DNA from: Candidatus Omnitrophota bacterium
GTDB lineage: Bacteria; Omnitrophota; Gorgyraeia; Tantalellales; Tantalellaceae
NCBI GenBank assembly: GCA_043812935.1
Contig: JBDRLO010000040.1
Coordinates: forward strand, 7,779 to 71,778
DNA: 64,000 bases
Direction of reading: 5' to 3'
Shown: positions 1 through 64,000 of the stretch, piece by piece
Layout: every line of letters starts with the position of its first letter
Position numbering within the stretch: position 1 is the first letter of the stretch
Notes under the pieces: model-generated
Seen by the model: the letters and a program-made list of their open reading frames with translations, nothing else
The model's database searches: none
What the model was told of the DNA's origin: nothing
Position numbers and translations under genes: made by a program

Positions 1-210
1 CTCTTTTTTGATTTCTTTCATTTTAACTCCATTTTTTAAATTAGAGGTTTTAAAAAATAAAACAGAGTAAAAACCCCCCCTTGTTAAAGAATAATAATAC
101 AAGGCGCTAAGCTACGCGTCTTAGCTGTAAAAAGTATATTTTCAATATACGTGTTTGTCAATAGAAAAAAGTAAAAAAAAATTTTTTGAATAATTATCGG
201 GCTGAAATTT

Positions 211-299
211 TGGTGCCGGAGGTGGGAGTCGAACCCACACGGGGGTTAAGCCCCACTGGATTTTGAGTCCAGCGCGTCTGCCAGTTTCACCACTCCGGC
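211..299 (-). tRNA. tRNA-Leu (anticodon CAA), long variable arm, CCA encoded
   Basis: Reverse complement reads GCCGGAG...GGTTCGACTCCCACCTCCGGCACCA. It has a 7-bp acceptor stem, anticodon stem CTGGA/TCCAG with loop CTCAAAA, and a long extra arm; 89 nt. Confidence 0.9.
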
Positions 300-319
300 G
301 TTCTTTAAAGATGCAACCA

Positions 320-348
320 ATTTTATTATTGATACGGTTAATAGTCAA
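320..348 (-). promoter_or_regulatory. candidate sigma70-type promoter for tRNA-Leu
   Basis: Minus strand TTGACT (343-348), 17-nt spacer, TAAAAT (320-325), about 20 nt upstream of the tRNA 5-prime end. Confidence 0.45.
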
Positions 349-359
349 GCTAAAAACTG

Positions 360-389
360 TTGACAGTGTTTTTTCACTTGTGTTATAGT
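360..389 (+). promoter_or_regulatory. candidate sigma70-type promoter for tRNA-Ala
   Basis: TTGACA (360-365), 18-nt spacer, TATAGT (384-389), 22 nt upstream of the tRNA 5-prime end. Confidence 0.5.
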
Positions 390-411
390 TGGACGAAACA
401 CTTTATATTGT

Positions 412-487
412 GGGGCTGTAGCTCAGCTGGGAGAGCGCGTGCATGGCATGCATGAGGTCAGGGGTTCGATCCCCCTCAGCTCCACCA
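412..487 (+). tRNA. tRNA-Ala (anticodon GGC), CCA encoded
   Basis: GGGGCTGTAGCTCAGCTGGGAGAGCG...GGTTCGATCCCCCTCAGCTCCACCA. Anticodon stem CGTGC/GCATG with loop ATGGCAT; G3:U70-type Ala acceptor; 76 nt. Confidence 0.9.
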
Positions 488-629
488 ACCTTCGCTTTCA
501 GCGAAGGTTGTCTCGCCGAAGCCAGATAAGCTCTCGCAATAGTTCGGCGAAGGCGGACTTATTTTACTTAATTCAATTCAATTTAAAAGATTTTATTTCT
601 AACCATAAAAAGAAATGTTCCTCGCTTCT

Positions 630-658
630 TTGTCATGCCGGACTTGATCCGGCATCTC
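630..658. repeat. 29-nt hairpin repeat, left copy of the inverted pair flanking the SIR2-like gene
   Basis: TTGTCATGCCGGACTTGATCCGGCATCTC. Internal hairpin GCCGGA-CTTGA-TCCGGC. Its reverse complement recurs at 1721-1749 with 2 compensatory changes. Confidence 0.8.
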
Positions 659-702
659 CATCGTAAGATTCCTTTTTTCATAGGGTCTGCCATCTATAAC
701 TC

Positions 703-1692
703 TTATCGATATATTTTATCCGCGTCTTCTTCTGTTATATTTTCAATTTCCTTTTTTATCTTTTCAATGGGTTGAGAACGATTTTGGATAAACCCCCATA
801 AGTTGTCTTTTACTTTACACGCATTTGGATCAATAATGATAACTTTTGCTTTTTTATTAAGCATAGATATCAATACCCGCAACAAATAATCTTCAGGCCT
901 TAAGCTTACTCCCATAATAACAAAAACATCCGCTTTTATCAGTTTATGTACAGCGTTTCTCCAAAAATTAAGCATGTTTTGATACTCAAGCTGTTTTATA
1001 TACGAAGGAGCAACAACATATCCTATTTTGTTCTTACACGCTTCTCTTCCGATTATGTCTTTATGTTTACAAGATACCGCAAATTGTTCTTTTTTACCTT
1101 GCGGGTTAATTTCATAGTCAACCGAGCTTATTCCAGTACACTCTTCCGTACATAAAACAAAATTAATGGAACCATGTAATTTCAATATTCTGATATTCAT
1201 AGGGTTGTCCTTCAGAGGATACTTTTGCCAGGCATCACATTCATAACCGCCGTCTGGGCGCCATTTTCCCTTTTCCCATAACACATTTTCAAGATAACAA
1301 TCATAATTCAGGGTTATTATTCTATCGTTCTCTTTAAACAAAAGTTTCGTTAAGTTATCGGCAGTATCAGATATTTTAACAGCCCCATTTCCATCCCAAG
1401 GTTCACATAATTTAGATAAACTAAATATTCCCAAGATTTGATCAGTTACTTTTTTGCGATAACTGATCAACTCATAATCTTCTGGCTTCTCTAGTAGTCT
1501 CATGTCTATTTTTGTTAAAAATAATTCAATATTTTCCGGAGAAAAGTTTAATTTCTGTTTTAAGTCCTTTGGGAATATTTGACCTAGCTCTTCGCCCAGT
1601 TTTTTAGTTAAAGGCGCGCTATTATTTGGAGTAATAGCGTGACTAAACCCTGCTCCGGTTAGATATACTATGTTTTTATTATTGTTCTGCAT
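703..1692 (-). CDS. SIR2-like (SIR2_2 family) protein, putative NAD-consuming enzyme, single domain
   Basis: 329-aa ORF with N-terminal IVYLTGAGFS glycine loop, ITLNYD and ILKLHGSINF motifs, and C-terminal VFVIMGVSLRPED. These are typical of SIR2_2 / defence-type sirtuins. Confidence 0.7.
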   Translation of the reverse strand: MQNNNKNIVYLTGAGFSHAITPNNSAPLTKKLGEELGQIFPKDLKQKLNFSPENIELFLTKIDMRLLEKPEDYELISYRKKVTDQILGIFSLSKLCEPWDGNGAVKISDTADNLTKLLFKENDRIITLNYDCYLENVLWEKGKWRPDGGYECDAWQKYPLKDNPMNIRILKLHGSINFVLCTEECTGISSVDYEINPQGKKEQFAVSCKHKDIIGREACKNKIGYVVAPSYIKQLEYQNMLNFWRNAVHKLIKADVFVIMGVSLRPEDYLLRVLISMLNKKAKVIIIDPNACKVKDNLWGFIQNRSQPIEKIKKEIENITEEDADKIYR

Positions 1693-1720
1693 CAGATTAT
1701 TTCTGGCTTTTTTATGTTTT

Positions 1721-1749
1721 GAGATCCCGGATCAAGTCCGGGATGACAA
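1721..1749. repeat. 29-nt hairpin repeat, right (inverted) copy
   Basis: GAGATCCCGGATCAAGTCCGGGATGACAA is the reverse complement of 630-658 except for a G/C swap at two positions that pair in the hairpin. An additional half copy GGGATGACAAT lies at 1790-1800. Confidence 0.8.
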
Positions 1750-1806
1750 TGAGAAAATACGTCAAGGATGACTTTTTTATATTCGGCCGGGATGACAATA
1801 AACAAA

Positions 1807-1867
1807 CGTGAAACATGCGGCATGTTTCGTGTAACACATCCTTAGAGCTAACTAACATCCTAACCAC
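1807..1867 (-). repeat. post-stop composite element: GTTAG-rich short array plus palindrome
   Basis: Directly after the gpmI stop, the minus strand reads GTGGTTAGGATGTTAGTTAGCT, then GTGTTACACG, then the palindrome GAAACATGC-C-GCATGTTTC (1810-1828). Confidence 0.5.
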
Positions 1868-3496
1868 CTATTTAAATTCTATCAACGACGGATCGTAATC
1901 TTCAACGTTTTCAAACCCTAGTAAGTTTAAAATTGTACCCGCTACATTAGACAAGCCCCGTTTAGGTAAATTTGCCATTTCGTATTCACCATTATACTGG
2001 GGATCATAAATAATAAACGGCACAGGATTTAGTGTATGCGCTGTTTTCGGCACTTTCTTACCATTAACCACCGTAAACATTTCGTCGGAGTTGCCATGAT
2101 CAGCGGTAATCAAAGCTATTCCGCCTATTTGTTTCACAACGTCTAAAAGGCTCTGCACACAACCATCAACTGTTTCCATGGCTGTTATAACCGCCGGGAC
2201 AACCGCAGTATGCCCTACCATATCTCCATTAGCAAGGTTGAGCCGTCCAAAAGCAAAACGACCGCTTTTTAGAAGTTCAATGGTTTTCTCCGCGATTTCT
2301 AGCGCTTTCATTTTAGGAGCTTTATCAAACTGTATTTTATCAGAAGGGATTTCAACGTATTCTTCAAGTTCTTTTGAAATATATCCGGATTTGTTTCCGT
2401 TCCAAAAATAGGTTACATGCCCAAACTTCTGCGTTTCAGAAATCGCAAACATTTTTACACCTTCTGCGCATAAATATTCACTGACTGTTCTGTCTATTTC
2501 CGGCGGATCAACAAGATAATATTTAGGTATATGCAAATCCCCGTCATATTCCATCATTCCGGCAAAAAACACATCCGGAACTCTTTCTCTATTAAATTCT
2601 GTAAAGTTTTTTTCTTCAAACGCGCGTGAAATTTCTATTGCCCTATCCCCTCTGAAATTAAAAAATACAACAGAATCTCCATCTTCGATACAGCCGACTG
2701 GTTTTGAATTTTCCGCAACCACAAAGGGGTTTAAATACTGATCTGTTATTACGGGATCCTCTTTATAATATGTTTCTATTGCCTCTTTTGCTGATAAAAA
2801 TTGACGCGCTTTACCAAGAACATGCGCGTCCCAACCGCGTTTAACAACATCCCAGTCAGCATTATAACGATCCATTGTTGTAACCATTCGCCCGCCGCCC
2901 GATGCTATACGATAATCATAGGTTTTCTCTGAAGATATTTTTGACAACAATTTTTCAGTTTGTTCAATATATAACAAAGCTGATTTTTCTCCCACATCAC
3001 GCCCATCCAAAAGAACATGAATACGCACACGTTTAACTCCTTCTGCTGCAAGACGGTTAATCATGGCAAATAACTGATCTATATGAGAATGCACGTTTCC
3101 ATCGGATAAAAGCCCTATAAAATGAAAAGTTCCGTTGGATTTTTTTACCTGTTCAACAAGACTTTTCCAGTTTTTATTCTGAAAAATAGATCCGTCCGAA
3201 ATAGCACTATCAACTCTCTTGGCGCCTTGCGCAAAAACTCTCCCGGCACCAAGCGCATTATGCCCTACTTCACTATTTCCCATATCATCATCCGACGGTA
3301 ATCCTACGGCAGTTCCATGCGCGGCTAGAGTTGTGAACAATTTACTCTTAAACAATTTATCCAAACATGGGGTTTTAGCCATATAAACCGCATTGGATTC
3401 ATCCTGTCTGCCGATACCTACCCCATCCATTATTATAAGCAAAAGCGGTCCTTTTCGCGGCGAAAAATTCTTAAGTTTTTTTAGTTTAAGTTCCAT
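1868..3496 (-). CDS. gpmI: 2,3-bisphosphoglycerate-independent phosphoglycerate mutase
   Basis: 542 aa; LLIIMDGVGIG, NSEVGHNALGAGR and ITADHGN motifs of iPGM. Confidence 0.93.
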   Translation of the reverse strand: MELKLKKLKNFSPRKGPLLLIIMDGVGIGRQDESNAVYMAKTPCLDKLFKSKLFTTLAAHGTAVGLPSDDDMGNSEVGHNALGAGRVFAQGAKRVDSAISDGSIFQNKNWKSLVEQVKKSNGTFHFIGLLSDGNVHSHIDQLFAMINRLAAEGVKRVRIHVLLDGRDVGEKSALLYIEQTEKLLSKISSEKTYDYRIASGGGRMVTTMDRYNADWDVVKRGWDAHVLGKARQFLSAKEAIETYYKEDPVITDQYLNPFVVAENSKPVGCIEDGDSVVFFNFRGDRAIEISRAFEEKNFTEFNRERVPDVFFAGMMEYDGDLHIPKYYLVDPPEIDRTVSEYLCAEGVKMFAISETQKFGHVTYFWNGNKSGYISKELEEYVEIPSDKIQFDKAPKMKALEIAEKTIELLKSGRFAFGRLNLANGDMVGHTAVVPAVITAMETVDGCVQSLLDVVKQIGGIALITADHGNSDEMFTVVNGKKVPKTAHTLNPVPFIIYDPQYNGEYEMANLPKRGLSNVAGTILNLLGFENVEDYDPSLIEFK

Positions 3497-3585
3497 GTTT
3501 TCCCTTCCTTTTAAAATTCATGATATCTTTGTAAAAATGCGGCCCGCGAGTTCAACACAGGCCGCAATCTGTTTTACCACACACA

Positions 3586-4944
3586 CTAAGTACATACCAC
3601 TATAACTGTAATATCATCATGCTGAGCAGCTTTACCGGTAAAATCTGCGACAGCTTTATGTAATGCCGCAACAACCTGTCTGGAATTGCAATTTTTTAAA
3701 TTTTTAACCAAATCAAGTATTCGTTCCTGCCCAAACATCTCTTCTCTTGTGTTCATAGCTTCTGTTATGCCGTCAGTATATAAAAGAAACATACTTCCTT
3801 TTTTATATTTTTTAGTGTTTTCAGAGAAATTCCCCTTCATCAGCCCCAGAGGCATCCCCTCTTTTGTATTAAGCAGTTCAACATTTCCGTCAGGTTCCAC
3901 AAGAATGGCAGGCAAGTGTCCCCCAACAGCATAAGTAACGCTGCCGGCAACAACATCAAAAATCATATACGTCAATGTTACAAAAAGATTATTCCCGCTG
4001 TTTTCAGAAATAAGGCGTTCGTTGACATTTTTTAAAATTTCTCCGGCTGAAATATCTCTGATAAAAGTTTTAAACACGCTTACAACTCTTGCCATATAAA
4101 GAGCCGCGGGAACTCCTTTACCCGATACATCGCCTATCATAATTCCAACTTTATTGTCTTTAAGCGGCACAATATCATATAAATCTCCGCCTACCTGACG
4201 TGCTGTCGCCATTTCAACATCTATATCCATCCCTGTAATCACCGGAATCTCTTTAGGCAAAAAGCTTCTCTGAATATCTTTCGCGATATTAAGTTCTTTT
4301 TCTATTAATTCCCGCTTTTGGATTTCAGTTACGTATTTTTTAAAAGTAAATATAACATAAATCACAACCACGCTAATTAAAGGAAAAAAAACATCTACCC
4401 ATATTCCAAACGGATAAAAAAGTGCCATAGCGATTACAATATAGCCCGCTATAATAAAAAAAATAGATAATACTCCAAACCGTTTACGAACCCGTCCGGT
4501 AATATAGGCCGTGCATCCCCATAAAAGAATGAGAACCGCAAGATTCCACCATCTATTTAAACGTTTCAAAAAATTATGACCGGCAATACTGTTATACACG
4601 CTGGCGTTAATGCCAACCCCAGGATAAAGAGTCTGCATAGGCGACGGATTTGTATCCGGAACAGTACTTGCCGTTAACCCGATAAAACACTTTTTGCCCT
4701 TGAAATCGTCTAAATTTACTTCCGGTTTCTGGCCTGTAACTTCAGCTAAATATGACTGTAGAATTTGCACATAAGAATACCGCTTAAAGGATTTTTCCCA
4801 CTTTGAAGGATAATTAATAATCATGGATGAATCTTCATTTAACGGAATAACAAAATCATCAGCGACTATCATTCTTTTTCCGGAAACAATCTCAATCTGA
4901 TCAAAACGATATCCAAGGTCATTAATCGCGGCAAGTACGGCCAA
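3586..4944 (-). CDS. C-terminal fragment of split sensor: end of CHASE2, TM helices, PP2C/SpoIIE-type serine phosphatase
   Basis: GGDLYD, MIGDVSGKGVPAALYMA and LLYTDGITEA phosphatase motifs. The listed start is an internal TTG; the frame stays open upstream to 5052. Confidence 0.8.
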   Translation of the reverse strand: MAVLAAINDLGYRFDQIEIVSGKRMIVADDFVIPLNEDSSMIINYPSKWEKSFKRYSYVQILQSYLAEVTGQKPEVNLDDFKGKKCFIGLTASTVPDTNPSPMQTLYPGVGINASVYNSIAGHNFLKRLNRWWNLAVLILLWGCTAYITGRVRKRFGVLSIFFIIAGYIVIAMALFYPFGIWVDVFFPLISVVVIYVIFTFKKYVTEIQKRELIEKELNIAKDIQRSFLPKEIPVITGMDIDVEMATARQVGGDLYDIVPLKDNKVGIMIGDVSGKGVPAALYMARVVSVFKTFIRDISAGEILKNVNERLISENSGNNLFVTLTYMIFDVVAGSVTYAVGGHLPAILVEPDGNVELLNTKEGMPLGLMKGNFSENTKKYKKGSMFLLYTDGITEAMNTREEMFGQERILDLVKNLKNCNSRQVVAALHKAVADFTGKAAQHDDITVIVVCT

Positions 4945-5038
4945 CTGGGGATAATTCTTTCCCTCATATTTAATATATGGAAGTATATTACGAATTTTAC
5001 CGTCAGAATCCTGAACTAAATTTATAAAGCCAGTGCCT

Positions 5039-5506
5039 TTAGCATTTTTTTTTCAGGATTTCAACCAAAGGAGCGACATATCCTACGGCAAAAATTTTCT
5101 CATTTTCAAAACCGCCTTTTTCCAGATCAAAGATATAAGGTAAATATACTATCCCCGCGTTTTTTACGGCTTTCGCTAATTCTTCATCTTCCTTCTTGTC
5201 TTCGCTGAAAAATACATCAAAAACAATTGTATTTGCTCCGGAAACACCTAAAATTTTTACTAAAAGCGCGTGATAGTTACGAATAAAAGGCCATCTTCCC
5301 AATTTTTTTATCGAACTATCATCTATTTCAATTACAACGATATCCTCATTAACTTTTTGCAAAGGCCGTAACCTGTACCTAAAATCAAGCATGCTGTATT
5401 CAAAGTCATCAAACGTCCGAAAATAAGACATACATAACAAAAGCCCTGCTATAAATGTTATTAAGCATACATATTCTATTTTCGCCTTGTTAAAACGTTT
5501 TAACAT
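5039..5506 (-). CDS. N-terminal fragment of the same sensor: signal-anchor TM plus start of CHASE2 domain
   Basis: IVVIEIDDSSIKKLGRWPFIRNYHALLV is a typical CHASE2 start. The ORF ends in an A9 tract (5045-5053); removing one A fuses it to 3586-5052. Confidence 0.75.
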   Translation of the reverse strand: MLKRFNKAKIEYVCLITFIAGLLLCMSYFRTFDDFEYSMLDFRYRLRPLQKVNEDIVVIEIDDSSIKKLGRWPFIRNYHALLVKILGVSGANTIVFDVFFSEDKKEDEELAKAVKNAGIVYLPYIFDLEKGGFENEKIFAVGYVAPLVEILKKKC

Positions 5507-5529
5507 ATTAATATTTGTCCGGGATAAAT

Positions 5530-6123
5530 TTATTCGCCTTTAAATAAAAGTTTCCATGGATGTGTTTTTACATCTTCGCTAAACTCTTTAAAATTTGCAG
5601 TAGTAGCTTCAAGATTCCCAACTATGTTATTCAACCCTTGCCTGTTGTCAGTTACAATATCCTTCACTTCTACTAAAATCTGATCAAGATTATTAGCAAT
5701 AGCATCGGCTTTTTTCATCAAAAGACGCATCTGTATGGGGTCTTCACTTTGAATAACATCGTTGTTTTTGCAAAACTCATTTGAAAGTCCCGGCGTTAAT
5801 CCGAGATACGCGTCACCAACAAATCCAGCTGTCCCAATGTACGCAATTGAATCTTTACGTATTTTTGTACCAGAGGCGATTTCAAGCGTGCAAACCACAG
5901 TTGTTTCCGGAGTATAGCTGAACTCCGCCCTTTTTAACCTTCCGACTTCTATCCCTGAAAGTTTTACAACAGCGTTAGGTTTAAGATCCCCGGCATATTT
6001 GAAAGATGTTTTAACATCATAAGTTCTTGTATTAAAATTAGCTGTCTTTACATAAAAGATTACTCCAATAGCAATCGCTACAATTATAACTAATCCAGCC
6101 TTAATTTCATTAGAAAATTTCAT
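5530..6123 (-). CDS. mlaD: MlaD-like MCE-domain protein (outer-membrane lipid asymmetry ABC system, substrate-binding component)
   Basis: N-terminal TM followed by an MCE fold (VKLSGIEVGRL). Start chosen at the ATG preceded by AGGGAGA. Confidence 0.8.
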   Translation of the reverse strand: MKFSNEIKAGLVIIVAIAIGVIFYVKTANFNTRTYDVKTSFKYAGDLKPNAVVKLSGIEVGRLKRAEFSYTPETTVVCTLEIASGTKIRKDSIAYIGTAGFVGDAYLGLTPGLSNEFCKNNDVIQSEDPIQMRLLMKKADAIANNLDQILVEVKDIVTDNRQGLNNIVGNLEATTANFKEFSEDVKTHPWKLLFKGE

Positions 6124-6171
6124 ATAATTCTCCCTTTTTTTAATAATACTCACTACCTCTAATGCGCTGGT

Positions 6172-6999
6172 TTACCTTATTAAATGTTCCAAATAATCAT
6201 CTCTTTGCTGAAAAAAACGTATCGGGCCATCGTGACTGCCGGTTATAAACTGACGAATTACTGGATTTTCCGATTTTTTAATTTGAACCGGAGTACCAAT
6301 TTCCAATATCTTTCCGTCATACAGCATCGCAACCCTGTCTGCAATGGACATAGCGCTCTTCATATCATGCGTAACAACAACACTTGTAATTGAAAGTTTT
6401 TTGGAAAGATCTATAATAAGCTTATCAATCACTGCGGCTACTATGGGATCTAACCCTGATGTAGGTTCATCATAAAAAATAATCTGGGGATCCATTGCTA
6501 TTGCCCGCGCAAGCCCGACTCTTTTACGCATACCTCCGGAAAGTTCACTGGGCATAAGATCTTCAAACCCGCGAAGACCGACAAGTTCCAATTTCATCCT
6601 GACAATAATATCAATAACGCTTTTCTGAAGTTTCGTATGCTCTTTCAATCCTAATGCAACATTCTCCGCAACGGTCATGGAATCAAATAAAGCCGAGGAC
6701 TGAAATGACATACCTATTTTTTTACGAACATTATCCAAATCATCGCCGAAAAGATCGGTTATATCTTCTCCAAGCAAAAAAACTCTGCCGGAATCAGCTT
6801 TAAGCGTCCCTATCATATGTCTTAAAAGTGTGCTTTTCCCGCACCCGGATCCCCCCATCACAACAAAGGTTTCCCCTCGATATATTTCAAGATTTACACC
6901 GTCCAGCACATTTCGTCCGGCAAATTGTTTCACAAGATTTTTGGTTTGTATTACAACTTCTCGTTTTCCCATAAAAATTGTTCCAATACTTTTATACAT
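6172..6999 (-). CDS. mlaF: Mla-type ABC transporter ATP-binding protein
   Basis: Walker A GGSGCGKST, signature LSGGMRKRV, Walker B IIFYDEPTSGLD. Confidence 0.88.
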   Translation of the reverse strand: MYKSIGTIFMGKREVVIQTKNLVKQFAGRNVLDGVNLEIYRGETFVVMGGSGCGKSTLLRHMIGTLKADSGRVFLLGEDITDLFGDDLDNVRKKIGMSFQSSALFDSMTVAENVALGLKEHTKLQKSVIDIIVRMKLELVGLRGFEDLMPSELSGGMRKRVGLARAIAMDPQIIFYDEPTSGLDPIVAAVIDKLIIDLSKKLSITSVVVTHDMKSAMSIADRVAMLYDGKILEIGTPVQIKKSENPVIRQFITGSHDGPIRFFQQRDDYLEHLIR

Positions 7000-7789
7000 T
7001 GGAGAAATAAAAAAGCCCTGTTAAAATACAATCAAAAATAACAATAAGTATAAAACTTATTACAACACTCAAAGTTGTAGCTCTACCCACACCCTCTGCC
7101 CCTCCACGAGTGTTTAATCCTACATGACAGGCTATCATAGAAATAATAATTGAAAAAACCACGCTTTTCGCTAAACCTGTCCATACATCTTTCCAGGTTA
7201 AGAAATCAAAAGAAAAAGATACATACCGGTAAGGATTAAGCTGAAGATTAAACACTCCGACGATAAGTCCGCCGAGAATGCCAACAATATCACTCATCAC
7301 AGTAAGACACGGAAGCATGATAAGCAGCGCCAAAAACCGCGGAACCACTAAAAACCGCACAGGGTTAAGCGCCATGGTTTCTAATGCCTCTATTTGCTCA
7401 GAAACCTGCATAGTCCCTATTTCAGCGGTTATCGCCGACCCCACCCTGCCGGTAACAACAAGCGCCGCAAAAACAGGCCCAAGTTCCCTAGCCATACTTA
7501 TACTTACCATTGGAGCGACATAAATTACTGCACCCAGCTGTTTAAGCTGATATGCGCTTTGCATTGCAATAACGATACCTGTAAAAAGAGAAATAAAGAA
7601 GACAATAACTACGGACTGAACACCAGCAAACACCATTTGATGAAAAATACTCTGACGGCCGGCTGATTTACCTTTAAACGGTCCGACTATAGCCCACCAA
7701 AGCGTGTCAACAAAAAGTGACAACACATCAACCGTATTTCTGGCAAAATTAAACGCTATTACGCCGATAACATTGACAGGATTTTTCAT
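6992..7789 (-). CDS. mlaE: Mla-type ABC transporter permease
   Basis: 265-aa polytopic protein with the MlaE/YrbE pattern (GPVFAALVVTGRVGSAITAEIGTMQVSEQIEAL). Confidence 0.88.
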   Translation of the reverse strand: MKNPVNVIGVIAFNFARNTVDVLSLFVDTLWWAIVGPFKGKSAGRQSIFHQMVFAGVQSVVIVFFISLFTGIVIAMQSAYQLKQLGAVIYVAPMVSISMARELGPVFAALVVTGRVGSAITAEIGTMQVSEQIEALETMALNPVRFLVVPRFLALLIMLPCLTVMSDIVGILGGLIVGVFNLQLNPYRYVSFSFDFLTWKDVWTGLAKSVVFSIIISMIACHVGLNTRGGAEGVGRATTLSVVISFILIVIFDCILTGLFYFSNV

Positions 7790-7818
7790 TATCTGTTCTT
7801 TTTAGGGTTACGTTATTA

Positions 7819-8157
7819 TTACATATCAAAAGAGTTCATTGCTTCGTCTTCTTTATCTAAAATATCGAATAATTGTGTTAATTTTGTAATCTCAAAAAGG
7901 CCTTTAACTTTAACAGATAAATTAGTAAGTTTTAGTTTACCGCCATGTCTATTTAAATTCTTCAAAATTTCAACCAGCGTAGCAAGCCCTGAACTATCAA
8001 TATAATCCACCCCTTTTAGGTCTATTAGAATGTATATTTTCTCATTTTTTATTACTGCCTCTAAAGAATCTTTTAAAGCCGGAGCTGTATTAATATCAAT
8101 ATCACCAGCCATCCTAAGAATTGATATCCCGCTTTTTTCTTCCATCCTTATATCCAT
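7819..8157 (-). CDS. STAS-domain protein (anti-sigma-factor antagonist type; possibly MlaB-like)
   Basis: 112 aa; LIDLKGVDYIDSSGLATLV carries the conserved phosphorylatable DSSG motif. Confidence 0.85.
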   Translation of the reverse strand: MDIRMEEKSGISILRMAGDIDINTAPALKDSLEAVIKNEKIYILIDLKGVDYIDSSGLATLVEILKNLNRHGGKLKLTNLSVKVKGLFEITKLTQLFDILDKEDEAMNSFDM

Positions 8158-8187
8158 TCTACTCCTTACGTTACGTTATAAATATTT

Positions 8188-8595
8188 TCAATCCAAAAAT
8201 TTTATCATCACTATTCGCTTGCCGCCTTTTTCAAAAGTAACTCTATCCATCAGATGTTTAATTAAATATACACCACGGCCGTTTTCTTTCAAAAGATTTT
8301 CATCAAGAGTTGGATCCGGAAGATAGGAAAAATTAAAACCTTCTCCTTCATCTTCAACACATATTGTCATTTGGCCGTTTAATATTTCGGCTTCCACTAT
8401 AATTTTTTTTCGCATATCCAATTTATTGCCATGGATCATGGCGTTACGCAAAGCTTCTTCCAAACTTACGTAAATATCAAAAATAATTTCTTCATCAATT
8501 TTGGACTTTTTTAAATTTTTAATCAGTTTTTTACTGATTTTTTTTAATAACCGGCTATTCGTAGGGATCACGTTTCTAACCACTCTCATCATCAC
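8188..8595 (-). CDS. RsbW/SpoIIAB-like serine kinase (HATPase_c_2)
   Basis: N-box [13 protein letters not shown]1 VEDEGEGF, G2 [14 protein letters not shown]-type 4-nt overlap with the accA stop. Confidence 0.82.
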
Positions 8596-9548
8596 CCTTC
8601 GTTATAGACACCTATATCCCGATATTTTTTATATCGCATAGACACAAGTTCGTCTTGTGAAAGTTCTAAAAGTTCTCCAAGATTTTTTATTATCGCGCTT
8701 TTAATTTCATCGGCTGCATTTTGCGGATTTCGATGCGCCCCGCCTAACGGCTCTTTAATTATACCATCAATAATACCCAACTTTAAAAGTTCGGGCGCTG
8801 TAAGTTTTAAAGCTTCCGCGGCAGAAGGGGCTTTTGCACGTTCCCGCCAAAGAATTGCCGCGCATCCTTCCGGAGAAATTACAGAATAATATGCGTTTTC
8901 TAAAACAAAAATGCGATCGCCCACGCCTATACCCAAAGCTCCGCCTGAACCTCCTTCGCCAATAACAAAAACAACAATAGGCACTTTCAGGCCTGCCATT
9001 TCTCTTAAGTTATAGGCAATGGCTTCAGCCTGGCCCCGTTCTTCCGCGCCTATACCGGGATAAGCACCAGGAGTATCAATAAAAGCCACTATCGGAAGAT
9101 TATACTTTTCCGCCATGCGCATAACTCTCATGGCTTTTCGGTATCCTTCCGGGTGCGCACATCCGAAATTCCGTTCCATGTTTTCATTCATATCACGGCC
9201 TTTTTGATGTCCCAAAATTACTATTTTACAGCCGTTGACACGAGCTAACCCTGTTATTAACGCCCTATCATCGTAAAAATGACGATCACCATGGATTTCC
9301 ATAAAATCTTCCATGATCATATTGATATAATCTAATGTATAAGGCCTATCCGGGTGACGCGACAATTGAACTTTCTGCCAAGATGTCAGTTTATGAAAAA
9401 TCTCTTTTTTTAGGGTTTCCAGTCTTTCGTTAAGCCGTTGAATTTCACTGGAAAAATCAATTTTTTCATCTTTTGTGAACTTTTTTAGCTCTTCAATTTT
9501 ATTTTCCAGCTCTATTATCGGTTTTTCAAACTCAAGTACAATAGCCAT
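8592..9548 (-). CDS. accA: acetyl-CoA carboxylase carboxyltransferase alpha subunit
   Basis: 318 aa; [20 protein letters not shown] and GEGGSGGAL motifs. Confidence 0.93.
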
Positions 9549-9586
9549 GTTTTATCACTACCCCTGTATTGTTTTGCTGATTAAAA

Positions 9587-10555
9587 CTAGTTTACTATCG
9601 TTACCTTTGTTCCGCTTGGAATAATAGTAAATAATTCGACAACATCATCATTCCGCATTCTTACGCATCCATGAGTTACCTGCTGTCCAATAGTGCTTTC
9701 GTCAGAAGTCCCATGTATCCCATACCCTTCAACTGAAAGCCCCATCCATCTGGAACCCAACTCATACTCTTCGCTGTCTGGAGCGACAACAGATCCGATT
9801 TTATACCAAACCGGCTGTACCATTTTTTCTTCAACTCTAAAAATGCCTACCGGCGTACTGTTATTTTTTCCCGTAGAAACCTTATAGGACTTAATGATTT
9901 CATCCATGTTTTTCAAAAGAAGCATATTTTCAGATTTATCCACAAAAACCGAAAACTCTGAAACAATAATCTTTAACCTTTGTCCCGGCCTTATTAAATC
10001 TTTTTCAAGCCCGTTAGTTTTTTTTATCAACTCAACCGTTGTATTAAAATTTTTAGCAATTTTATAAAGTGTGTCCCCTGGTAAAACTTCATATTCAACG
10101 CTATTTTCAGCTATAGCCGGCGAAAATATAATTGTAATATTCAAATCTTCAATTATCGCATTTACTTCCGCTGAGTCCGCTATGTCGGGAAACTCCGCTA
10201 TAAGACGCTTATAGTTATCTCTCACTCTCTTATAATCTTTATTTTCGCGATATATTTCTATAAGATTTCTTATCGATTTCTCAGCGTAAATTGATTCAGG
10301 ATAATTATTTGCAACTGCCAAAAACGCATTTTCAGCTTTATAATATTCTCCATTTCTTACAAAATTTTCTGCTCGTCTATATATTGGTGTAGCCTTATCA
10401 TATTCCGCGACAGGAGATGCAGCAACAGTAACTTTCCGCATTATAAAAAATGATACCGTAACAACTAAAAACGTCACCAAAACAATTATTACCCAGACTA
10501 TATTTTTCTTCACTGCCAATTTGTCCTTCTTACTTTCCAATAAGGTATAAACCAA
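9587..10555 (-). CDS. membrane-anchored TPR-like / LysM / L,D-transpeptidase (YkuD) protein
   Basis: LysM YEVLPGDTLYKIAKNF...IRPGQRLKI; YkuD catalytic HGCVRMRNDD. Confidence 0.85.
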   Translation of the reverse strand: MVYTLLESKKDKLAVKKNIVWVIIVLVTFLVVTVSFFIMRKVTVAASPVAEYDKATPIYRRAENFVRNGEYYKAENAFLAVANNYPESIYAEKSIRNLIEIYRENKDYKRVRDNYKRLIAEFPDIADSAEVNAIIEDLNITIIFSPAIAENSVEYEVLPGDTLYKIAKNFNTTVELIKKTNGLEKDLIRPGQRLKIIVSEFSVFVDKSENMLLLKNMDEIIKSYKVSTGKNNSTPVGIFRVEEKMVQPVWYKIGSVVAPDSEEYELGSRWMGLSVEGYGIHGTSDESTIGQQVTHGCVRMRNDDVVELFTIIPSGTKVTIVN

Positions 10556-11003
10556 ACGCTACAATCAGGCCTATTAATATTCCGGCCAACACCTGAATGG
10601 GAGTATGCCCCAGCAATTCTTTTAATTTATCCTCTTGTATCTTTTTTTTCCAATATATGTCATCCATTATTGTATTTAATATCTCCGCCTGCTTTCCCGC
10701 CGATCGGCGGACTCCCTGCGCGTCACATATAACTATAATACAAAACATGAGTGTCACGCAAAAAAGAGCAGTCCCGACACCTTCATATAACCCAACGCTG
10801 GTTGTAAGCGCTGTCACTCCAGCGGCATGCGAACTCGGCATTCCGCCTGTCCCGACAAACCATTTGAAATTAAAACGTTTTTCTCTTACAACCCCTCTGA
10901 TTACTTTTATGATTTGAGCCGCAAACCACCCTGTGAAAGTAGCTATTACAACCTTATTATGTATAAACTGCCAAAAAATCCCGTTTTTTATCATTCCTAT
11001 CAC
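10530..11003 (-). CDS. divergent PAP2 / DUF212 family membrane protein
   Basis: GGMPSSHAA motif and 4 TM segments. Confidence 0.75.
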   Translation of the reverse strand: MIGMIKNGIFWQFIHNKVVIATFTGWFAAQIIKVIRGVVREKRFNFKWFVGTGGMPSSHAAGVTALTTSVGLYEGVGTALFCVTLMFCIIVICDAQGVRRSAGKQAEILNTIMDDIYWKKKIQEDKLKELLGHTPIQVLAGILIGLIVAFGLYLIGK

Positions 11004-11136
11004 CCTGTTTTATTATAGCGGCACACCCTCTGCAAAGAACTAATACAGCTCTGCCTGAAATTTAGATATAATTATATTATATATATAAACAAAAATCAAA
11101 CAAATCCGCCCTACGAACTGAATTTTTAAACTATTG

Positions 11137-11700
11137 CTACCTATAATGGCGAATAAGAGACAACGCTTCTGACCGGGTTTTTTGACTTGTACGAAATACC
11201 CCTCTTACTGCACTGGTTGTAGTAAGAATCCCCGGTTTCTTCACGCCCCGCATACTCATGCAAAGATGCTCCGCTTCAATAATTACAAGTACACCCTGCG
11301 GTTTAAGTTTTCGCATAAGAACTTCCGCTATTTCAGTAGTAAGCCGTTCCTGCACCTGTAACCGCCTTGCGAATGTATCTACAACCCTTGCAATTTTACT
11401 TAAACCGGTAATTCGATTATTATCCGGAATATACGCAACATGCGCTTTCCCGATAAATGGAACCATATGATGTTCACACACCGAATATAACGGAATATCT
11501 TTGAGCAGAATTATCTCATCATGTTCTTTCTCAAAAAAAACTTCGATATCATCATCCGCGTTTCTATTCATACCGCCTAAAATCTCTTCATACATTTCCG
11601 CGACTCTTTTAGGAGTATTTTTTAATCCCTCACGCGCGGGATCTTCTCCGATAGCTTCCAAAATATCTTTTACTGCTTTCTTTATTTTTTCTTTGTCCAT
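11137..11700 (-). CDS. folE: GTP cyclohydrolase I
   Basis: [13 protein letters not shown] and [11 protein letters not shown] motifs. Start set at the ATG preceded by GGAGG. Confidence 0.92.
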
Positions 11701-11756
11701 TTTCGCCTCCATAATAAATTGTGTCATTTGCTAGTTCCTTCATTAAACATAGAATA

Positions 11757-11786
11757 AACCAGCTAACCGGCCAACTGGCTAACCAA
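11757..11786 (-). repeat. 8-nt-periodic GGTTAGCC-type array directly after the mnmE stop
   Basis: Minus strand TTGGTTAG CCAGTTGG CCGGTTAG CTGGTT. Confidence 0.6.
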
Positions 11787-11788
11787 AT

Positions 11789-13180
11789 TTATTTTCCGAT
11801 ACAAAACTGTGAAAATATTCTGTCCAGAACAGCAGCTTCGGCTGTTTCGCCGACAATCAGGCCCAGCTGATAAACCGCTTCATTCAAATCACTCGCTAAA
11901 AGTTCCGCGTTATAATTTCCTTCAACTATCTCGATTGCTCTTTTAACGCTTTCAGCACATTTTTCCAGAATATTTTTGTGGCGGATATTTGTTATCATCG
12001 GCCCATCCGGCATTGCCATATTATTCTTAAACAACTTCTTCGCAACCGCATCCTCGATTTCTTCCAACCCTTTCTTTTTCAAAATAGATACACTTAATAT
12101 TTCTTCATTTCCAAAATATTTTTTCGTTTCGACAATATTTAGTTTATGCGGCAAATCGCTTTTATTCACGGCAATTACTATCTGTTTATTTTTAATTTTT
12201 TCAAAAATTTCTTTATCTCGGATAGACACCGGCCGGCTATAATCCAACAGAAAAATTACAAGATCAGCTTTGGATAATTTCTCAAGAGATCTTTTAATCC
12301 CTTCTTTCTCAACTTTGTTTCGAGTTTCAATTATTCCGGCTGTATCTGATACCCGGATTTTAACTCCGCGGATGTTTATATATTCTTCTATAATATCTCT
12401 CGTAGTTCCGGCTAACGGCGCAACGATTACACGTTCATGCCTAAGTAAAGCATTCATTAAACTTGATTTACCAACATTCGGCCGACCGCATATGACCACA
12501 CTTGCCCCTTGGCGAAAAATCATCCCTTTATCCGCAGTATTTAAAATATCTGTTATCAATCTATATACTCTCTTTGTCTTTGCGGTAATTTCGGATTTTT
12601 GGGGAAACTCTACATCTTCCTGTGAAAAATCTATAGTAAGTTCCGTTAAAGCCAGCACCTCCTGTATCGCGCACCTAAAGTTTCGGATTTTCTCTGAAAA
12701 TTCACCCCTTAACTGTCGAGCGGCTATTTCAGCAGACACATTTGTTTCAGCCTGAATAATATCTAAAACCGCTTCGGCCTGTGATAAATCTATTCTACCA
12801 TTTAAAAACGCCCTTTTCGTGAATTCTCCCGGTTCCGCCAACCGGGCACCGTGTTTTATACAAAGCTGCAGAACCCTTTGAGCTGAAACCATCCCACCAT
12901 GACAATTAATTTCAACAACATTTTCGCGCGTATAAGTTTTCGGAGCCCGCATAACCATAACTAAAACTTCATCAATTATTTCTTCCGTCCCAGGCACTTT
13001 GATAACACCATAATGAACACTATGGCTTAATGCTTTTGATAATTTCTGGTTTTTAAACGGAATGAAAACCTTGTCCGCCACATTAAGCGATTCATTCCCG
13101 CTTAACCGGACTATACTTATACCTCCTTCACCCAAAGGAGTTGCAATCGCCGCAATTGTTTCATTATTTCTAAAAAACAT
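11789..13180 (-). CDS. mnmE: tRNA uridine-5-carboxymethylaminomethyl modification GTPase
   Basis: 463 aa; G1 GRPNVGKSS, DTAGI, and the C-terminal FCIGK signature. Confidence 0.93.
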   Translation of the reverse strand: MFFRNNETIAAIATPLGEGGISIVRLSGNESLNVADKVFIPFKNQKLSKALSHSVHYGVIKVPGTEEIIDEVLVMVMRAPKTYTRENVVEINCHGGMVSAQRVLQLCIKHGARLAEPGEFTKRAFLNGRIDLSQAEAVLDIIQAETNVSAEIAARQLRGEFSEKIRNFRCAIQEVLALTELTIDFSQEDVEFPQKSEITAKTKRVYRLITDILNTADKGMIFRQGASVVICGRPNVGKSSLMNALLRHERVIVAPLAGTTRDIIEEYINIRGVKIRVSDTAGIIETRNKVEKEGIKRSLEKLSKADLVIFLLDYSRPVSIRDKEIFEKIKNKQIVIAVNKSDLPHKLNIVETKKYFGNEEILSVSILKKKGLEEIEDAVAKKLFKNNMAMPDGPMITNIRHKNILEKCAESVKRAIEIVEGNYNAELLASDLNEAVYQLGLIVGETAEAAVLDRIFSQFCIGK

Positions 13181-13181
13181 A

Positions 13182-14495
13182 TTATATATCTATCCTTTCA
13201 CATCTAATAATTTTCCGGACTTCGCTAATAACAAAAAAAGATCCTGTTGCCAATATCATATCATGTTTTCCCGCGGAACTAAAAGCAAGACCAAGCGCTT
13301 CTTTCACACTACCGGTTACACGGGTTCTTTTCCCCCGGATATACCCTCTTATCAAAAAAGGATCCGCAGCACGCGAAACCGAAGCCCGCGTAAGAATAAC
13401 TTCATCCGCAACAGATACCAAATTACGGCAGATACCTTCTATATCTTTATCTTTCGAGATGCCCAATACAAGGATTAATTTATTATAATCAAAAAATTGT
13501 TCAATAGATTTTTTCAAATTCATCGCGCTATCTGCATTTTGCGCACCGTCTATTAAAATATAAGGTTTCTCTGAAAGAACCTCCATTCTCCCGGGGATAA
13601 ACGTATCTGCCAGGCCTTTTTTAAACAGGTTTTCACTGTTTTGCGCGCTTCCCATAATATATTCGCATATTCCTAAAGCTACTGCACAGTTGGAAACTTG
13701 AAACCCCCCGGGCATACTTATCCTGCAATTCTTATAATTTGAATTTTTCCCGTAAAAATCAAAACTAGCTCCTGTTTGATCTATACGTTTAATTTCATAA
13801 TTTATATTCTGCCCGACAACTGACAATACAGCGTCATTTTCCGCGCATTTCTTTCGTATAATTTCCATAACTGTTTCTTTTTGCGGCACAGTTACACAAT
13901 ACGCGTTCTTTTTAATAACCGCTGCTTTCTCAGCCGCTATTTCAGAGAGTGTTTCACCTAAAACATTCATATGATCGTAGCTAATAGAACTTATGCCGCA
14001 TATTTTCGCGTCTATTATGTTAGTAGCATCTAATCTCCCGCCTAACCCGGCTTCAATAACGGCAAAATCTACTTTTTTTATACTGAACCATACTAGTGCA
14101 ACAAGTGTATATATTTCAAAAAAAGTAAATTTTTTTTCAGGTTCTTTTCCCAAATACTCTCGAAGCCTATTAAACGCATCTTCAAAATCTGATTCACTTA
14201 TAAGTTTGTTGTTAAACTGAATTCTCTCCCTTGCACAAGCCAAGTGCGGCGAAGTAAAAAGCCCGACTTTATACCCAGCTTCACGCAGAATAAAGGATAC
14301 AAAGGTACTTATGGATCCTTTCCCCTTTGTCCCGACAACATGAATGGACCTATAACTATTTTGAGGATTTTCAGCTTTTTTTAAAACTTGGACTAACTTT
14401 TCCAGATATAAACTGTTCTTAATTTCATTAAATCCAATATTTTCATAATTTATAAAAGATTGAAGATAATCAATAATTTGGCTATAAGGCTTCAT
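13182..14495 (-). CDS. folC: bifunctional folylpolyglutamate synthase / dihydrofolate synthase
   Basis: HVVGTKGKGS P-loop and the Mur-ligase pattern. The start is uncertain (the ORF is open to 14540). Confidence 0.88.
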   Translation of the reverse strand: MKPYSQIIDYLQSFINYENIGFNEIKNSLYLEKLVQVLKKAENPQNSYRSIHVVGTKGKGSISTFVSFILREAGYKVGLFTSPHLACARERIQFNNKLISESDFEDAFNRLREYLGKEPEKKFTFFEIYTLVALVWFSIKKVDFAVIEAGLGGRLDATNIIDAKICGISSISYDHMNVLGETLSEIAAEKAAVIKKNAYCVTVPQKETVMEIIRKKCAENDAVLSVVGQNINYEIKRIDQTGASFDFYGKNSNYKNCRISMPGGFQVSNCAVALGICEYIMGSAQNSENLFKKGLADTFIPGRMEVLSEKPYILIDGAQNADSAMNLKKSIEQFFDYNKLILVLGISKDKDIEGICRNLVSVADEVILTRASVSRAADPFLIRGYIRGKRTRVTGSVKEALGLAFSSAGKHDMILATGSFFVISEVRKIIRCERIDI

Positions 14496-14724
14496 GTAAC
14501 TACTTTTCTCCATTGAATTCTTGCTGAGCCATTTTAGCAATTATTTTTTCATATTTACTCATAATGTATCCACATCCTGATGATTTTTATAGTTTTACAT
14601 CTCTTCATTATTTGATAACACTTTAAAGATATTGTTGGTTTTTATTTCAAAGGCAAGAAAACCGGTCGTCGCTAAACTATCTTAATAGAGTAATGCATTT
14701 TGTCCGGCTCATGTAGAATACTGA

Positions 14725-14766
14725 AAACAGGCATACCTGCTTCCTATAAATCAAACGGCTAACCGG
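14725..14766 (-). repeat. weak copy of the post-stop composite (one GGTTAGCC unit plus imperfect palindrome with U-tract)
   Basis: Minus strand CCGGTTAGCCG ... AAGCAGGTATGCCTGTTTTCAG, downstream of purH. Confidence 0.4.
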
Positions 14767-14857
14767 CATCATCTCCTTGTAAAAAAATGTTTGGATTTTT
14801 AGGCGATATATGATGTACTACATACTATATTACCAAATAACCGGACAACAAATACCA

Positions 14858-16420
14858 TCAATGTCGAAAATGCCTAACACCCGTAAAAACCATCGGAAGA
14901 TTGAACTTATTGCACGCGTCAATTACTTCGTTATCGCGGATGGATCCGCCAGGCTGTATAATAGCGGCAATACCGGCTTTATATGCCTCTTCGATCGAAT
15001 CTATTTTCGGGAAAAACGCATCACTCGCAAGAATAGCCTCTTTTGTTCTTGCCCCAGCTTTACGCATGGCAATTATGACCGAATCCACACGAGACATCTG
15101 CCCCGCGCCTATACCCACGGTTTTCGTCCCCTTACACAACACAATTGCGTTACTCTTTACATATTTAACAACCTTCCATCCAAACATCAAAGCGTTCCAC
15201 AATTCTTCTGAAGGCTGCGCTTCTGTAACAACTTGCATATCGGCTCTTTTTGTGTCTTTTACGTCAGAGTCCTGCACCAGCATGCCGCCGGAAACTTTTT
15301 TAAAATCCTTATCGTTTTTTAAAACACTTTTAATTAAAGGCAATTTTAAAAGCCGTAAGTTCTTTTTTACGCTAAATATCTCTTTGGCCTCAACATCATA
15401 TTCTGAAGCGATAATACATTCCACAAAATCCGATTCTTTCAAGATTATTTGCGCCATTTTTCCATCAATAGATCGGTTAAAAGCCATAATCCCGCCGAAA
15501 GCACTTAACCGGTCGCAGTCAACTGCGTCAATAAAGGCTTTCTGCAAATTATCCGCAACCGCAATCCCGCAAGGATTGTTATGTTTTACTATACTTACAG
15601 CCGGCTGGCTGAAATTTGTTACCATTTCATATGCCGCGCTAAGATCCAGTATATTATTAAATGACAATTCTTTCCCCTGTAATTGTTCCGCATCGGCTAT
15701 CCCCTGAGCTTTAGACGATAAATCTTTGTAAAATGCCGCTTTTTGATGCGGATTCTCACCATATCGCAATTCTTTTATTTTATTCATTCTCATTTTCATT
15801 ATATTCGGAAACCCATCATTTTCTTCCTGCCCGCGCTTTCCTGCCAAATAATCAGCAATTATAGCGTCATAATATGAAGTTTTTTTAAAAACTTCTTTAG
15901 CTAAATTTTCTAAAATCCCCTTATTAATGTTTCCGTCACTATTTTCAAGCTCTTCTATTATCATCCCATACTGCGTTATTGAACTTACAACAGCAACTGA
16001 CTTAAAATTCTTAGCGGCACTCCGCATCATTGCCGGGCCGCCAATATCTATATTTTCAATGGCTTCTTCAAATGACACATTGGGTTTTGCTATTGTTTTT
16101 TCAAAAGGATACAAATTCACAACCAGCATATCTATCGGGAAAATAGCGTTTTCTTCAAGGCATTTCATATGCTTTTTGTTATTCCGCAAAGCTAAAAAAC
16201 CCGCATGAATCTTAGGATGAAGCGTCTTCACCCTGCCGTCAAGCATCTCCGGGAAATCTGTATAAGAAGAAACTTCCCGCACAGTAACTCCATACGAAGC
16301 GATTTCTTCCGCAGTACCACCGGTGGACATTATTTCTACTCCGTATTTATTTAAAACTTCAACGAGTTCCCTCAATCCGGTCTTATCCGAAACACTTATT
16401 AATGCCCTTTTAATTTCCAC
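14858..16420 (-). CDS. purH: bifunctional AICAR transformylase / IMP cyclohydrolase
   Basis: 520 aa; ALISVSDKTG, VKTLHPKIH and the C-terminal FTGVRHFRH. Confidence 0.94.
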   Translation of the reverse strand: MEIKRALISVSDKTGLRELVEVLNKYGVEIMSTGGTAEEIASYGVTVREVSSYTDFPEMLDGRVKTLHPKIHAGFLALRNNKKHMKCLEENAIFPIDMLVVNLYPFEKTIAKPNVSFEEAIENIDIGGPAMMRSAAKNFKSVAVVSSITQYGMIIEELENSDGNINKGILENLAKEVFKKTSYYDAIIADYLAGKRGQEENDGFPNIMKMRMNKIKELRYGENPHQKAAFYKDLSSKAQGIADAEQLQGKELSFNNILDLSAAYEMVTNFSQPAVSIVKHNNPCGIAVADNLQKAFIDAVDCDRLSAFGGIMAFNRSIDGKMAQIILKESDFVECIIASEYDVEAKEIFSVKKNLRLLKLPLIKSVLKNDKDFKKVSGGMLVQDSDVKDTKRADMQVVTEAQPSEELWNALMFGWKVVKYVKSNAIVLCKGTKTVGIGAGQMSRVDSVIIAMRKAGARTKEAILASDAFFPKIDSIEEAYKAGIAAIIQPGGSIRDNEVIDACNKFNLPMVFTGVRHFRH

Positions 16421-16465
16421 TTCTTCTCCTTCATCTCTTTATTCCGCTGGAAACAACCGTCTATA

Positions 16466-17041
16466 TTAATTAAAAACCTTTATTTTTAGCTTTGTTATCT
16501 CTATTTCTTTTTTAAGTTTGTTTTTTTCAGAAATTTGAGCTTCTTTTTTTTCAACAAGCATTGACAGCCTGTCATTCCATACTTTCATTTCTTCCGGAGT
16601 TAACGCTAGAACATCCTTTTTTTTCATTAAAGAATTAATTTCTTTTATATCATTTTCTATACTGCGTAAAGTTTCTTTTTTTTGTTTGTAGCTATACTCC
16701 AACTCAATAATACTTTTTTGAAAAACACGCTTTTCCGGCTGGATTTGACACTTAACATCATCCGTCTGTACCGAATATTCATTCTCAAGCTGACGTTTTT
16801 GTTCCTGTAAAATATTTATGCGGACATCTATTTCTTCTTTTTTCTTAAGAAATTCCGTTCTCTTCTCATCTAATCTTTTATGAAGACCATTCCTTTTATC
16901 CAAAATCTTTTGAAAAGAAGGATCATGTTCCAAAATTGTTTTCTCTATTTCTCCGGTATCAGAACTACATCCTTGAAATAAAAAAGTTGTAAGAATAATT
17001 ATACAAACTAAAAATTTCGTCTTGCTTAAATGTAAAAACAT
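16466..17041 (-). CDS. coiled-coil lipoprotein, unknown function
   Basis: Lipobox LFQGC after a hydrophobic segment. The remainder is K/E-rich with heptad character. Start chosen at the ATG with AAGGAA. Confidence 0.6.
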   Translation of the reverse strand: MFLHLSKTKFLVCIIILTTFLFQGCSSDTGEIEKTILEHDPSFQKILDKRNGLHKRLDEKRTEFLKKKEEIDVRINILQEQKRQLENEYSVQTDDVKCQIQPEKRVFQKSIIELEYSYKQKKETLRSIENDIKEINSLMKKKDVLALTPEEMKVWNDRLSMLVEKKEAQISEKNKLKKEIEITKLKIKVFN

Positions 17042-17180
17042 AGCGTTTTTCCTTCTTTGTTTTTCCATAAAAAGACAAAAGCAAAAAAGAAAACATCTTA
17101 ATTTAACACCTTCTCCGCCAATTTCCCATTTTGCCTAAAATAATTCCAAAGTACCGATGCTGAAACTTAAGTTTATATTA

Positions 17181-17378
17181 CTATTTCTTTATTTTATTTT
17201 TCATAACATCTTTAAATTCGCTAATACCAGCGGCAACCGCAATTATTCCAGCCATTATTAAAAACAATGGCAGAATACTTCTTAACATAAAAAGAACCTC
17301 ATACGACCATACAAATAAAAGTACAATCCCGGCTGTTACCATTAATCCGCCGATTAAAAGGCTGAAAATCTTACCCAT
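17181..17378 (-). CDS. small two-TM membrane protein
   Basis: 65 aa from the ATG preceded by GGAGGTGTAAA; two hydrophobic helices. Confidence 0.55.
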   Translation of the reverse strand: MGKIFSLLIGGLMVTAGIVLLFVWSYEVLFMLRSILPLFLIMAGIIAVAAGISEFKDVMKNKIKK

Positions 17379-17410
17379 TTTACACCTCCGCGTAATACTC
17401 TGGAAAATTG

Positions 17411-17440
17411 AGTATAACACAAATTTTTTAATAATGTCAA
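17411..17440 (-). promoter_or_regulatory. candidate promoter for the small membrane protein
   Basis: Minus strand TTGACA (17435-17440), 18-nt spacer, extended -10 TGTTATACT. Confidence 0.45.
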
Positions 17441-17480
17441 TGACCCGGCCCTATGCCGTGATATGCTCATTAACATCAAT

Positions 17481-18848
17481 TTATGAGAGAAATATACTTG
17501 CAGTAGTTAAGTAAATAAACACACCAATAACATCATTAAGAGTGGTAATAAGCGGCCCGGAAGCTATTGCCGGATCTATCCGCATTTTTTTAAAAATAAC
17601 AGGGATTACAACCCCGACAAAATTAGACCACACTACAACTAAAAAGATTGAAAGCCCCACAATCATACCGACTACACTGTTTTTCATCCAGATATTCGCC
17701 AAAAAAGTTAATACCGTGCCGCAAACAAGACCTAATCCCAAGGCTATCTTTAACTGACGCCACACCTCATCCAAAACATGAGAATATACCATATGCCCTA
17801 AAGCTATTCCACGAACAACAACCGTTGAGGCCTGCACTCCGCTATTACCGCCTGTTGCCGTAATTACCGGAATAAAAGAAACAAGCGCAATAGTTTCCGT
17901 GAGAGTTACTTCATAAAGCTGTATTACAAGACCGGTAATAATGCTTCCTACCATACATGTAATAAGCCATGGAAGCCTGTTTTGAGTGGCTTTTAAAGTA
18001 GATTCTGTTCCCTGTTCCTCTTCAATCGTACCAGTCATCCTGCTAATATCTTCAGCATGTTCTTCATCAACAACATCCATAATATCGTCCACTGTTATAC
18101 GCCCGACTAAACAACCTTCATTATTAATGACCGGCAAAGAAAAAAGATCATATTTTTTCATAATTAGGGCCGCTTTTTCCTGATCTGCATCAACCAGAAT
18201 AGAATGAATGTCTCTTTCCACGATATCTTTAATCAGAGTACCCTTATTAGCGGTTAATAATTTCCAAATTGTAACCGCCCCCTGAAGTTTCATGTTTCCA
18301 TCAACAACATAGACATATATAAACTTTTCTTCTACTTCAAAATTTCTCATATGCCGGACGGCATCTTCAACATCATTATTTTCACGGACAAAAATAAACT
18401 CCGGATTCATAACACGGCCTGCGCTGTCCTCCGGATAACTAAGAATTTCCTCTACCTCTTCCGCGTCTTTCTCTTCCATCAAATCAAGAATATCCTCACG
18501 ATTCTCTTCCGGAACTTCTTCGACAACATCCGCCGCTTCATCAACAGGCATCTCATCTAATACTCTTGCCAGTTTATCATTATCAATTTTCTGCAGGATC
18601 TGCAGCCGGGTTTGAGGATCGGTATCATCAAGCACAACCGCAGCATTTTCCGCGGGAAGCGCATTAAATATATGTATTTTTTCTTTACTGCTAAACTCAC
18701 CCAGGATTTCGGCAATATCTTCGGGTTCTGTGGATTCTAAAAATGCTTCCAGTTCCGCGGAACGGTCTTCTTTTAAAAAACTCTTTACATTTTTAACAGC
18801 ATCTTCTCTGTTCCAAAATTCCTTATTATTTTTTTTACCATTTTTCAT
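17481..18848 (-). CDS. mgtE: magnesium transporter MgtE
   Basis: N-domain, tandem CBS, and a TM domain with GGNSGVQ and PLITTLNDV motifs. Start at the ATG with GGTGA. Confidence 0.92.
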   Translation of the reverse strand: MKNGKKNNKEFWNREDAVKNVKSFLKEDRSAELEAFLESTEPEDIAEILGEFSSKEKIHIFNALPAENAAVVLDDTDPQTRLQILQKIDNDKLARVLDEMPVDEAADVVEEVPEENREDILDLMEEKDAEEVEEILSYPEDSAGRVMNPEFIFVRENNDVEDAVRHMRNFEVEEKFIYVYVVDGNMKLQGAVTIWKLLTANKGTLIKDIVERDIHSILVDADQEKAALIMKKYDLFSLPVINNEGCLVGRITVDDIMDVVDEEHAEDISRMTGTIEEEQGTESTLKATQNRLPWLITCMVGSIITGLVIQLYEVTLTETIALVSFIPVITATGGNSGVQASTVVVRGIALGHMVYSHVLDEVWRQLKIALGLGLVCGTVLTFLANIWMKNSVVGMIVGLSIFLVVVWSNFVGVVIPVIFKKMRIDPAIASGPLITTLNDVIGVFIYLTTASIFLS

Positions 18849-19138
18849 AACTATCACCTATTACTTGATATATTACATTAAAAAACAAAAAAATACTTTT
18901 CATCCGGTTTTTGCCATTTAACTATTAAACTATTATACGTCTAAATACTGAAATGCCAATCAAATTTTTATGTTTGTATATCTCTATCTATTTATATGTA
19001 CTAGATTTTCGTTAACAATATATCAATATAATAATCTTCCTGCACCTGAATTAAAACCTACGGGACTATTTACCAACATAACGTCCGGACAAAAAAACAG
19101 TAGCTCTCCGGATTTTAGTATGATACAATCTTCACACT

Positions 19139-20032
19139 ATGAAAAAATTCGGGTTTGTATCTATCTCAGGACAGCCAAATGTCGGCAAATCTACTATATT
19201 AAACGGTATTTTAAAGGAAAAACTTGCAATTATAAGCAAAAAACCTGAAACTACACGTGATAATATACGCGGCATACTCACTCAAAAAGATTCTCAGATT
19301 GTATTTATTGACACACCCGGTATACATAAACCGCACGATCTTCTAGGTAAAATAATGCTTACTCGCGCGCAATCTTCACTTATGGAATCTGACATCATCT
19401 TGTTTGTTACTGAAAAAAATTACGCTTTCAAATCCGAAGACCAAAACATAAGAAACCGTCTTCCTGCCCCGAACGAAGGCAAAAAAGTTATCCTTGTAAT
19501 AAATAAAATTGATAAATTGAAAGACAAACGCCTTCTTCTCCCGTTAATTGAACAAGCTTCGGAATTCTATCCCTTTGATGAAATTGTCCCTATTTGCGCT
19601 TTAAAAGCCACAGATTTAGACAAACTGTTAAAAATAATCATAACACATTTATCTGAAGGCCCTTTTCATTATCCGGAAGAAGAATTAACCGACAAAACCG
19701 AAGACTTTTTAATAAGTGAAATTATACGTGAAAAAATATTGTCTTTAACATATGAAGAAGTTCCTCATTCAATTGCCGTAGCGATTGAAGACATCCTGGA
19801 AAACAAAAACAACACTTTAAGTGTCCATGCCGTAATTTACGTAGAACGCACATCTCAAAAATCTATTATCATAGGTTCGGGCGGCAATATGATGAAAAAA
19901 ATTAAAAAATCCGCGCGTACGGATATCGAACGTATATTGTCAAAAAAAATATCACTAAACCTATGGGTCAAAGTCTACGACAAATGGAAAAAAGACCCTG
20001 CCGCGCTTCAAGAACTGGGATATTCAGACTAA
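19139..20032 (+). CDS. era: GTPase Era
   Basis: GQPNVGKST, DTPGIH and NKID G-motifs, plus a C-terminal KH domain. Confidence 0.93.
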   Translation: MKKFGFVSISGQPNVGKSTILNGILKEKLAIISKKPETTRDNIRGILTQKDSQIVFIDTPGIHKPHDLLGKIMLTRAQSSLMESDIILFVTEKNYAFKSEDQNIRNRLPAPNEGKKVILVINKIDKLKDKRLLLPLIEQASEFYPFDEIVPICALKATDLDKLLKIIITHLSEGPFHYPEEELTDKTEDFLISEIIREKILSLTYEEVPHSIAVAIEDILENKNNTLSVHAVIYVERTSQKSIIIGSGGNMMKKIKKSARTDIERILSKKISLNLWVKVYDKWKKDPAALQELGYSD

Positions 20033-20047
20033 GCTACCGGCTTAAAC

Positions 20048-20665
20048 CTATACATCTATTTCATACTTTAAAAGTTTTTCACGAAGAGCTTCGTGATCAG
20101 TAAACTGAAACGCACGTATGCCCATAACCCTGGCAGCATCTATTAAATCCGCGCGGTCATCAGTATAAAAAGTTTCCTTCGGCAAACTGCCGGCAAGCTT
20201 TAAAGCTCTAACAAATATTTCAGTGTCTGGTTTCTGCACACCCTCTTCATGTGAAACAATATGCCCGTCTAAAAGATCAAGTATTTTGTACTGTTTTCTG
20301 ACATATTCGTAATGAACCTCATTGGTATTTGAAACCAATATCAGCTTAATATCAGGATACCCATTCTTAATGTTTTTTATTAGACCTTCCATTTCCGGAT
20401 ACGGACTAAGCACTTCGTTCCATAATTTGTAAAATTCCGAAAATTTAATATCCAACTTAAACAATCTTTTAGTTCTGGAAAAAAACTGCGAAGAAGTTAA
20501 TTTACCTTCCATATATTTATTCGCATTATCCGAATCCATAAAATAATCAATAACTGCACCCGGTTTAAACCTCCCGCAAGCTCGAACTCCGTCTTCCAAA
20601 ACTTCAGGATGCACTTTAACAATAACATTCCCCAAATCAAAAAATATAGTTTTAATTTTTTTCAT
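20048..20665 (-). CDS. HAD-superfamily hydrolase (subfamily IA-like)
   Basis: Motif I FFDLGNV; C-terminal YTDDRADLI. Start at the ATG with GGTGGA. Confidence 0.75.
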   Translation of the reverse strand: MKKIKTIFFDLGNVIVKVHPEVLEDGVRACGRFKPGAVIDYFMDSDNANKYMEGKLTSSQFFSRTKRLFKLDIKFSEFYKLWNEVLSPYPEMEGLIKNIKNGYPDIKLILVSNTNEVHYEYVRKQYKILDLLDGHIVSHEEGVQKPDTEIFVRALKLAGSLPKETFYTDDRADLIDAARVMGIRAFQFTDHEALREKLLKYEIDV

Positions 20666-20899
20666 AATTCCACCTGTCTGTTTTACCCCATTATCTGCAT
20701 AACCAAGCATACGGTCAAGAACTACTTTTTAAATTAGGACTCTATATTGTTTATTCATATTGCGAAAATTTATTTTCTTAATATTTCACCATTTTGCCGG
20801 TTCCGTATTTTTCAATAGCTATTTTTAGCTAAATTTGCTATAATTATCTGACTTTTTAAAATATAACCACCACTGGGAACCATTGATGAAAGCAAACTG

Positions 20900-23800
20900 A
20901 TGAAAAGAATAAGCAAACTAATATCAATTTTACTGTCTTTTATTTTTTTAACTGGGCAGGTGCACCCTTCTTATGCTGGGCACAACCTTGCAATATGGTC
21001 CGCACATGATGCCGCGCCAATGAACAAGACAACTAACAACATCGTAAAAAGGCTAAAACCACACGCGGTCGGAAATGGTATACCTCTATTGAATTTGGTA
21101 CAAGGCACTCTTCCGGAACAAATGAAACTCGGCTCAAGTCCCCAGAAAGATATTATTAACAAAATACAAAAGGCAATAGAACTAGCCATAGCACTTCATA
21201 TAAAGAATCGTCATAAAATACCCTCAAAACACAAATTGAGAGCAGAAGAAACTTTAAAAAATTTATTTTTGTTTCAAGCACATCTCAAAGATAACTTATA
21301 CATGTATAACGCGTCAGAAACAGTAACAAGCCCTGAAGATTATTTGTTAGGCTTCATATGGCCGCACCAGATTCCCGGGTTTACAGGTTCTAAAGCATTG
21401 GGCAAAGACCCGGTCATCCTAAACAGACTGTATTCCGAATCCGTGCGCCTTTTAGCACAGGATATCTATCATGACTGTATTCCTGAACATCTCAAAATTG
21501 TAGACGGAAAACATGGTGAAGAAGTAGACCGTACAGATCACAAAATAAATTACCAGGAAATTCAAAGAGCTATCTTCAACGAAACAGATGAATCCGGAAG
21601 AACAATCAAAGATGAAGTAAAAGAATTAGGGGATTTTTACCGCAACATTATTGATGAACAGGTATTCTTACACCATGACATAGGCACTGTGCTCCAAACT
21701 ATATTAAAAAAACAGGCAAAAGAGCCTGCAGATTTACAGCCTGTGTTACAACATATTATGGATAACACCTTAAATCCAATAGTGTTAACAATAGTTTCCG
21801 GAGTAAAATATATTACAGCAGAAGCAAATACTACTTCTTTTCAAATGGAATTTACGTACCTACAAAAAAAAGCTCAAGATGACAAAGAATCAGACATTGA
21901 AAGAACATTGGCATATAGCGCTTTATATCTCAGAAATACAAATTATTCACGCACAAAAGCAATAAGTTTTTTTGAAACCATACGAAACCCCTCTGCTAAA
22001 AAAATAGCCCAGGAAACATTAAACAATCAGGGGCATACTTTATGTGAAATATTATTTAAAACACGCCGCGAGATATTTGAAAAAAAATATGATTATTTTA
22101 TTCAATTTTTGTCCGATGAAAAAAAATTAAAAATATCTACGGACATAAGTTATTCTATTTCTCAAATATGGAAAAATATTGATCAAAAGCAGCCTTTTTC
22201 AGATAAAACTCAGAACGAATTAAAAAAAATTGTGGGATTAGATAAATTTTTAAATAAAAATAATTTAACACTTGTTGCAGCAGCCTGCTACCCTGTATGT
22301 TTTGCGAGATTGTTTTATGAAGAAAATTCCGGCTACATTATTAATTTTATAAAACAGGTTAGAAAAATTCCGGACAAAGATGAAAAAATGGCAAGATTCC
22401 GTGAACATGTCTTGAATCATCCCAATTTTTTAAGCTTGTATTTTACCAGCATCTTCTTAAACCCGAAGTTTTTTTTACAAGCGAAAAAAGAACAAAAAAA
22501 GCGATTTGCTTTAGGCGTTGAGAGCCTTTATAGCCCCGCCAAGCAACTTCCAGATACACTTTTAAAAAACGGGGTGCGCATTGTCTTTGATGGTTCAAAC
22601 AGAATCGAACAATTTGTAACATTTTACCGCAGGACTAAACAATATGAAAAAGCACTGAAAATTGTGGATATAAGCATTCAAGGCTCTAAACACATTCAAC
22701 AACTTACACCTTCACAAAATCACATAGAAAGAATTGATAAATTAACAAGCGAAAAAGCCGCTATCATAAAAGAACGAAACAAATCTTCTGTTTTGATAGC
22801 ACATTTAAAAAATCTCCTGCAGGATCCTGACTCTATAGAGTATAATTCGCGAATTAACAAAATTATAGAAAAGATTAGTTCCGATACTAATAGAACAAGG
22901 CTTGACGGATACAATGAGTTATTACGGATACCTAATATTTTGCAAAGTATCAACAACAACAAAAAAATACCAGCATTCGATTTGGTTTATGAAGAAGTTT
23001 CTTCGCTTTTTGAAGTTTTATACGCGGAAAACCATGAAACAGACGTGACCGACTTAGGCCTATGCTCGCTTCTTTTGATGCACATTGCATATATTCATAC
23101 ACAAAAAAAAACTAACCAAAAAAGGATAAAAGAAATCATCGACACACTTAAAAAAAAGGCAAAAGTATATAATGATAACGGCCTTTTTACAGCTATATCA
23201 AATATTTTACTGATTAGAAAACAATATAAAGAAGCTGAAAACTTTATTAACCGGATAGAAAATACAGTCGCAAAAGCGGGAGAATTGCAACATTTAGCGG
23301 AAACATATTTAATGAACGGTAATCCCCAAGAAACTCGCCGAATTATTGATAAAATTAGCGATCATATCCTAATTTTATCTGCTCAAGAATTTCCTAACTC
23401 ATGTGATAAAAGGATTGTATCTGCCATAAAAATGTTTACATCCGAAACTTTAAAAAAATTACACCAAATGCTGCCTGAAACTAAAGAAAATCAACCGTCC
23501 CCTAAAAACCTTGAACCTGACCTAACATACAATGCCGAACTTTTTAAATACAATTTAACAGAATGGCGAAGAAAACATCCAAATGAGATGTTACTCTTAG
23601 CATTTGATACGGATATTGGACAAGATCAAAAAAATCATCTGATGCCAGTATGGAAAATTGTAGATGAAGTTAAAAAAATGAGAGATTCTGAGGGAAAGCT
23701 ATTGTTCCCCAAAGATAAATTTAAAGTCATAAGGCGGGATGGTTCAACGGGACGCTTAATGCAGGAAATAAACACGTTTTTAGATAATAAAAAGGTTCTC

Positions 23801-24151
23801 AAACAAAACATTTTTCTGATCGGCCGACAAACAAATATAAAAGCTGGGCAATTTGATAGCCTGAAAGGCGCGTCATGGATAACCGCAATAGATGACGTCT
23901 TAACAAAAGATGCAGTATATATCCCGGTATTTGAAGCCCTTATACTAACTATGATGACAGCATTTAACGCCGACTCTGACAGCATAAAAAGATTTTATGA
24001 TAAAATTTCATATGAATCTGCCACATTAGAGGAAATAGAGAAAATGAAGATCTCACAATTGATATATATCCTGCCAAAAATGATTAAAAGAAGCCCTCGA
24101 GAACTGAAAAAGATATATGAATTGGAATTTGATATCTACTCAGCAGTTTAA
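20900..24151 (+). CDS. large secreted/periplasmic protein of unknown function (1083 aa), helical-repeat rich
   Basis: Signal peptide MKRISKLISILLSFIFLTGQVHPSYA followed by an LAIWS box. TPR-like helical middle; C-terminal alpha/beta-looking module. No enzyme motif recognised. Confidence 0.7.
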   Translation: MKRISKLISILLSFIFLTGQVHPSYAGHNLAIWSAHDAAPMNKTTNNIVKRLKPHAVGNGIPLLNLVQGTLPEQMKLGSSPQKDIINKIQKAIELAIALHIKNRHKIPSKHKLRAEETLKNLFLFQAHLKDNLYMYNASETVTSPEDYLLGFIWPHQIPGFTGSKALGKDPVILNRLYSESVRLLAQDIYHDCIPEHLKIVDGKHGEEVDRTDHKINYQEIQRAIFNETDESGRTIKDEVKELGDFYRNIIDEQVFLHHDIGTVLQTILKKQAKEPADLQPVLQHIMDNTLNPIVLTIVSGVKYITAEANTTSFQMEFTYLQKKAQDDKESDIERTLAYSALYLRNTNYSRTKAISFFETIRNPSAKKIAQETLNNQGHTLCEILFKTRREIFEKKYDYFIQFLSDEKKLKISTDISYSISQIWKNIDQKQPFSDKTQNELKKIVGLDKFLNKNNLTLVAAACYPVCFARLFYEENSGYIINFIKQVRKIPDKDEKMARFREHVLNHPNFLSLYFTSIFLNPKFFLQAKKEQKKRFALGVESLYSPAKQLPDTLLKNGVRIVFDGSNRIEQFVTFYRRTKQYEKALKIVDISIQGSKHIQQLTPSQNHIERIDKLTSEKAAIIKERNKSSVLIAHLKNLLQDPDSIEYNSRINKIIEKISSDTNRTRLDGYNELLRIPNILQSINNNKKIPAFDLVYEEVSSLFEVLYAENHETDVTDLGLCSLLLMHIAYIHTQKKTNQKRIKEIIDTLKKKAKVYNDNGLFTAISNILLIRKQYKEAENFINRIENTVAKAGELQHLAETYLMNGNPQETRRIIDKISDHILILSAQEFPNSCDKRIVSAIKMFTSETLKKLHQMLPETKENQPSPKNLEPDLTYNAELFKYNLTEWRRKHPNEMLLLAFDTDIGQDQKNHLMPVWKIVDEVKKMRDSEGKLLFPKDKFKVIRRDGSTGRLMQEINTFLDNKKVLKQNIFLIGRQTNIKAGQFDSLKGASWITAIDDVLTKDAVYIPVFEALILTMMTAFNADSDSIKRFYDKISYESATLEEIEKMKISQLIYILPKMIKRSPRELKKIYELEFDIYSAV

Positions 24152-24576
24152 TTGTGATTGTTCGGGATAATTTTATAAGTTTTCTCAAAAATCTCTTTTG
24201 AACCTTTGTACTGTATGGTTTCTAGGGCTTGTTCCGGAGTATACCATTTCGCGTCGCTTATTTCCTGTGTTTGTATTTTTAACGGTTCTTCCCCTAGAAA
24301 TCTTATTAAAAAGATATGTACCGTCTTAAATATTGTTTTTCCATCATGTTCGAAATTATACTCCTGTTTTCCTACTTCACACACTACTTCAAGTTTTTTA
24401 AGGCCTGTTTCTTCTCGTATTTCCCTGATAGCAGCCTGTTCTCGAGTCTCACCTTCCTCAACATGCCCTTTAGGCCAAGTCCAATAACCAAACCTGTCTT
24501 TTATTAAAAGAATTTTTAAATCTGACTTTTCACCTTTTATTACTATCCCGCCCGCTGAAAACTGTTTCTCAGCCAT
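24148..24576 (-). CDS. NUDIX hydrolase
   Basis: Nudix box GHVEEGETREQAAIREIREETG. Its stop overlaps the stop of the convergent 1083-aa gene (TTAA). Confidence 0.88.
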   Translation of the reverse strand: MAEKQFSAGGIVIKGEKSDLKILLIKDRFGYWTWPKGHVEEGETREQAAIREIREETGLKKLEVVCEVGKQEYNFEHDGKTIFKTVHIFLIRFLGEEPLKIQTQEISDAKWYTPEQALETIQYKGSKEIFEKTYKIIPNNHN

Positions 24577-24615
24577 AACTCCCTCCATTTAATGGTTAAT
24601 GGGGACTGGTTAATG

Positions 24616-24690
24616 GGGACAGCTACCATTTATTAAACAACAAAAAGCGGGAAACTAAGTTTTCTATTTTTAATAAATGGTAGCTGTCCC
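24616..24690 (-). repeat. 19-bp perfect-stem hairpin downstream of helicase copy A
   Basis: GGGACAGCTACCATTTATT (24616-24634) pairs with AATAAATGGTAGCTGTCCC (24672-24690); 37-nt loop. The minus-strand head reads TAGGGACAG, like the REP heads. Confidence 0.8.
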
Positions 24691-24693
24691 TAT

Positions 24694-26151
24694 TTATAAT
24701 TCTATAACCGGTTCATTTTCTGAATCGAATTCAGAATCAAGCATGCGGGAACTTGCCTGCCAGACTTCATAATCTTCGTCGGCAAGTTCTTCTAAAAACC
24801 GGCTTCGCGGCGCGCTTACAGCGCCTAACTGATAATCATAACGCATAGCGGGATGCACCATATATAAATATTTTCTAGCCCGTGTAACAGCAACATAAAA
24901 AAGACGTCTTTCTTCTTCCATTTCAGCTTCGCTATTCGATGATTTTGAATGAGGAAACTGCCCGTCACAAAGCCCTATAAGAAATACTGCATCCCACTCC
25001 AACCCTTTTGCCTGGTGAATAGTTGAAAGCACAAGTTGTCCGGTCTCTTCAGAAAATGAAAAAGCGTTTGTCTCCCCGCGGAAACCTTCCTGAAGAGACG
25101 TATCGTTAACAAAATCCTTAACTGTTTCATAATCATGTGAAAAATTCACAAGTTCGCGAATATCTTCAATTCGTTCTTTAGCATTTTCATACGCCGCTAA
25201 AACATGCATTTCATATCCTGAATCCAATATTCGTTCCACAATATCAGCAATGTTTGTTTCACCGCGAATATCCGAAGTTATTGCCCGCATTATTTTCTGA
25301 AAAACCGAATATCCTGCCTGCACTTTTGAGGGGAACACTCCAGACACATCATCAGAAACAAACTGGTTTATACTTTTACCTTCCTTTTTAAAACGTTCAT
25401 AAATCTTTGCGGCATATCCCGGACCGATACCAGGCCAAAGCGTCAAGGCCCTGATCCAGGAAGTTTCATCCAAAGGATTAGCCAGAATTTTCATGTATGC
25501 TAATACGTCTTTTATATGCGCTTGTTCAAAAAAACGAAGCCCCCCGCGAACAACATAAAAAATCCCTCGTTTAACCAGTTCCATTTCAAGTTCCGCAGAT
25601 TGATAATGCGCTCGAAAAAGAACAGCAATATTTTTTATATCAACACCTTCGTCCAAAAGCTCTTTTATCCTTTGGACGACAAAAGATGCCTGGGAATACA
25701 AATCTCTAACTTCAACAAGAGCGGGCATTGAAAGAGATTCATTCACGGTTTTCAGTTCTTTTTGAAACTGGTTATCATTATTTAAAAGTGAATCATTTGC
25801 AAGAGCAACAATTTCAGGAGTAGAACGGTAATTTGTTTCCAGTTTAAATACTTTTACATTATCAAACTTTTCAGGAAATTTAAGTATATTTTCGACTCGC
25901 GCGCCCCGGAAGGAATAAATAGACTGCGCGTCATCGCCCACTGCCAGAATATTTTTGTGTTTTTCGCCGAGAATATCAATTATTTCCGCCTGCAGATAAT
26001 TCGTATCCTGATATTCGTCAACCATTATATATTTAAACTTGTCACTAAACTTCTCTCTTACTTCTTTTACATTTTCCAGCAAATATTTCCAGTTAATCAA
26101 AAGATCGTCATAATCCATATTTTCTGTTTCGCGTTTTTTCTTTTCATACAT
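24694..26151 (-). CDS. UvrD/PcrA-family helicase, N-terminally truncated paralogous copy (lacks the Walker A domain)
   Basis: 485-aa intact ORF starting at MYEKKKRETENMDYDDLL, which aligns to about residue 195 of the upstream copy. Contains VDEYQDTN, TNYRST, TIHQAKGLEW and VAVTRA motifs. Confidence 0.75.
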   Translation of the reverse strand: MYEKKKRETENMDYDDLLINWKYLLENVKEVREKFSDKFKYIMVDEYQDTNYLQAEIIDILGEKHKNILAVGDDAQSIYSFRGARVENILKFPEKFDNVKVFKLETNYRSTPEIVALANDSLLNNDNQFQKELKTVNESLSMPALVEVRDLYSQASFVVQRIKELLDEGVDIKNIAVLFRAHYQSAELEMELVKRGIFYVVRGGLRFFEQAHIKDVLAYMKILANPLDETSWIRALTLWPGIGPGYAAKIYERFKKEGKSINQFVSDDVSGVFPSKVQAGYSVFQKIMRAITSDIRGETNIADIVERILDSGYEMHVLAAYENAKERIEDIRELVNFSHDYETVKDFVNDTSLQEGFRGETNAFSFSEETGQLVLSTIHQAKGLEWDAVFLIGLCDGQFPHSKSSNSEAEMEEERRLFYVAVTRARKYLYMVHPAMRYDYQLGAVSAPRSRFLEELADEDYEVWQASSRMLDSEFDSENEPVIEL

Positions 26152-26224
26152 ATCTTTAATTGTTTTAATTTCATTGAAAAATTTAAAAAAATAAGGAAAT
26201 CGTTCATCTAATACTTTTTAATGG

Positions 26225-26299
26225 GGGACAGCTACCATTTATTAAACAACAAAAAGCGGGAAACTAAGTTTTCTATTTTCAATAAATGGTAGCTGTCCC
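26225..26299 (-). repeat. second copy of the 19-bp-stem hairpin (downstream of helicase copy B)
   Basis: Same arms as 24616-24690 and the same 37-nt loop with one difference. Confidence 0.8.
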
Positions 26300-26321
26300 T
26301 ATTTATATACGTGGAACGCAT

Positions 26322-28365
26322 TCACAACTCTATTATGGGTTCTCTTTCTGAATCAAATTCTGGATTCAACATCTGGGAACTTGCCCGCCAGACTTCATAA
26401 TCTTCACCTGAAAGTTCTTCTAAAAACCGGCTTCGAGGCGCGCTTACGGTTCCCAACTGGTAATCATACCGAGTACACGGATGCATCATATATAGGTGTT
26501 TTTTTGCTCTTGTCACGGCAACATAAAAAAGACGTCTTTCTTCTTCCATTTCAGCGTCACTATTCGCTGACTTTGAATGCGGAAACTGTCCATCGCAAAG
26601 ACCGATGAGAAATACCGCATCCCATTCCAATCCTTTTGCCTGGTGTATGGTTGAAAGTACTAGCTGACTGGACTCTTCTGAAAACGAAAAAGCGTTTGTT
26701 TCGCCACGAAACCCCTTCCTGGAGAGAAGTATCACTCACAAAATCTTTAATCGTTTCATAATCGTGCGAAAAATTTACAAGTTCCCGAATGTCATCAATT
26801 CGTTCTTTCGCGTTTTCATACGTTGCTAAAACATGTGTTTCATACCCTAAATCTAATATGCGTTCCACTATGTCCGCTATATTTGTTTCGCCGCTTATGT
26901 CCGAAGTTATTGCTCTCATTATTTTTTGAAAGATTGAATACCCCGCGCGAACTCTTGCAGGAAACGCGATAGACACATCGTCCGAAACAAACCGGTTTAT
27001 ACTTATGTCTTGTTTTTTAAAAAATTCATAAATTTTCGAGGCATATCCCGGGCCGATCCCCGGCCAAAGGGTTAATGCCCTTATCCATGAAGTTTCATCC
27101 AGCGGATTAGCCAGAATCTTCATGTACGCTAACACGTCTTTTATGTGCGCTTGCTCAAAAAAACGCAGTCCCCCGCGAACAACGTAAGAAATCCCGCGTT
27201 TAACCAATCCCATTTCCAATTCCGCAGATTGATAATGTGCCCTAAAAAGAACGGCAATGTTTTTTATATCAACTCCCTCGTCCAAAAGTTCTTTTATTCT
27301 TTGGACAACAAAAGACGCCTGAGAATATAGATCTCTAACTTCAACAAGAGCAGGCATTGAAAGAGATTCATTCACTGTTTTTAATTCTTTTTGGAACTGG
27401 TTATCATTATTTAAAAGCGAATCATTAGCAAGCGCTACAATTTCAGGGGTAGACCTATAATTAGTTTCTAATTTAAATATTTTTACGTTATCGAATTTTT
27501 CGGGAAACTGTAATATGTTTTCGACCCGTGCCCCTCGAAAAGAATAAATAGATTGCGCATCGTCACCTACGGCCAAAATATTTCGATGTTTTCCGCCAAG
27601 AATATCAACTATCTCAGCCTGCATATAATTTGTGTCCTGGTACTCATCAACCATTATATACCTAAATTTGTTACTGAATTTTTCTCTTACTTCTTCTACG
27701 TTCTCAAGTAAATACTTCCATCTAAACAAAAGATCGTCATAATCCATGTTTTCTGTTTCGCGTTTTTTCTTTTCATACATATCTTTTATTTTGTTTATTT
27801 CGTCCTTGAATTTAAAAAAATAAGGATATCGCGCATCTAATACTTTTTCCAAAGTTCTTTTTGTGTTTACCGAAAGGCTTATTATCGCTTGCATCACAGA
27901 CGCCTTCGGAAACTTTTCGCCTTTAGGCAAGGCTTTAACAACTGTCTTCGTACAACTTTTTATCAAGTCACGTGAATCCTGCTGGTCTAAAATACCAAAA
28001 TCTCTTGTAAACCCTATCTTTTCAGCGTACATTCTGAGGGTTCTATTACCTACATGATGAAACGTTCCGCTCCACAACCCTTTCGGGCTATACCTTAAGA
28101 GTCTCTCCGTCCGTTCCCGCATTTCCCGAGCGGCTTTATTCGTAAAAGTCATAAGAAGTATATTTTGAGGAGGGACTCCCCGTTCTAAAAGATAGGCCAA
28201 CCTGTAAATCAAGGTTCTAGTTTTACCGCTTCCGGCACCCGCAAGGACAAGACAAGGCCCTTCCGCCTGCGTAACAACTTCATACTGTTGTTCGTTAAGG
28301 CTCTCCGCAAAATTTATGTGCGTTTCTATGGTTTCTGAACTTTCGTTTAGGATATATCTCTTCAT
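26322..28365 (-). pseudogene. UvrD/PcrA-family ATP-dependent DNA helicase, full length but interrupted by a 1-nt frameshift
   Basis: Walker A AGAGSGKT, VDEYQDTN, and so on. ORFs 26560-28365 and 26322-26735 overlap. Relative to copy A there is one extra C in the run at 26712-26715 (minus strand CAGGAAGGGGTTT versus CAGGAAGGTTTC). Confidence 0.8.
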
Positions 28366-28373
28366 GGTGAAAT

Positions 28374-28401
28374 ATTATAACGCATTCGAGCTTTTAGGCA
28401 A
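28374..28401 (-). promoter_or_regulatory. candidate promoter giving a near-leaderless helicase mRNA
   Basis: Minus strand TTGCCT (28396-28401), 16-nt spacer, TATAAT (28374-28379), only 8 nt before the ATG at 28365. No Shine-Dalgarno sequence. Confidence 0.4.
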
Positions 28402-28430
28402 AGTTATTTCATGCGCAATGTCAACCACAT

Positions 28431-28473
28431 TTAGAAATGTCCTATTTTCTCACACTTAGAAATGTCCTATTTT
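28431..28473. promoter_or_regulatory. 18-bp direct repeat pair in the divergent intergenic region
   Basis: TTAGAAATGTCCTATTTT at 28431-28448 and again at 28456-28473 (25-bp period). Confidence 0.6.
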
Positions 28474-28507
28474 GAACGATATGCCAGCTATGTTAAGAGA
28501 ATAAAAG

Positions 28508-28536
28508 TTGACAGAACATTAGCGAAAGGCTATATT
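28508..28536 (+). promoter_or_regulatory. candidate sigma70 promoter of the 858-aa secreted protein gene
   Basis: TTGACA (28508-28513), 17-nt spacer, TATATT (28531-28536); about 150-nt leader to the ATG at 28687. Confidence 0.55.
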
Positions 28537-28550
28537 GGTACCTGCAAAGT

Positions 28551-28566
28551 ATGCAAACGTTTGCAT
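28551..28566. promoter_or_regulatory. perfect 16-bp palindrome, LacI/GalR-family-operator-like
   Basis: ATGCAAACGTTTGCAT with a central CG, 15 nt downstream of the -10 element. Confidence 0.55.
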
Positions 28567-28686
28567 TTGCTTTGCCCTTGGAGATCAAAAAGTTTTATAA
28601 GTTCTCCTAAAATAAGAACGGCATCGCAATAAAAATCGTTGAGTTTGAAATTAACCAGCTTATAACTAAAATAAGGGAGACGGCTT

Positions 28687-31263
28687 ATGTTAAAGAAAAT
28701 TATTTCAATACTACTTGTTTGTGCGTTTTCATTAAATACATTGGCATTTGCAAATAGCGGAGAAATGTTGGCCGCTTGGTCAATGTTTGATAATCCGCAG
28801 GATGAGCAATTGATTAGGATAGGAATTTTAAATTTAATGGAGCAGTGGAAAGAATATCCATGGGCATTCAGTACAGGAATGCCGGTAGACATTGAAACTT
28901 CCGTCAACGGCAAAAAACTGGTTGTATGTCTATCCTATCCGATAAAGATGAGCGACACAGCTGCTGGTTCTATATTCCAGTGTTTAATTGGGCAAAATAA
29001 ACGTAAATATTTTGTGTTTATTGATCCGTTGACTGAAAATCCTAATATTCATGATCGACGAATTCATGTTTTTAATTATTTGGAAAATTTAGAAAAATTC
29101 GAACCGCAAAATATAGAGAAATACGTACTGCATGAAATATGTAAAGATAAGCTTCTTCGAGAATTACATGAAAAATCTGTTGATGGGAAACGTTCTGACC
29201 TGATAAGACTTGGAGCAGAAAGTATTCCTATGCGTAACGTCATTGACTTCGTCGATGCGCTCGAGCATACATTATTAAAAATGAATCCGATAGATCACCA
29301 GTGGGGTCCTATTACCACTGAATTGATTCAGTTTTGCAACGGAAACTTGAAACATGGAAAGATTACCGGCGTATTTAAAGTTACCGGGCATGATGATCTT
29401 CCTTCCGGCGAGATTGACCATGCTTCAAATATTGCTATCCATGTGAAAGACAGAGTGGACAAAACCAAATTGGAATTAGCAATCTTACATGAGGTATTTG
29501 CTAAACTCGGAATTCCGGATTTTATCAACAATACCCCGGAACTCGCATATCTATTGAGGGACGAATATATAAATTGGAAAAATAAGGCAAAGTTTTATCC
29601 TGAAAAAATAAGAGACAAGATCGGAGTGCTTTCAAGATGGAAAATAGAACTTGAAAATAGCCGGTTTGTGGATATGGATACCCTAAGAAACAGAGATTTG
29701 GCAATGCCTGACAACCCGCGCCAACATACATCTGATAATTGGGAAGACGTGAAAGTTTCTTCCGATCCGCCTGAGTCTTTAATGGATGCCTTCAATTGCA
29801 CCAATCTTGATGATATTCTTTGGCTTTCTGCTCATGATGCGAATCACCTTCAGAATTATATGACCACAAGTACCGATAAAACTGCGGACATTTCTGCGTT
29901 ATTAAGCTATATCACAGGGAGAAATCACACTGTAATGGATAAATGTGTCTCCGCTAATGGAGATTTCTATATTTTTACCGAAAGTAGAAATAACTTTGGT
30001 AATAGTGATTTAGTCTTGTGGAGGTTACTAGATAATGGGGAAAGGATTCTTATCCCAAAGATCAATAAAGGATGGGCATTCAGGAGTACTCGTCCGAACA
30101 TAACACGTAACGCAAGTTTAGCTGTTCATAAAAATGGATCAGTTATAGTGGGAACAGTTGACGATGGATTTGTGAGGATTTATAGCAATGGGTACATGGT
30201 TAACGCGTTACGAGTAGATAATGGATCAGTCAATGTACAAATAACAAGAAATGGGGGAATTGCAATTGCTACGGGGAATGATGTTAACGGAGACGGCATA
30301 ATTTATTATGTACGATTCAATACTTCCGACACAGAAACTGTAGCAAAACATTTTCAAATCACAGATAAAGAGGTCAATATAGAAAATGTCATAACATGTG
30401 ATGACGGCAGAATCTTCATAACGGGAGTTTCAGATGATGGAATGATAAAAGTGTGGAGAATCGAAAAAGATGATACGATACATTCTATAGAGTTCAATCA
30501 CGCAGAAGCGAAAATTAAGGAAATTAAGCCGTTTATTAACGATAAAGGCATTTTCTGCATATCATTCAAAAATGTAAAAAACAATCATACATATCTATCA
30601 CGTATAGACAAAACAGGTGAAGTGACTTCATCTTTGAAAGAGGAGGTTATCGCAGAACAGATACATAGAAAGAACATTGAGATTGGACGTGAGATTGCCC
30701 CAAGTATCGGAGAAAAACAAGTACTTTGCCACATTATTGCAGATTCAATTATTCCAGGCGAACTCGAAAAACAAATGCTACAGAAGCTTGAACAGGAAAC
30801 AAGGAAAGATAAATATAGCGAAAAGATATTCCGGCTGGAAGTTAAAGATACTGAGGATTTTGTAGAGAAATTGACAAAAGAAATGAACGATCTGAGAAGC
30901 AATTATAAGGAAAAAGGGATTGAGGTTATATTCGATGTGGCTGTACCCGACACAGGTATCAATAAGAAAATAGAGAAAAAACTAAAGACAAAAGTGCTGG
31001 CGTTCCGGGTGAATAAAAAAAGTTTTGTGTATGTAGAAAGTATTCTCCTGGCTCTTCGAGCTTTACATTCGAACAGTCTGAATAGACTTTATGAAGTACA
31101 TAAATTGATAACGGGCACAGAATTAAAACCTTCAAAAGACATCACCAATATACAGGATTTTATGAGAGAAGTGGTTTTTGACCTGCCATATTGCCGATAT
31201 CTTGACTATGAGATCCGAATAAACTTAAATAACAATATCAAGGAAATGATAAAACATGCGTAG
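28687..31263 (+). CDS. large secreted protein of unknown function (858 aa) with a beta-propeller-like middle region
   Basis: Signal peptide MLKKIISILLVCAFSLNTLAFA followed by an LAAWS box. Repeats such as DGFVRIYSNG and DDGMIKVWRI; C-terminal alpha/beta-looking module. RBS AAGGGAG. Confidence 0.7.
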   Translation: MLKKIISILLVCAFSLNTLAFANSGEMLAAWSMFDNPQDEQLIRIGILNLMEQWKEYPWAFSTGMPVDIETSVNGKKLVVCLSYPIKMSDTAAGSIFQCLIGQNKRKYFVFIDPLTENPNIHDRRIHVFNYLENLEKFEPQNIEKYVLHEICKDKLLRELHEKSVDGKRSDLIRLGAESIPMRNVIDFVDALEHTLLKMNPIDHQWGPITTELIQFCNGNLKHGKITGVFKVTGHDDLPSGEIDHASNIAIHVKDRVDKTKLELAILHEVFAKLGIPDFINNTPELAYLLRDEYINWKNKAKFYPEKIRDKIGVLSRWKIELENSRFVDMDTLRNRDLAMPDNPRQHTSDNWEDVKVSSDPPESLMDAFNCTNLDDILWLSAHDANHLQNYMTTSTDKTADISALLSYITGRNHTVMDKCVSANGDFYIFTESRNNFGNSDLVLWRLLDNGERILIPKINKGWAFRSTRPNITRNASLAVHKNGSVIVGTVDDGFVRIYSNGYMVNALRVDNGSVNVQITRNGGIAIATGNDVNGDGIIYYVRFNTSDTETVAKHFQITDKEVNIENVITCDDGRIFITGVSDDGMIKVWRIEKDDTIHSIEFNHAEAKIKEIKPFINDKGIFCISFKNVKNNHTYLSRIDKTGEVTSSLKEEVIAEQIHRKNIEIGREIAPSIGEKQVLCHIIADSIIPGELEKQMLQKLEQETRKDKYSEKIFRLEVKDTEDFVEKLTKEMNDLRSNYKEKGIEVIFDVAVPDTGINKKIEKKLKTKVLAFRVNKKSFVYVESILLALRALHSNSLNRLYEVHKLITGTELKPSKDITNIQDFMREVVFDLPYCRYLDYEIRINLNNNIKEMIKHA

Positions 31264-31439
31264 TCAATGCAACTAAACCGTTAACTCCAGACTATAAAAA
31301 ACAAGTTATACGGCATAAATACAATACAAACTTTAACGTCTAATAAATCTATAGCTAGATTTCCGTACACCTAGTTATAAATTTTGAGGCATTGATTCTT
31401 GTTTGCAACTTGTCGGCAAGATTCTTTTCATTGTTAAAG

Positions 31440-33926
31440 CTAAACGTTTATGCCCCAAATCTCGTTTGAGTATTCAGCCACTGTCCTGTCACTGGAAAAC
31501 TTTCCGGAATTAGCGGTATTCATGATTGATTTTTTTGTCCAACCAGTAGGATTGTTATAAGCTTGTGACACTTTCTCCTGTGTAAAAATATAATCTTCAA
31601 AATCGGCAAATACCATATAGGGATCATGCCATATCAAACTCTCACATATTGCCTTAAATATTCCAGGTTCAAACTGTGAAAAAAAGTCTTCCTGCAAAAG
31701 ATTGAGTGCCTCTTTTAAAAGAGGGTTTCTATTCAAATATTCGCGCGGGACATATCTTTCGGATTTAAGCTTTACAATCTCTTCAGCTTTAAGTCCGAAA
31801 ATAAAAATGTTTTCTTCGCCGACAGCTTCAGCTATTTCTATATTAGCCCCGTCCCATGTCCCGATAGTCACCGCACCATTAAGCATAAACTTCATATTAC
31901 CCGTTCCGGAAGCTTCTTTCCCAGCGGTAGAAATTTGTTCGGATAAATCGCTTGCCGGAAAAATTTTCTCAGCAATTGACACACAATAATCTTCAAGAAA
32001 AACTATTTTGAGCTTATCTTTAACATCCGGATCCTTATTAATAACCCTTGCTATGTTGTTTATAAGTTTTATCGTCAATTTGGCCATTCCATATCCCGGA
32101 GCGGCTTTACCCGCAATAATAGCAGTTTTGGGAACAATATTATGAGTCAGATTACTTTTTATATTTAAATACTGCGCGATAAGATATATAGCAAATAAAA
32201 CCTGCCGTTTATATTCATGAATACGTTTCACCTGTACATCAAACATCGAGTTTGGATCTACCGTTACTCCGGCACGGCTTTTAATAAACTCAGCAAGCCT
32301 GATTTTGTTTTGTTTTTTAATTGATTTCCACTTACCCCTAAAAGCACTGTCAGGAATAAATGTTTCCAGTTTTTTAATTTGGGAAAGATTTCTTATCCAT
32401 TCATCGCCTATTGTTTGCGTAATAAAATCAGACAAAAGGCTATTGCTCTTTTTAAGCCATCGCCTTTGAGTGATACCGTTTGTTTTTGTATTAAATTTAT
32501 TCGGAAAAAAATCGAAAAAATCTTTAAAAATCGTCGTTTTTAAAAGTTCTGCGTGAAGCTCTGAAACACCGTTTACTGAATGGCTCCCCACAATCGCCAG
32601 ATAACTCATACGAATTTTCTGATCTATACCTTCTTCTATAATAGACATTCGGCGAAGCCTGGCCTGGTCATGCGGATAATGAACGGCAATATCACGTAAA
32701 AACCTCATGTTTATCTCATAAATCAGTTCTAAATGCCGCGGCAATAGCCTGCCGAAAAGCGCTACAGACCATGTTTCTAAAGCTTCCGGCATAATCGTAT
32801 GATTCGTATACGCAAAGGTTTTTGTGGTAATTCCCCAGGCATCATCCCAACCTAAATTTTCTTCATCAATTAAAATCCGCATTAGCTCTACTATGGCAAC
32901 AACCGGATGAGTGTCATTAAGCTGAATAGCAACTTTATCAGGGAAAACTTTAAAATCAGAGTTATGCATCTTAAATCTGCGTATAATGTCCTGAATAGAA
33001 GCTGACGTAAAAAAATATTCCTGTTTTAATCGTAATTCAAGGCCTTTATAAAGATCGTCTCTTGGATACAGTACGCGTGACACGTTTTCTGAATTAATTT
33101 TACTCTCACACGCGCGGATATAATCCCCGTCATTGAAATATTCAAAATCAAATTCGTCCGTACTTCTTGCCGACCAAAGCCTCAAGTTGTTGACAATATC
33201 ATTTTTATAACCCGCAACCGGAACATCAAAGGCTATTGCCAGCATATCCCGGGTATCTATCCAATCCACATAAAACTTACCGTTTTTATCAGTATTCCTG
33301 ACGATTCTCCCGTAAAACTTAACTTCAATTGAATATTCCGGACGTTCAAATTCCCAGGGGTTTCCAAGTTTCAGCCATTCATCCGGAAGTTCAATTTGAT
33401 AACCATTTTTTATTTTTTGCTTAAAAATACCATAATCATATCTTATGCCATACCCCGCGGCCGGAATGCCCAAAGTAGCCATTGAATCCTGAAAACACGC
33501 GGCAAGCCGGCCTAACCCTCCATTACCCAACCCAGGATCAGCTTCCTCCTGATAAATGTCCTGAAGATTCAAACCTAATGACTCCATAGCTTTCTGACAT
33601 TCATCCGTAATGCCCAAATTTATTATATTCTGTTCCAAAAAACATCCCGGTAGAAATTCAAGAGAAAAATAATAAACACGTTTACGGTTCTCATCATGAT
33701 ATCTTTGTTGGGTAAGAATCCATTTCTCAACTAAACGTTTACGGATAGTCATGGCCAAAGCTGTATAGTTATCATAAGCTGTGGCAGTATATATATCTTT
33801 TGCCAAACAATATTTACGGTTGTAAAAAAAATCGCTTTTTATTTCTTCTATCACGATTTCTTTATCTTTAACCGCTTTATCCTGAATATCTTTTTTAGTT
33901 TTTTTAACGCGCACACTAACCTCCAT
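31440..33926 (-). CDS. glgP: glycogen/starch/alpha-glucan phosphorylase
   Basis: 828 aa; LGNGGLGRLAACF, TNHT, and the PLP-site EASGTGNMKFMLNGA. Confidence 0.94.
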   Translation of the reverse strand: MEVSVRVKKTKKDIQDKAVKDKEIVIEEIKSDFFYNRKYCLAKDIYTATAYDNYTALAMTIRKRLVEKWILTQQRYHDENRKRVYYFSLEFLPGCFLEQNIINLGITDECQKAMESLGLNLQDIYQEEADPGLGNGGLGRLAACFQDSMATLGIPAAGYGIRYDYGIFKQKIKNGYQIELPDEWLKLGNPWEFERPEYSIEVKFYGRIVRNTDKNGKFYVDWIDTRDMLAIAFDVPVAGYKNDIVNNLRLWSARSTDEFDFEYFNDGDYIRACESKINSENVSRVLYPRDDLYKGLELRLKQEYFFTSASIQDIIRRFKMHNSDFKVFPDKVAIQLNDTHPVVAIVELMRILIDEENLGWDDAWGITTKTFAYTNHTIMPEALETWSVALFGRLLPRHLELIYEINMRFLRDIAVHYPHDQARLRRMSIIEEGIDQKIRMSYLAIVGSHSVNGVSELHAELLKTTIFKDFFDFFPNKFNTKTNGITQRRWLKKSNSLLSDFITQTIGDEWIRNLSQIKKLETFIPDSAFRGKWKSIKKQNKIRLAEFIKSRAGVTVDPNSMFDVQVKRIHEYKRQVLFAIYLIAQYLNIKSNLTHNIVPKTAIIAGKAAPGYGMAKLTIKLINNIARVINKDPDVKDKLKIVFLEDYCVSIAEKIFPASDLSEQISTAGKEASGTGNMKFMLNGAVTIGTWDGANIEIAEAVGEENIFIFGLKAEEIVKLKSERYVPREYLNRNPLLKEALNLLQEDFFSQFEPGIFKAICESLIWHDPYMVFADFEDYIFTQEKVSQAYNNPTGWTKKSIMNTANSGKFSSDRTVAEYSNEIWGINV

Positions 33927-34061
33927 TAATACACAATGCCAAAGTTCCGCACAATATTAAGTTTTTTTCATCTCTTACTTGATATAAGATATCCAAGTTA
34001 AACGGCAAAAACAACAAGCAGGATAAAACTTATCCATTTTTCAAAACTATTATAGCGTATT

Positions 34062-34982
34062 CTATTTAAAAATTTTAAGAATATCTTTTATTTTGGCAGT
34101 CGCAACGCAAACTACCGTATCTGCACCACCGTAATACAAAAATAATGTATCATCGATAACAACCGCTCCGCAGGTAAACGTAACATTCGGAACAACACCA
34201 TAAATCTCATAGTCTGTTTCCGGTTCCAGAAACGGTTTCTCATACCGGCCGATAACTTTTCCCGGATCTTTCAGGTCTAAAAGCGCAACGCCTAAACGAT
34301 ACTGCATTTTTCTATCTACGCCATGATAAATTAATATCCACCCGTCTTCGGTTTTTATTGGAGGAGCACCTCCTCCGATTTTAAAATATTCCCATTCAAA
34401 TTTAGGGCTCAAAAGCACTTTCTGGTTTTCCCAATTTATCATATCCTCTGAATACGCTATCCACATATGCGGCGGAATACGATGAACCAAAACATATTTA
34501 CCGTTAATTTTTTCAGGAAAAAAGAAAGAGTTTTTGTTATCCACACTCGGAAACGGATAAATCCTTTTTGACCAATTCCATTTTTTATTTAAAAAATCCT
34601 GAACTGAAATAGACGTAATGCCTATTTGTACGCCTTTCATAGGAAATACCATTCCCATACCTGTCCCATAAGCGGAATAATTCAGGAAAATTTTGTCATC
34701 GATTCTTGTTAACCGCGGATCTTCCGTACCCGCGCTTTCCAAATCACTTGCCGGATCCGGCCCGAAAATAGGATAATCTAACCGTTCGTCTATATTAAAT
34801 CCATCACAAGAAGAAGCATATCCTATTCTTGAAACTCCAATTTTAGAGCCCTGCGCCCTGTAAAGAATATGAACTTTACCCCCCTCATAAATAGCCGCGC
34901 AATTGTACGTCATAACGGATTCCCACCCATTTCCCGCCTTGGGAGAAATAATCGGGTTACCTCTAAATCTTTTCAGTACCAT
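34062..34982 (-). CDS. GH130-family glycoside phosphorylase/hydrolase (beta-mannoside type)
   Basis: 306 aa; NPIISP, TEDPRLTRIDDK and the five-bladed-propeller pattern typical of GH130. Confidence 0.75.
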   Translation of the reverse strand: MVLKRFRGNPIISPKAGNGWESVMTYNCAAIYEGGKVHILYRAQGSKIGVSRIGYASSCDGFNIDERLDYPIFGPDPASDLESAGTEDPRLTRIDDKIFLNYSAYGTGMGMVFPMKGVQIGITSISVQDFLNKKWNWSKRIYPFPSVDNKNSFFFPEKINGKYVLVHRIPPHMWIAYSEDMINWENQKVLLSPKFEWEYFKIGGGAPPIKTEDGWILIYHGVDRKMQYRLGVALLDLKDPGKVIGRYEKPFLEPETDYEIYGVVPNVTFTCGAVVIDDTLFLYYGGADTVVCVATAKIKDILKIFK

Positions 34983-35000
34983 TTTACACCCCTTTCAACC

Positions 35001-36077
35001 TTATCCTTTTTTTAAAAGATCTTCAAAAAGCTCTAAAAACCTTTCTGCTGTCGGTTCAGCGGAATAATCTTCCAAATATCTCCGCATATATTTCTGTTGT
35101 TCCTGATATTTTTTACCTTTTTCAAACACATCCACAAGGTTTTCTTCTAAATCGTAAAAATCATGATGTTTTATAATTTCGTTACTAAAAGAATACGTAA
35201 AATTCGAATCCAGGGCAAGAATCGGACAACCGGATCCTAAACATTGAAAAATCGTACTGCCGACTACAACCGTAGGTTTTGACTCTTTATTGTAAATCAT
35301 ACAATCCGAAGCGTAAAGATAATCATACAATAAATCCAGATCCGGAGACTTTTCAATAATTTTAAAATCAAACTTTATCTTATTCTGAATTCGTTTAAAA
35401 GCTTTTAAAACATTTTCTACTTCCGTCACTAAAAGCAGTGTAATATCATATTTGTCTGCCAGTCGATCTAAAACCATTGTGGTATTTATGGCATGTTCCG
35501 CGGCCTGACCGAATAGAAGCACAATTTTCCTGTCTTTGGGAAGATTTAATTTTTCACACGCCTTATTCTTGTTACCCAGCTTTAATGAAAACGACGGATA
35601 AGGAATAATACTTAGTTTTCCTTCAGGATAAGCCTCTTTCAAGAATTTCTGATACCTCTCATCAAAACACACTACATGATCCCATTCAAATTTAAAAAAT
35701 TCAGGTTTGGTCGAAAGTTCGCCGTCATGAACAATATTAACAGTTTTAGCCTTTTTTCTTATTTCAGGAAATATTGCCAACAATTGTCGCATAGGAATCA
35801 TTCCGAGATCCTCGACAACAAAAATATCAAAATCTGATTCCAGTATAGGCGCAATATCTATTTCCGGATTCGGCACACCATAAACAGTAAAACAACGCTT
35901 CACATAACTCTCTTCTTCATCAGCTTTCTTTGTCAGCGCCGTACCATGAAAACTGTGCCGATAAAATGAAAACACTTTCAGATCAATGCCTTTTTCAACC
36001 CAAGCTCTGCCGATAAGTTCCGCATGTATTGATGCGCCGGAATCTGTGTTCCAGGCACACATCATTCCAATCTTCAT
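35001..36077 (-). CDS. putative GT-B-fold glycosyltransferase, family unclear
   Basis: 358 aa with two Rossmann-like halves; no canonical E-x7-E seen. The call rests on the pattern and gene context only. Confidence 0.45.
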   Translation of the reverse strand: MKIGMMCAWNTDSGASIHAELIGRAWVEKGIDLKVFSFYRHSFHGTALTKKADEEESYVKRCFTVYGVPNPEIDIAPILESDFDIFVVEDLGMIPMRQLLAIFPEIRKKAKTVNIVHDGELSTKPEFFKFEWDHVVCFDERYQKFLKEAYPEGKLSIIPYPSFSLKLGNKNKACEKLNLPKDRKIVLLFGQAAEHAINTTMVLDRLADKYDITLLLVTEVENVLKAFKRIQNKIKFDFKIIEKSPDLDLLYDYLYASDCMIYNKESKPTVVVGSTIFQCLGSGCPILALDSNFTYSFSNEIIKHHDFYDLEENLVDVFEKGKKYQEQQKYMRRYLEDYSAEPTAERFLELFEDLLKKG

Positions 36078-36375
36078 AACAACTCTCCTTTATTTTACCG
36101 ATTATAGCACAATGATTTTTGCATCTTACGACAAATATATTCTCAAGTTGTTTCAGAATTTGAACACGCATATTTGAAATTTCTTGAACAGTTGTAAAAA
36201 CAAAAAATGTTTCTCATAAAAAGAGGAAGGTCTTTCATGCCCTTTTTGCACAGATAGAAAGTCCTTGCAATTATGGCGATATTAAGTAATATTATACTGA
36301 ATATTCATAGTTTGTGGCAATGAAAATCGTTATATATATCTTTTGCTTTTTATTTTTAGATTAAGGAATACTGCT

Positions 36376-38280
36376 ATGCATGGAGATGTTTTATTAACAA
36401 GAGCATACCATAAAAAATCAGCACAAAAAATATCAAAATTTTTAATCCCAAAAATATTATCTACTTCTACAAAATGCGTCATTTCCATCTGCGGAGAATC
36501 CGGATCCGGGAAAACAGAAATAACTGAAGAATTGTACAAAATTCTAATTAAAAACAACATTAAAACCATATCACTTCACCAAGACGATTATTTCCGGTAT
36601 CCGCCTAAAACAAACCATAACTTGCGTCGAAAAGATTTATCTCTCGTAGGACTCTCTGAAGTAAAACTGCATTTGCTGAATAACAATATTAAGCGTTTTA
36701 AAGACATTACAACCGTTAAATTTCAAAAACCGCTTGTGTATTTCAACGAAAACAGGATAGGCAAAGAAACTCTAAAGTGCCATGATGCCAAAGTTATGCT
36801 TATAGACGGAACTTATACCGGTTTTCTTAAACACGTTGATAAAAAGATTTTTCTTACCCGGTCATACAAAGATACTGCCCGCACGAGAGTAATAAGAAAA
36901 CGGGATGCTATTGATAGTTTCACCAACAAAATCCTCGCAATTGAACATAAAATTATTCCTCAACAGAAAAAACTGGCTGACATTATCGTCAAAAAAGACT
37001 ACAAAGTAAAGTTTCGTGCCAAACCAAAAACAAAAAAACATATTAAACGAATCTGTATGCTTTCGATACACGGATACGTTGATGCTCATCCTACACTTGG
37101 GAAAACCGATACTGGAGGTCAAGTTACCTACGTACTGGAACTGTCAAAAGCTTTAGCCCAAAAAGGCATCAAAGTTGATATTTATACCCGTCAATTTCAG
37201 AACAAAAGAACTACCGAACATGTATGCCGTAACGTACGCATCATAAGAATACCCTGCGGTGGAAAAAAATTCATCCCCAAAGAAAAACTTTTCCCGTTTC
37301 TGGACACTTTTATGAAAAATATGGAAAAATTTATAAAAAAAGAACAGCTTAACTATGACATCATCCATTCTCACTATTGGGATGCCGGATATGTAGCCAT
37401 GAAACTTTCCGAACGTACAGGTTACTTTTTCGTTCACACTTTTCACTCCCTCGGCGCATGGAAAAAAGAACTCATGGGCGGTAATTCCGAAAAAATGGAA
37501 AAACTTTATCGTTTTCGCCAACGCATAAAGCATGAAAAAACAATATTTAAAAAAGTTAAAGGCTTAGTTATGACAAGCCGTGAAATGATTAATATATCTA
37601 AACGGTTTTACAAATACACCGGCAAAAACAATATTGTTTTACCGGCCGGTGTAAACACAAATTTTTTCCATCCGCTTAAAAAAAATGAAACCAATAAAAA
37701 AATAGACGTTCCACAGAATTATATTTTCTGGGTCGGCAGGTTTGACACAAATAAAGGTTTACTTTATCTTTTACGCGGCTTTACAAAAACAATAAAAAAA
37801 GCCAAAGACTTGTTTCTTGTAATCGGCGGCGGATCTCAGACACCTAAGCCAACTGAAAAACGCTTAAAAAATGAACTAAACAAATTTATTGCTGAAAACC
37901 ATATTAAAAACCGTATTTTTTTCACAAGGCATATCAAAGATGAGCTTATGCCTTCATATTACCGTAAAGCTAAATTTTTTGTTTTACCGTCAACATTTGA
38001 ACCCTTTGGCATGACTGCCGCCGAAGCCATGGCATGCGGAACCCCATTGATCGTGTCAGACCAAGCAGGGATTATAAAATACCTGCGGAATAAACATAAC
38101 TGCATTATCGTTAACCCGGCAAATAGCCAAGGATTAAGTAACTCTTTCCTTTTACTTAATCACAATCAAAATCTTCGTTCAAAAATAGCTAAAAACGGGT
38201 TAAAAATCGCAAAGAATGAATTCAGTTGGCACAAAATAGCAGAAAAAAGTCTGTTGTTTTATTCTACACTTTTAAAATAA
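36376..38280 (+). CDS. fusion protein: N-terminal uridine-kinase/PRK-like P-loop domain plus C-terminal sucrose-phosphate-synthase-like GT4 glycosyltransferase
   Basis: P-loop ICGESGSGKTE and HQDDYF. SPS-like LSIHGYV..GKTDTGGQVTYVLELSKALAQKG and EPFGMTAAEAMACGTP. Start at the ATG with AAGGAA (the ORF is open from 36343). Confidence 0.75.
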   Translation: MHGDVLLTRAYHKKSAQKISKFLIPKILSTSTKCVISICGESGSGKTEITEELYKILIKNNIKTISLHQDDYFRYPPKTNHNLRRKDLSLVGLSEVKLHLLNNNIKRFKDITTVKFQKPLVYFNENRIGKETLKCHDAKVMLIDGTYTGFLKHVDKKIFLTRSYKDTARTRVIRKRDAIDSFTNKILAIEHKIIPQQKKLADIIVKKDYKVKFRAKPKTKKHIKRICMLSIHGYVDAHPTLGKTDTGGQVTYVLELSKALAQKGIKVDIYTRQFQNKRTTEHVCRNVRIIRIPCGGKKFIPKEKLFPFLDTFMKNMEKFIKKEQLNYDIIHSHYWDAGYVAMKLSERTGYFFVHTFHSLGAWKKELMGGNSEKMEKLYRFRQRIKHEKTIFKKVKGLVMTSREMINISKRFYKYTGKNNIVLPAGVNTNFFHPLKKNETNKKIDVPQNYIFWVGRFDTNKGLLYLLRGFTKTIKKAKDLFLVIGGGSQTPKPTEKRLKNELNKFIAENHIKNRIFFTRHIKDELMPSYYRKAKFFVLPSTFEPFGMTAAEAMACGTPLIVSDQAGIIKYLRNKHNCIIVNPANSQGLSNSFLLLNHNQNLRSKIAKNGLKIAKNEFSWHKIAEKSLLFYSTLLK

Positions 38281-38298
38281 CATCCATAGACGTTCTAA

Positions 38299-38340
38299 AC
38301 AACAAAAAGCCTCAGAGGTATTTCTGAGGCTTTTTGTTGT
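38299..38340. terminator. bidirectional Rho-independent terminator between convergent genes
   Basis: 17-bp perfect stem ACAACAAAAAGCCTCAG / CTGAGGCTTTTTGTTGT with an 8-nt loop. The GC core is flanked by A5 and T5. Confidence 0.8.
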
Positions 38341-38360
38341 CAATAATGGGAGTTCTAATA

Positions 38361-38603
38361 TTATTTGTTTTTTGGTTTAGCCGTTTTTTTAATTTTTGCG
38401 CTTGTTGTTTTTTTTACCGGCTTTACAGTTTTTTTCTTTGCCGTTTTCTTTAAAAGTTCTCTGATTTCAACGGTATTCATTTTATCCAGCTTTTCTTTAG
38501 CACAGCCTGCAACTACAAGTCTTCTCTTCTGTGAGGCCACCTTCTGTTTCTTTTTAGCTCCGCTTTTTTTTGGACGAGAACGGTAATTTTTGCGCGGTTT
38601 CAT
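38361..38603 (-). CDS. small lysine-rich basic protein with a central HeH/SAP-like motif (nucleoid-associated candidate)
   Basis: 80 aa from the ATG with AAGGAGA. Central LDKMNTVEIRELLKK is flanked by K-rich tails (KKTAKKKTVKPVKKTTSAKIKK). Confidence 0.6.
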   Translation of the reverse strand: MKPRKNYRSRPKKSGAKKKQKVASQKRRLVVAGCAKEKLDKMNTVEIRELLKKTAKKKTVKPVKKTTSAKIKKTAKPKNK

Positions 38604-38667
38604 ATCTATCTCCTTATTACTCTTAAAGTTAAGCCATTTACACAAAGAACCGGCTTTTAATCTCATT

Positions 38668-38682
38668 ATCACAAATTGTGAT
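38668..38682. promoter_or_regulatory. 7-1-7 perfect palindrome abutting the -10 of the basic-protein promoter
   Basis: ATCACAA-A-TTGTGAT. Confidence 0.5.
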
Positions 38683-38683
38683 T

Positions 38684-38711
38684 ATTATACCCAAATTCCA
38701 TCCCTTTGCAA
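38684..38711 (-). promoter_or_regulatory. candidate sigma70 promoter of the basic-protein gene
   Basis: Minus strand TTGCAA (38706-38711), 16-nt spacer, TATAAT (38684-38689). Confidence 0.55.
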
Positions 38712-38733
38712 CACATTTTTTTCTCTCTTCCAA

Positions 38734-38782
38734 CGTACAACGTGTTCCGTGTTGCGTGTAGCGTGTTTCGTGTGACGTGTAA
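38734..38782. repeat. heptanucleotide tandem array (CGTGTNN) x7
   Basis: CGTACAA CGTGTTC CGTGTTG CGTGTAG CGTGTTT CGTGTGA CGTGTAA. Confidence 0.85.
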
Positions 38783-38824
38783 CACAATTATATATTGCCT
38801 GTTAATTAGACTTATGCTAAAGTA

Positions 38825-39661
38825 TTGAGCATGATTAAAAGACTTAAAAATGATATAGATACTGAACTTAAAGCTTTTTTAAAAGAAACCGAAGCTGATT
38901 TTGCGCTTAAATCTTCTTCTCGTCTTCTTTACTCCGCAATTACAAATTTCCTTGTCCGTGACGGCAAAAGAATACGTCCTATCTTATTTATTTTAAGTTA
39001 TTTAGGGTACACAAAAAAGCGTACAATACTGCATAAAAACCTGCTTCGCGCTTCCCTTTCATTTGAACTTTTACATGATTTTTTACTTATACACGATGAC
39101 ATCATAGATGAATCTGATTTAAGACGAGGCAAACCCTCCATGCATAACCTTCTTAACCGTAGTTTAAACATCTCCCCTAAACATAAATTGGGCGCTAATT
39201 TAGGCATTGTAACCGGAGACATTTTATTTGCCTTAGCTACAAAAGCGCTGCTGTCGTTTAACGAAAAACCTCTGCGGAAAGAAAATGCCCTTAAAATGTT
39301 TACAGACATAACAACATATACCGGAATAGGAGAATTCATTGATGTCCTAAACAATATATCCAACATTGATAAAATTTCTAAAAAAGATATTAACCTTACA
39401 TACTCTCTTAAAACATCAAAATATACCTTTGAAGGCCCCCTGGTAATTGGAGGAATATTATCCGGCGCTCAAAAAAAAGAAATCAATAACCTTTCAAAAC
39501 TGGGATGCATTCTAGGACAGGCTTTTCAGATACAAGATGATCTTCTTGATATATTCGGCGCAGTTAAAAAAACCGGTAAACCTGTTTTTTCGGATATTGC
39601 CGAATCAAAAAAAACTCTTTTAATTTGGCAGACATATAAAAGAGCCCTGAAAAAAGGATAA
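38825..39661 (+). CDS. polyprenyl diphosphate synthase (short-chain trans-IDS, GGPP/FPP synthase-like), truncated by a frameshift
   Basis: FARM LIHDDIIDESDLRRGKPS and SARM FQIQDDLLD. The stop follows an A6 run (39650-39655). Confidence 0.85.
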   Translation: MSMIKRLKNDIDTELKAFLKETEADFALKSSSRLLYSAITNFLVRDGKRIRPILFILSYLGYTKKRTILHKNLLRASLSFELLHDFLLIHDDIIDESDLRRGKPSMHNLLNRSLNISPKHKLGANLGIVTGDILFALATKALLSFNEKPLRKENALKMFTDITTYTGIGEFIDVLNNISNIDKISKKDINLTYSLKTSKYTFEGPLVIGGILSGAQKKEINNLSKLGCILGQAFQIQDDLLDIFGAVKKTGKPVFSDIAESKKTLLIWQTYKRALKKG

Positions 39662-39896
39662 AGAATTTATTAAAAGAATTCTAAAAAAGAAACACAAAAA
39701 TAAAAACGAATTATTTAAAATACAAAATCTGATAAAAACAACCGGTACAGGAGAATATTATAAACAACAAATACTGACATCGGTTAAAGAATCTATTTCT
39801 GTAATCCAGTCACTTCACATGAAAAATAAACTTAAAAGGGTTCTGGAAAATTTTATAAACAACTCATATTCAGGCATTTTCAGCCTGGATATTTAA
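39654..39896 (+). CDS. C-terminal remainder of the polyprenyl synthase in the +1 frame
   Basis: KKDKEFIKRILKK...KNKLKRVLENFINNSY is open for 80 codons to the TAA at 39894. It is joined in frame if the A6 run is A5. Confidence 0.55.
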   Translation, partial: KDKEFIKRILKKKHKNKNELFKIQNLIKTTGTGEYYKQQILTSVKESISVIQSLHMKNKLKRVLENFINNSYSGIFSLDI

Positions 39897-39915
39897 CCTA
39901 ACAATAATCCTAAAT

Positions 39916-40758
39916 ATGAAAATAAACATAGCTAAAAGTTCCGGTTTTTGTTTCGGGGTAAGACGCGCAATCAATATCAGCAGAAGTGTTGCGGATAAAA
40001 AGAAAAAAGCATACGTCTTAGGCGACATAGTACATAACTCTTTTGTTGTTAATGACTTAAAAAAAGAAGGTATAAAGAAAATAGCTTCTATACGGCACAA
40101 TCCTAATTCCACTCTTATTATAAGAGCTCATGGAGCTCCAAAAAAAGTTTTCCAAAAAGCCCGGTCATCCGGATATAAAATAGTTGATGCCACTTGCCCT
40201 AAGGTAAAGGAAATTTACCTTAGGGCAAAACGTCTTGAAAAAACGAATAAAATCATTATTATCGGCGATAATAACCACGCGGAAGTTAAAGGTATTGCCG
40301 GACAGCTTAAAACAAGACCAATAACAATTGACTCAGTAAAAAGTATCGCTAAAAAAAAACTGTCACGGATAAAAAAAGCTGCCGTAATTACACAATCAAC
40401 TCAAACAATAGACAACATAAACGAAATAATGACACGTCTGGAACAAATAATACCAAAAATTAAACTTTATGATACTACTTGCCGCACAACGCGGATAAAA
40501 CAAAAAGAAATAAAAATTTTGCCGAAAAAAAATGATATTATGCTTATTATCGGATCAAAAACCAGCGCCAACACCAAAAGGTTATATCAGATATCAAAAA
40601 GTTTAAATAAACAGACTCATTGGATAGAATCTGCGGGGGACTTAAATGTTAAGTGGTTTAAAAATGCCGGGAACACAGGCATTATGGCAGGGGCATCAAC
40701 ACCTGATTATATAACTAATAAAGTTGTGGAAAGGATTAACCGGCTGGCTAAAAAATAA
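39916..40758 (+). CDS. ispH: 4-hydroxy-3-methylbut-2-enyl diphosphate reductase
   Basis: SGFCFGVRRAI, ATCPKV and ITQSTQ motifs. Confidence 0.92.
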   Translation: MKINIAKSSGFCFGVRRAINISRSVADKKKKAYVLGDIVHNSFVVNDLKKEGIKKIASIRHNPNSTLIIRAHGAPKKVFQKARSSGYKIVDATCPKVKEIYLRAKRLEKTNKIIIIGDNNHAEVKGIAGQLKTRPITIDSVKSIAKKKLSRIKKAAVITQSTQTIDNINEIMTRLEQIIPKIKLYDTTCRTTRIKQKEIKILPKKNDIMLIIGSKTSANTKRLYQISKSLNKQTHWIESAGDLNVKWFKNAGNTGIMAGASTPDYITNKVVERINRLAKK

Positions 40759-40792
40759 ATCAGCGGAATAAAAGTCAACCGGTTCGGGAATA

Positions 40793-41350
40793 ATGTATCT
40801 TATTATCGATAATTACGATTCATTCACTTATAATTTGTATCAATATTTTGCGGAACAAAATATTCAGGTCTTGATAAAACGAAATGACAAGATTTCCTTA
40901 TCCGAAGTTGAAGCATTGAACCCGGCAAAGATCATTATATCTCCGGGTCCCAAAACCCCGGAAAACGCGGGAATATCTTTGAGTATTATAAAAAAATTCG
41001 GGCCAAAAATCCCTATATTAGGAATTTGTTTAGGCCATCAATGTATTGCAAAGGCTTTTGGCGGCAAAATTAAGCGCGTAAATAAAGTAGTTCATGGGAA
41101 AACTTCTTTAATACATCATAACGGGGCCGGGGTTTTTAAGGATGTGCCTCTTCCCTTCATGGGAGCTAGATACCATTCATTGGAAAGCTTTAATCTCCCG
41201 CAATGTTTAGAAATAACAGCCGCAACTGAAGACAACATTATAATGGGCATAAAACATAAAACCTATCCCCTAACCGGACTACAGTTTCATCCCGAATCGT
41301 TTCTTACAGCACATGGCAAAAAAATGATAAAAAATTTTATAGAGTTTTGA
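40793..41350 (+). CDS. pabA: aminodeoxychorismate/anthranilate synthase component II (glutamine amidotransferase)
   Basis: ILGICLGHQ catalytic Cys and LQFHPES. The stop is 1 nt before the component I start. Confidence 0.88.
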   Translation: MYLIIDNYDSFTYNLYQYFAEQNIQVLIKRNDKISLSEVEALNPAKIIISPGPKTPENAGISLSIIKKFGPKIPILGICLGHQCIAKAFGGKIKRVNKVVHGKTSLIHHNGAGVFKDVPLPFMGARYHSLESFNLPQCLEITAATEDNIIMGIKHKTYPLTGLQFHPESFLTAHGKKMIKNFIEF

Positions 41351-41351
41351 A

Positions 41352-42659
41352 ATGAAAAATTACCTTCCAAAAATAAATAGAGTTCCTATTATTGAAAAAA
41401 TCAAATTTTCATATCCAATAGAACATTTATATAAACAATTCTCTCAAAGTTTAAACACGGCTTTTCTGCATAGTTCTTTAAAAAGCGATTCGGGCAGGTA
41501 TTCCTTTATCGGCATAGCCCCTTTCATTATATTAACTGCAAAAAATTCCATATCTAATTTAAAAATTAAAAACCATAAAATAACTTTAAAGCGTCCTGTT
41601 TTTGACTGCTTAAAATCTATCTTAGACTCGTACCAAATTTCATGTCCTGAAAACATTCCTTTGGCGGGCGGCGGAATAGGATATTTTTCTTATGACCTGA
41701 AAAACTCTATTGAAAATTTTCAAAAAAAAGCAAAAAATGATTTAAACCTGCCTGAAATGTATTTCGTTTTTTACCAAGCTCTTATTATCCAGGATAACCT
41801 TGCGCCTGAAGAATTATATATAAGCGTACTAGACCCGCAATCACACAATCTTTCATCCGCTACTCATTTGATGAAAACCATAAAAAATACTATCAGTTCC
41901 TACCGTCCGAACTCATTGCCTGATCAACAAATCGTAAAAGCGGGTTCAAAATTTATATTGAAATCAAATTTTTCAAAAAAAAACTACATCCGTATTCTGG
42001 AAAAGGCAATTAACTATATCTATGCCGGAGACATCTACCAGGTATGCCTTTCGCAAAGGTTTCAAACAAAATCACCATTAACTCCGTTTAGATTATATCA
42101 GAAATTAAATAAAATAAACCCGGCACCTTTCAGCGCGTTTTTGAATTTTGCGCCATGCAAAATTATCTCATCATCCCCTGAACTTTTTCTCAAAGTTAAT
42201 AAGGACACACTTGAAACAAGACCGATGAAAGGAACCCGGCCGCGCGGTAAAAATAAAAATGAAGATAAATTCTATAAGACTGACCTGCAAATGAACGATA
42301 AAGAAACCGCGGAACTATCCATGATTGTGGATTTATTAAGAAATGATATCGGAAAAATCAGTGTCCCAGGATCAGTTGAGGTCACTGAACACAGAAGAAT
42401 TGAAACTTATCCAACGGTTTTTCAGACAATATCCATCATCAGGGGAAAAATTGCTCAAGAAATCAGCTTAATCGACGCCATAAAAGCCGCTTTTCCCGGA
42501 GGGTCTATTTCCGGCTGCCCTAAAATTCGAGCTATGGAAATCATCGAAGAACTGGAACCAATAGCGCGCGGCATTTATACCGGTGCCATAGGCTACATAA
42601 GTTTTCATAACACTATGACTCTTAATATGGCGATACGAACAATGATAATGAAAAAATGA
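41352..42659 (+). CDS. pabB: aminodeoxychorismate (or anthranilate) synthase component I, truncated by a frameshift
   Basis: SSPELFL, TRPMKGT and [20 protein letters not shown] motifs. The stop follows an A6 run (42651-42656). Confidence 0.85.
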
Positions 42660-42768
42660 AAACGTTTATTTTCATTCGGGCGGCGGCATTACAGCAGATT
42701 CTGATCCCGAAAAAGAATACGAAGAAACCATTATTAAAGCCCGCGCTTTGGTCAAAAGTTTACAATAA
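42655..42768 (+). CDS. C-terminal remainder of component I in the +1 frame
   Basis: [37 protein letters not shown] is the conserved chorismate-binding C-terminus. Confidence 0.6.
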
Positions 42769-42812
42769 ATAACCATTTCTGCGCTTGCTAGATATTCACG
42801 TCTATTTGTAAC

Positions 42813-42882
42813 GGACAGGCACAAGGACCTGTTCCTACATATTTATTTTTAGGTCCCGGACAGGGACAAGCCCTGTCCCTAC
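42813..42882 (-). repeat. two adjacent REP-like palindromes
   Basis: GGACAGGcacaaggaCCTGTTCCTAC (42813-42838) and GGACAGGGacaaGCCCTGTCCCTAC (42858-42882). The GTAGGG head is on the minus strand. Confidence 0.8.
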
Positions 42883-42929
42883 GTTATTTTCATCAATTTT
42901 TAAAAATATATTCTCTCGATCTTTGAAAG

Positions 42930-43394
42930 TTACTTTAACTGCAAATGTTCATTAATCACTTTCCTCAGTTCATCAACTGAAGAAAGTTTTATTACTCCGG
43001 GAATATCCCACGAAGAAAATCCATAAACTGTTTTTTTTGAAACAAGCGCGAATCCAATTTCCGAAAGAGTTCCATATTCGCCGGGTAAAGCAATTACAAT
43101 GTCTCCCGCTGAAGCTACCAGAACATTTCTGGAATATCCCATACCGGTTGGGACAACAATATCAATAAAATCATTTGCAGATTCTTTATCCTCCCCCGGA
43201 ATTATTCCAAGTGTGGTTCCACCGGCGTGTTTAGCCCCTTTTGCCGCAGATTCCATTACTCCGCCTAATCCCCCGCATACCAAAACCGCTCCTGACTCAC
43301 CTACAACACGTCCAATTTCTTCAGCCAACGCTGAAACCGATTCATCTTTTTTATGCCCGCCTATTACTGATACTAAAAACTTTTTATTTTTCAT
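42930..43394 (-). CDS. TIGR00725-like LOG/DprA-type Rossmann protein
   Basis: VLVCGGLGGVMESAAKGA and ALPGEYGTLSEI motifs. Start at the ATG with GAGGAG. Confidence 0.7.
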   Translation of the reverse strand: MKNKKFLVSVIGGHKKDESVSALAEEIGRVVGESGAVLVCGGLGGVMESAAKGAKHAGGTTLGIIPGEDKESANDFIDIVVPTGMGYSRNVLVASAGDIVIALPGEYGTLSEIGFALVSKKTVYGFSSWDIPGVIKLSSVDELRKVINEHLQLK

Positions 43395-43420
43395 CTTACT
43401 CCTCAGCATTCCACACTATT

Positions 43421-43535
43421 ATATTGATTTGGCATATCACACCATTTTTTCGATAATCTTACCAATTATTGATGATTTTGTATTTTTTATCTGTTCTCAC
43501 AACACTACTCGAAATCACCAGTCCATATTTTACTT
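43421..43535 (-). pseudogene. second, more decayed relic of the RAYT-like gene
   Basis: About 80 percent identical by eye to 45236-45310 (CACTATTATATTGATTTGGCATATCACACCATT...CCAATTATTGATGATTTTGTA). It translates in broken frames to SIIGKIIEK / WCDMPNQYNSVE. Confidence 0.5.
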
Positions 43536-43547
43536 CAATGATCCTCT

Positions 43548-43571
43548 GTAGGGGCAAGGCATGCCTTGCCC
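43548..43571 (+). repeat. REP-like palindrome
   Basis: GTAGGGGCAAGGCATGCCTTGCCC. Confidence 0.8.
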
Positions 43572-43588
43572 TTCTAAATACGTCATAG

Positions 43589-44716
43589 TTAAATTAATTT
43601 ACTGATAATATTTTTTACTGTTTTCGCAATTGCAGGCGACGCGGTTAATCCGGGAGACTCTATGCCAATAAGATTAACAAACCCTTCAAATCCAAGAGAT
43701 GCTTCATGTTTAATAACAAAATCACGAAACCCTTCACCCTTTTTCTGCAGTTTCGGCCTTATCCCGGAAGTATCAACTGAAAGGTCATCTTTTTCAAGAA
43801 ACGGTAAAAAAGTTTTAGTGTCCGCATAAAACAAATTACTTTTATCGGGATTAATAGCGTAATCCATATTTCTATTGTTTACATATTCCGCGTCCGGGCC
43901 AAGCCTCACTCCACCGGTTAAATCCGGGGTAACATGTATCCCCAAAAATGTGTCATCAGCATTAGCTACCGGATATATTAATCGTTTAACCATTAAATTT
44001 TTTCTGTTTCCAACACGAAAATAGTCTCCTTTACAATAAGACAATTTATAATCCTTATTTTTGATTCCAATCATCTCGGAAATAACGTCCGCCTCTAATC
44101 CGGCACAATTAATCACTATCCTGGACAAAAACGCCATTTCTTCGTTTGTATTGGACATAATTGTTACTTTATATCCATCCGGAACTTTTTCTATACTTTT
44201 AATTTCAGAATCATAAACTATATCAGCCCCGTTTGATTTGGCTTTTAACAAGAAATACTCCATTAAAGAATGGGAATCAATTATCCCGGTCATAGGAAGA
44301 TATATAGCCCGGCACGCTCTTATATTGGGCTCTAATTCTGCTATTTCTTTTTTATCCAACATTTTTAACCCCTGCAGGCCGTTTTCCATTCCCTGCCTGA
44401 ACAATTTTTCCAGGCCTTCAAGATCTGAATTATCGCGCGCTATAATCATTTTTCCTATTTTTCTATGCGGAATCTTTCCCTGCCGACAAATATCGTACAG
44501 TAATTCATTGCCTTCTACACACGTTTTTCTTTTAAAAGAATCTTTCGGATAATAAATTCCGGAATGAATAACTTCACTATTGCGGGAACTGGTTTCCTGT
44601 CCAAACGAAAAATGTTTTTCAAAAATGAAAATATCTTTATCTTTTTCAGCAATGCTAGCAGCAACCGCTAACCCAACAACACCACCGCCTATAATCGCGA
44701 CATCTATTTTATCCAT
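43589..44716 (-). CDS. FAD-dependent oxidoreductase (DAO family, L-2-hydroxyglutarate/glycerol-3-P oxidase-like)
   Basis: DVAIIGGGVVGLAVA dinucleotide fold; 375 aa. Confidence 0.75.
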   Translation of the reverse strand: MDKIDVAIIGGGVVGLAVAASIAEKDKDIFIFEKHFSFGQETSSRNSEVIHSGIYYPKDSFKRKTCVEGNELLYDICRQGKIPHRKIGKMIIARDNSDLEGLEKLFRQGMENGLQGLKMLDKKEIAELEPNIRACRAIYLPMTGIIDSHSLMEYFLLKAKSNGADIVYDSEIKSIEKVPDGYKVTIMSNTNEEMAFLSRIVINCAGLEADVISEMIGIKNKDYKLSYCKGDYFRVGNRKNLMVKRLIYPVANADDTFLGIHVTPDLTGGVRLGPDAEYVNNRNMDYAINPDKSNLFYADTKTFLPFLEKDDLSVDTSGIRPKLQKKGEGFRDFVIKHEASLGFEGFVNLIGIESPGLTASPAIAKTVKNIISKLI

Positions 44717-44754
44717 TTTACTCCTATTTGACCGGCAAACATAATCTGTTTATT

Positions 44755-45159
44755 TTATGTAGTTAAATATGTAATACACATTGGAGACGCATCATCGCTA
44801 ACCGTAAAACCACATTTTGTATAAAATCCAATTTCTTTATTATAGGCAATCACGACTTTTCTAGCGTAGCTTTCATAATTCACTAATATCTTTTCTACAA
44901 GTTTTTTTCCAATACCTTTTGACTGATAATCAGGGTTCACTAATAAATAATGAAAATAAGCAGTCATGCTGCCATCAGATAACGCGTTAATTAAACCAAC
45001 TAACTTATCCCCGTCCCATGCAGACACAACACAATCCGAATTTTTCATCGCTAAAACCAGTTTATCCGGATATTTCCCCGAAGACCATTCGACCGAAAGA
45101 AAAAGATCTTCAAGTTCTTTTTTTTCAAATTCCTTAGTCATTTTATACTCTATCCCCAT
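44755..45159 (-). CDS. GNAT-family N-acetyltransferase
   Basis: YQSKGIGKKLVE acetyl-CoA motif A. Confidence 0.82.
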   Translation of the reverse strand: MGIEYKMTKEFEKKELEDLFLSVEWSSGKYPDKLVLAMKNSDCVVSAWDGDKLVGLINALSDGSMTAYFHYLLVNPDYQSKGIGKKLVEKILVNYESYARKVVIAYNKEIGFYTKCGFTVSDDASPMCITYLTT

Positions 45160-45468
45160 TTATTCCCCCTTCAATTTATGCATAAATACAATACCATGCA
45201 CCTGGTTAGGCATGACAATATATTTATCCAATTCGACATTATTATATTGTGTTGGTATATTACACCATTGTTTATCAATAATTTGACCAATTATTGATAA
45301 TTGTACATCATTACGGGAGGACGCCCCTCGGGTATACTCAGGATTTCCTTCGGTCTCAAAGCCCTCCCCTACGTTATTTTTATATTCACCGAATATATTT
45401 TGTCTGTTTTCTGAACACACGATTACAAAATAATAACCGTTTAACGAATAATCGTAATTTTTTAATCA
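45160..45468 (-). pseudogene. relic of a REP-associated tyrosine transposase (RAYT; IS200/IS605-like Y1 HUH family), truncated at both ends
   Basis: In-frame peptide LKNYDYSLNGYYFVIVCSENRQNIFGEY...LSIIGQIIDKQWCNIPTQYNNVELDKYIVMPNQVHGIVF matches the RLKxYDYS..YFxTxCT..R..FG...W..IP......LDxFVVMPNHxHGIV pattern. A stop lies just upstream of LKNYDYS, the HUH motif is degraded to QVH, and the catalytic-Tyr C-terminal half is absent. Confidence 0.7.
45315..45372 (-). repeat. long-loop REP-like element lying inside the RAYT relic
   Basis: GGGAGGacgcccctcgggtatactcaggatttccttcggtctcaaagCCCTCCCCTAC. It encodes the extra GEGFETEGNPEYTRGASSRND segment. Confidence 0.7.
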
Positions 45469-45520
45469 GATATGTTTTCTTATTATTAATTTTTCCATAT
45501 AATTGCATGCACTTGAACTC

Positions 45521-45550
45521 TTGAAATTACCAGTCCCCTTATTATATAAT
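45521..45550 (+). promoter_or_regulatory. candidate promoter giving a leaderless GT2 mRNA
   Basis: TTGAAA (45521-45526), 18-nt spacer, TATAAT (45545-45550), 6 nt before the ATG at 45557. No Shine-Dalgarno sequence. Confidence 0.4.
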
Positions 45551-45556
45551 AAAGTT

Positions 45557-46402
45557 ATGAACAAACAAATACTCTTTTCAGTAATAATCCCGGCTTTTAA
45601 CAGAAAAAATTTCCTCAAAAAAGCTGTAACTTCTGTATTAAACCAAAGTTATGTCAACCTGGAACTTATTGTCGTTGACGATGGTTCTTCTGACGGCACA
45701 GATTTATTTATTAATTCCATTAAAGACAATAGATTGTTGTTTCTGAAACAATCCAACCATGGCGTATCTCACGCGCGAAATACCGCTATACGCATGGCAA
45801 AAGGAGACTTTTTTGCTTTTCTGGATTCTGATGATTATTGGATTGAAAAAAAATTAGAAGAAACAGTTAAATATATTGAGAATTTTCCTGAAATATCAAT
45901 TTTTCACACAGAAGAAGTCTGGTATAGAAACGGTAAGCTTTTAAATCAAAAGAAAAAACACAAAAAACCTACAGGTTTTGTTTACAACAACTCACTGCCT
46001 CTTTGCTGTATAAGCATTTCAACGGCAGTAGTAAAAAAACAAGTTTTCGAAAATGTAGGAATATTTGATGAACAGTTACAAGCATGCGAAGATTACGATT
46101 TCTGGCTTCGGGCAACAAACAAATATGAAGTAAAACTTATTCCTGAATATTGCACAATAAAAGACGGAGGACGGCCGGACCAGCTTTCCTCAAGCATATG
46201 GGGGCTTGACCGGTTTCGGATACAATCTTTAGAAAAAATGCTTTTATCCGGAAATTTAAATTCTGAAAATTATAACGCCACATTAAAAGAATTCCAAAAA
46301 AAATGCCGGATTTTCGCTCTTGGCGCAAAAAAAAGGGGAAAAGCCGCGGAAAGTGATTCCTATAACAAACTCGCGTCCAAATACTTAATAAAGAATTGTT
46401 AA
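45557..46402 (+). CDS. family 2 glycosyltransferase
   Basis: FSVIIPAFNR, VVDDGSSDGT and LDSDD motifs. The ORF is open from 45503; the start was chosen at MNKQILF. Confidence 0.85.
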   Translation: MNKQILFSVIIPAFNRKNFLKKAVTSVLNQSYVNLELIVVDDGSSDGTDLFINSIKDNRLLFLKQSNHGVSHARNTAIRMAKGDFFAFLDSDDYWIEKKLEETVKYIENFPEISIFHTEEVWYRNGKLLNQKKKHKKPTGFVYNNSLPLCCISISTAVVKKQVFENVGIFDEQLQACEDYDFWLRATNKYEVKLIPEYCTIKDGGRPDQLSSSIWGLDRFRIQSLEKMLLSGNLNSENYNATLKEFQKKCRIFALGAKKRGKAAESDSYNKLASKYLIKNC

Positions 46403-47475
46403 TTATTAGAAATTTTTAATGCTTCAGAACCGGCATTCCAGTCTAATGTACTGATAGGAAACGGTATAACAATACCTTCCTCTTTATACCGTTTATGTAA
46501 GCGTTTAATAAACTCATGTTTTATTAAATAATTGTCGACAAATTCTTTCGCGCGCAGAATAACCGTAAAATCAATACTAAAATCGTTAAATGTATGATAC
46601 CGGATAAAAGGGGTAAAATCAGCAACGCCTCCTTGTACGGTTTTAAGAACATTTTTTGCTACTTCAATTGTAACTTTTTCGACATGTTCAAGATCTGAAT
46701 CATAATGAACACCAACCTGCACTAAAACTGCCAATTCTGTCTGCGGATAATAGTAATTCAGCACTCGCGAATTAACTAAAAGTTTATTTGGCAAAACAAC
46801 AACATTATTGGGAAGCATTCTTACCCATGTTGACCGCCATCCTATCTTTTCCACATAACCTTCTTCTCCAGACTCAAGTTTAATAAATTGGCCTACGCTA
46901 ACAGGTTTATCTACAACTATCTGAATACCTGAAAAAAAGTTTTCCAATGTAGGTTGAAGCGCAAGCGCGACTGCCAAAGAACCTATACCTAACGATGCAA
47001 GTATCGGCGTTATTGAAATACCGAAATTATCCAAAAGAATCAATACCCCAAGGCCCATTACAATCGCACGGACAACAACATGAATAACTCCGCTTGAACC
47101 GCGTAAAACCGGGAATCTCTCCGAATATGAATTGATAATCCCCCTAAAAAGACGGTCCGCAAACATTATTACAGCGATTATTGCCGTAACTTTAAAAGCA
47201 ATATCAATAAACTTCAGAAGATCACTGTCTGTCCCGAATTGAAATACATTGTCCAAGACAAAGGCACCGCTCACAAAAATCAAAAGTATAAGCGGGAAAT
47301 CCAATGCTTCAACAAAAATATCATCAATTTTTGTTTTGGTTTTTGAGGCAAGATTATGTATTTTGCGAAAGAATACTTTTTTTAATATCACAAAACATGT
47401 TACCCACAAAAAATACAATATCGGGATATAAATCGCCGGCGTAATAGCTATTCCAAAAATCTCTATCTCTTTCAT
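46399..47475 (-). CDS. MscS-family mechanosensitive channel
   Basis: TM3 region GIGSLAVALALQPTLENFFSGI followed by the beta-domain VGQFIKL..GYVEKIGWRST. Confidence 0.88.
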   Translation of the reverse strand: MKEIEIFGIAITPAIYIPILYFLWVTCFVILKKVFFRKIHNLASKTKTKIDDIFVEALDFPLILLIFVSGAFVLDNVFQFGTDSDLLKFIDIAFKVTAIIAVIMFADRLFRGIINSYSERFPVLRGSSGVIHVVVRAIVMGLGVLILLDNFGISITPILASLGIGSLAVALALQPTLENFFSGIQIVVDKPVSVGQFIKLESGEEGYVEKIGWRSTWVRMLPNNVVVLPNKLLVNSRVLNYYYPQTELAVLVQVGVHYDSDLEHVEKVTIEVAKNVLKTVQGGVADFTPFIRYHTFNDFSIDFTVILRAKEFVDNYLIKHEFIKRLHKRYKEEGIVIPFPISTLDWNAGSEALKISNN

Positions 47476-47523
47476 GAAAACTTTTTCTCCAAATAATACA
47501 ATTCCAATATTTTATAACACAAA

Positions 47524-47589
47524 AGCGGGACAGGCATGCCTGTCCCCTACATCAATTAACCGACTAACCGGCTAACTGGCTAACCAAAA
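47524..47589 (-). repeat. composite post-stop element: 8-nt array plus REP palindrome acting as the fba terminator
   Basis: Minus strand after the stop: TTTTGGTTAG CCAGTTAG CCGGTTAG TCGGTTAA TTGATGTAGGGGACAGGCATGCCTGTCCCGCTTTTGTG. Confidence 0.8.
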
Positions 47590-48561
47590 CTACGCTTTCC
47601 CTGCGCTGCCAAGCACGTTTTCATTCTTATGCTTATACATTTTGATAAGTTCGTCCCGCGCAGGGCCAAGATATTTTCTCGGATCGAATTCTTTTGGACT
47701 AGTCGCAAAAACTTCTCTTATCTTCGCGGTCATGGCAAGCCGGCCGTCACTATCAATATTGATTTTACATACTGCAGATTCCGCGGCTTTGCGAAGCTGA
47801 TTTTCCGGAACACCTACGGCATTTTCCAAATTTCCGCCGTATTTATTTATCATTTCTACATATTCCGGCATAACAGAACTCGCGCCATGCAAAACTATCG
47901 AAAACCCCGGAAGCCTTTTTTCAACTTCGTACAAAATATCAAATTTTAACGGCGGAACTTCTTCACCTGGAGCAACTTTGAACTTATAAGCGCCATGCGA
48001 TGTTCCAATAGATATGGCTAAACTATCTACCCCGGTTTTTCCGACAAATTCTTCGACTTCTTCGGGTTTAGTATAATGTGTTTCTTCATGGCTAACCTCA
48101 TCTTCTATCCCTGCTAAAACACCAAGTTCACCTTCAACCGTAACATCATGCTGATGCGCATACTCAACAACTTTTTTAGTAAGCGCAATATTATCTTCAA
48201 AAGAAAGGCCTGATCCGTCTATCATAACCGAAGAAAATCCGGATTCTATACAAGAAACGCAAAGTTCATAAGAATTGCCATGATCAAGATGTAAAGCAAC
48301 CGGAATATTAGAACCAGCATCTTTAATTATATCAATTGCGCCGTGAGCCATATGCCGCAACAAAATCTGATTCGCGTACTTCCGTGCGCCTGAAGAAACC
48401 TGCAAAACAACAGGAGAATTTGTTTCTATACAAGCAGTGATAATAGCCTGCAGCTGTTCCATATTATTAAAATTATATCCGGGAATTCCATATTTCCCTC
48501 CAATAGCTTTTGAATACATATCCCTAGTATTAACTAATCCTAAATCTTTGTAACTATGCAT
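47590..48561 (-). CDS. fba: class II fructose-1,6-bisphosphate aldolase
   Basis: LHLDHG, GELG and IGTSHGAYKF motifs. Confidence 0.93.
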   Translation of the reverse strand: MHSYKDLGLVNTRDMYSKAIGGKYGIPGYNFNNMEQLQAIITACIETNSPVVLQVSSGARKYANQILLRHMAHGAIDIIKDAGSNIPVALHLDHGNSYELCVSCIESGFSSVMIDGSGLSFEDNIALTKKVVEYAHQHDVTVEGELGVLAGIEDEVSHEETHYTKPEEVEEFVGKTGVDSLAISIGTSHGAYKFKVAPGEEVPPLKFDILYEVEKRLPGFSIVLHGASSVMPEYVEMINKYGGNLENAVGVPENQLRKAAESAVCKINIDSDGRLAMTAKIREVFATSPKEFDPRKYLGPARDELIKMYKHKNENVLGSAGKA

Positions 48562-48672
48562 ATCCCGCTCCTCTTTTTTTTGTTGTTAAAACCTATAATT
48601 AACCATACTTTTATACAATAAAAGCATTTTATCAAGTTTTAGTAACAATACAAGACAAAAAAAGCATTTATT

Positions 48673-48719
48673 AAAAAAAAAACGAGGCCGGATCAGAACT
48701 TGTTACTGATCCGGCCTCG
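48673..48719 (-). terminator. Rho-independent terminator ending the redox supercluster
   Basis: 14-bp perfect GC-rich stem CGAGGCCGGATCAG / CTGATCCGGCCTCG, 9-nt loop, followed on the minus strand by U10. Confidence 0.88.
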
Positions 48720-48753
48720 GGCTCTTTGAGTTAACATATTATATTTACAACAG

Positions 48754-49044
48754 TTAAGTCTCTTCAGTATACCATATATTGCTTAAATATTTGTCGGGAT
48801 TCTCATCAAATTCTTCAATAGCGTCCGGAGAAGAAAACCCTATGGTTTTGCCGTTATACTCTGTCCGGTAAGGTGTACATTTATCAACAGCCCCTCCAGT
48901 AACCGGACAAAAATCATTATCCACATCCTCTGTATAAACATCTTCATCAAGTGATGCCTGTAACTGGTCATCCGCGAAACATGCCGGAGATAAACAAAAC
49001 CCCGTCAAAACCATACTTAGAACCAGCAGTTTGATTATACGCAT
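48754..49044 (-). CDS. small secreted protein with a YHS/TRASH-like metal-binding domain
   Basis: Signal peptide, then CPVTGGAV...YNGKTIGFSSPDAIEEFDENPDKYL, resembling a YHS domain. Confidence 0.55.
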   Translation of the reverse strand: MRIIKLLVLSMVLTGFCLSPACFADDQLQASLDEDVYTEDVDNDFCPVTGGAVDKCTPYRTEYNGKTIGFSSPDAIEEFDENPDKYLSNIWYTEET

Positions 49045-49071
49045 ATACCACTCTCCTTAATTTACAAACCA

Positions 49072-49560
49072 TTAGAATCCTACTTTGTTTTCCAAATCAA
49101 CTATACTTGTACCTCTATATAAAACTTTTTTATTTTTATCTATCGCAATTACGGTTGGAATCCCGCTTACACCATAATTATTGCTTACTGCCGCGGTAGA
49201 ATCAATCACAACAGGGTATTCAACTCTTCTTTTTCTCATAAAACTCTCAACTTTTTCTCTAGGTTCCTGTATATCAATTGCAATTACTGAAACTTTATCT
49301 TTATTTTTCAAATAAAAATCATTTACCTGCGGAACTGATGATACACAATGCGGGCACCATGTAGCAAAAAAGACTAAAACAACTTTTTTTATTTTAAGTT
49401 CATCTGCCAAAGTTATTCTATCACCTTTCAACGTTTCTAATGTAAAATCCGGAGCATTCTGCCCCGGAGAAACAGGCTGCGCGCATACCGAAATGCATAG
49501 AGTTAAAATAAAAACCGTTATTACACCCGATACGAATCTTCTAATATTTATTCTTTTCAT
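49072..49560 (-). CDS. TlpA/ResA-like periplasmic thiol-disulfide oxidoreductase
   Basis: Signal anchor plus FFATWCPHC thioredoxin motif. Confidence 0.85.
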   Translation of the reverse strand: MKRINIRRFVSGVITVFILTLCISVCAQPVSPGQNAPDFTLETLKGDRITLADELKIKKVVLVFFATWCPHCVSSVPQVNDFYLKNKDKVSVIAIDIQEPREKVESFMRKRRVEYPVVIDSTAAVSNNYGVSGIPTVIAIDKNKKVLYRGTSIVDLENKVGF

Positions 49561-49584
49561 TATTCTTCCTTTCTGCTTATCACA

Positions 49585-50286
49585 TTATAAACTTAAAATA
49601 CCTGCCTTAAATATAAAATACTCTCCTACCAGAATCATAACAAAAGCAAATACTTTTTGTACAGCTTTCATTATTTTTTCTGAACGCGGAATTGACGCAA
49701 GAAGCCCGCTAAACGTTCCAATAATTACGAGAAGCGTTCCCAGCCCCATCGCATAAACAAAAAGTAACGACGCGCCTAAACCCACGTTTTGCGTAGTCGC
49801 TACAAAAGCTAATAAAGCCCCCAAAATAGCCGCCGCGCAAGGAGAAGCAATCAGACCGGAAATCATCCCCATAAATAACACGGAAAAAACACCATGACTT
49901 TTAGTGATTTTTCCAAGACCGACTCTGCTTAATAAAAATATAGGCAAATGTATTACATCTAGAAGAACCAATGCGAAAAAAATAATCACATTTCCTACAA
50001 TTAAACAAGTAATGGGGTTGGACTGCACTTGTCCAAAGAGCCTACCGGTTACTGCGGCAATGGTTCCAAGAACGGAAAAAGTAATAGCCATGCCAAAAAC
50101 ATATATTAGTGAAAGCAAAAAACCCCGCAAACGCGATTTGCCTCCCTGCACACCTCCGATCACACTGGCAACAATAGGAATAAGCGGGAAAATACACGGC
50201 GTAAAAGAAGTCATAACTCCGGCTAAAAAAACAACTATATAAGTCAATAACGATATATTATTTAAATAATACGCGATATCTTCCAT
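49585..50286 (-). CDS. ccdA: CcdA/DsbD-type transmembrane thiol-disulfide electron transporter
   Basis: FTPCIFPLIP and SPCAAAIL Cys motifs; 6 TM segments. Confidence 0.85.
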   Translation of the reverse strand: MEDIAYYLNNISLLTYIVVFLAGVMTSFTPCIFPLIPIVASVIGGVQGGKSRLRGFLLSLIYVFGMAITFSVLGTIAAVTGRLFGQVQSNPITCLIVGNVIIFFALVLLDVIHLPIFLLSRVGLGKITKSHGVFSVLFMGMISGLIASPCAAAILGALLAFVATTQNVGLGASLLFVYAMGLGTLLVIIGTFSGLLASIPRSEKIMKAVQKVFAFVMILVGEYFIFKAGILSL

Positions 50287-50304
50287 GAAATACCCTCTCT
50301 TTGT

Positions 50305-51345
50305 TTATAACATACGTTTTGAATTACTAAAAAGATTATATCCTATCAAGAGCAATAAAACTATACTTGAAATCATACGAACTTCAGCCGGAATTAATAT
50401 ACGATGGTGCAGCATTAATTTAAATAATTCTTCTTTATAAAAATAAAAATAGATTTTGTTAAGAACAATTCCTAATACAATGCTACTCACAATTATAGAC
50501 CCTAAATACACGATAAGCGCTTTGATCCCCATGTTTTTAGCTACAACCGTCATTGTCACAATATTGGTAGCCGGACCCGCGACTAAAAAAACAAAAGCCG
50601 CGCCGGGATCCATACCTTTTATCATAAGCGCAGCGGCTATCGGGATTGAAGCTGTCGCGCATACATACATAGGAATGCCTACAAGAAGCATAACAAACAT
50701 CGCTTTAAACCCTGACCCTAAATATGTATTTATAAATGTTTCCGGAACAAAATAAGTAATAATTCCTCCGATTAATATACCTGCCAATAACGCTTTACCG
50801 CTGTCCTTTAGGAGATCTCCAAACGCGTAACTAAATACACCTTTTAGTTTGTATCCCAAACCATGCGAATGAATATCTTCTGTTCCGCAAATTTTACAAA
50901 CGGTATTATTCTTTTCAAATGGAGCATCTGTCTCTTTTATCAATAAATTGGCCGCAACTCCTGACAAGACTCCTGTAACAAACGATGCAATGATTCTATA
51001 CAACGTAAAAAATCCCCCTAAAAGAGAATATGTCGCGAAAATAGAATCAACTCCCGTTGTCGGCGTTGAAATAAGAAACGATAATACCGCTCCCCTTGCC
51101 GCACCTTCCTTCCTTAGCGACATTGCCGCGGGAATAACTGAACAGGAACAAAGCGGAAGCGGAATCCCGAACAAAGAAGCTTTTATTACCGCTAAAAAAC
51201 TATTATGCCCTAAATGGCGGCTTATGGATTTGGTATCAATAAACACATGCAAAATTCCGGCAAAAATAAAACCGAACAAAAGATACGGTGACATTTCGTT
51301 AAACAAAATATACGCTTCTCTTATTATTCCCAGAAGTGTTTTCAT
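50305..51345 (-). CDS. DUF318/ArsP-like permease with vicinal cysteines
   Basis: FGIPLPLCSCSVIP motif, a CKICGTEDIHSHG loop, and a two-repeat polytopic topology. Confidence 0.7.
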   Translation of the reverse strand: MKTLLGIIREAYILFNEMSPYLLFGFIFAGILHVFIDTKSISRHLGHNSFLAVIKASLFGIPLPLCSCSVIPAAMSLRKEGAARGAVLSFLISTPTTGVDSIFATYSLLGGFFTLYRIIASFVTGVLSGVAANLLIKETDAPFEKNNTVCKICGTEDIHSHGLGYKLKGVFSYAFGDLLKDSGKALLAGILIGGIITYFVPETFINTYLGSGFKAMFVMLLVGIPMYVCATASIPIAAALMIKGMDPGAAFVFLVAGPATNIVTMTVVAKNMGIKALIVYLGSIIVSSIVLGIVLNKIYFYFYKEELFKLMLHHRILIPAEVRMISSIVLLLLIGYNLFSNSKRML

Positions 51346-51378
51346 GGCATCCTTTGGCGTTACTGTCCTTTTTGTCCT

Positions 51379-52020
51379 TTATTTAAAGATACTACCCGTT
51401 TCATTAGACCAAAACAAAAGATCAAGCTCATCCGGAGGAATCTTAATACTTTTTGAGAATCTAATGAATTTTTCTTCCAGTTTTAGATATGCCTTTTTTG
51501 AAATAGTTTTAGGAGTTTTATTAATAACTTTATATTTTTCCAGGTTCCGTAATACATGAACATCTAATATCGCTAGTTTTTTCCCAAACCCAATATTTCT
51601 CAAAAAATGACTTGCTTCCTTAAACCCAATTCCTTTAACATTCTTCACAAACCATTCTCTTGTTGCCGGAATATTATTTATGTTCACTTTATCTTTTATT
51701 TTCAATTTTCCATTAACATTAAAAAGTTTTCGCGATTCAAAGATATAACCGGCTTTGTTAGTAGGAAACCTTACGCCCCTCAACCCTGCCTTAAGTTCCC
51801 GTAGAGTCCCATTAAAAAGAATTCTTTTTCTTGTCAGCGTTTGAACCGCTTTATCACACTGCGCCGCTCTTGACTGGGGCGTACATATACAGAAACATAA
51901 TTCGCTAAATACTGCCTCATCCGGCTGTTTCCACTTATTTTTAAACTCTTTTAACCGTTTTTGTATTTCACTTTTCTTTTTTTTATATTTCCCTGTTAAA
52001 TCTTTTGTTATTTCAGGCAT
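51379..52020 (-). CDS. ogg: 8-oxoguanine DNA glycosylase/AP lyase (Ogg2-type HhH-GPD)
   Basis: ELCFCICTPQS, GVRFPNKAGYI-like, and HhH GIGFKEASHFLRNIG with downstream ILDVH. Confidence 0.8.
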   Translation of the reverse strand: MPEITKDLTGKYKKKKSEIQKRLKEFKNKWKQPDEAVFSELCFCICTPQSRAAQCDKAVQTLTRKRILFNGTLRELKAGLRGVRFPTNKAGYIFESRKLFNVNGKLKIKDKVNINNIPATREWFVKNVKGIGFKEASHFLRNIGFGKKLAILDVHVLRNLEKYKVINKTPKTISKKAYLKLEEKFIRFSKSIKIPPDELDLLFWSNETGSIFK

Positions 52021-52196
52021 TCTATAAGTTCCTCGGCAATTTTAATATGTTCAATTTCATCGTCGCGTATTTCTATTAACTGTTCTTTTATATCTTCCGT
52101 TTCTACTTGTTCTATATAGTGATCATAAAAATATTTGGCTCTTCTTTCCATCTCTAATATTTCTTTAAACTGTTTTAAAAGCATTTCAGTAGTCAT
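52008..52196 (-). CDS. small two-helix protein with an ExxH half-site (ferritin-like half domain?)
   Basis: 62 aa; EMERRAKYFYDHY and DDEIEHIKIAEEL. Overlaps both neighbouring genes (translational-coupling type overlaps). Confidence 0.5.
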   Translation of the reverse strand: MTTEMLLKQFKEILEMERRAKYFYDHYIEQVETEDIKEQLIEIRDDEIEHIKIAEELIECLK

Positions 52197-52428
52197 TTTT
52201 TGTGTCCTTTTCTATTCTATCCGCGATCTTCTCAATAATTTCTCCATGGCGGGATGAATCCTTATACAACTTGGTTAAGCTTTTTCGTATTTTACTTTTA
52301 GCCTCTTCGCTTAAACTCTCAGTTTCATTTACTACAGCTTTAGAAAAATTAGCAAAAAAAGTAACCATGCTTTCTTCCACATGTTTCATCTCGTTTATCC
52401 CGGCAAGCAATCTTTGTTTGCTTATCAT
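52186..52428 (-). CDS. small helical protein, unknown function
   Basis: 80 aa, predicted all-helical (HVEESMVTFF, SSRHGEIIEKI). 11-nt overlap with the next ORF. Confidence 0.45.
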   Translation of the reverse strand: MISKQRLLAGINEMKHVEESMVTFFANFSKAVVNETESLSEEAKSKIRKSLTKLYKDSSRHGEIIEKIADRIEKDTKNDY

Positions 52429-52432
52429 TTAT

Positions 52433-53344
52433 CTATCCTCTTTTATTTAAAAATCTGAATACTTCAAGCGCGGCTTTCGCGCCTTCACCCGCGGCAATAA
52501 TTATCTGTTTTTGAGCGACATTAGTAACGTCACCTGCCGCGAAAATTCCGGGAACACTTGTTTCAGTCCGGCAATTAACAACAATTTCACCATGTTTATT
52601 CTTTTCTATATCTTTTATAAATTCAGAATTCGGAATAAGGCCAATCTCCACGAAAACCCCTTGTACCGACAATTCTTTTTGAGACCCGTTCTTTCTATAC
52701 TTTAATCCTTGAACCAGTTTCTGCCCAAAAATTTCCGTTACTTCCGCGCTGTTTATTGCCGAAAACCTATCTGCTTTCATTAGTTTTTCCCGCATAACAG
52801 CGTCACCACCAAGTTCTGACGTAATATTTATAACATAAACTTTTTTCGCGATTTTTACAAGCTGTAACCCGGCATCAAGCGCAGAATTGCCTCCTCCTAT
52901 CACAGCAACGTCTTTGGATTCAAAAAGCGGACCGTCACAAGTAGCGCAATATGTTAAACCTTTATTTTTAAACTCTTTTTCGCCCGGAACCCCAAGTTCT
53001 TTCGACTTTTTGCCTGAAGCTATTATTGCTGTTTTAGCAAAATAGGTATTTTTATTCGTTTGGACGCAAACAACTTCATCTTCTTTCCACAATTTTATTA
53101 CAGGTTCATTTTCTTTCACCTCAATAGCGTATTTTTTCATATGTTCTTCAAACTTAGACGCTAGTTCAATTCCTGTAATAAACTGATATCCCGTATAGTT
53201 TTCAATATCACCGCTCCATGCCGTCTGCCCGCCTATATCACCTGTAACAACAAGACAATCCATCTTTTTCCGGGAAGCATAAACCGCCGCGGTTATACCC
53301 GCAGGCCCTGCTCCTAGAATAATTAAATCATATATTTTTTTCAT
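52433..53344 (-). CDS. trxB: thioredoxin-disulfide reductase-like flavoprotein
   Basis: LIILGAGPAGITAAVYA, redox CATCDGPLF, VIGGGNSALDAG and AAGDV motifs. Confidence 0.85.
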   Translation of the reverse strand: MKKIYDLIILGAGPAGITAAVYASRKKMDCLVVTGDIGGQTAWSGDIENYTGYQFITGIELASKFEEHMKKYAIEVKENEPVIKLWKEDEVVCVQTNKNTYFAKTAIIASGKKSKELGVPGEKEFKNKGLTYCATCDGPLFESKDVAVIGGGNSALDAGLQLVKIAKKVYVINITSELGGDAVMREKLMKADRFSAINSAEVTEIFGQKLVQGLKYRKNGSQKELSVQGVFVEIGLIPNSEFIKDIEKNKHGEIVVNCRTETSVPGIFAAGDVTNVAQKQIIIAAGEGAKAALEVFRFLNKRG

Positions 53345-53427
53345 ATTTATCTACATTTCAGGTTCCACGCCACACACTACACGTTTTGCATCCAGTACAA
53401 CCCCGGGGATTGTCTTACAAATTGTCC

Positions 53428-53493
53428 GGGCGGGGAAACCCCGCCCCTACACTACAAAAACGGCTAACCGGCGAACCAATCAACCAGCCAGCC
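53428..53493 (-). repeat. composite post-stop element (8-nt array overlapping the grx 3-prime end plus REP palindrome)
   Basis: Minus strand GGCTGGCT GGTTGATT GGTTCGCC GGTTAGCC G TTTTTGTAGTGTAGGGGCGGGGTTTCCCCGCCC. Confidence 0.75.
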
Positions 53494-53719
53494 CTAATGC
53501 TTGTTTAATTTTATCTTTATCAAAACCTACGATAATTTCACCTTCAATATCTATAACCGGCACTCCCATTTGCCCGGTTTTTTCAACGACTTCCTGAAGC
53601 CGAGCCTGGTCCGCGGCAACATCTATATCTTCAAAAGGTATATTTTGATCCTTAAAAAACTGTTTTGCTTTTACGCAAAACGGACATGCTGCCGTTCCGT
53701 ATACTTTAACATTCTTCAT
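53480..53719 (-). CDS. glutaredoxin-like protein (YruB/NrdH type)
   Basis: 79 aa; VYGTAACPFC active site and GVPVI motif. Confidence 0.85.
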   Translation of the reverse strand: MKNVKVYGTAACPFCVKAKQFFKDQNIPFEDIDVAADQARLQEVVEKTGQMGVPVIDIEGEIIVGFDKDKIKQALGLAG

Positions 53720-54191
53720 TTCTCCCCCTTAATTCACAAAGTTTTTTTAAATGATTTTTTTCCTCTTGAACAAGCTTATCTATAAGCCTCCGGTCATTTT
53801 CCGAAACCATTTGACGCATACCTTCATAGAAAAGAATCGAATCCTTTTCAAACCCAATACCCAGTTTCAATGCCTCATCAGAGTTTTTCAACTTTTCTGC
53901 AACTGTTTTTCCTGTATTTTTCCGGGTAAAAACATATTGCGATGCTAACGCGTTCATATACGCGAAATATTCGTCAGGATAGGCTTCTTTAGGAACATAG
54001 CTGCATGCTGTCGCAAAAATATCATTAAATATTTCTACGTGTTTTTCTTCTTCAGTCTCGAGGCATTTAAAAACTTCTCCTGCGGGTTCCTTTTTAAACT
54101 TCTCTGAAAGTTCCGAATAAAACTCTTTCCCGTTTTTTTCTATCTGTATTCCCATTTCAATTATTTCACACCCTGAAAAATGTTTTTGCAT
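53706..54191 (-). CDS. ferritin-like diiron protein (rubrerythrin-type domain without the rubredoxin tail)
   Basis: Ligand pattern E..., EEEKHVEIF, FEKDSILFY, EEKNHLKKL. Confidence 0.75.
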   Translation of the reverse strand: MQKHFSGCEIIEMGIQIEKNGKEFYSELSEKFKKEPAGEVFKCLETEEEKHVEIFNDIFATACSYVPKEAYPDEYFAYMNALASQYVFTRKNTGKTVAEKLKNSDEALKLGIGFEKDSILFYEGMRQMVSENDRRLIDKLVQEEKNHLKKLCELRGRNEEC

Positions 54192-54226
54192 TTATGTCTC
54201 CGTTTCTTTTCAAAAACAAACATTTA

Positions 54227-54802
54227 TCAATACGTTTCACAGAAAACTTCATAATAACTCTGCGGATGCGCGCATGCAGGACACTCTTCCGGAGCTGCTT
54301 TTCCTGTATGTATATACCCGCAATTCCGGCACTTCCATTTTACTACGGTATCTTTTTCAAAAACCTTGTTTTCTTTAACATTTTTCAATAATTTACGATA
54401 CCTTGCTTCGTGCTGTTCTTCAACTTCCGCGATTTCTTTAAAAACATCCGCGATTTCCGTGAATCCTTCTTCTCTGGCAATACTCTCGGCATTCTTATAA
54501 AGAGTTGTCCATTCCAGGTTTTCACCATTTGCCGCGGCTTTAAGATTTGCAGGTGTATCTCCTATAACACCTGCCGGATACGCCGCCTGTATTTCGATTT
54601 CTCCGCCTTCCAAAAATTTAAAAAACCTTTTTGCGTGTTCTTTTTCATTGTCAGCTGTCTCAAGAAATATAGCCGCAATTTGTTCATATCCGGCTTTACG
54701 CGCCACACTGGCAAAATAAGTGTATCTGTTTCTTGCCTGTGATTCCCCGGCAAAAGATGCAAGAAGGTTTTTTTCTGTTTTTGTCCCTTTTATGCTGTTC
54801 AT
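54227..54802 (-). CDS. rbr: rubrerythrin
   Basis: KGTKTEKNLLASFAGESQARNRY, EKEHAK, and the C-terminal CRNCGY...CPACAHP rubredoxin-like domain. Confidence 0.93.
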   Translation of the reverse strand: MNSIKGTKTEKNLLASFAGESQARNRYTYFASVARKAGYEQIAAIFLETADNEKEHAKRFFKFLEGGEIEIQAAYPAGVIGDTPANLKAAANGENLEWTTLYKNAESIAREEGFTEIADVFKEIAEVEEQHEARYRKLLKNVKENKVFEKDTVVKWKCRNCGYIHTGKAAPEECPACAHPQSYYEVFCETY

Positions 54803-54823
54803 AATCGCACTCCTTTATTTTAT

Positions 54824-54837
54824 GTTGTATGTACAAC
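54824..54837. promoter_or_regulatory. 6-2-6 palindrome just upstream of the rbr ribosome-binding site
   Basis: GTTGTA-TG-TACAAC, 22 nt from the rbr ATG. Confidence 0.35.
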
Positions 54838-54845
54838 CTTGTACC

Positions 54846-54993
54846 GGACAGGCTCGGGGGCCTGTCCCTACACTAACTAACTGGATCGGCGTCGAAGGAC
54901 AGGCTCGGGGGCCTGTCCCTACACTAACTAACTGGATCGGCATCGAAGGACAGGCTCGGGGGCCTGTCCCTACATCAATTAACTAGCTAACTG
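54846..54993 (-). repeat. three tandem REP units (51-bp period) plus GTTAG-type tail, between dfx and rbr
   Basis: GGACAGGCTCGGGGGCCTGTCCCTAC at 54846, 54897 and 54948. The 25-nt linker ACTAACTAACTGGATCGGC(G/A)TCGAA is repeated. The tail reads ATCAATTAACTAGCTAACTG. Confidence 0.9.
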
Positions 54994-54997
54994 TTTT

Positions 54998-55375
54998 TTA
55001 TACTTTCCAGAGGCCATGCACTGTACAGAATTCTCTGACTTCCTGTATTTCTGATTTCAAAAGGCAAACTTCGGCTTCCGGAGCCTGCCCGGGTTTTAAC
55101 TCTACACGTATAACTCTATCGTCACTTAAAACCTCTATGAACTTTATATAATGTTTTTCTTCCATCGGATGCGGCACACTCCCGATTTTTACCTTTGTTC
55201 CGGCATCTGTTTCTTCCATCACGGGAACGTGTTTTTCTTTTCCTTCGTCTTCTGTTTTTGCTTCTAACTTTTTCATTGGCTCATCACAACACACCAAGGA
55301 AGGCGCACCTTCATGAGTTATTTCAACCACATTTCCGCAAATTTCACATCGATACAATTCTCTAAGCCGGGTCAT
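54998..55375 (-). CDS. dfx: desulfoferrodoxin (2Fe superoxide reductase)
   Basis: N-terminal desulforedoxin YRCEICGNVVEI...VCCDEPM. Centre II ligands KHVPV, HPMEEKHYI and CTVHGLW. Confidence 0.92.
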   Translation of the reverse strand: MTRLRELYRCEICGNVVEITHEGAPSLVCCDEPMKKLEAKTEDEGKEKHVPVMEETDAGTKVKIGSVPHPMEEKHYIKFIEVLSDDRVIRVELKPGQAPEAEVCLLKSEIQEVREFCTVHGLWKV

Positions 55376-55390
55376 AATCCCCTCCCTTTT

Positions 55391-55885
55391 TTAATCCATC
55401 GTTCGTTTTGCCAACTCTTTATCAATTATCATTAATTTCTCATTATCTTTATCAGCAGATTTAATTTTATTTAACACTGCTGCTGCATTGCTCTCTTCTT
55501 CAACCTGTTCTTTCACAAACCACTGTAAGAAATCTTCCGCGGCTTTATCGTTCTCCATCTTAGCGGTATTAATAAGATTATCTATAAGTTTTGTAACTTT
55601 TTTTTCATGACTTAAAGTTTTTTCAAAAAGATCAGTTGCAGAAGTAAAATTTTGCGGAGGCTCATCTACTGTTTTAAATATCACTCTTTCCTCTTTCGCA
55701 TTCACATACTCATATAGCTTCCTCGCATGGGCCAATTCTTCCCGTACCTGCACATTAAACCAGTTAGCTATCCCTTCTAAGCCCTTGGATTTAGCATAAC
55801 TTGCCATTGCCAAATATAAATAGGCAGAATATATCTCTTTATTTATCTGATCATTAAAATTAGCTAACAATTCAGGGCTTAACAT
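55391..55885 (-). CDS. ftn: non-heme ferritin
   Basis: LNDQINKEIYSAYLYLAMASY, EELAHARK and FLQWFVKEQVEEE motifs. Confidence 0.9.
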   Translation of the reverse strand: MLSPELLANFNDQINKEIYSAYLYLAMASYAKSKGLEGIANWFNVQVREELAHARKLYEYVNAKEERVIFKTVDEPPQNFTSATDLFEKTLSHEKKVTKLIDNLINTAKMENDKAAEDFLQWFVKEQVEEESNAAAVLNKIKSADKDNEKLMIIDKELAKRTMD

Positions 55886-55949
55886 AATAACCTTCCTTAT
55901 CCTCTATTTACTCCATATTCCCGCATTCCCGAGATTGAAGCATTATTTG

Positions 55950-56087
55950 TTACATTTCTTCAAACTGATCTTTCCCCGCACCGCATTCAGGACAAACCCA
56001 GTCTTCAGGAAGATCCGCAAATTCGACATTATCATTTTCTGATGGGTCATATACATACCCGCACACTATACATTTATATTTTTTCAT
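55950..56087 (-). CDS. rd: rubredoxin
   Basis: [15 protein letters not shown]...[16 protein letters not shown]. The listed ORF is extended to 56141, but the SD AAGGAT sits before the ATG at 56087. Confidence 0.9.
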
Positions 56088-56106
56088 AACTTTTATCCTT
56101 TTTTTT

Positions 56107-56151
56107 TGCGGAAAAACTGATACCGGGCGGTTAACTTGCACCCGGCATCAG
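56107..56151 (-). terminator. intrinsic-terminator-like hairpin about 20 nt upstream of the rubredoxin start codon
   Basis: Minus strand CUGAUGCCGGG-(13-nt loop)-CCCGGUAUCAG followed by UUUUU. Confidence 0.65.
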
Positions 56152-56181
56152 CCCCATTAAAGTTTAATAGACAGTTTAGCG

Positions 56182-56259
56182 TCATATCCTGGACAAGATA
56201 GAACAACCTTCTTTGCAGTGCGCAACAGGGCGCAGCATATACCTCACTATAACTTTCAT
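56182..56259 (-). CDS. 25-codon ORF with a strong SD (leader peptide or small Cys-containing protein)
   Basis: AAAAGGAGGAGCAAATG, then MKVIVRYMLRPVAHCKEGCSILSRI. It lies between a REP and the terminator hairpin. Confidence 0.4.
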   Translation of the reverse strand: MKVIVRYMLRPVAHCKEGCSILSRI

Positions 56260-56304
56260 TTGCTCCTCCTTTTAATGAGACCATAACGTACACGACTGTA
56301 CGCC

Positions 56305-56329
56305 GTAGGGGCGAGGCATGCCTCGCCCC
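56305..56329 (+). repeat. REP-like palindrome
   Basis: GTAGGGGCGAGGCATGCCTCGCCCC. Confidence 0.8.
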
Positions 56330-56479
56330 TATATGGTCGAATTAACCTCAACCCCCTTTTATGGGATGAGAGGTTATATGCTTTTTTTATAGCTTCCCTT
56401 TCTTAAGAGATACTGATTTAAAAAGCTTTGTCAAGTCTAGCGGTAATATTAATAATAAAAAAAGAGGGTGGGGACAGCT

Positions 56480-56528
56480 AAAAAACAACAGCTGCCATTT
56501 AATTGTTTTTCAATTAAATGGCAGCTGT
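56480..56528 (-). terminator. Rho-independent terminator of gdhA
   Basis: 18-bp stem ACAGCTGCCATTTAATTG / CAATTAAATGGCAGCTGT with a 5-nt loop, then UGUUUUUU on the minus strand. Confidence 0.85.
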
Positions 56529-56555
56529 ACCTGTTTTAGCACTCAATACAAAAGT

Positions 56556-57905
<1,350 letters not shown>

Positions 57906-57941
57906 TTACCTCCAGTTTTGCAATTTTATTTTTCCTGCCAT

Positions 57942-57995
57942 AAAACAAAAAAGGCGTTCTTTCTCCTATATCAAGAAAGAACACCTTTGTTCTTT
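57942..57995 (-). promoter_or_regulatory. terminator with competing upstream hairpin in the gdhA leader (attenuator candidate)
   Basis: RNA AAAGAACA-AAGG-UGUUCUUUCU-UGAUAUAGG-AGAAAGAACGCC-UUUUUUGUUUU. The 12-bp terminator stem (GGUGUUCUUUCU/AGAAAGAACGCC) shares its left arm with an 8-bp alternative hairpin. Confidence 0.5.
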
Positions 57996-58060
57996 AGCAT
58001 CAATCTGCCTTGGCTGCTCCTGTTGCAGCAAAGGCATTATCCCTTATGCCGCTATTTAAG

Positions 58061-58429
58061 TCAAGAAAAAAATACTTCTTCGTCTTTAACAGCCCATGGC
58101 GGATCCACAATACACAAAAATACTAATTTTTCTTCGCCAATATTTTCAATAAACTGTACTGCCTGCGGCGGAATGTAAACAACCGATTCTGCCCTGACTT
58201 TTTGAGATTCGTCATTTATATGCATTAGCCCTTTTCCGGATAAAATATAGTATACCTCCGATGCCTTTTTAAGCTTATGTTTGGTCGATTTCTCTCCTGG
58301 CCCAAGAACCGCATGAGCCAAGCTATAGCGTATACTTAAATTTTCTTTATCCGGATGTAAAATTTCACGTAAAACTGTTTTGTCGCCCGCAACAAACTCT
58401 TCACATTTTGATAATTGTTTTATCATCAT
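58061..58429 (-). CDS. cupin-domain protein
   Basis: 122 aa with a small beta-barrel pattern (HKLKKASEVYYILSGKGLMHINDE...VYIPPQAVQFIEN). Confidence 0.65.
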   Translation of the reverse strand: MMIKQLSKCEEFVAGDKTVLREILHPDKENLSIRYSLAHAVLGPGEKSTKHKLKKASEVYYILSGKGLMHINDESQKVRAESVVYIPPQAVQFIENIGEEKLVFLCIVDPPWAVKDEEVFFS

Positions 58430-58441
58430 AATTCCAACTTT

Positions 58442-59752
58442 TTATAATGAAAATAAAAGGGTTTTTCCTGTAAAAAAAACTCCCGCGACACAAGCTGTCA
58501 TTAAACAAGCCAAAGTAGCGCCTAATAACGCTCTTAATCCTAAACTTCCTAAGATACGTGTTTTTTCAGGAACAATAGCAACAATCCCTCCGATAAATAT
58601 TGCCAACGAAGCTATATGCGCAAAACCGCATAAAGCATAAGTGGCAAGAACGGCTGAACGTGGATGAGCCAAAAGACCTTCTTTCAATATTCCCGCAAGA
58701 TCCTGATAAGCTACAACCTCTGTAAGAATAGTTCTTTCTCCTATAATTTGAGAAATAATCCCGGCATCTTCTACCGGAACCCCTATTATTAAAGTAAATG
58801 GATAAAAAATGTAACCTAAAATATTTTTTAAAGACCAATCAAATTGACAATTAAAAAAAACGTTAATCTTGCTGCCGATTCCACCCAAGAAAAGGTCAAA
58901 TAAGGCAACAAGACCTAAAACCGCTAAAAGTAAAGCCGCGATACCAAATATCATTTTTATTCCGCTATTCGCCCCATTAATTATAGATTCAAACAAATTA
59001 TTTTCCTTTTCATAATGCGCCTTTACATTTCCACTTATTGTTACAGGAACTTCGGATTCAGGCATAATAAGCTTTGACATAACAATTGCCGCGGGAACGG
59101 ATAATAATGACGCGGAAATTAGATGTCCCGCAATAGTCGGAAAATGGGTTTTTAAACTAAATACGTACACAGCTAAAATATTGGATGCCACTGTTGCCAT
59201 CCCACAGGTTAAAACAGTACATAATTCTGAAGAAGTCATAGTTCCTAAATAAGGCTTCGCCGTAAGAGCGGATTCTACTCCCACAAAGATATTACTCGAA
59301 GCAACTAGCGATTCCGCGCCCGAAATTTTCATTAATCTTGTAAAAACACGGGAAAATAGTCCTATAATTTTAGGCATTATTCCACAAAAATACAGAATTG
59401 ACATCATCGCCGAAAAAAACACTATCGTAGGCAACGCTTGAAACGCAAGAATAAACCCTAACGAAGTTTCTCCGTTAGCACCAGTCATGCCCGGCGCTAA
59501 ACTCAACCTTCCGAAAAGAAACTTTGTACCAGCCATAGCCGAATCTAAACCTTTTACGACTACCCCGTTAATGATTAAAAACACCTTTTCACCTACCGGG
59601 ACAATAAAAATAAATACTGCTATAAAAACTTGAATAGCAATACCCCAAATAACAACTTTCCAGTTTATATTCCGTTTATCCGGTGAAAAACTCCATGCAA
59701 AAACTAAAAGAATAAAAATCCCTGCCAAACTAACAAAATTATACACATCCAT
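58442..59752 (-). CDS. nupC: NupC/NupG-family concentrative nucleoside transporter
   Basis: 436-aa polytopic protein with CNT-type motifs (GTKFLFG, GFILAFQALPTIVFFSA, LCGFAHIASL). Confidence 0.82.
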   Translation of the reverse strand: MDVYNFVSLAGIFILLVFAWSFSPDKRNINWKVVIWGIAIQVFIAVFIFIVPVGEKVFLIINGVVVKGLDSAMAGTKFLFGRLSLAPGMTGANGETSLGFILAFQALPTIVFFSAMMSILYFCGIMPKIIGLFSRVFTRLMKISGAESLVASSNIFVGVESALTAKPYLGTMTSSELCTVLTCGMATVASNILAVYVFSLKTHFPTIAGHLISASLLSVPAAIVMSKLIMPESEVPVTISGNVKAHYEKENNLFESIINGANSGIKMIFGIAALLLAVLGLVALFDLFLGGIGSKINVFFNCQFDWSLKNILGYIFYPFTLIIGVPVEDAGIISQIIGERTILTEVVAYQDLAGILKEGLLAHPRSAVLATYALCGFAHIASLAIFIGGIVAIVPEKTRILGSLGLRALLGATLACLMTACVAGVFFTGKTLLFSL

Positions 59753-59792
59753 TTGTATTTTATCTCTTTATTTGTACTCTGCCACGTGTTAC

Positions 59793-59902
59793 GGACAGGC
59801 ACAGGAGCCCTATACCACGCAGGGTATAGGGCAAGACCTGTCCCTACCGGCAAACCAACCAGCAAAACAGCAAACCGGCTAACTGGCCAACCGGCTAACC
59901 AA
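59793..59902 (-). repeat. composite post-stop element: seven 8-nt units plus nested-hairpin REP
   Basis: Minus strand after the stop: TTGGTTAG CCGGTTGG CCAGTTAG CCGGTTTG CTGTTTTG CTGGTTGG TTTGCCGG TAGGGACAGGtcttgCCCTATACCctgcgtGGTATAGGGctcctgtgCCTGTCC. Confidence 0.85.
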
Positions 59903-62900
59903 TCACCCCGCCACCTTCACTCCGTTACGGCCGCTTTCTTTAACGTCATATAACGCTTTATCCGCTTCTTCCAAAAGTTTTATCCGGTCTGTGCCGTCTT
60001 CCAGTTCTGAAATGCCTATACTTACCGTCACTTTTAATTCTTCTTCTCCGCTCCGGCCCGCGTATTTCACCTTATGTATTTCAACTGCCCGTCTTATACG
60101 GTCAGCAATCCTTCGGCTGGCCTCTTTTCCGGTTTCCGGCATTACTGCCACAAATTCATCTCCACCGTATCTCGCGGACAAATCGCTTTTTCTCAAGTTG
60201 TTCATAATCAAATCAGATACGCTTCTTATAACCAAATCTCCCACTTGATGCCCATACCGGTCATTAAAATCTTTAAAATGATCTATATCTATCATCATTA
60301 CACTTAATCGTTTTCCATATCTTTTTGCCTGTTCAACGCTTTTCATTAAATAGTTTTCAAAAAATACGTGGTTATATAATCCCGTCAATCCGTCCGTAAC
60401 GGCTCTCTTATATAATCTCGCGTTTTCGATTGATACTCCTGCCTGGCTTGCAATTAAATGCAGCACCCATAAATCTTCCCGGGTAAATAGCCCCTTAACT
60501 AAATGGTTATCAAGATATATTACTCCTATCATTTCTCTTCTGGCTTTTATGGGCACGCATAATACCGACCTCAATCCTGACCTGACTACACTTACTTTAT
60601 TCTTCAGCTCTTCATCTGCTGACGCGTCTTCTATTATCACAGCTTCTTTTTGCCTCTCCACGCGTTCTATAACACTTCGGCTCACCTCAAAAGAGTCAGC
60701 ATTATGCCTTTCTGATTCTATATTTTTTACTACTTTTATATCTAATTCCCGTTTCGCTGTTTTTTCTTCGGGATACATTAAAAGTATCCCCCGTTCCGCG
60801 CCCACCAACTCAATTGTCTTCTCCATTATCTTCTCTAAAAGCTCATCCATATCCAACACAGAACTGATATACCTGCTTGTATCCAATACGGCTATCATTT
60901 TTCGTTCAGTTTCCAACTTCTCCTGCTGTGTTAACGCTTTCTGTTCTTCTATTATTACTTCTTCTTTTGTGCCTAAAAACACCTGTGTTTTATCTTCATA
61001 AAGTTTCGCTCCGATTTCTTTGAATATATCGTAAGCTTCCCTAACTCGGGTTCTTGACTCGTCTTCCCTCCCAACCTTTTTCAAAAACCTGCCGTACTCA
61101 TACATGGTTCTTGCTTCTTCAAATCTACGTCCAATACGACTCGTATGCGCGATACTTTTTAGAAAATAGTTTTCTGCCGTCCGGTTTTTTTCGAGTAACG
61201 AATAATACTCTCCTGCGGCTCTTAACGCGCCGCCATAATGGTTTATCCATTTACTGGTTTTCCGTAACGCAGCTTCAACTGCTTTTTTAATTTTTCTTAA
61301 TTGTTCTTTCGGATCTTGTCCGGTGCTATTTTTATACTGTTCTATATATGCTTCCGCTAAATAAACATAAAGATACGTTGTATAATTTTTAAGAAAATTA
61401 TTTTCCTCCCTTAATTTTCTGCCTTTTTCCAATAATTCTATTGCTTTTTCCCAATTACCTGCCATGTATTCCGCGTATCCCAAATTAATGGCAGTGAAAC
61501 AAAATATAAACCAGATTTTTTCCGTACGGCTCAATTCAAGAGCTTTTTCACCATATTCCCGAGATTTTTGGATATCCCCTTTCTCCGCGTAAATAAGGCA
61601 TAACCAGCCTTGAGCATCGCTAATACCATAATTATCGTTTGTTTTATAGACTTCTCTGAAAAATTCCAGAAAAACAAGCAATGCCTTATCATGCAAACCG
61701 TTAAAAAAATAACTATGCCCCAGGCCCTGAACTGCTAAACTCAATTCCCACATATCTCCGATCTTTTTAAAAATATCCCTGCTTTCCTGAAAATACCTGC
61801 AGCTTTTCCGGTATTCCCCTGTCCATTGAAACAAATAACCCATAAACCTTAACGACTGTCCCAGACCTCTTTCATCTCTCATTTCTTTGGCAATAGCTAA
61901 AGCTTTTTTCTGATAACGCATAGCACGTTTAAAAAACGGAATCGTTGAGCAAGCCGCGGAATAGAAACTGATACTTGTCTGCAAGAGTGATGATTTAAAA
62001 AGTTTTGCTTCACTCAGGTTAAGAACTCTTAAAACCACCCATAAAAGACGCGTTATATCGCTGAAAACATATGTCCAGCCCAAAGCTATGTATCCTTTAA
62101 GTGTTTCTATATATTTTTCCTGAACAATTTTGTCTTTTTTCGAAACAAAAACTATGGGGAAAACACAATGAAGAATATGAACAAACAATTCTTTCGCCAA
62201 AAAACCCATCAACATAGATTCAGTAACGGGAAGTTTTTCGCCTAAATAAGAAAACCCTGCCGCAATATTTTTCTCGCAATTCTCCCAATCACCTTTTTTC
62301 CAATAAGCTTCACCGATTCTTCGATAAATAGTATTCTTTTCCAAAGGGTTTGTTTTAAGAGGCAATATCTGTTTAGAAATATTAATAGCTTCATCATTTT
62401 TTCCGATAATTAAATAAACTTCAGTTAGGCCCTCTTTCGCTTTTATCCATTTAGCCTGGCCCTCTAATTTTTTTTCTTCTAAAATTTTTAATACGATTTG
62501 ATAATATTTTATCGCCTCTTCATTTGCATAATCTTCTTTAGCTTTTTCGGCTGCCGGCAAACAATACTCCAGCATTTTTTCATTATCGCCGCCTTCAACA
62601 TAATGATGCGTCAAATCAAACAAAATCTCTTCTTTGTCTCCTCTGTGTAATTTTTCCAGAACTTTTGCCACTTTTAAATGCAATTCTCTTTTTTTTCTGT
62701 CGCCTATTTCTTTATAAAAAGCGTCTTTTATCCTGTCATGCACAAAAAGTATCTCGCCGCGCCATGTACTTTTCTCCAAAAGCTGCAATTCTACTGCTTT
62801 ATCCACCAATGTTATTATTTCTTCCATGGGTTTCCCTATCAGCGCATACAAAAGTTCCATCTTAAATTTTCTACCGATTACCGCGGCCGCTGACAATAAC

Positions 62901-64000
62901 TCTATCTGATCTTCGCTTATCAGTTCGATCCTTTTAAGTAACACCTCCACTATTGTTTTGGGAATTGCTATAACCGAGAGTTTCTTGAGATCCACATGCC
63001 ATTTACCGGTTTTATTCCCTAAAGCTTTTTCTTCGACCAATTGTCTTACGATTTCTATGCTAAAAAACGGATTCCCCTTGCTTTTACCGTGAATATACCG
63101 GCTTAAATCATACATTTTGCTCTCTTCTTCCAGCAAAAGCTCACTTACGAAATAATTTAATTTTGGTAAATCAAAATTCTTTAGGGCTATTTCTTCGACC
63201 GGCAAGTTTCTTTCTTCCGAATTCTTTAACAATTCGTTTAAGCTGTCCCCTTCTTTTACTTCATTATCCCGATAGGTACCTAAAATTAAAACCGGTTTAT
63301 TTCTTATTCCTTCAGCCATTTTCCCCAAAAGTTTTACGGAACCTTCATCCGCCCATTGCAAATCATCCAGTACCAGTACTACTGGTTTACCTTTTTCTCC
63401 TAATTCCAGAAAAAAACCTGCCGTAACCATTAAAAACCGTTGATTCTCCCGTTCAGGATCCAATTCTATCAGTTTCGGCATTTCTCCCAAAATATCCCGC
63501 ATCACAGGATTCAACCGGCAGACTATCTCTCCCAATTCTCCTACACTTAGCCTCATCTGTTCTTTTCGTAAATTTCTCTCTTGTTTTTGCAATCGCCCTG
63601 TGCGGGTTATATATTCGTTCAGCGCTTCCTTAAAAACCTGATACGGGATCTTATTTTCCTGCGCAAAACATTTTCCGCCGACAAACTCTCCGCCTTCTTC
63701 ATATACATACCCTCTAAGTTCATCCACCAAACGGCTTTTTCCTCTGCCGGCTTCTCCTGTTACAAAACATATTTTTCCCCTGCCGATTTTAGCTTCTTCA
63801 TACAGCGCTTTTAATCGGTTCAACTCTTCCTCTCGCCCGATTAACTTTGTCCTGTACGTAAGTTTCGTCAAGCGGTCTTCTCTTCCTAATATAAAATCTT
63901 TTTCTCCTCTTTTATACAATTCTAAATCCGCTATTAATCCTTTTGCCGTTTGATACCTCTCCTCTGGGTCCTTTTTTAATAGTTTTAGCACTATTCTTTC
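59903..64000 (-). CDS. giant signalling protein (partial, N-terminus beyond the window): Ser/Thr-kinase tail, AAA_16/STAND ATPase, TPR-like array, GAF, GGDEF diguanylate cyclase
   Basis: DPEERYQTAKGLIADL (end of the kinase domain; frame open to base 64000). Walker A GEAGRGKSRLV and Walker B VLVLDDLQWAD. GAF region; GGDEF site RYGGDEFV with a preceding RxxD-like motif. Confidence 0.85.
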   Translation of the reverse strand, partial: ERIVLKLLKKDPEERYQTAKGLIADLELYKRGEKDFILGREDRLTKLTYRTKLIGREEELNRLKALYEEAKIGRGKICFVTGEAGRGKSRLVDELRGYVYEEGGEFVGGKCFAQENKIPYQVFKEALNEYITRTGRLQKQERNLRKEQMRLSVGELGEIVCRLNPVMRDILGEMPKLIELDPERENQRFLMVTAGFFLELGEKGKPVVLVLDDLQWADEGSVKLLGKMAEGIRNKPVLILGTYRDNEVKEGDSLNELLKNSEERNLPVEEIALKNFDLPKLNYFVSELLLEEESKMYDLSRYIHGKSKGNPFFSIEIVRQLVEEKALGNKTGKWHVDLKKLSVIAIPKTIVEVLLKRIELISEDQIELLSAAAVIGRKFKMELLYALIGKPMEEIITLVDKAVELQLLEKSTWRGEILFVHDRIKDAFYKEIGDRKKRELHLKVAKVLEKLHRGDKEEILFDLTHHYVEGGDNEKMLEYCLPAAEKAKEDYANEEAIKYYQIVLKILEEKKLEGQAKWIKAKEGLTEVYLIIGKNDEAINISKQILPLKTNPLEKNTIYRRIGEAYWKKGDWENCEKNIAAGFSYLGEKLPVTESMLMGFLAKELFVHILHCVFPIVFVSKKDKIVQEKYIETLKGYIALGWTYVFSDITRLLWVVLRVLNLSEAKLFKSSLLQTSISFYSAACSTIPFFKRAMRYQKKALAIAKEMRDERGLGQSLRFMGYLFQWTGEYRKSCRYFQESRDIFKKIGDMWELSLAVQGLGHSYFFNGLHDKALLVFLEFFREVYKTNDNYGISDAQGWLCLIYAEKGDIQKSREYGEKALELSRTEKIWFIFCFTAINLGYAEYMAGNWEKAIELLEKGRKLREENNFLKNYTTYLYVYLAEAYIEQYKNSTGQDPKEQLRKIKKAVEAALRKTSKWINHYGGALRAAGEYYSLLEKNRTAENYFLKSIAHTSRIGRRFEEARTMYEYGRFLKKVGREDESRTRVREAYDIFKEIGAKLYEDKTQVFLGTKEEVIIEEQKALTQQEKLETERKMIAVLDTSRYISSVLDMDELLEKIMEKTIELVGAERGILLMYPEEKTAKRELDIKVVKNIESERHNADSFEVSRSVIERVERQKEAVIIEDASADEELKNKVSVVRSGLRSVLCVPIKARREMIGVIYLDNHLVKGLFTREDLWVLHLIASQAGVSIENARLYKRAVTDGLTGLYNHVFFENYLMKSVEQAKRYGKRLSVMMIDIDHFKDFNDRYGHQVGDLVIRSVSDLIMNNLRKSDLSARYGGDEFVAVMPETGKEASRRIADRIRRAVEIHKVKYAGRSGEEELKVTVSIGISELEDGTDRIKLLEEADKALYDVKESGRNGVKVAG

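What the first reader, a model, noticed from the sequence alone, without database searches (positions are those of the whole stretch)
59793..59902. 8-nt-periodic GGTTAGCC arrays begin at stop codons and lead into the REP hairpins (a BIME-like composite element)
Immediately after the stop codons of seven minus-strand genes, the coding strand carries 1 to 7 tandem octamers of consensus (C/G)CGGTTAG. The sites are gpmI (1843-1867), mnmE (11757-11786), purH (14756-14766), fba (47550-47589), grx (53461-53493), dfx (54974-54993) and the GGDEF protein (59848-59902). These are usually followed by TTGATGTAGGG... and the palindrome. At grx the array overlaps the last codons (GGG CTG GCT GGT TGA, encoding GLAG). 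The strict placement, orientation and 8-nt phase are not explained by termination alone. They could be the transposition-target or end sequence of the REP unit, a 3-prime-UTR protein or sRNA binding platform, or a recoding/ribosome-rescue related signal. I know of no described element with this architecture.
Basis: seen in the sequence. Interest (0 to 1): 0.6.

Follow-up and report, generated by a model that had tools for sequence, protein, structure and literature searches.

The report
Octamer repeat arrays after stop codons
Several genes in this uncultured Omnitrophota genome are followed, 2-5 bases after the stop codon, by a few tandem copies of the 8-base unit GGTTAGCC; this short dispersed repeat sits next to ordinary REP hairpins, also occurs in many other bacterial phyla, and I found no description of it.

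Summary
Four sites (mnmE, fba, grx, GGDEF) carry clear 8-nt-periodic arrays of RGTT(A/G)GCC. Two more (dfx, gpmI) carry degenerate two-unit arrays. The purH site has one unit, 91 nt from the stop. All lie on the coding strand. Six begin 2-5 nt after a stop codon (p about 0.024 per array for random intergenic placement).

The downstream palindromes are ordinary GTAG-tagged REP hairpins, a known family that typically lies under 20 bp from upstream ORF ends. The arrays are a separate repeat family:
- REPs in relatives lack them.
- One array here has no REP.
- The same octamer forms standalone or inverted-arm arrays in metagenomes of many phyla. There it is also biased to co-oriented stop codons (14 versus 2) and varies in unit number between near-identical contigs.

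Only the sense RNA folds on itself, through G-U pairs.

Best reading: a microsatellite-like, REP/MITE-class intergenic repeat transcribed as a stop-proximal 3'-UTR hairpin. Mobility and RNA function are inferred, not shown. It is not a BIME. No published description or Rfam family was found. I rate it a new variant of a known kind, of moderate interest.

The parts
59869..59900 (-). GGDEF array: GGTTAGCC GGTTGGCC AGTTAGCC GGTTTGCT. It starts 2 nt (TT) after stop TGA 59903-59905.
   Evidence: the terminator-like scan flags 59896-59873 as a 10-pair G-T-tolerant stem with a T-rich tail
59848..59868 (-). Decayed array units GTTTTGCT GGTTGGTT TGCCG that lead into the REP head.
59793..59847 (-). GTAG-tagged REP: GTAG plus a nested long hairpin, GGACAGG...GCCCTATACC/GGTATAGGGC...CCTGTCC.
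47554..47585 (-). fba array: GGTTAGCC AGTTAGCC GGTTAGTC plus terminal unit GGTTAATT. It starts 4 nt (TTTT) after stop TAG 47590-47592.
   Evidence: the fba C-terminus is identical in relatives
47527..47553 (-). GAT + GTAG + REP hairpin GGGACAGGCATGCCTGTCCC, followed by GCTTTTG.
53462..53493 (-). grx array: degenerate GGCTGGCT GGTTGATT (encodes the last codons and the TGA stop at 53480-53482), then GGTTCGCC GGTTAGCC.
   Evidence: grx ends ALGLAG* here and ALGLAD* in L117, but ALEL*/ALGL* in L120/L125; terminator-like stem 53486-53461 followed by TTTTT
53424..53450 (-). GTAG-tagged REP hairpin GGGGCGGGG TTT CCCCGCCC.
11753..11784 (-). mnmE array: GGTTAGCC AGTTGGCC GGTTAGCT plus GGTTTATT. It starts 4 nt (ATTT) after stop TAA 11789-11791. 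There is no REP. A one-unit complementary stretch, AACTAGC, lies just before the folE ATG.
   Evidence: the MnmE C-terminus is unchanged versus L215
54977..54992 (-). dfx degenerate two-unit array AGTTAGCT AGTTAATT, 5 nt after stop TAA 54998-55000.
54846..54976 (-). Three head-to-tail 51-nt units. Each is a GTAG REP (GGACAGGC CCCCGA GCCTGTCC) plus a linker ending in AGTTAGTTAGT.
   Evidence: the sister species has about 1.5 units
1850..1865 (-). gpmI degenerate units GGTTAGGA TGTTAGTT, 2 nt after stop TAG 1868-1870. The stop TAG is in 8-nt phase with the units' TAGs.
14715..14766 (-). Single unit CCGGTTAGCCG plus decayed TTGAT-REP (TTTGATTTATAGGAAGCAGGTATGCCTGTTTTC), 91 nt downstream of the purH stop. 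It is not stop-adjacent.

Best explanation
The arrays are copies of a dispersed, microsatellite-like non-coding repeat. Each is a run of tandem RGTT(A/G)GCC units that usually ends in an AT-rich unit (GGTTAAnn).

The same unit builds the two inverted arms of 70-160-nt hairpin (MITE-like) elements in other Omnitrophota and in other phyla. In this genome mostly the stop-proximal arm is present. It lies beside a second, independent and already known repeat family, the GTAG-tagged REP hairpins.

The arrays are gained, lost, expanded and decayed on a genus time scale. They change unit number by slippage.

Because they start 2-5 nt after the stop codon and read GGTTAGCC on the coding strand, they are transcribed as the first bases of the 3' UTR or intercistronic spacer. 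There the sense RNA, and only the sense RNA, pairs with itself through G-U wobble. This gives a hairpin that can form in any register and that begins inside the footprint of the terminating ribosome.

By analogy with stop-proximal REPs, the likely effect is to protect the upstream cistron from 3' exonucleases and/or to damp termination and translation of that cistron.

Shown: sequence, periodicity, placement, orientation, lineage specificity, unit-number polymorphism, and strand-asymmetric folding in silico.
Inferred: how copies spread, that they are transcribed, and any RNA-level effect.
For: - Placement and orientation in the window: 4 of 4 clear arrays lie 2-4 nt after co-oriented stops, p about 3e-7.
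- Native C-termini are retained for fba, mnmE and dfx, so these are not ORFs running into arrays.
- Same bias elsewhere: of 37 metagenomic arrays (GC at most 0.56, flanks of at least 400 nt), 14 have a co-oriented ORF of at least 120 aa ending within -30..+15 nt. Only 2 do so in antisense. An array not selected by the search pattern, in L157, lies 2 nt after a 631-aa ORF.
- Dispersed-repeat behaviour: five or six sites in 64 kb behind unrelated genes. Sister species L117/L215 have none or only two decayed units at orthologous sites. L120 has an array behind a different gene.
- Slippage: 3 of 10 pairs of loci from different metagenome contigs whose 60-nt flanks are at least 97% identical differ in their array units (5 vs 6 and 6 vs 7 units in two pairs; unit number and sequence in the third).
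- Strand-specific fold: (GGUUAGCC)4 gives -19.3 kcal/mol, z -4.96. Its complement gives -8.4, z -0.63. The window regions have z about -3 to -3.6. Two arrays are picked up as G-T-tolerant stems with T-rich tails.
- Hairpin and MITE-like relatives: L157 has two elements with octamer-array arms and similar loops, filling the spacers before and after rpsL. Twelve loci show the pattern stop within 12 nt, array hairpin, start within 25 nt.
- Known precedent: uni-directional REPs lie under 20 bp from upstream ORF ends and often supply the TAG stop (PMC3733652). REPs under 16 nt from a stop down-regulate translation (PMC12306157).
Against: - No expression, 3'-end or protein data exist for this organism.
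- The G-U asymmetry follows automatically from the unit sequence, so it does not prove selection on RNA.
- In inverted-arm elements the variable position 5 does not covary between arms.
- There is no general T-tract after arrays: T fraction 0.30 versus 0.27 background.
- Sense is more stable than antisense in only 11 of 15 stop-adjacent hairpins.
- No transposase or target duplication was identified. Only 10 ORFs were tested.
- Only 64 kb of the source genome could be read, with nearly all genes on one strand.
- Whether GGTTAGCC is more common than other octamer microsatellites could not be tested.
Confidence: 0.45

Rival explanations
1. Purely selfish or neutral DNA. A slippage-prone mobile repeat survives only where it does no harm. 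The first bases after a stop codon are the safest place in a compact genome. Both strands of the unit carry stop triplets in all three frames after three units, so insertion at an ORF end costs at most a few residues. There is no RNA function.
For: - Not conserved at orthologous sites.
- Unit-number polymorphism.
- The arrays sit behind unrelated genes.
- Some ORFs end inside arrays, with the stop supplied by a unit. Examples are the L120 sucrose-synthase-like gene, L141, and 8 of 37 metagenomic cases.
- grx carries two extra array-like codons.
- Some arrays sit in ORF-free higher-order repeats, for example L172.
Against: - Tolerance alone does not give a 2-4 nt placement in spacers of 61-150 nt.
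- It also does not explain a one-sided orientation, because the antisense unit (GGCTAACC) carries TAA and would be tolerated equally.
Confidence: 0.3
2. A dedicated cis-regulator of translation termination. The register-independent hairpin abuts the terminating ribosome. It causes stalling, tmRNA tagging and mRNA cleavage, as shown for E. coli REPs under 16 nt from stops. In the inverted-arm form it brings the stop and the next start codon together for coupling.
For: - The hairpin starts 2-4 nt after the stop, inside the under-16-nt window defined experimentally for REPs (PMC12306157 citing Liang 2015).
- In the stop-to-start bracketing architecture, the hairpin ends 5-25 nt before the next ORF start in 12 loci. 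These include the rpsL-rpsG spacer.
- In GGDEF, grx and gpmI the stop codon is in 8-nt phase with the unit TAGs.
Against: - This rests on positional analogy only.
- Stop-to-array offsets vary from -6 to +13 and are only weakly phased.
- Arrays also occur far from any ORF.
- Bracketing can be a trivial result of insertion into very short spacers.
Confidence: 0.12
3. The array is part of the REP mobile unit. It is either its 5' end or the preferred target (for example TTGAT or GTTAR) of a REP-associated tyrosine transposase.
For: - The junction GTTAATTGAT|GTAGGG(G)ACAGGC is nearly identical at fba and dfx. It is retained as GGTTAGTTGAT|GTAGGGACAGG in sister species L117.
- 6 of 9 window REPs have GTTAR within 32 nt upstream.
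- The 51-nt dfx unit carries AGTTAGTTAGT before each GTAG.
Against: - The mnmE and gpmI arrays have no GTAG REP.
- Three window REPs and 16 of 16 REPs in L120 have no GTTAR upstream.
- L157 has both families, but apart.
- Arrays in other phyla occur without REPs.
- No RAYT was found among the tested ORFs.
Confidence: 0.1
4. A binding platform, on RNA or DNA, for a protein that reads one octamer per subunit. Alternatively, a polar DNA motif such as KOPS, Chi or an uptake sequence.
For: - Strict 8-nt register with a near-invariant GTT..GCC core and one variable position.
- The same unit occurs in many phyla.
- All window copies lie on the G-rich, probably leading, strand.
Against: - No candidate protein is known.
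- No known factor has this site.
- The arrays are rare overall: 86 loci with three near-perfect units in the whole metagenome collection.
- Arrays on both strands of one contig follow local genes or face each other.
- Stop adjacency is not expected for a replication-polar DNA motif.
Confidence: 0.05

Closest known systems
GTAG-tagged REP elements (Di Nocera, De Gregorio & Rocco 2013, PMC3733652; includes E. coli and Pseudomonas REPs and S. maltophilia SMAGs)
   Same: - The palindromes after the arrays have the unpaired GTAG tag and a 7-10 bp GC-rich stem with a 3-6 nt loop.
- They are dispersed, lie mostly downstream of co-directional genes close to the stop, and are sometimes reiterated in tandem with flanking DNA.
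- The family is already reported in the PVC superphylum.
   Different: - The octamer arrays themselves are not stem-loops with a GTAG tag.
- That paper states most REPs are not associated with other repeats, and it describes no 8-nt tandem array.
- Arrays occur without REPs and REPs without arrays.
BIMEs (bacterial interspersed mosaic elements) of enterobacteria
   Same: A composite of short repeats in extragenic, transcribed positions.
   Different: - BIMEs are defined by REPs in alternating orientation separated by a small set of conserved linker motifs.
- Here REP clusters are head-to-tail, and the extra component is a microsatellite. (BIME definition from my own knowledge; orientation tested.)
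MITEs and other hairpin-forming intergenic repeats (Correia, ERIC, RUP, BOX; reviewed in PMC3184786)
   Same: - In L157, L159, L189, L212 and the Desulfobacterales loci, the octamer arrays form inverted arms around a loop.
- They are dispersed, and copies within a genome share loop sequence.
   Different: - The arms are built of a tandem 8-nt unit, with a mismatch every 8 bp.
- No target-site duplication or cognate transposase was identified.
- In the window the second arm is absent, or reduced to one unit at mnmE.
Short tandemly repeated repetitive (STRR) heptamers of heterocystous cyanobacteria
   Same: Dispersed intergenic arrays of a 7-8 nt unit, usually downstream of ORFs, function unknown (from my own knowledge).
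   Different: Different unit, period and phyla. I know of no reported stop-codon register or G-U self-complementarity for STRRs.
Stop-proximal REP translational control (Liang, Rudd & Deutscher 2015, as cited in PMC12306157)
   Same: A stable hairpin beginning fewer than 16 nt after the stop codon.
   Different: That effect was shown experimentally for E. coli REPs only. Here it is an analogy.

Membership tests
GTAG-tagged REP (applies to the palindromes, not the arrays) | Unpaired GTAG (or close variant) at one end of the stem-loop. | tested here: met
   GTAG immediately 5' of the stem at 47547-47550, 53447-53450, 54970-54973 (three copies in that cluster), 59844-59847, 42882, 43548(+) and 56305(+).
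GTAG-tagged REP (applies to the palindromes, not the arrays) | Short GC-rich stem (about 6-13 bp) with a small loop, in many dispersed extragenic copies. | tested here: met
   Stems of 7-10 bp and loops of 3-6 nt (one nested long form). There are 9 units in the 64-kb window and 16 in 21 kb of relative L120.
GTAG-tagged REP (applies to the palindromes, not the arrays) | Associated REP-associated tyrosine transposase (RAYT) in the genome. | tested here: inconclusive
   No Y1 transposase among 10 unannotated window ORFs. The rest of the genome is not available.
GTAG-tagged REP (would the octamer array itself qualify?) | The unit is a stem-loop carrying a GTAG tag. | tested here: not met
   The unit is 8 nt with no internal loop. 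It contains GTTAG, not GTAG. A hairpin forms only between units and needs G-U pairs.
BIME | REPs in alternating (inverted) orientation separated by conserved linker motifs. | tested here: not met
   The dfx cluster is three direct head-to-tail 51-nt units. All other array-associated REPs are singletons.
MITE | Terminal inverted repeats flanking a short non-coding core. | tested here: not met
   Window arrays have no inverted partner, apart from one 7-nt stretch at mnmE. The feature is met in other lineages: L157, L159, L189 and L212.
MITE | Target-site duplication and a cognate transposase. | tested here: inconclusive
   The L157 flanks (TAAAT|...|AAAAAAAATG and TAAGT|...|AAAAAGATG) show no clear duplication. 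No transposase was identified.
Microsatellite / simple sequence repeat | Head-to-tail units whose number varies between close relatives while the flanks stay the same. | tested here: met
   L169/L180 have 5 vs 6 units, L192/L207 have 6 vs 7, and L152/L184 differ, all with 60-nt flanks at least 97% identical. The window has 4 fba units where sister species L117 has 2 decayed ones in the same phase.
Intrinsic (Rho-independent) terminator | GC-rich hairpin directly followed by a U-tract. | tested here: inconclusive
   The grx and GGDEF arrays and the fba REP are flagged by the simple scan. Across 83 arrays, however, T is not enriched downstream: 0.30 vs 0.27. The genome has canonical terminators elsewhere.
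Any Rfam RNA family | Match at the gathering score. | tested here: not met
   Only tRNAs were found in the window and in 10 array-bearing loci. Nothing lies at the arrays even at E up to 1.

The most novel reading that the evidence does not exclude
RGTT(A/G)GCC octamer arrays are a widespread, undescribed class of post-stop-codon RNA element. They form a self-propagating, register-independent G-U hairpin that is selected to abut the terminating ribosome. In its two-armed form it bridges a stop codon to the next start codon. Through this it controls termination, ribosome rescue or translational coupling in several bacterial phyla.
Probability: 0.12. Interest if true: 0.75.

Novelty: new variant of a known kind. 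Interest (0 to 1): 0.5.

Why it matters
Small intergenic repeats (REPs, BIMEs, MITEs) shape mRNA stability, operon polarity and genome plasticity. They have been charted almost only in cultured Proteobacteria.

This case shows three things. An uncultured PVC-related phylum carries classical GTAG REPs. A second repeat type, a tandem octamer that is self-complementary only as sense RNA, occupies the first bases after stop codons. The same unit recurs across phyla, both as single arrays and as arms of hairpin elements that fill whole intercistronic spacers, including those of the rpsL-rpsG operon.

If the placement is functional, it offers a simple sequence-defined handle on how 3'-proximal structure talks to the terminating ribosome. 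If it is merely tolerated selfish DNA, it is still a useful annotation class. It would also warn gene callers, because units supply stop codons and short C-terminal extensions.

Tried and rejected
1. Genome-contig scan with the 16-nt pattern GGTTAGCCRGTTRGCC. The pattern was too short for 596 Gb. It did reveal multi-unit arrays in many phyla.
2. The look-up of encoding contigs for the window's own fba and for P0001. Neither is on record, so no more of the source genome could be read.
3. Viral-contig scans for the real 24-nt pattern, its reversed unit and a permuted unit. All gave 0 hits, so there was no power for a control on whether this octamer is special.
4. Literature searches for the sequence and for octamer or octanucleotide repeats. 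Nothing relevant was found.
5. Rfam searches at gathering and E-value thresholds. No family matched.
6. RAYT search among 10 unannotated ORFs. None was found; the ORFs were CHASE2, MlaD, DUF212, HAD, NUDIX, UvrD, SLOG and GNAT proteins.
7. The idea that ORFs simply run into arrays. Rejected for fba, mnmE and dfx, whose C-termini match relatives. Retained for grx and for several metagenomic cases.
8. The idea that arrays are canonical terminators. There is no T-tract enrichment.
9. The idea that the Desulfobacterales array hairpin marks the 3' end of a conserved convergent gene such as a transposase. No consistent ORF was found. It is instead the core of a conserved non-coding element of about 250-300 nt.
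10. Covariation between inverted arms as proof of structure. The variable position 5 does not covary.
11. Sense versus antisense stability of two-armed hairpins. The bias is modest, 11 versus 4, and is confounded by how the sense arm was chosen.

Full report
**Source and gene context.** The window has 37% G+C. Its fba and mnmE products are 100% identical to proteins of a Candidatus Omnitrophota MAG on an 80.6-kb NCBI contig. That contig could not be retrieved. FolE, MscS, a TrxB-like reductase and NupC lie downstream of them. In my greedy ORF map (ORFs of at least 50 aa), 53 of 65 ORFs are on the minus strand. The plus-strand GC skew is -0.20.

**The observation.** I read every site on the coding (minus) strand.

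- Four sites carry unmistakable 8-nt-periodic arrays of consensus GGTTAGCC.
  - mnmE: three units plus GGTTTATT.
  - fba: three units plus GGTTAATT.
  - grx: two good units, preceded by two degenerate ones that encode the last codons and the TGA.
  - GGDEF: four good units plus about 2.5 decayed ones.
- dfx (AGTTAGCT AGTTAATT) and gpmI (GGTTAGGA TGTTAGTT) are degenerate two-unit arrays.
- purH has a single unit 91 nt beyond the stop, so it does not fit the description.

A scan for at least two consecutive units with at most two mismatches, on both strands, returns exactly the four clear arrays. All are on the minus strand. Shuffles give 0.64 on average. The arrays start 2, 2, 4 and 4 nt after the stop. 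The chance that a random intergenic position and orientation falls 0-5 nt after a co-oriented stop is 0.024, which gives about 3e-7 for four of four. No other recurrent GC-rich short-period tandem repeat exists in the window or in 104 kb of relatives chosen by protein rather than by repeat.

**The palindromes are ordinary REPs.** Each has an unpaired GTAG followed by a 7-10-bp GC-rich stem and a 3-6-nt loop. One is a nested long form. There are nine in the window and sixteen in 21 kb of relative L120. They occur in both orientations and have many different stem sequences. This matches the GTAG super-family of Di Nocera et al. (PMC3733652). That family is already reported in the PVC superphylum. 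Its members between co-directional genes lie under 20 bp from the upstream ORF end, and its termini often supply the TAG stop. The BIME label does not fit. The only cluster, at dfx, is three head-to-tail 51-nt units rather than alternating REPs with linkers.

**Arrays and REPs are separable.**

- The mnmE array has no REP, and gpmI has no GTAG REP.
- Three window REPs and 16 of 16 L120 REPs have no GTTAR motif upstream.
- In L157 both families occur, but apart.
- The junction GTTAATTGAT|GTAGGG(G)ACAGGC is shared by fba and dfx. It survives as GGTTAGTTGAT|GTAGGGACAGG after dfx in the sister species. At least that composite is therefore old or was copied as a unit.

**Evolution at orthologous sites.** The nearest relatives are the GCA_043811395.1 and GCA_018814505.1 lineage, with fba 97% and MnmE 81% identical at the amino-acid level.

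- They have no array after mnmE or purH.
- After fba they have only TAGTTTT GGGTAATT GGTTGATT, two decayed units in the same phase.
- They have an array-like grx tail.
- The 93% lineage (L120) has a REP 2 nt after the fba stop and no array there. It does have an array behind a different gene, whose TAG stop is the TAG of the first unit.
- The C-termini of Fba, MnmE and Dfx are unchanged, so in those cases the array begins after the native stop. Grx has two extra residues, shared by the window and L117.

The arrays are therefore dynamic and lineage-specific. They expand or decay in place.

**Beyond this genome.** A 24-nt three-unit pattern has about 0.2 matches expected by chance (my estimate). 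It found 86 metagenomic loci with G+C from 0.32 to 0.77. The truncated genome scan showed multi-unit arrays in genomes whose record titles name at least ten different major lineages. These include Omnitrophota, Desulfobacterales, Planctomycetia, KSB1, Acidobacteriota, Nitrospirota and actinomycetes.

- Unit logo outside the searched core: R-G-T-T-(A>G>T)-G-C-C.
- Arrays usually end in an AT-rich unit, GGTTAAnn, as in the window.
- Among 67 arrays of at least 3 units in loci with G+C up to 0.56, 44 pair with a downstream inverted array and 23 stand alone. The inverted arrays give long hairpins with one mismatch per 8 bp.
- Among 37 arrays in contigs of at most 56% G+C with adequate flanks, 14 have a co-oriented ORF of at least 120 aa ending between -30 and +15 nt of the array start. 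Only 2 do so in the antisense sense.
- Three of ten pairs of loci from different metagenome contigs with matching flanks differ in their array units, two of them by exactly one unit.
- In L157, a Hainich groundwater contig, two elements of about 140-160 nt with octamer-array arms and similar AT-rich loops fill the spacers before and after rpsL. Each runs from the stop codon to 6-7 nt before the next ATG. Twelve loci show this stop-hairpin-start bracketing.
- In Desulfobacterales MAGs an octamer-array hairpin is the core of a conserved, dispersed non-coding element of about 250-300 nt.
- None of these matches Rfam.

**Structure.** GGUUAGCC and GGUUGGCC are self-complementary as RNA through G-U pairs. 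Their complements are not. Four units fold to -19.3 kcal/mol (z -4.96), against -8.4 (z -0.63) for the antisense. The window's array-plus-REP regions give z of about -3 to -3.6 in sense. The simple terminator scan, which tolerates G-T pairs, flags the grx and GGDEF arrays and the fba REP. There is, however, no general T-tract after arrays, and the genome uses canonical terminators elsewhere. Sense folding is stronger than antisense in 11 of 15 stop-adjacent two-armed hairpins, which is weak evidence.

**Interpretation.** The best-supported reading has four parts.

- The arrays are a dispersed, slippage-prone, REP/MITE-class intergenic repeat.
- Its unit is the building block of hairpin elements in several phyla.
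- In this genome it sits as a single stop-proximal arm next to independent GTAG REPs.
- It is transcribed as a sense-specific hairpin that starts inside the footprint of the terminating ribosome.

By analogy with REPs, it would protect the upstream cistron from 3' decay. Because it lies under 16 nt from the stop, it could also damp termination or translation (PMC12306157 citing Liang et al. 2015). These functional steps are inferred.

A purely selfish, merely tolerated element remains a strong rival. However, tolerance alone does not explain the 2-4-nt precision in 61-150-nt spacers, or the one-sided orientation. Being the REP's own end or target, a protein platform, or a polar DNA motif are less likely, for the reasons given under rivals.

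**Limits.**

- Only 64 kb of the source genome could be read, with nearly all genes on one strand.
- No control for other octamers was possible.
- No expression data exist.

**Verdict.** This is a real and only partly ordinary feature. The REPs and their stop-proximal placement are known. The tandem-octamer component, its strand-specific self-complementarity and its cross-phylum recurrence are, as far as I could find, undescribed. I rate it a new variant of a known kind, with interest of about 0.5.

Noticed in passing
window 24615-24698 and 26224-26307 (with ORFs 24694-26151 and 26322-28365): Two 99%-identical 84-nt palindromic elements (GGGGACAGCTACCATTTATT...AATAAATGGTAGCTGTCCC). Each lies just downstream of one of two paralogous UvrD-like helicase genes (about 81% nt identity). 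The second gene appears frameshifted.
   Followed up: partly
window 54846-54998: A 51-nt unit (GTAG REP plus a linker ending in AGTTAGTTAGT) is repeated three times head-to-tail after dfx. The sister species (L117 2950-3080) has about 1.5 units. The stem is conserved and the loop differs.
   Followed up: yes
L004 (two copies), L008, L054, L096, L109, L134, L174 (Desulfobacterales / 'delta proteobacterium' MAGs): A conserved, dispersed non-coding element of about 250-300 nt. Its core is an octamer-array hairpin followed by TTTTT. It is flanked by conserved GGACCAGGCTTTGG...CCCCTGAAAGGGG and TTAGTTCACTTCAAACTCTTGCAG...GGTCCAGAGGACCAGG sequences. There is no consistent ORF and no Rfam match.
   Followed up: partly
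L157 10480-11260 (minus strand): MITE-like elements of about 140-160 nt, with octamer-array inverted arms and similar AT-rich loops. They occupy the whole spacers upstream of rpsL and between rpsL and rpsG. The rpsL stop TAG is formed with the first two bases of the element.
   Followed up: partly
L172 1080-3370; also L147 and L110 (G+C 0.36-0.39): Octamer arrays nested in higher-order tandem repeats of about 62 nt, in ORF-free DNA (five arrays in 6.6 kb).
   Followed up: no
window 38741-38781: Tandem heptamer CGTGTTG, about 5.9 copies, in the divergent intergenic region between ORFs 38361-38672(-) and 38825-39661(+).
   Followed up: no
window 42810-42885, 43548-43575(+), 56305-56330(+): GTAG REPs without arrays. 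Two lie between convergent genes. Two are in antisense orientation relative to the upstream minus-strand gene. REP orientation is therefore not fixed in this genome.
   Followed up: yes
L120 400-960: The 540-nt spacer after the GGDEF ortholog in the 93% lineage is packed with at least five GTAG REPs that have different stems. This shows how REP-rich some Omnitrophota intergenic regions are.
   Followed up: partly
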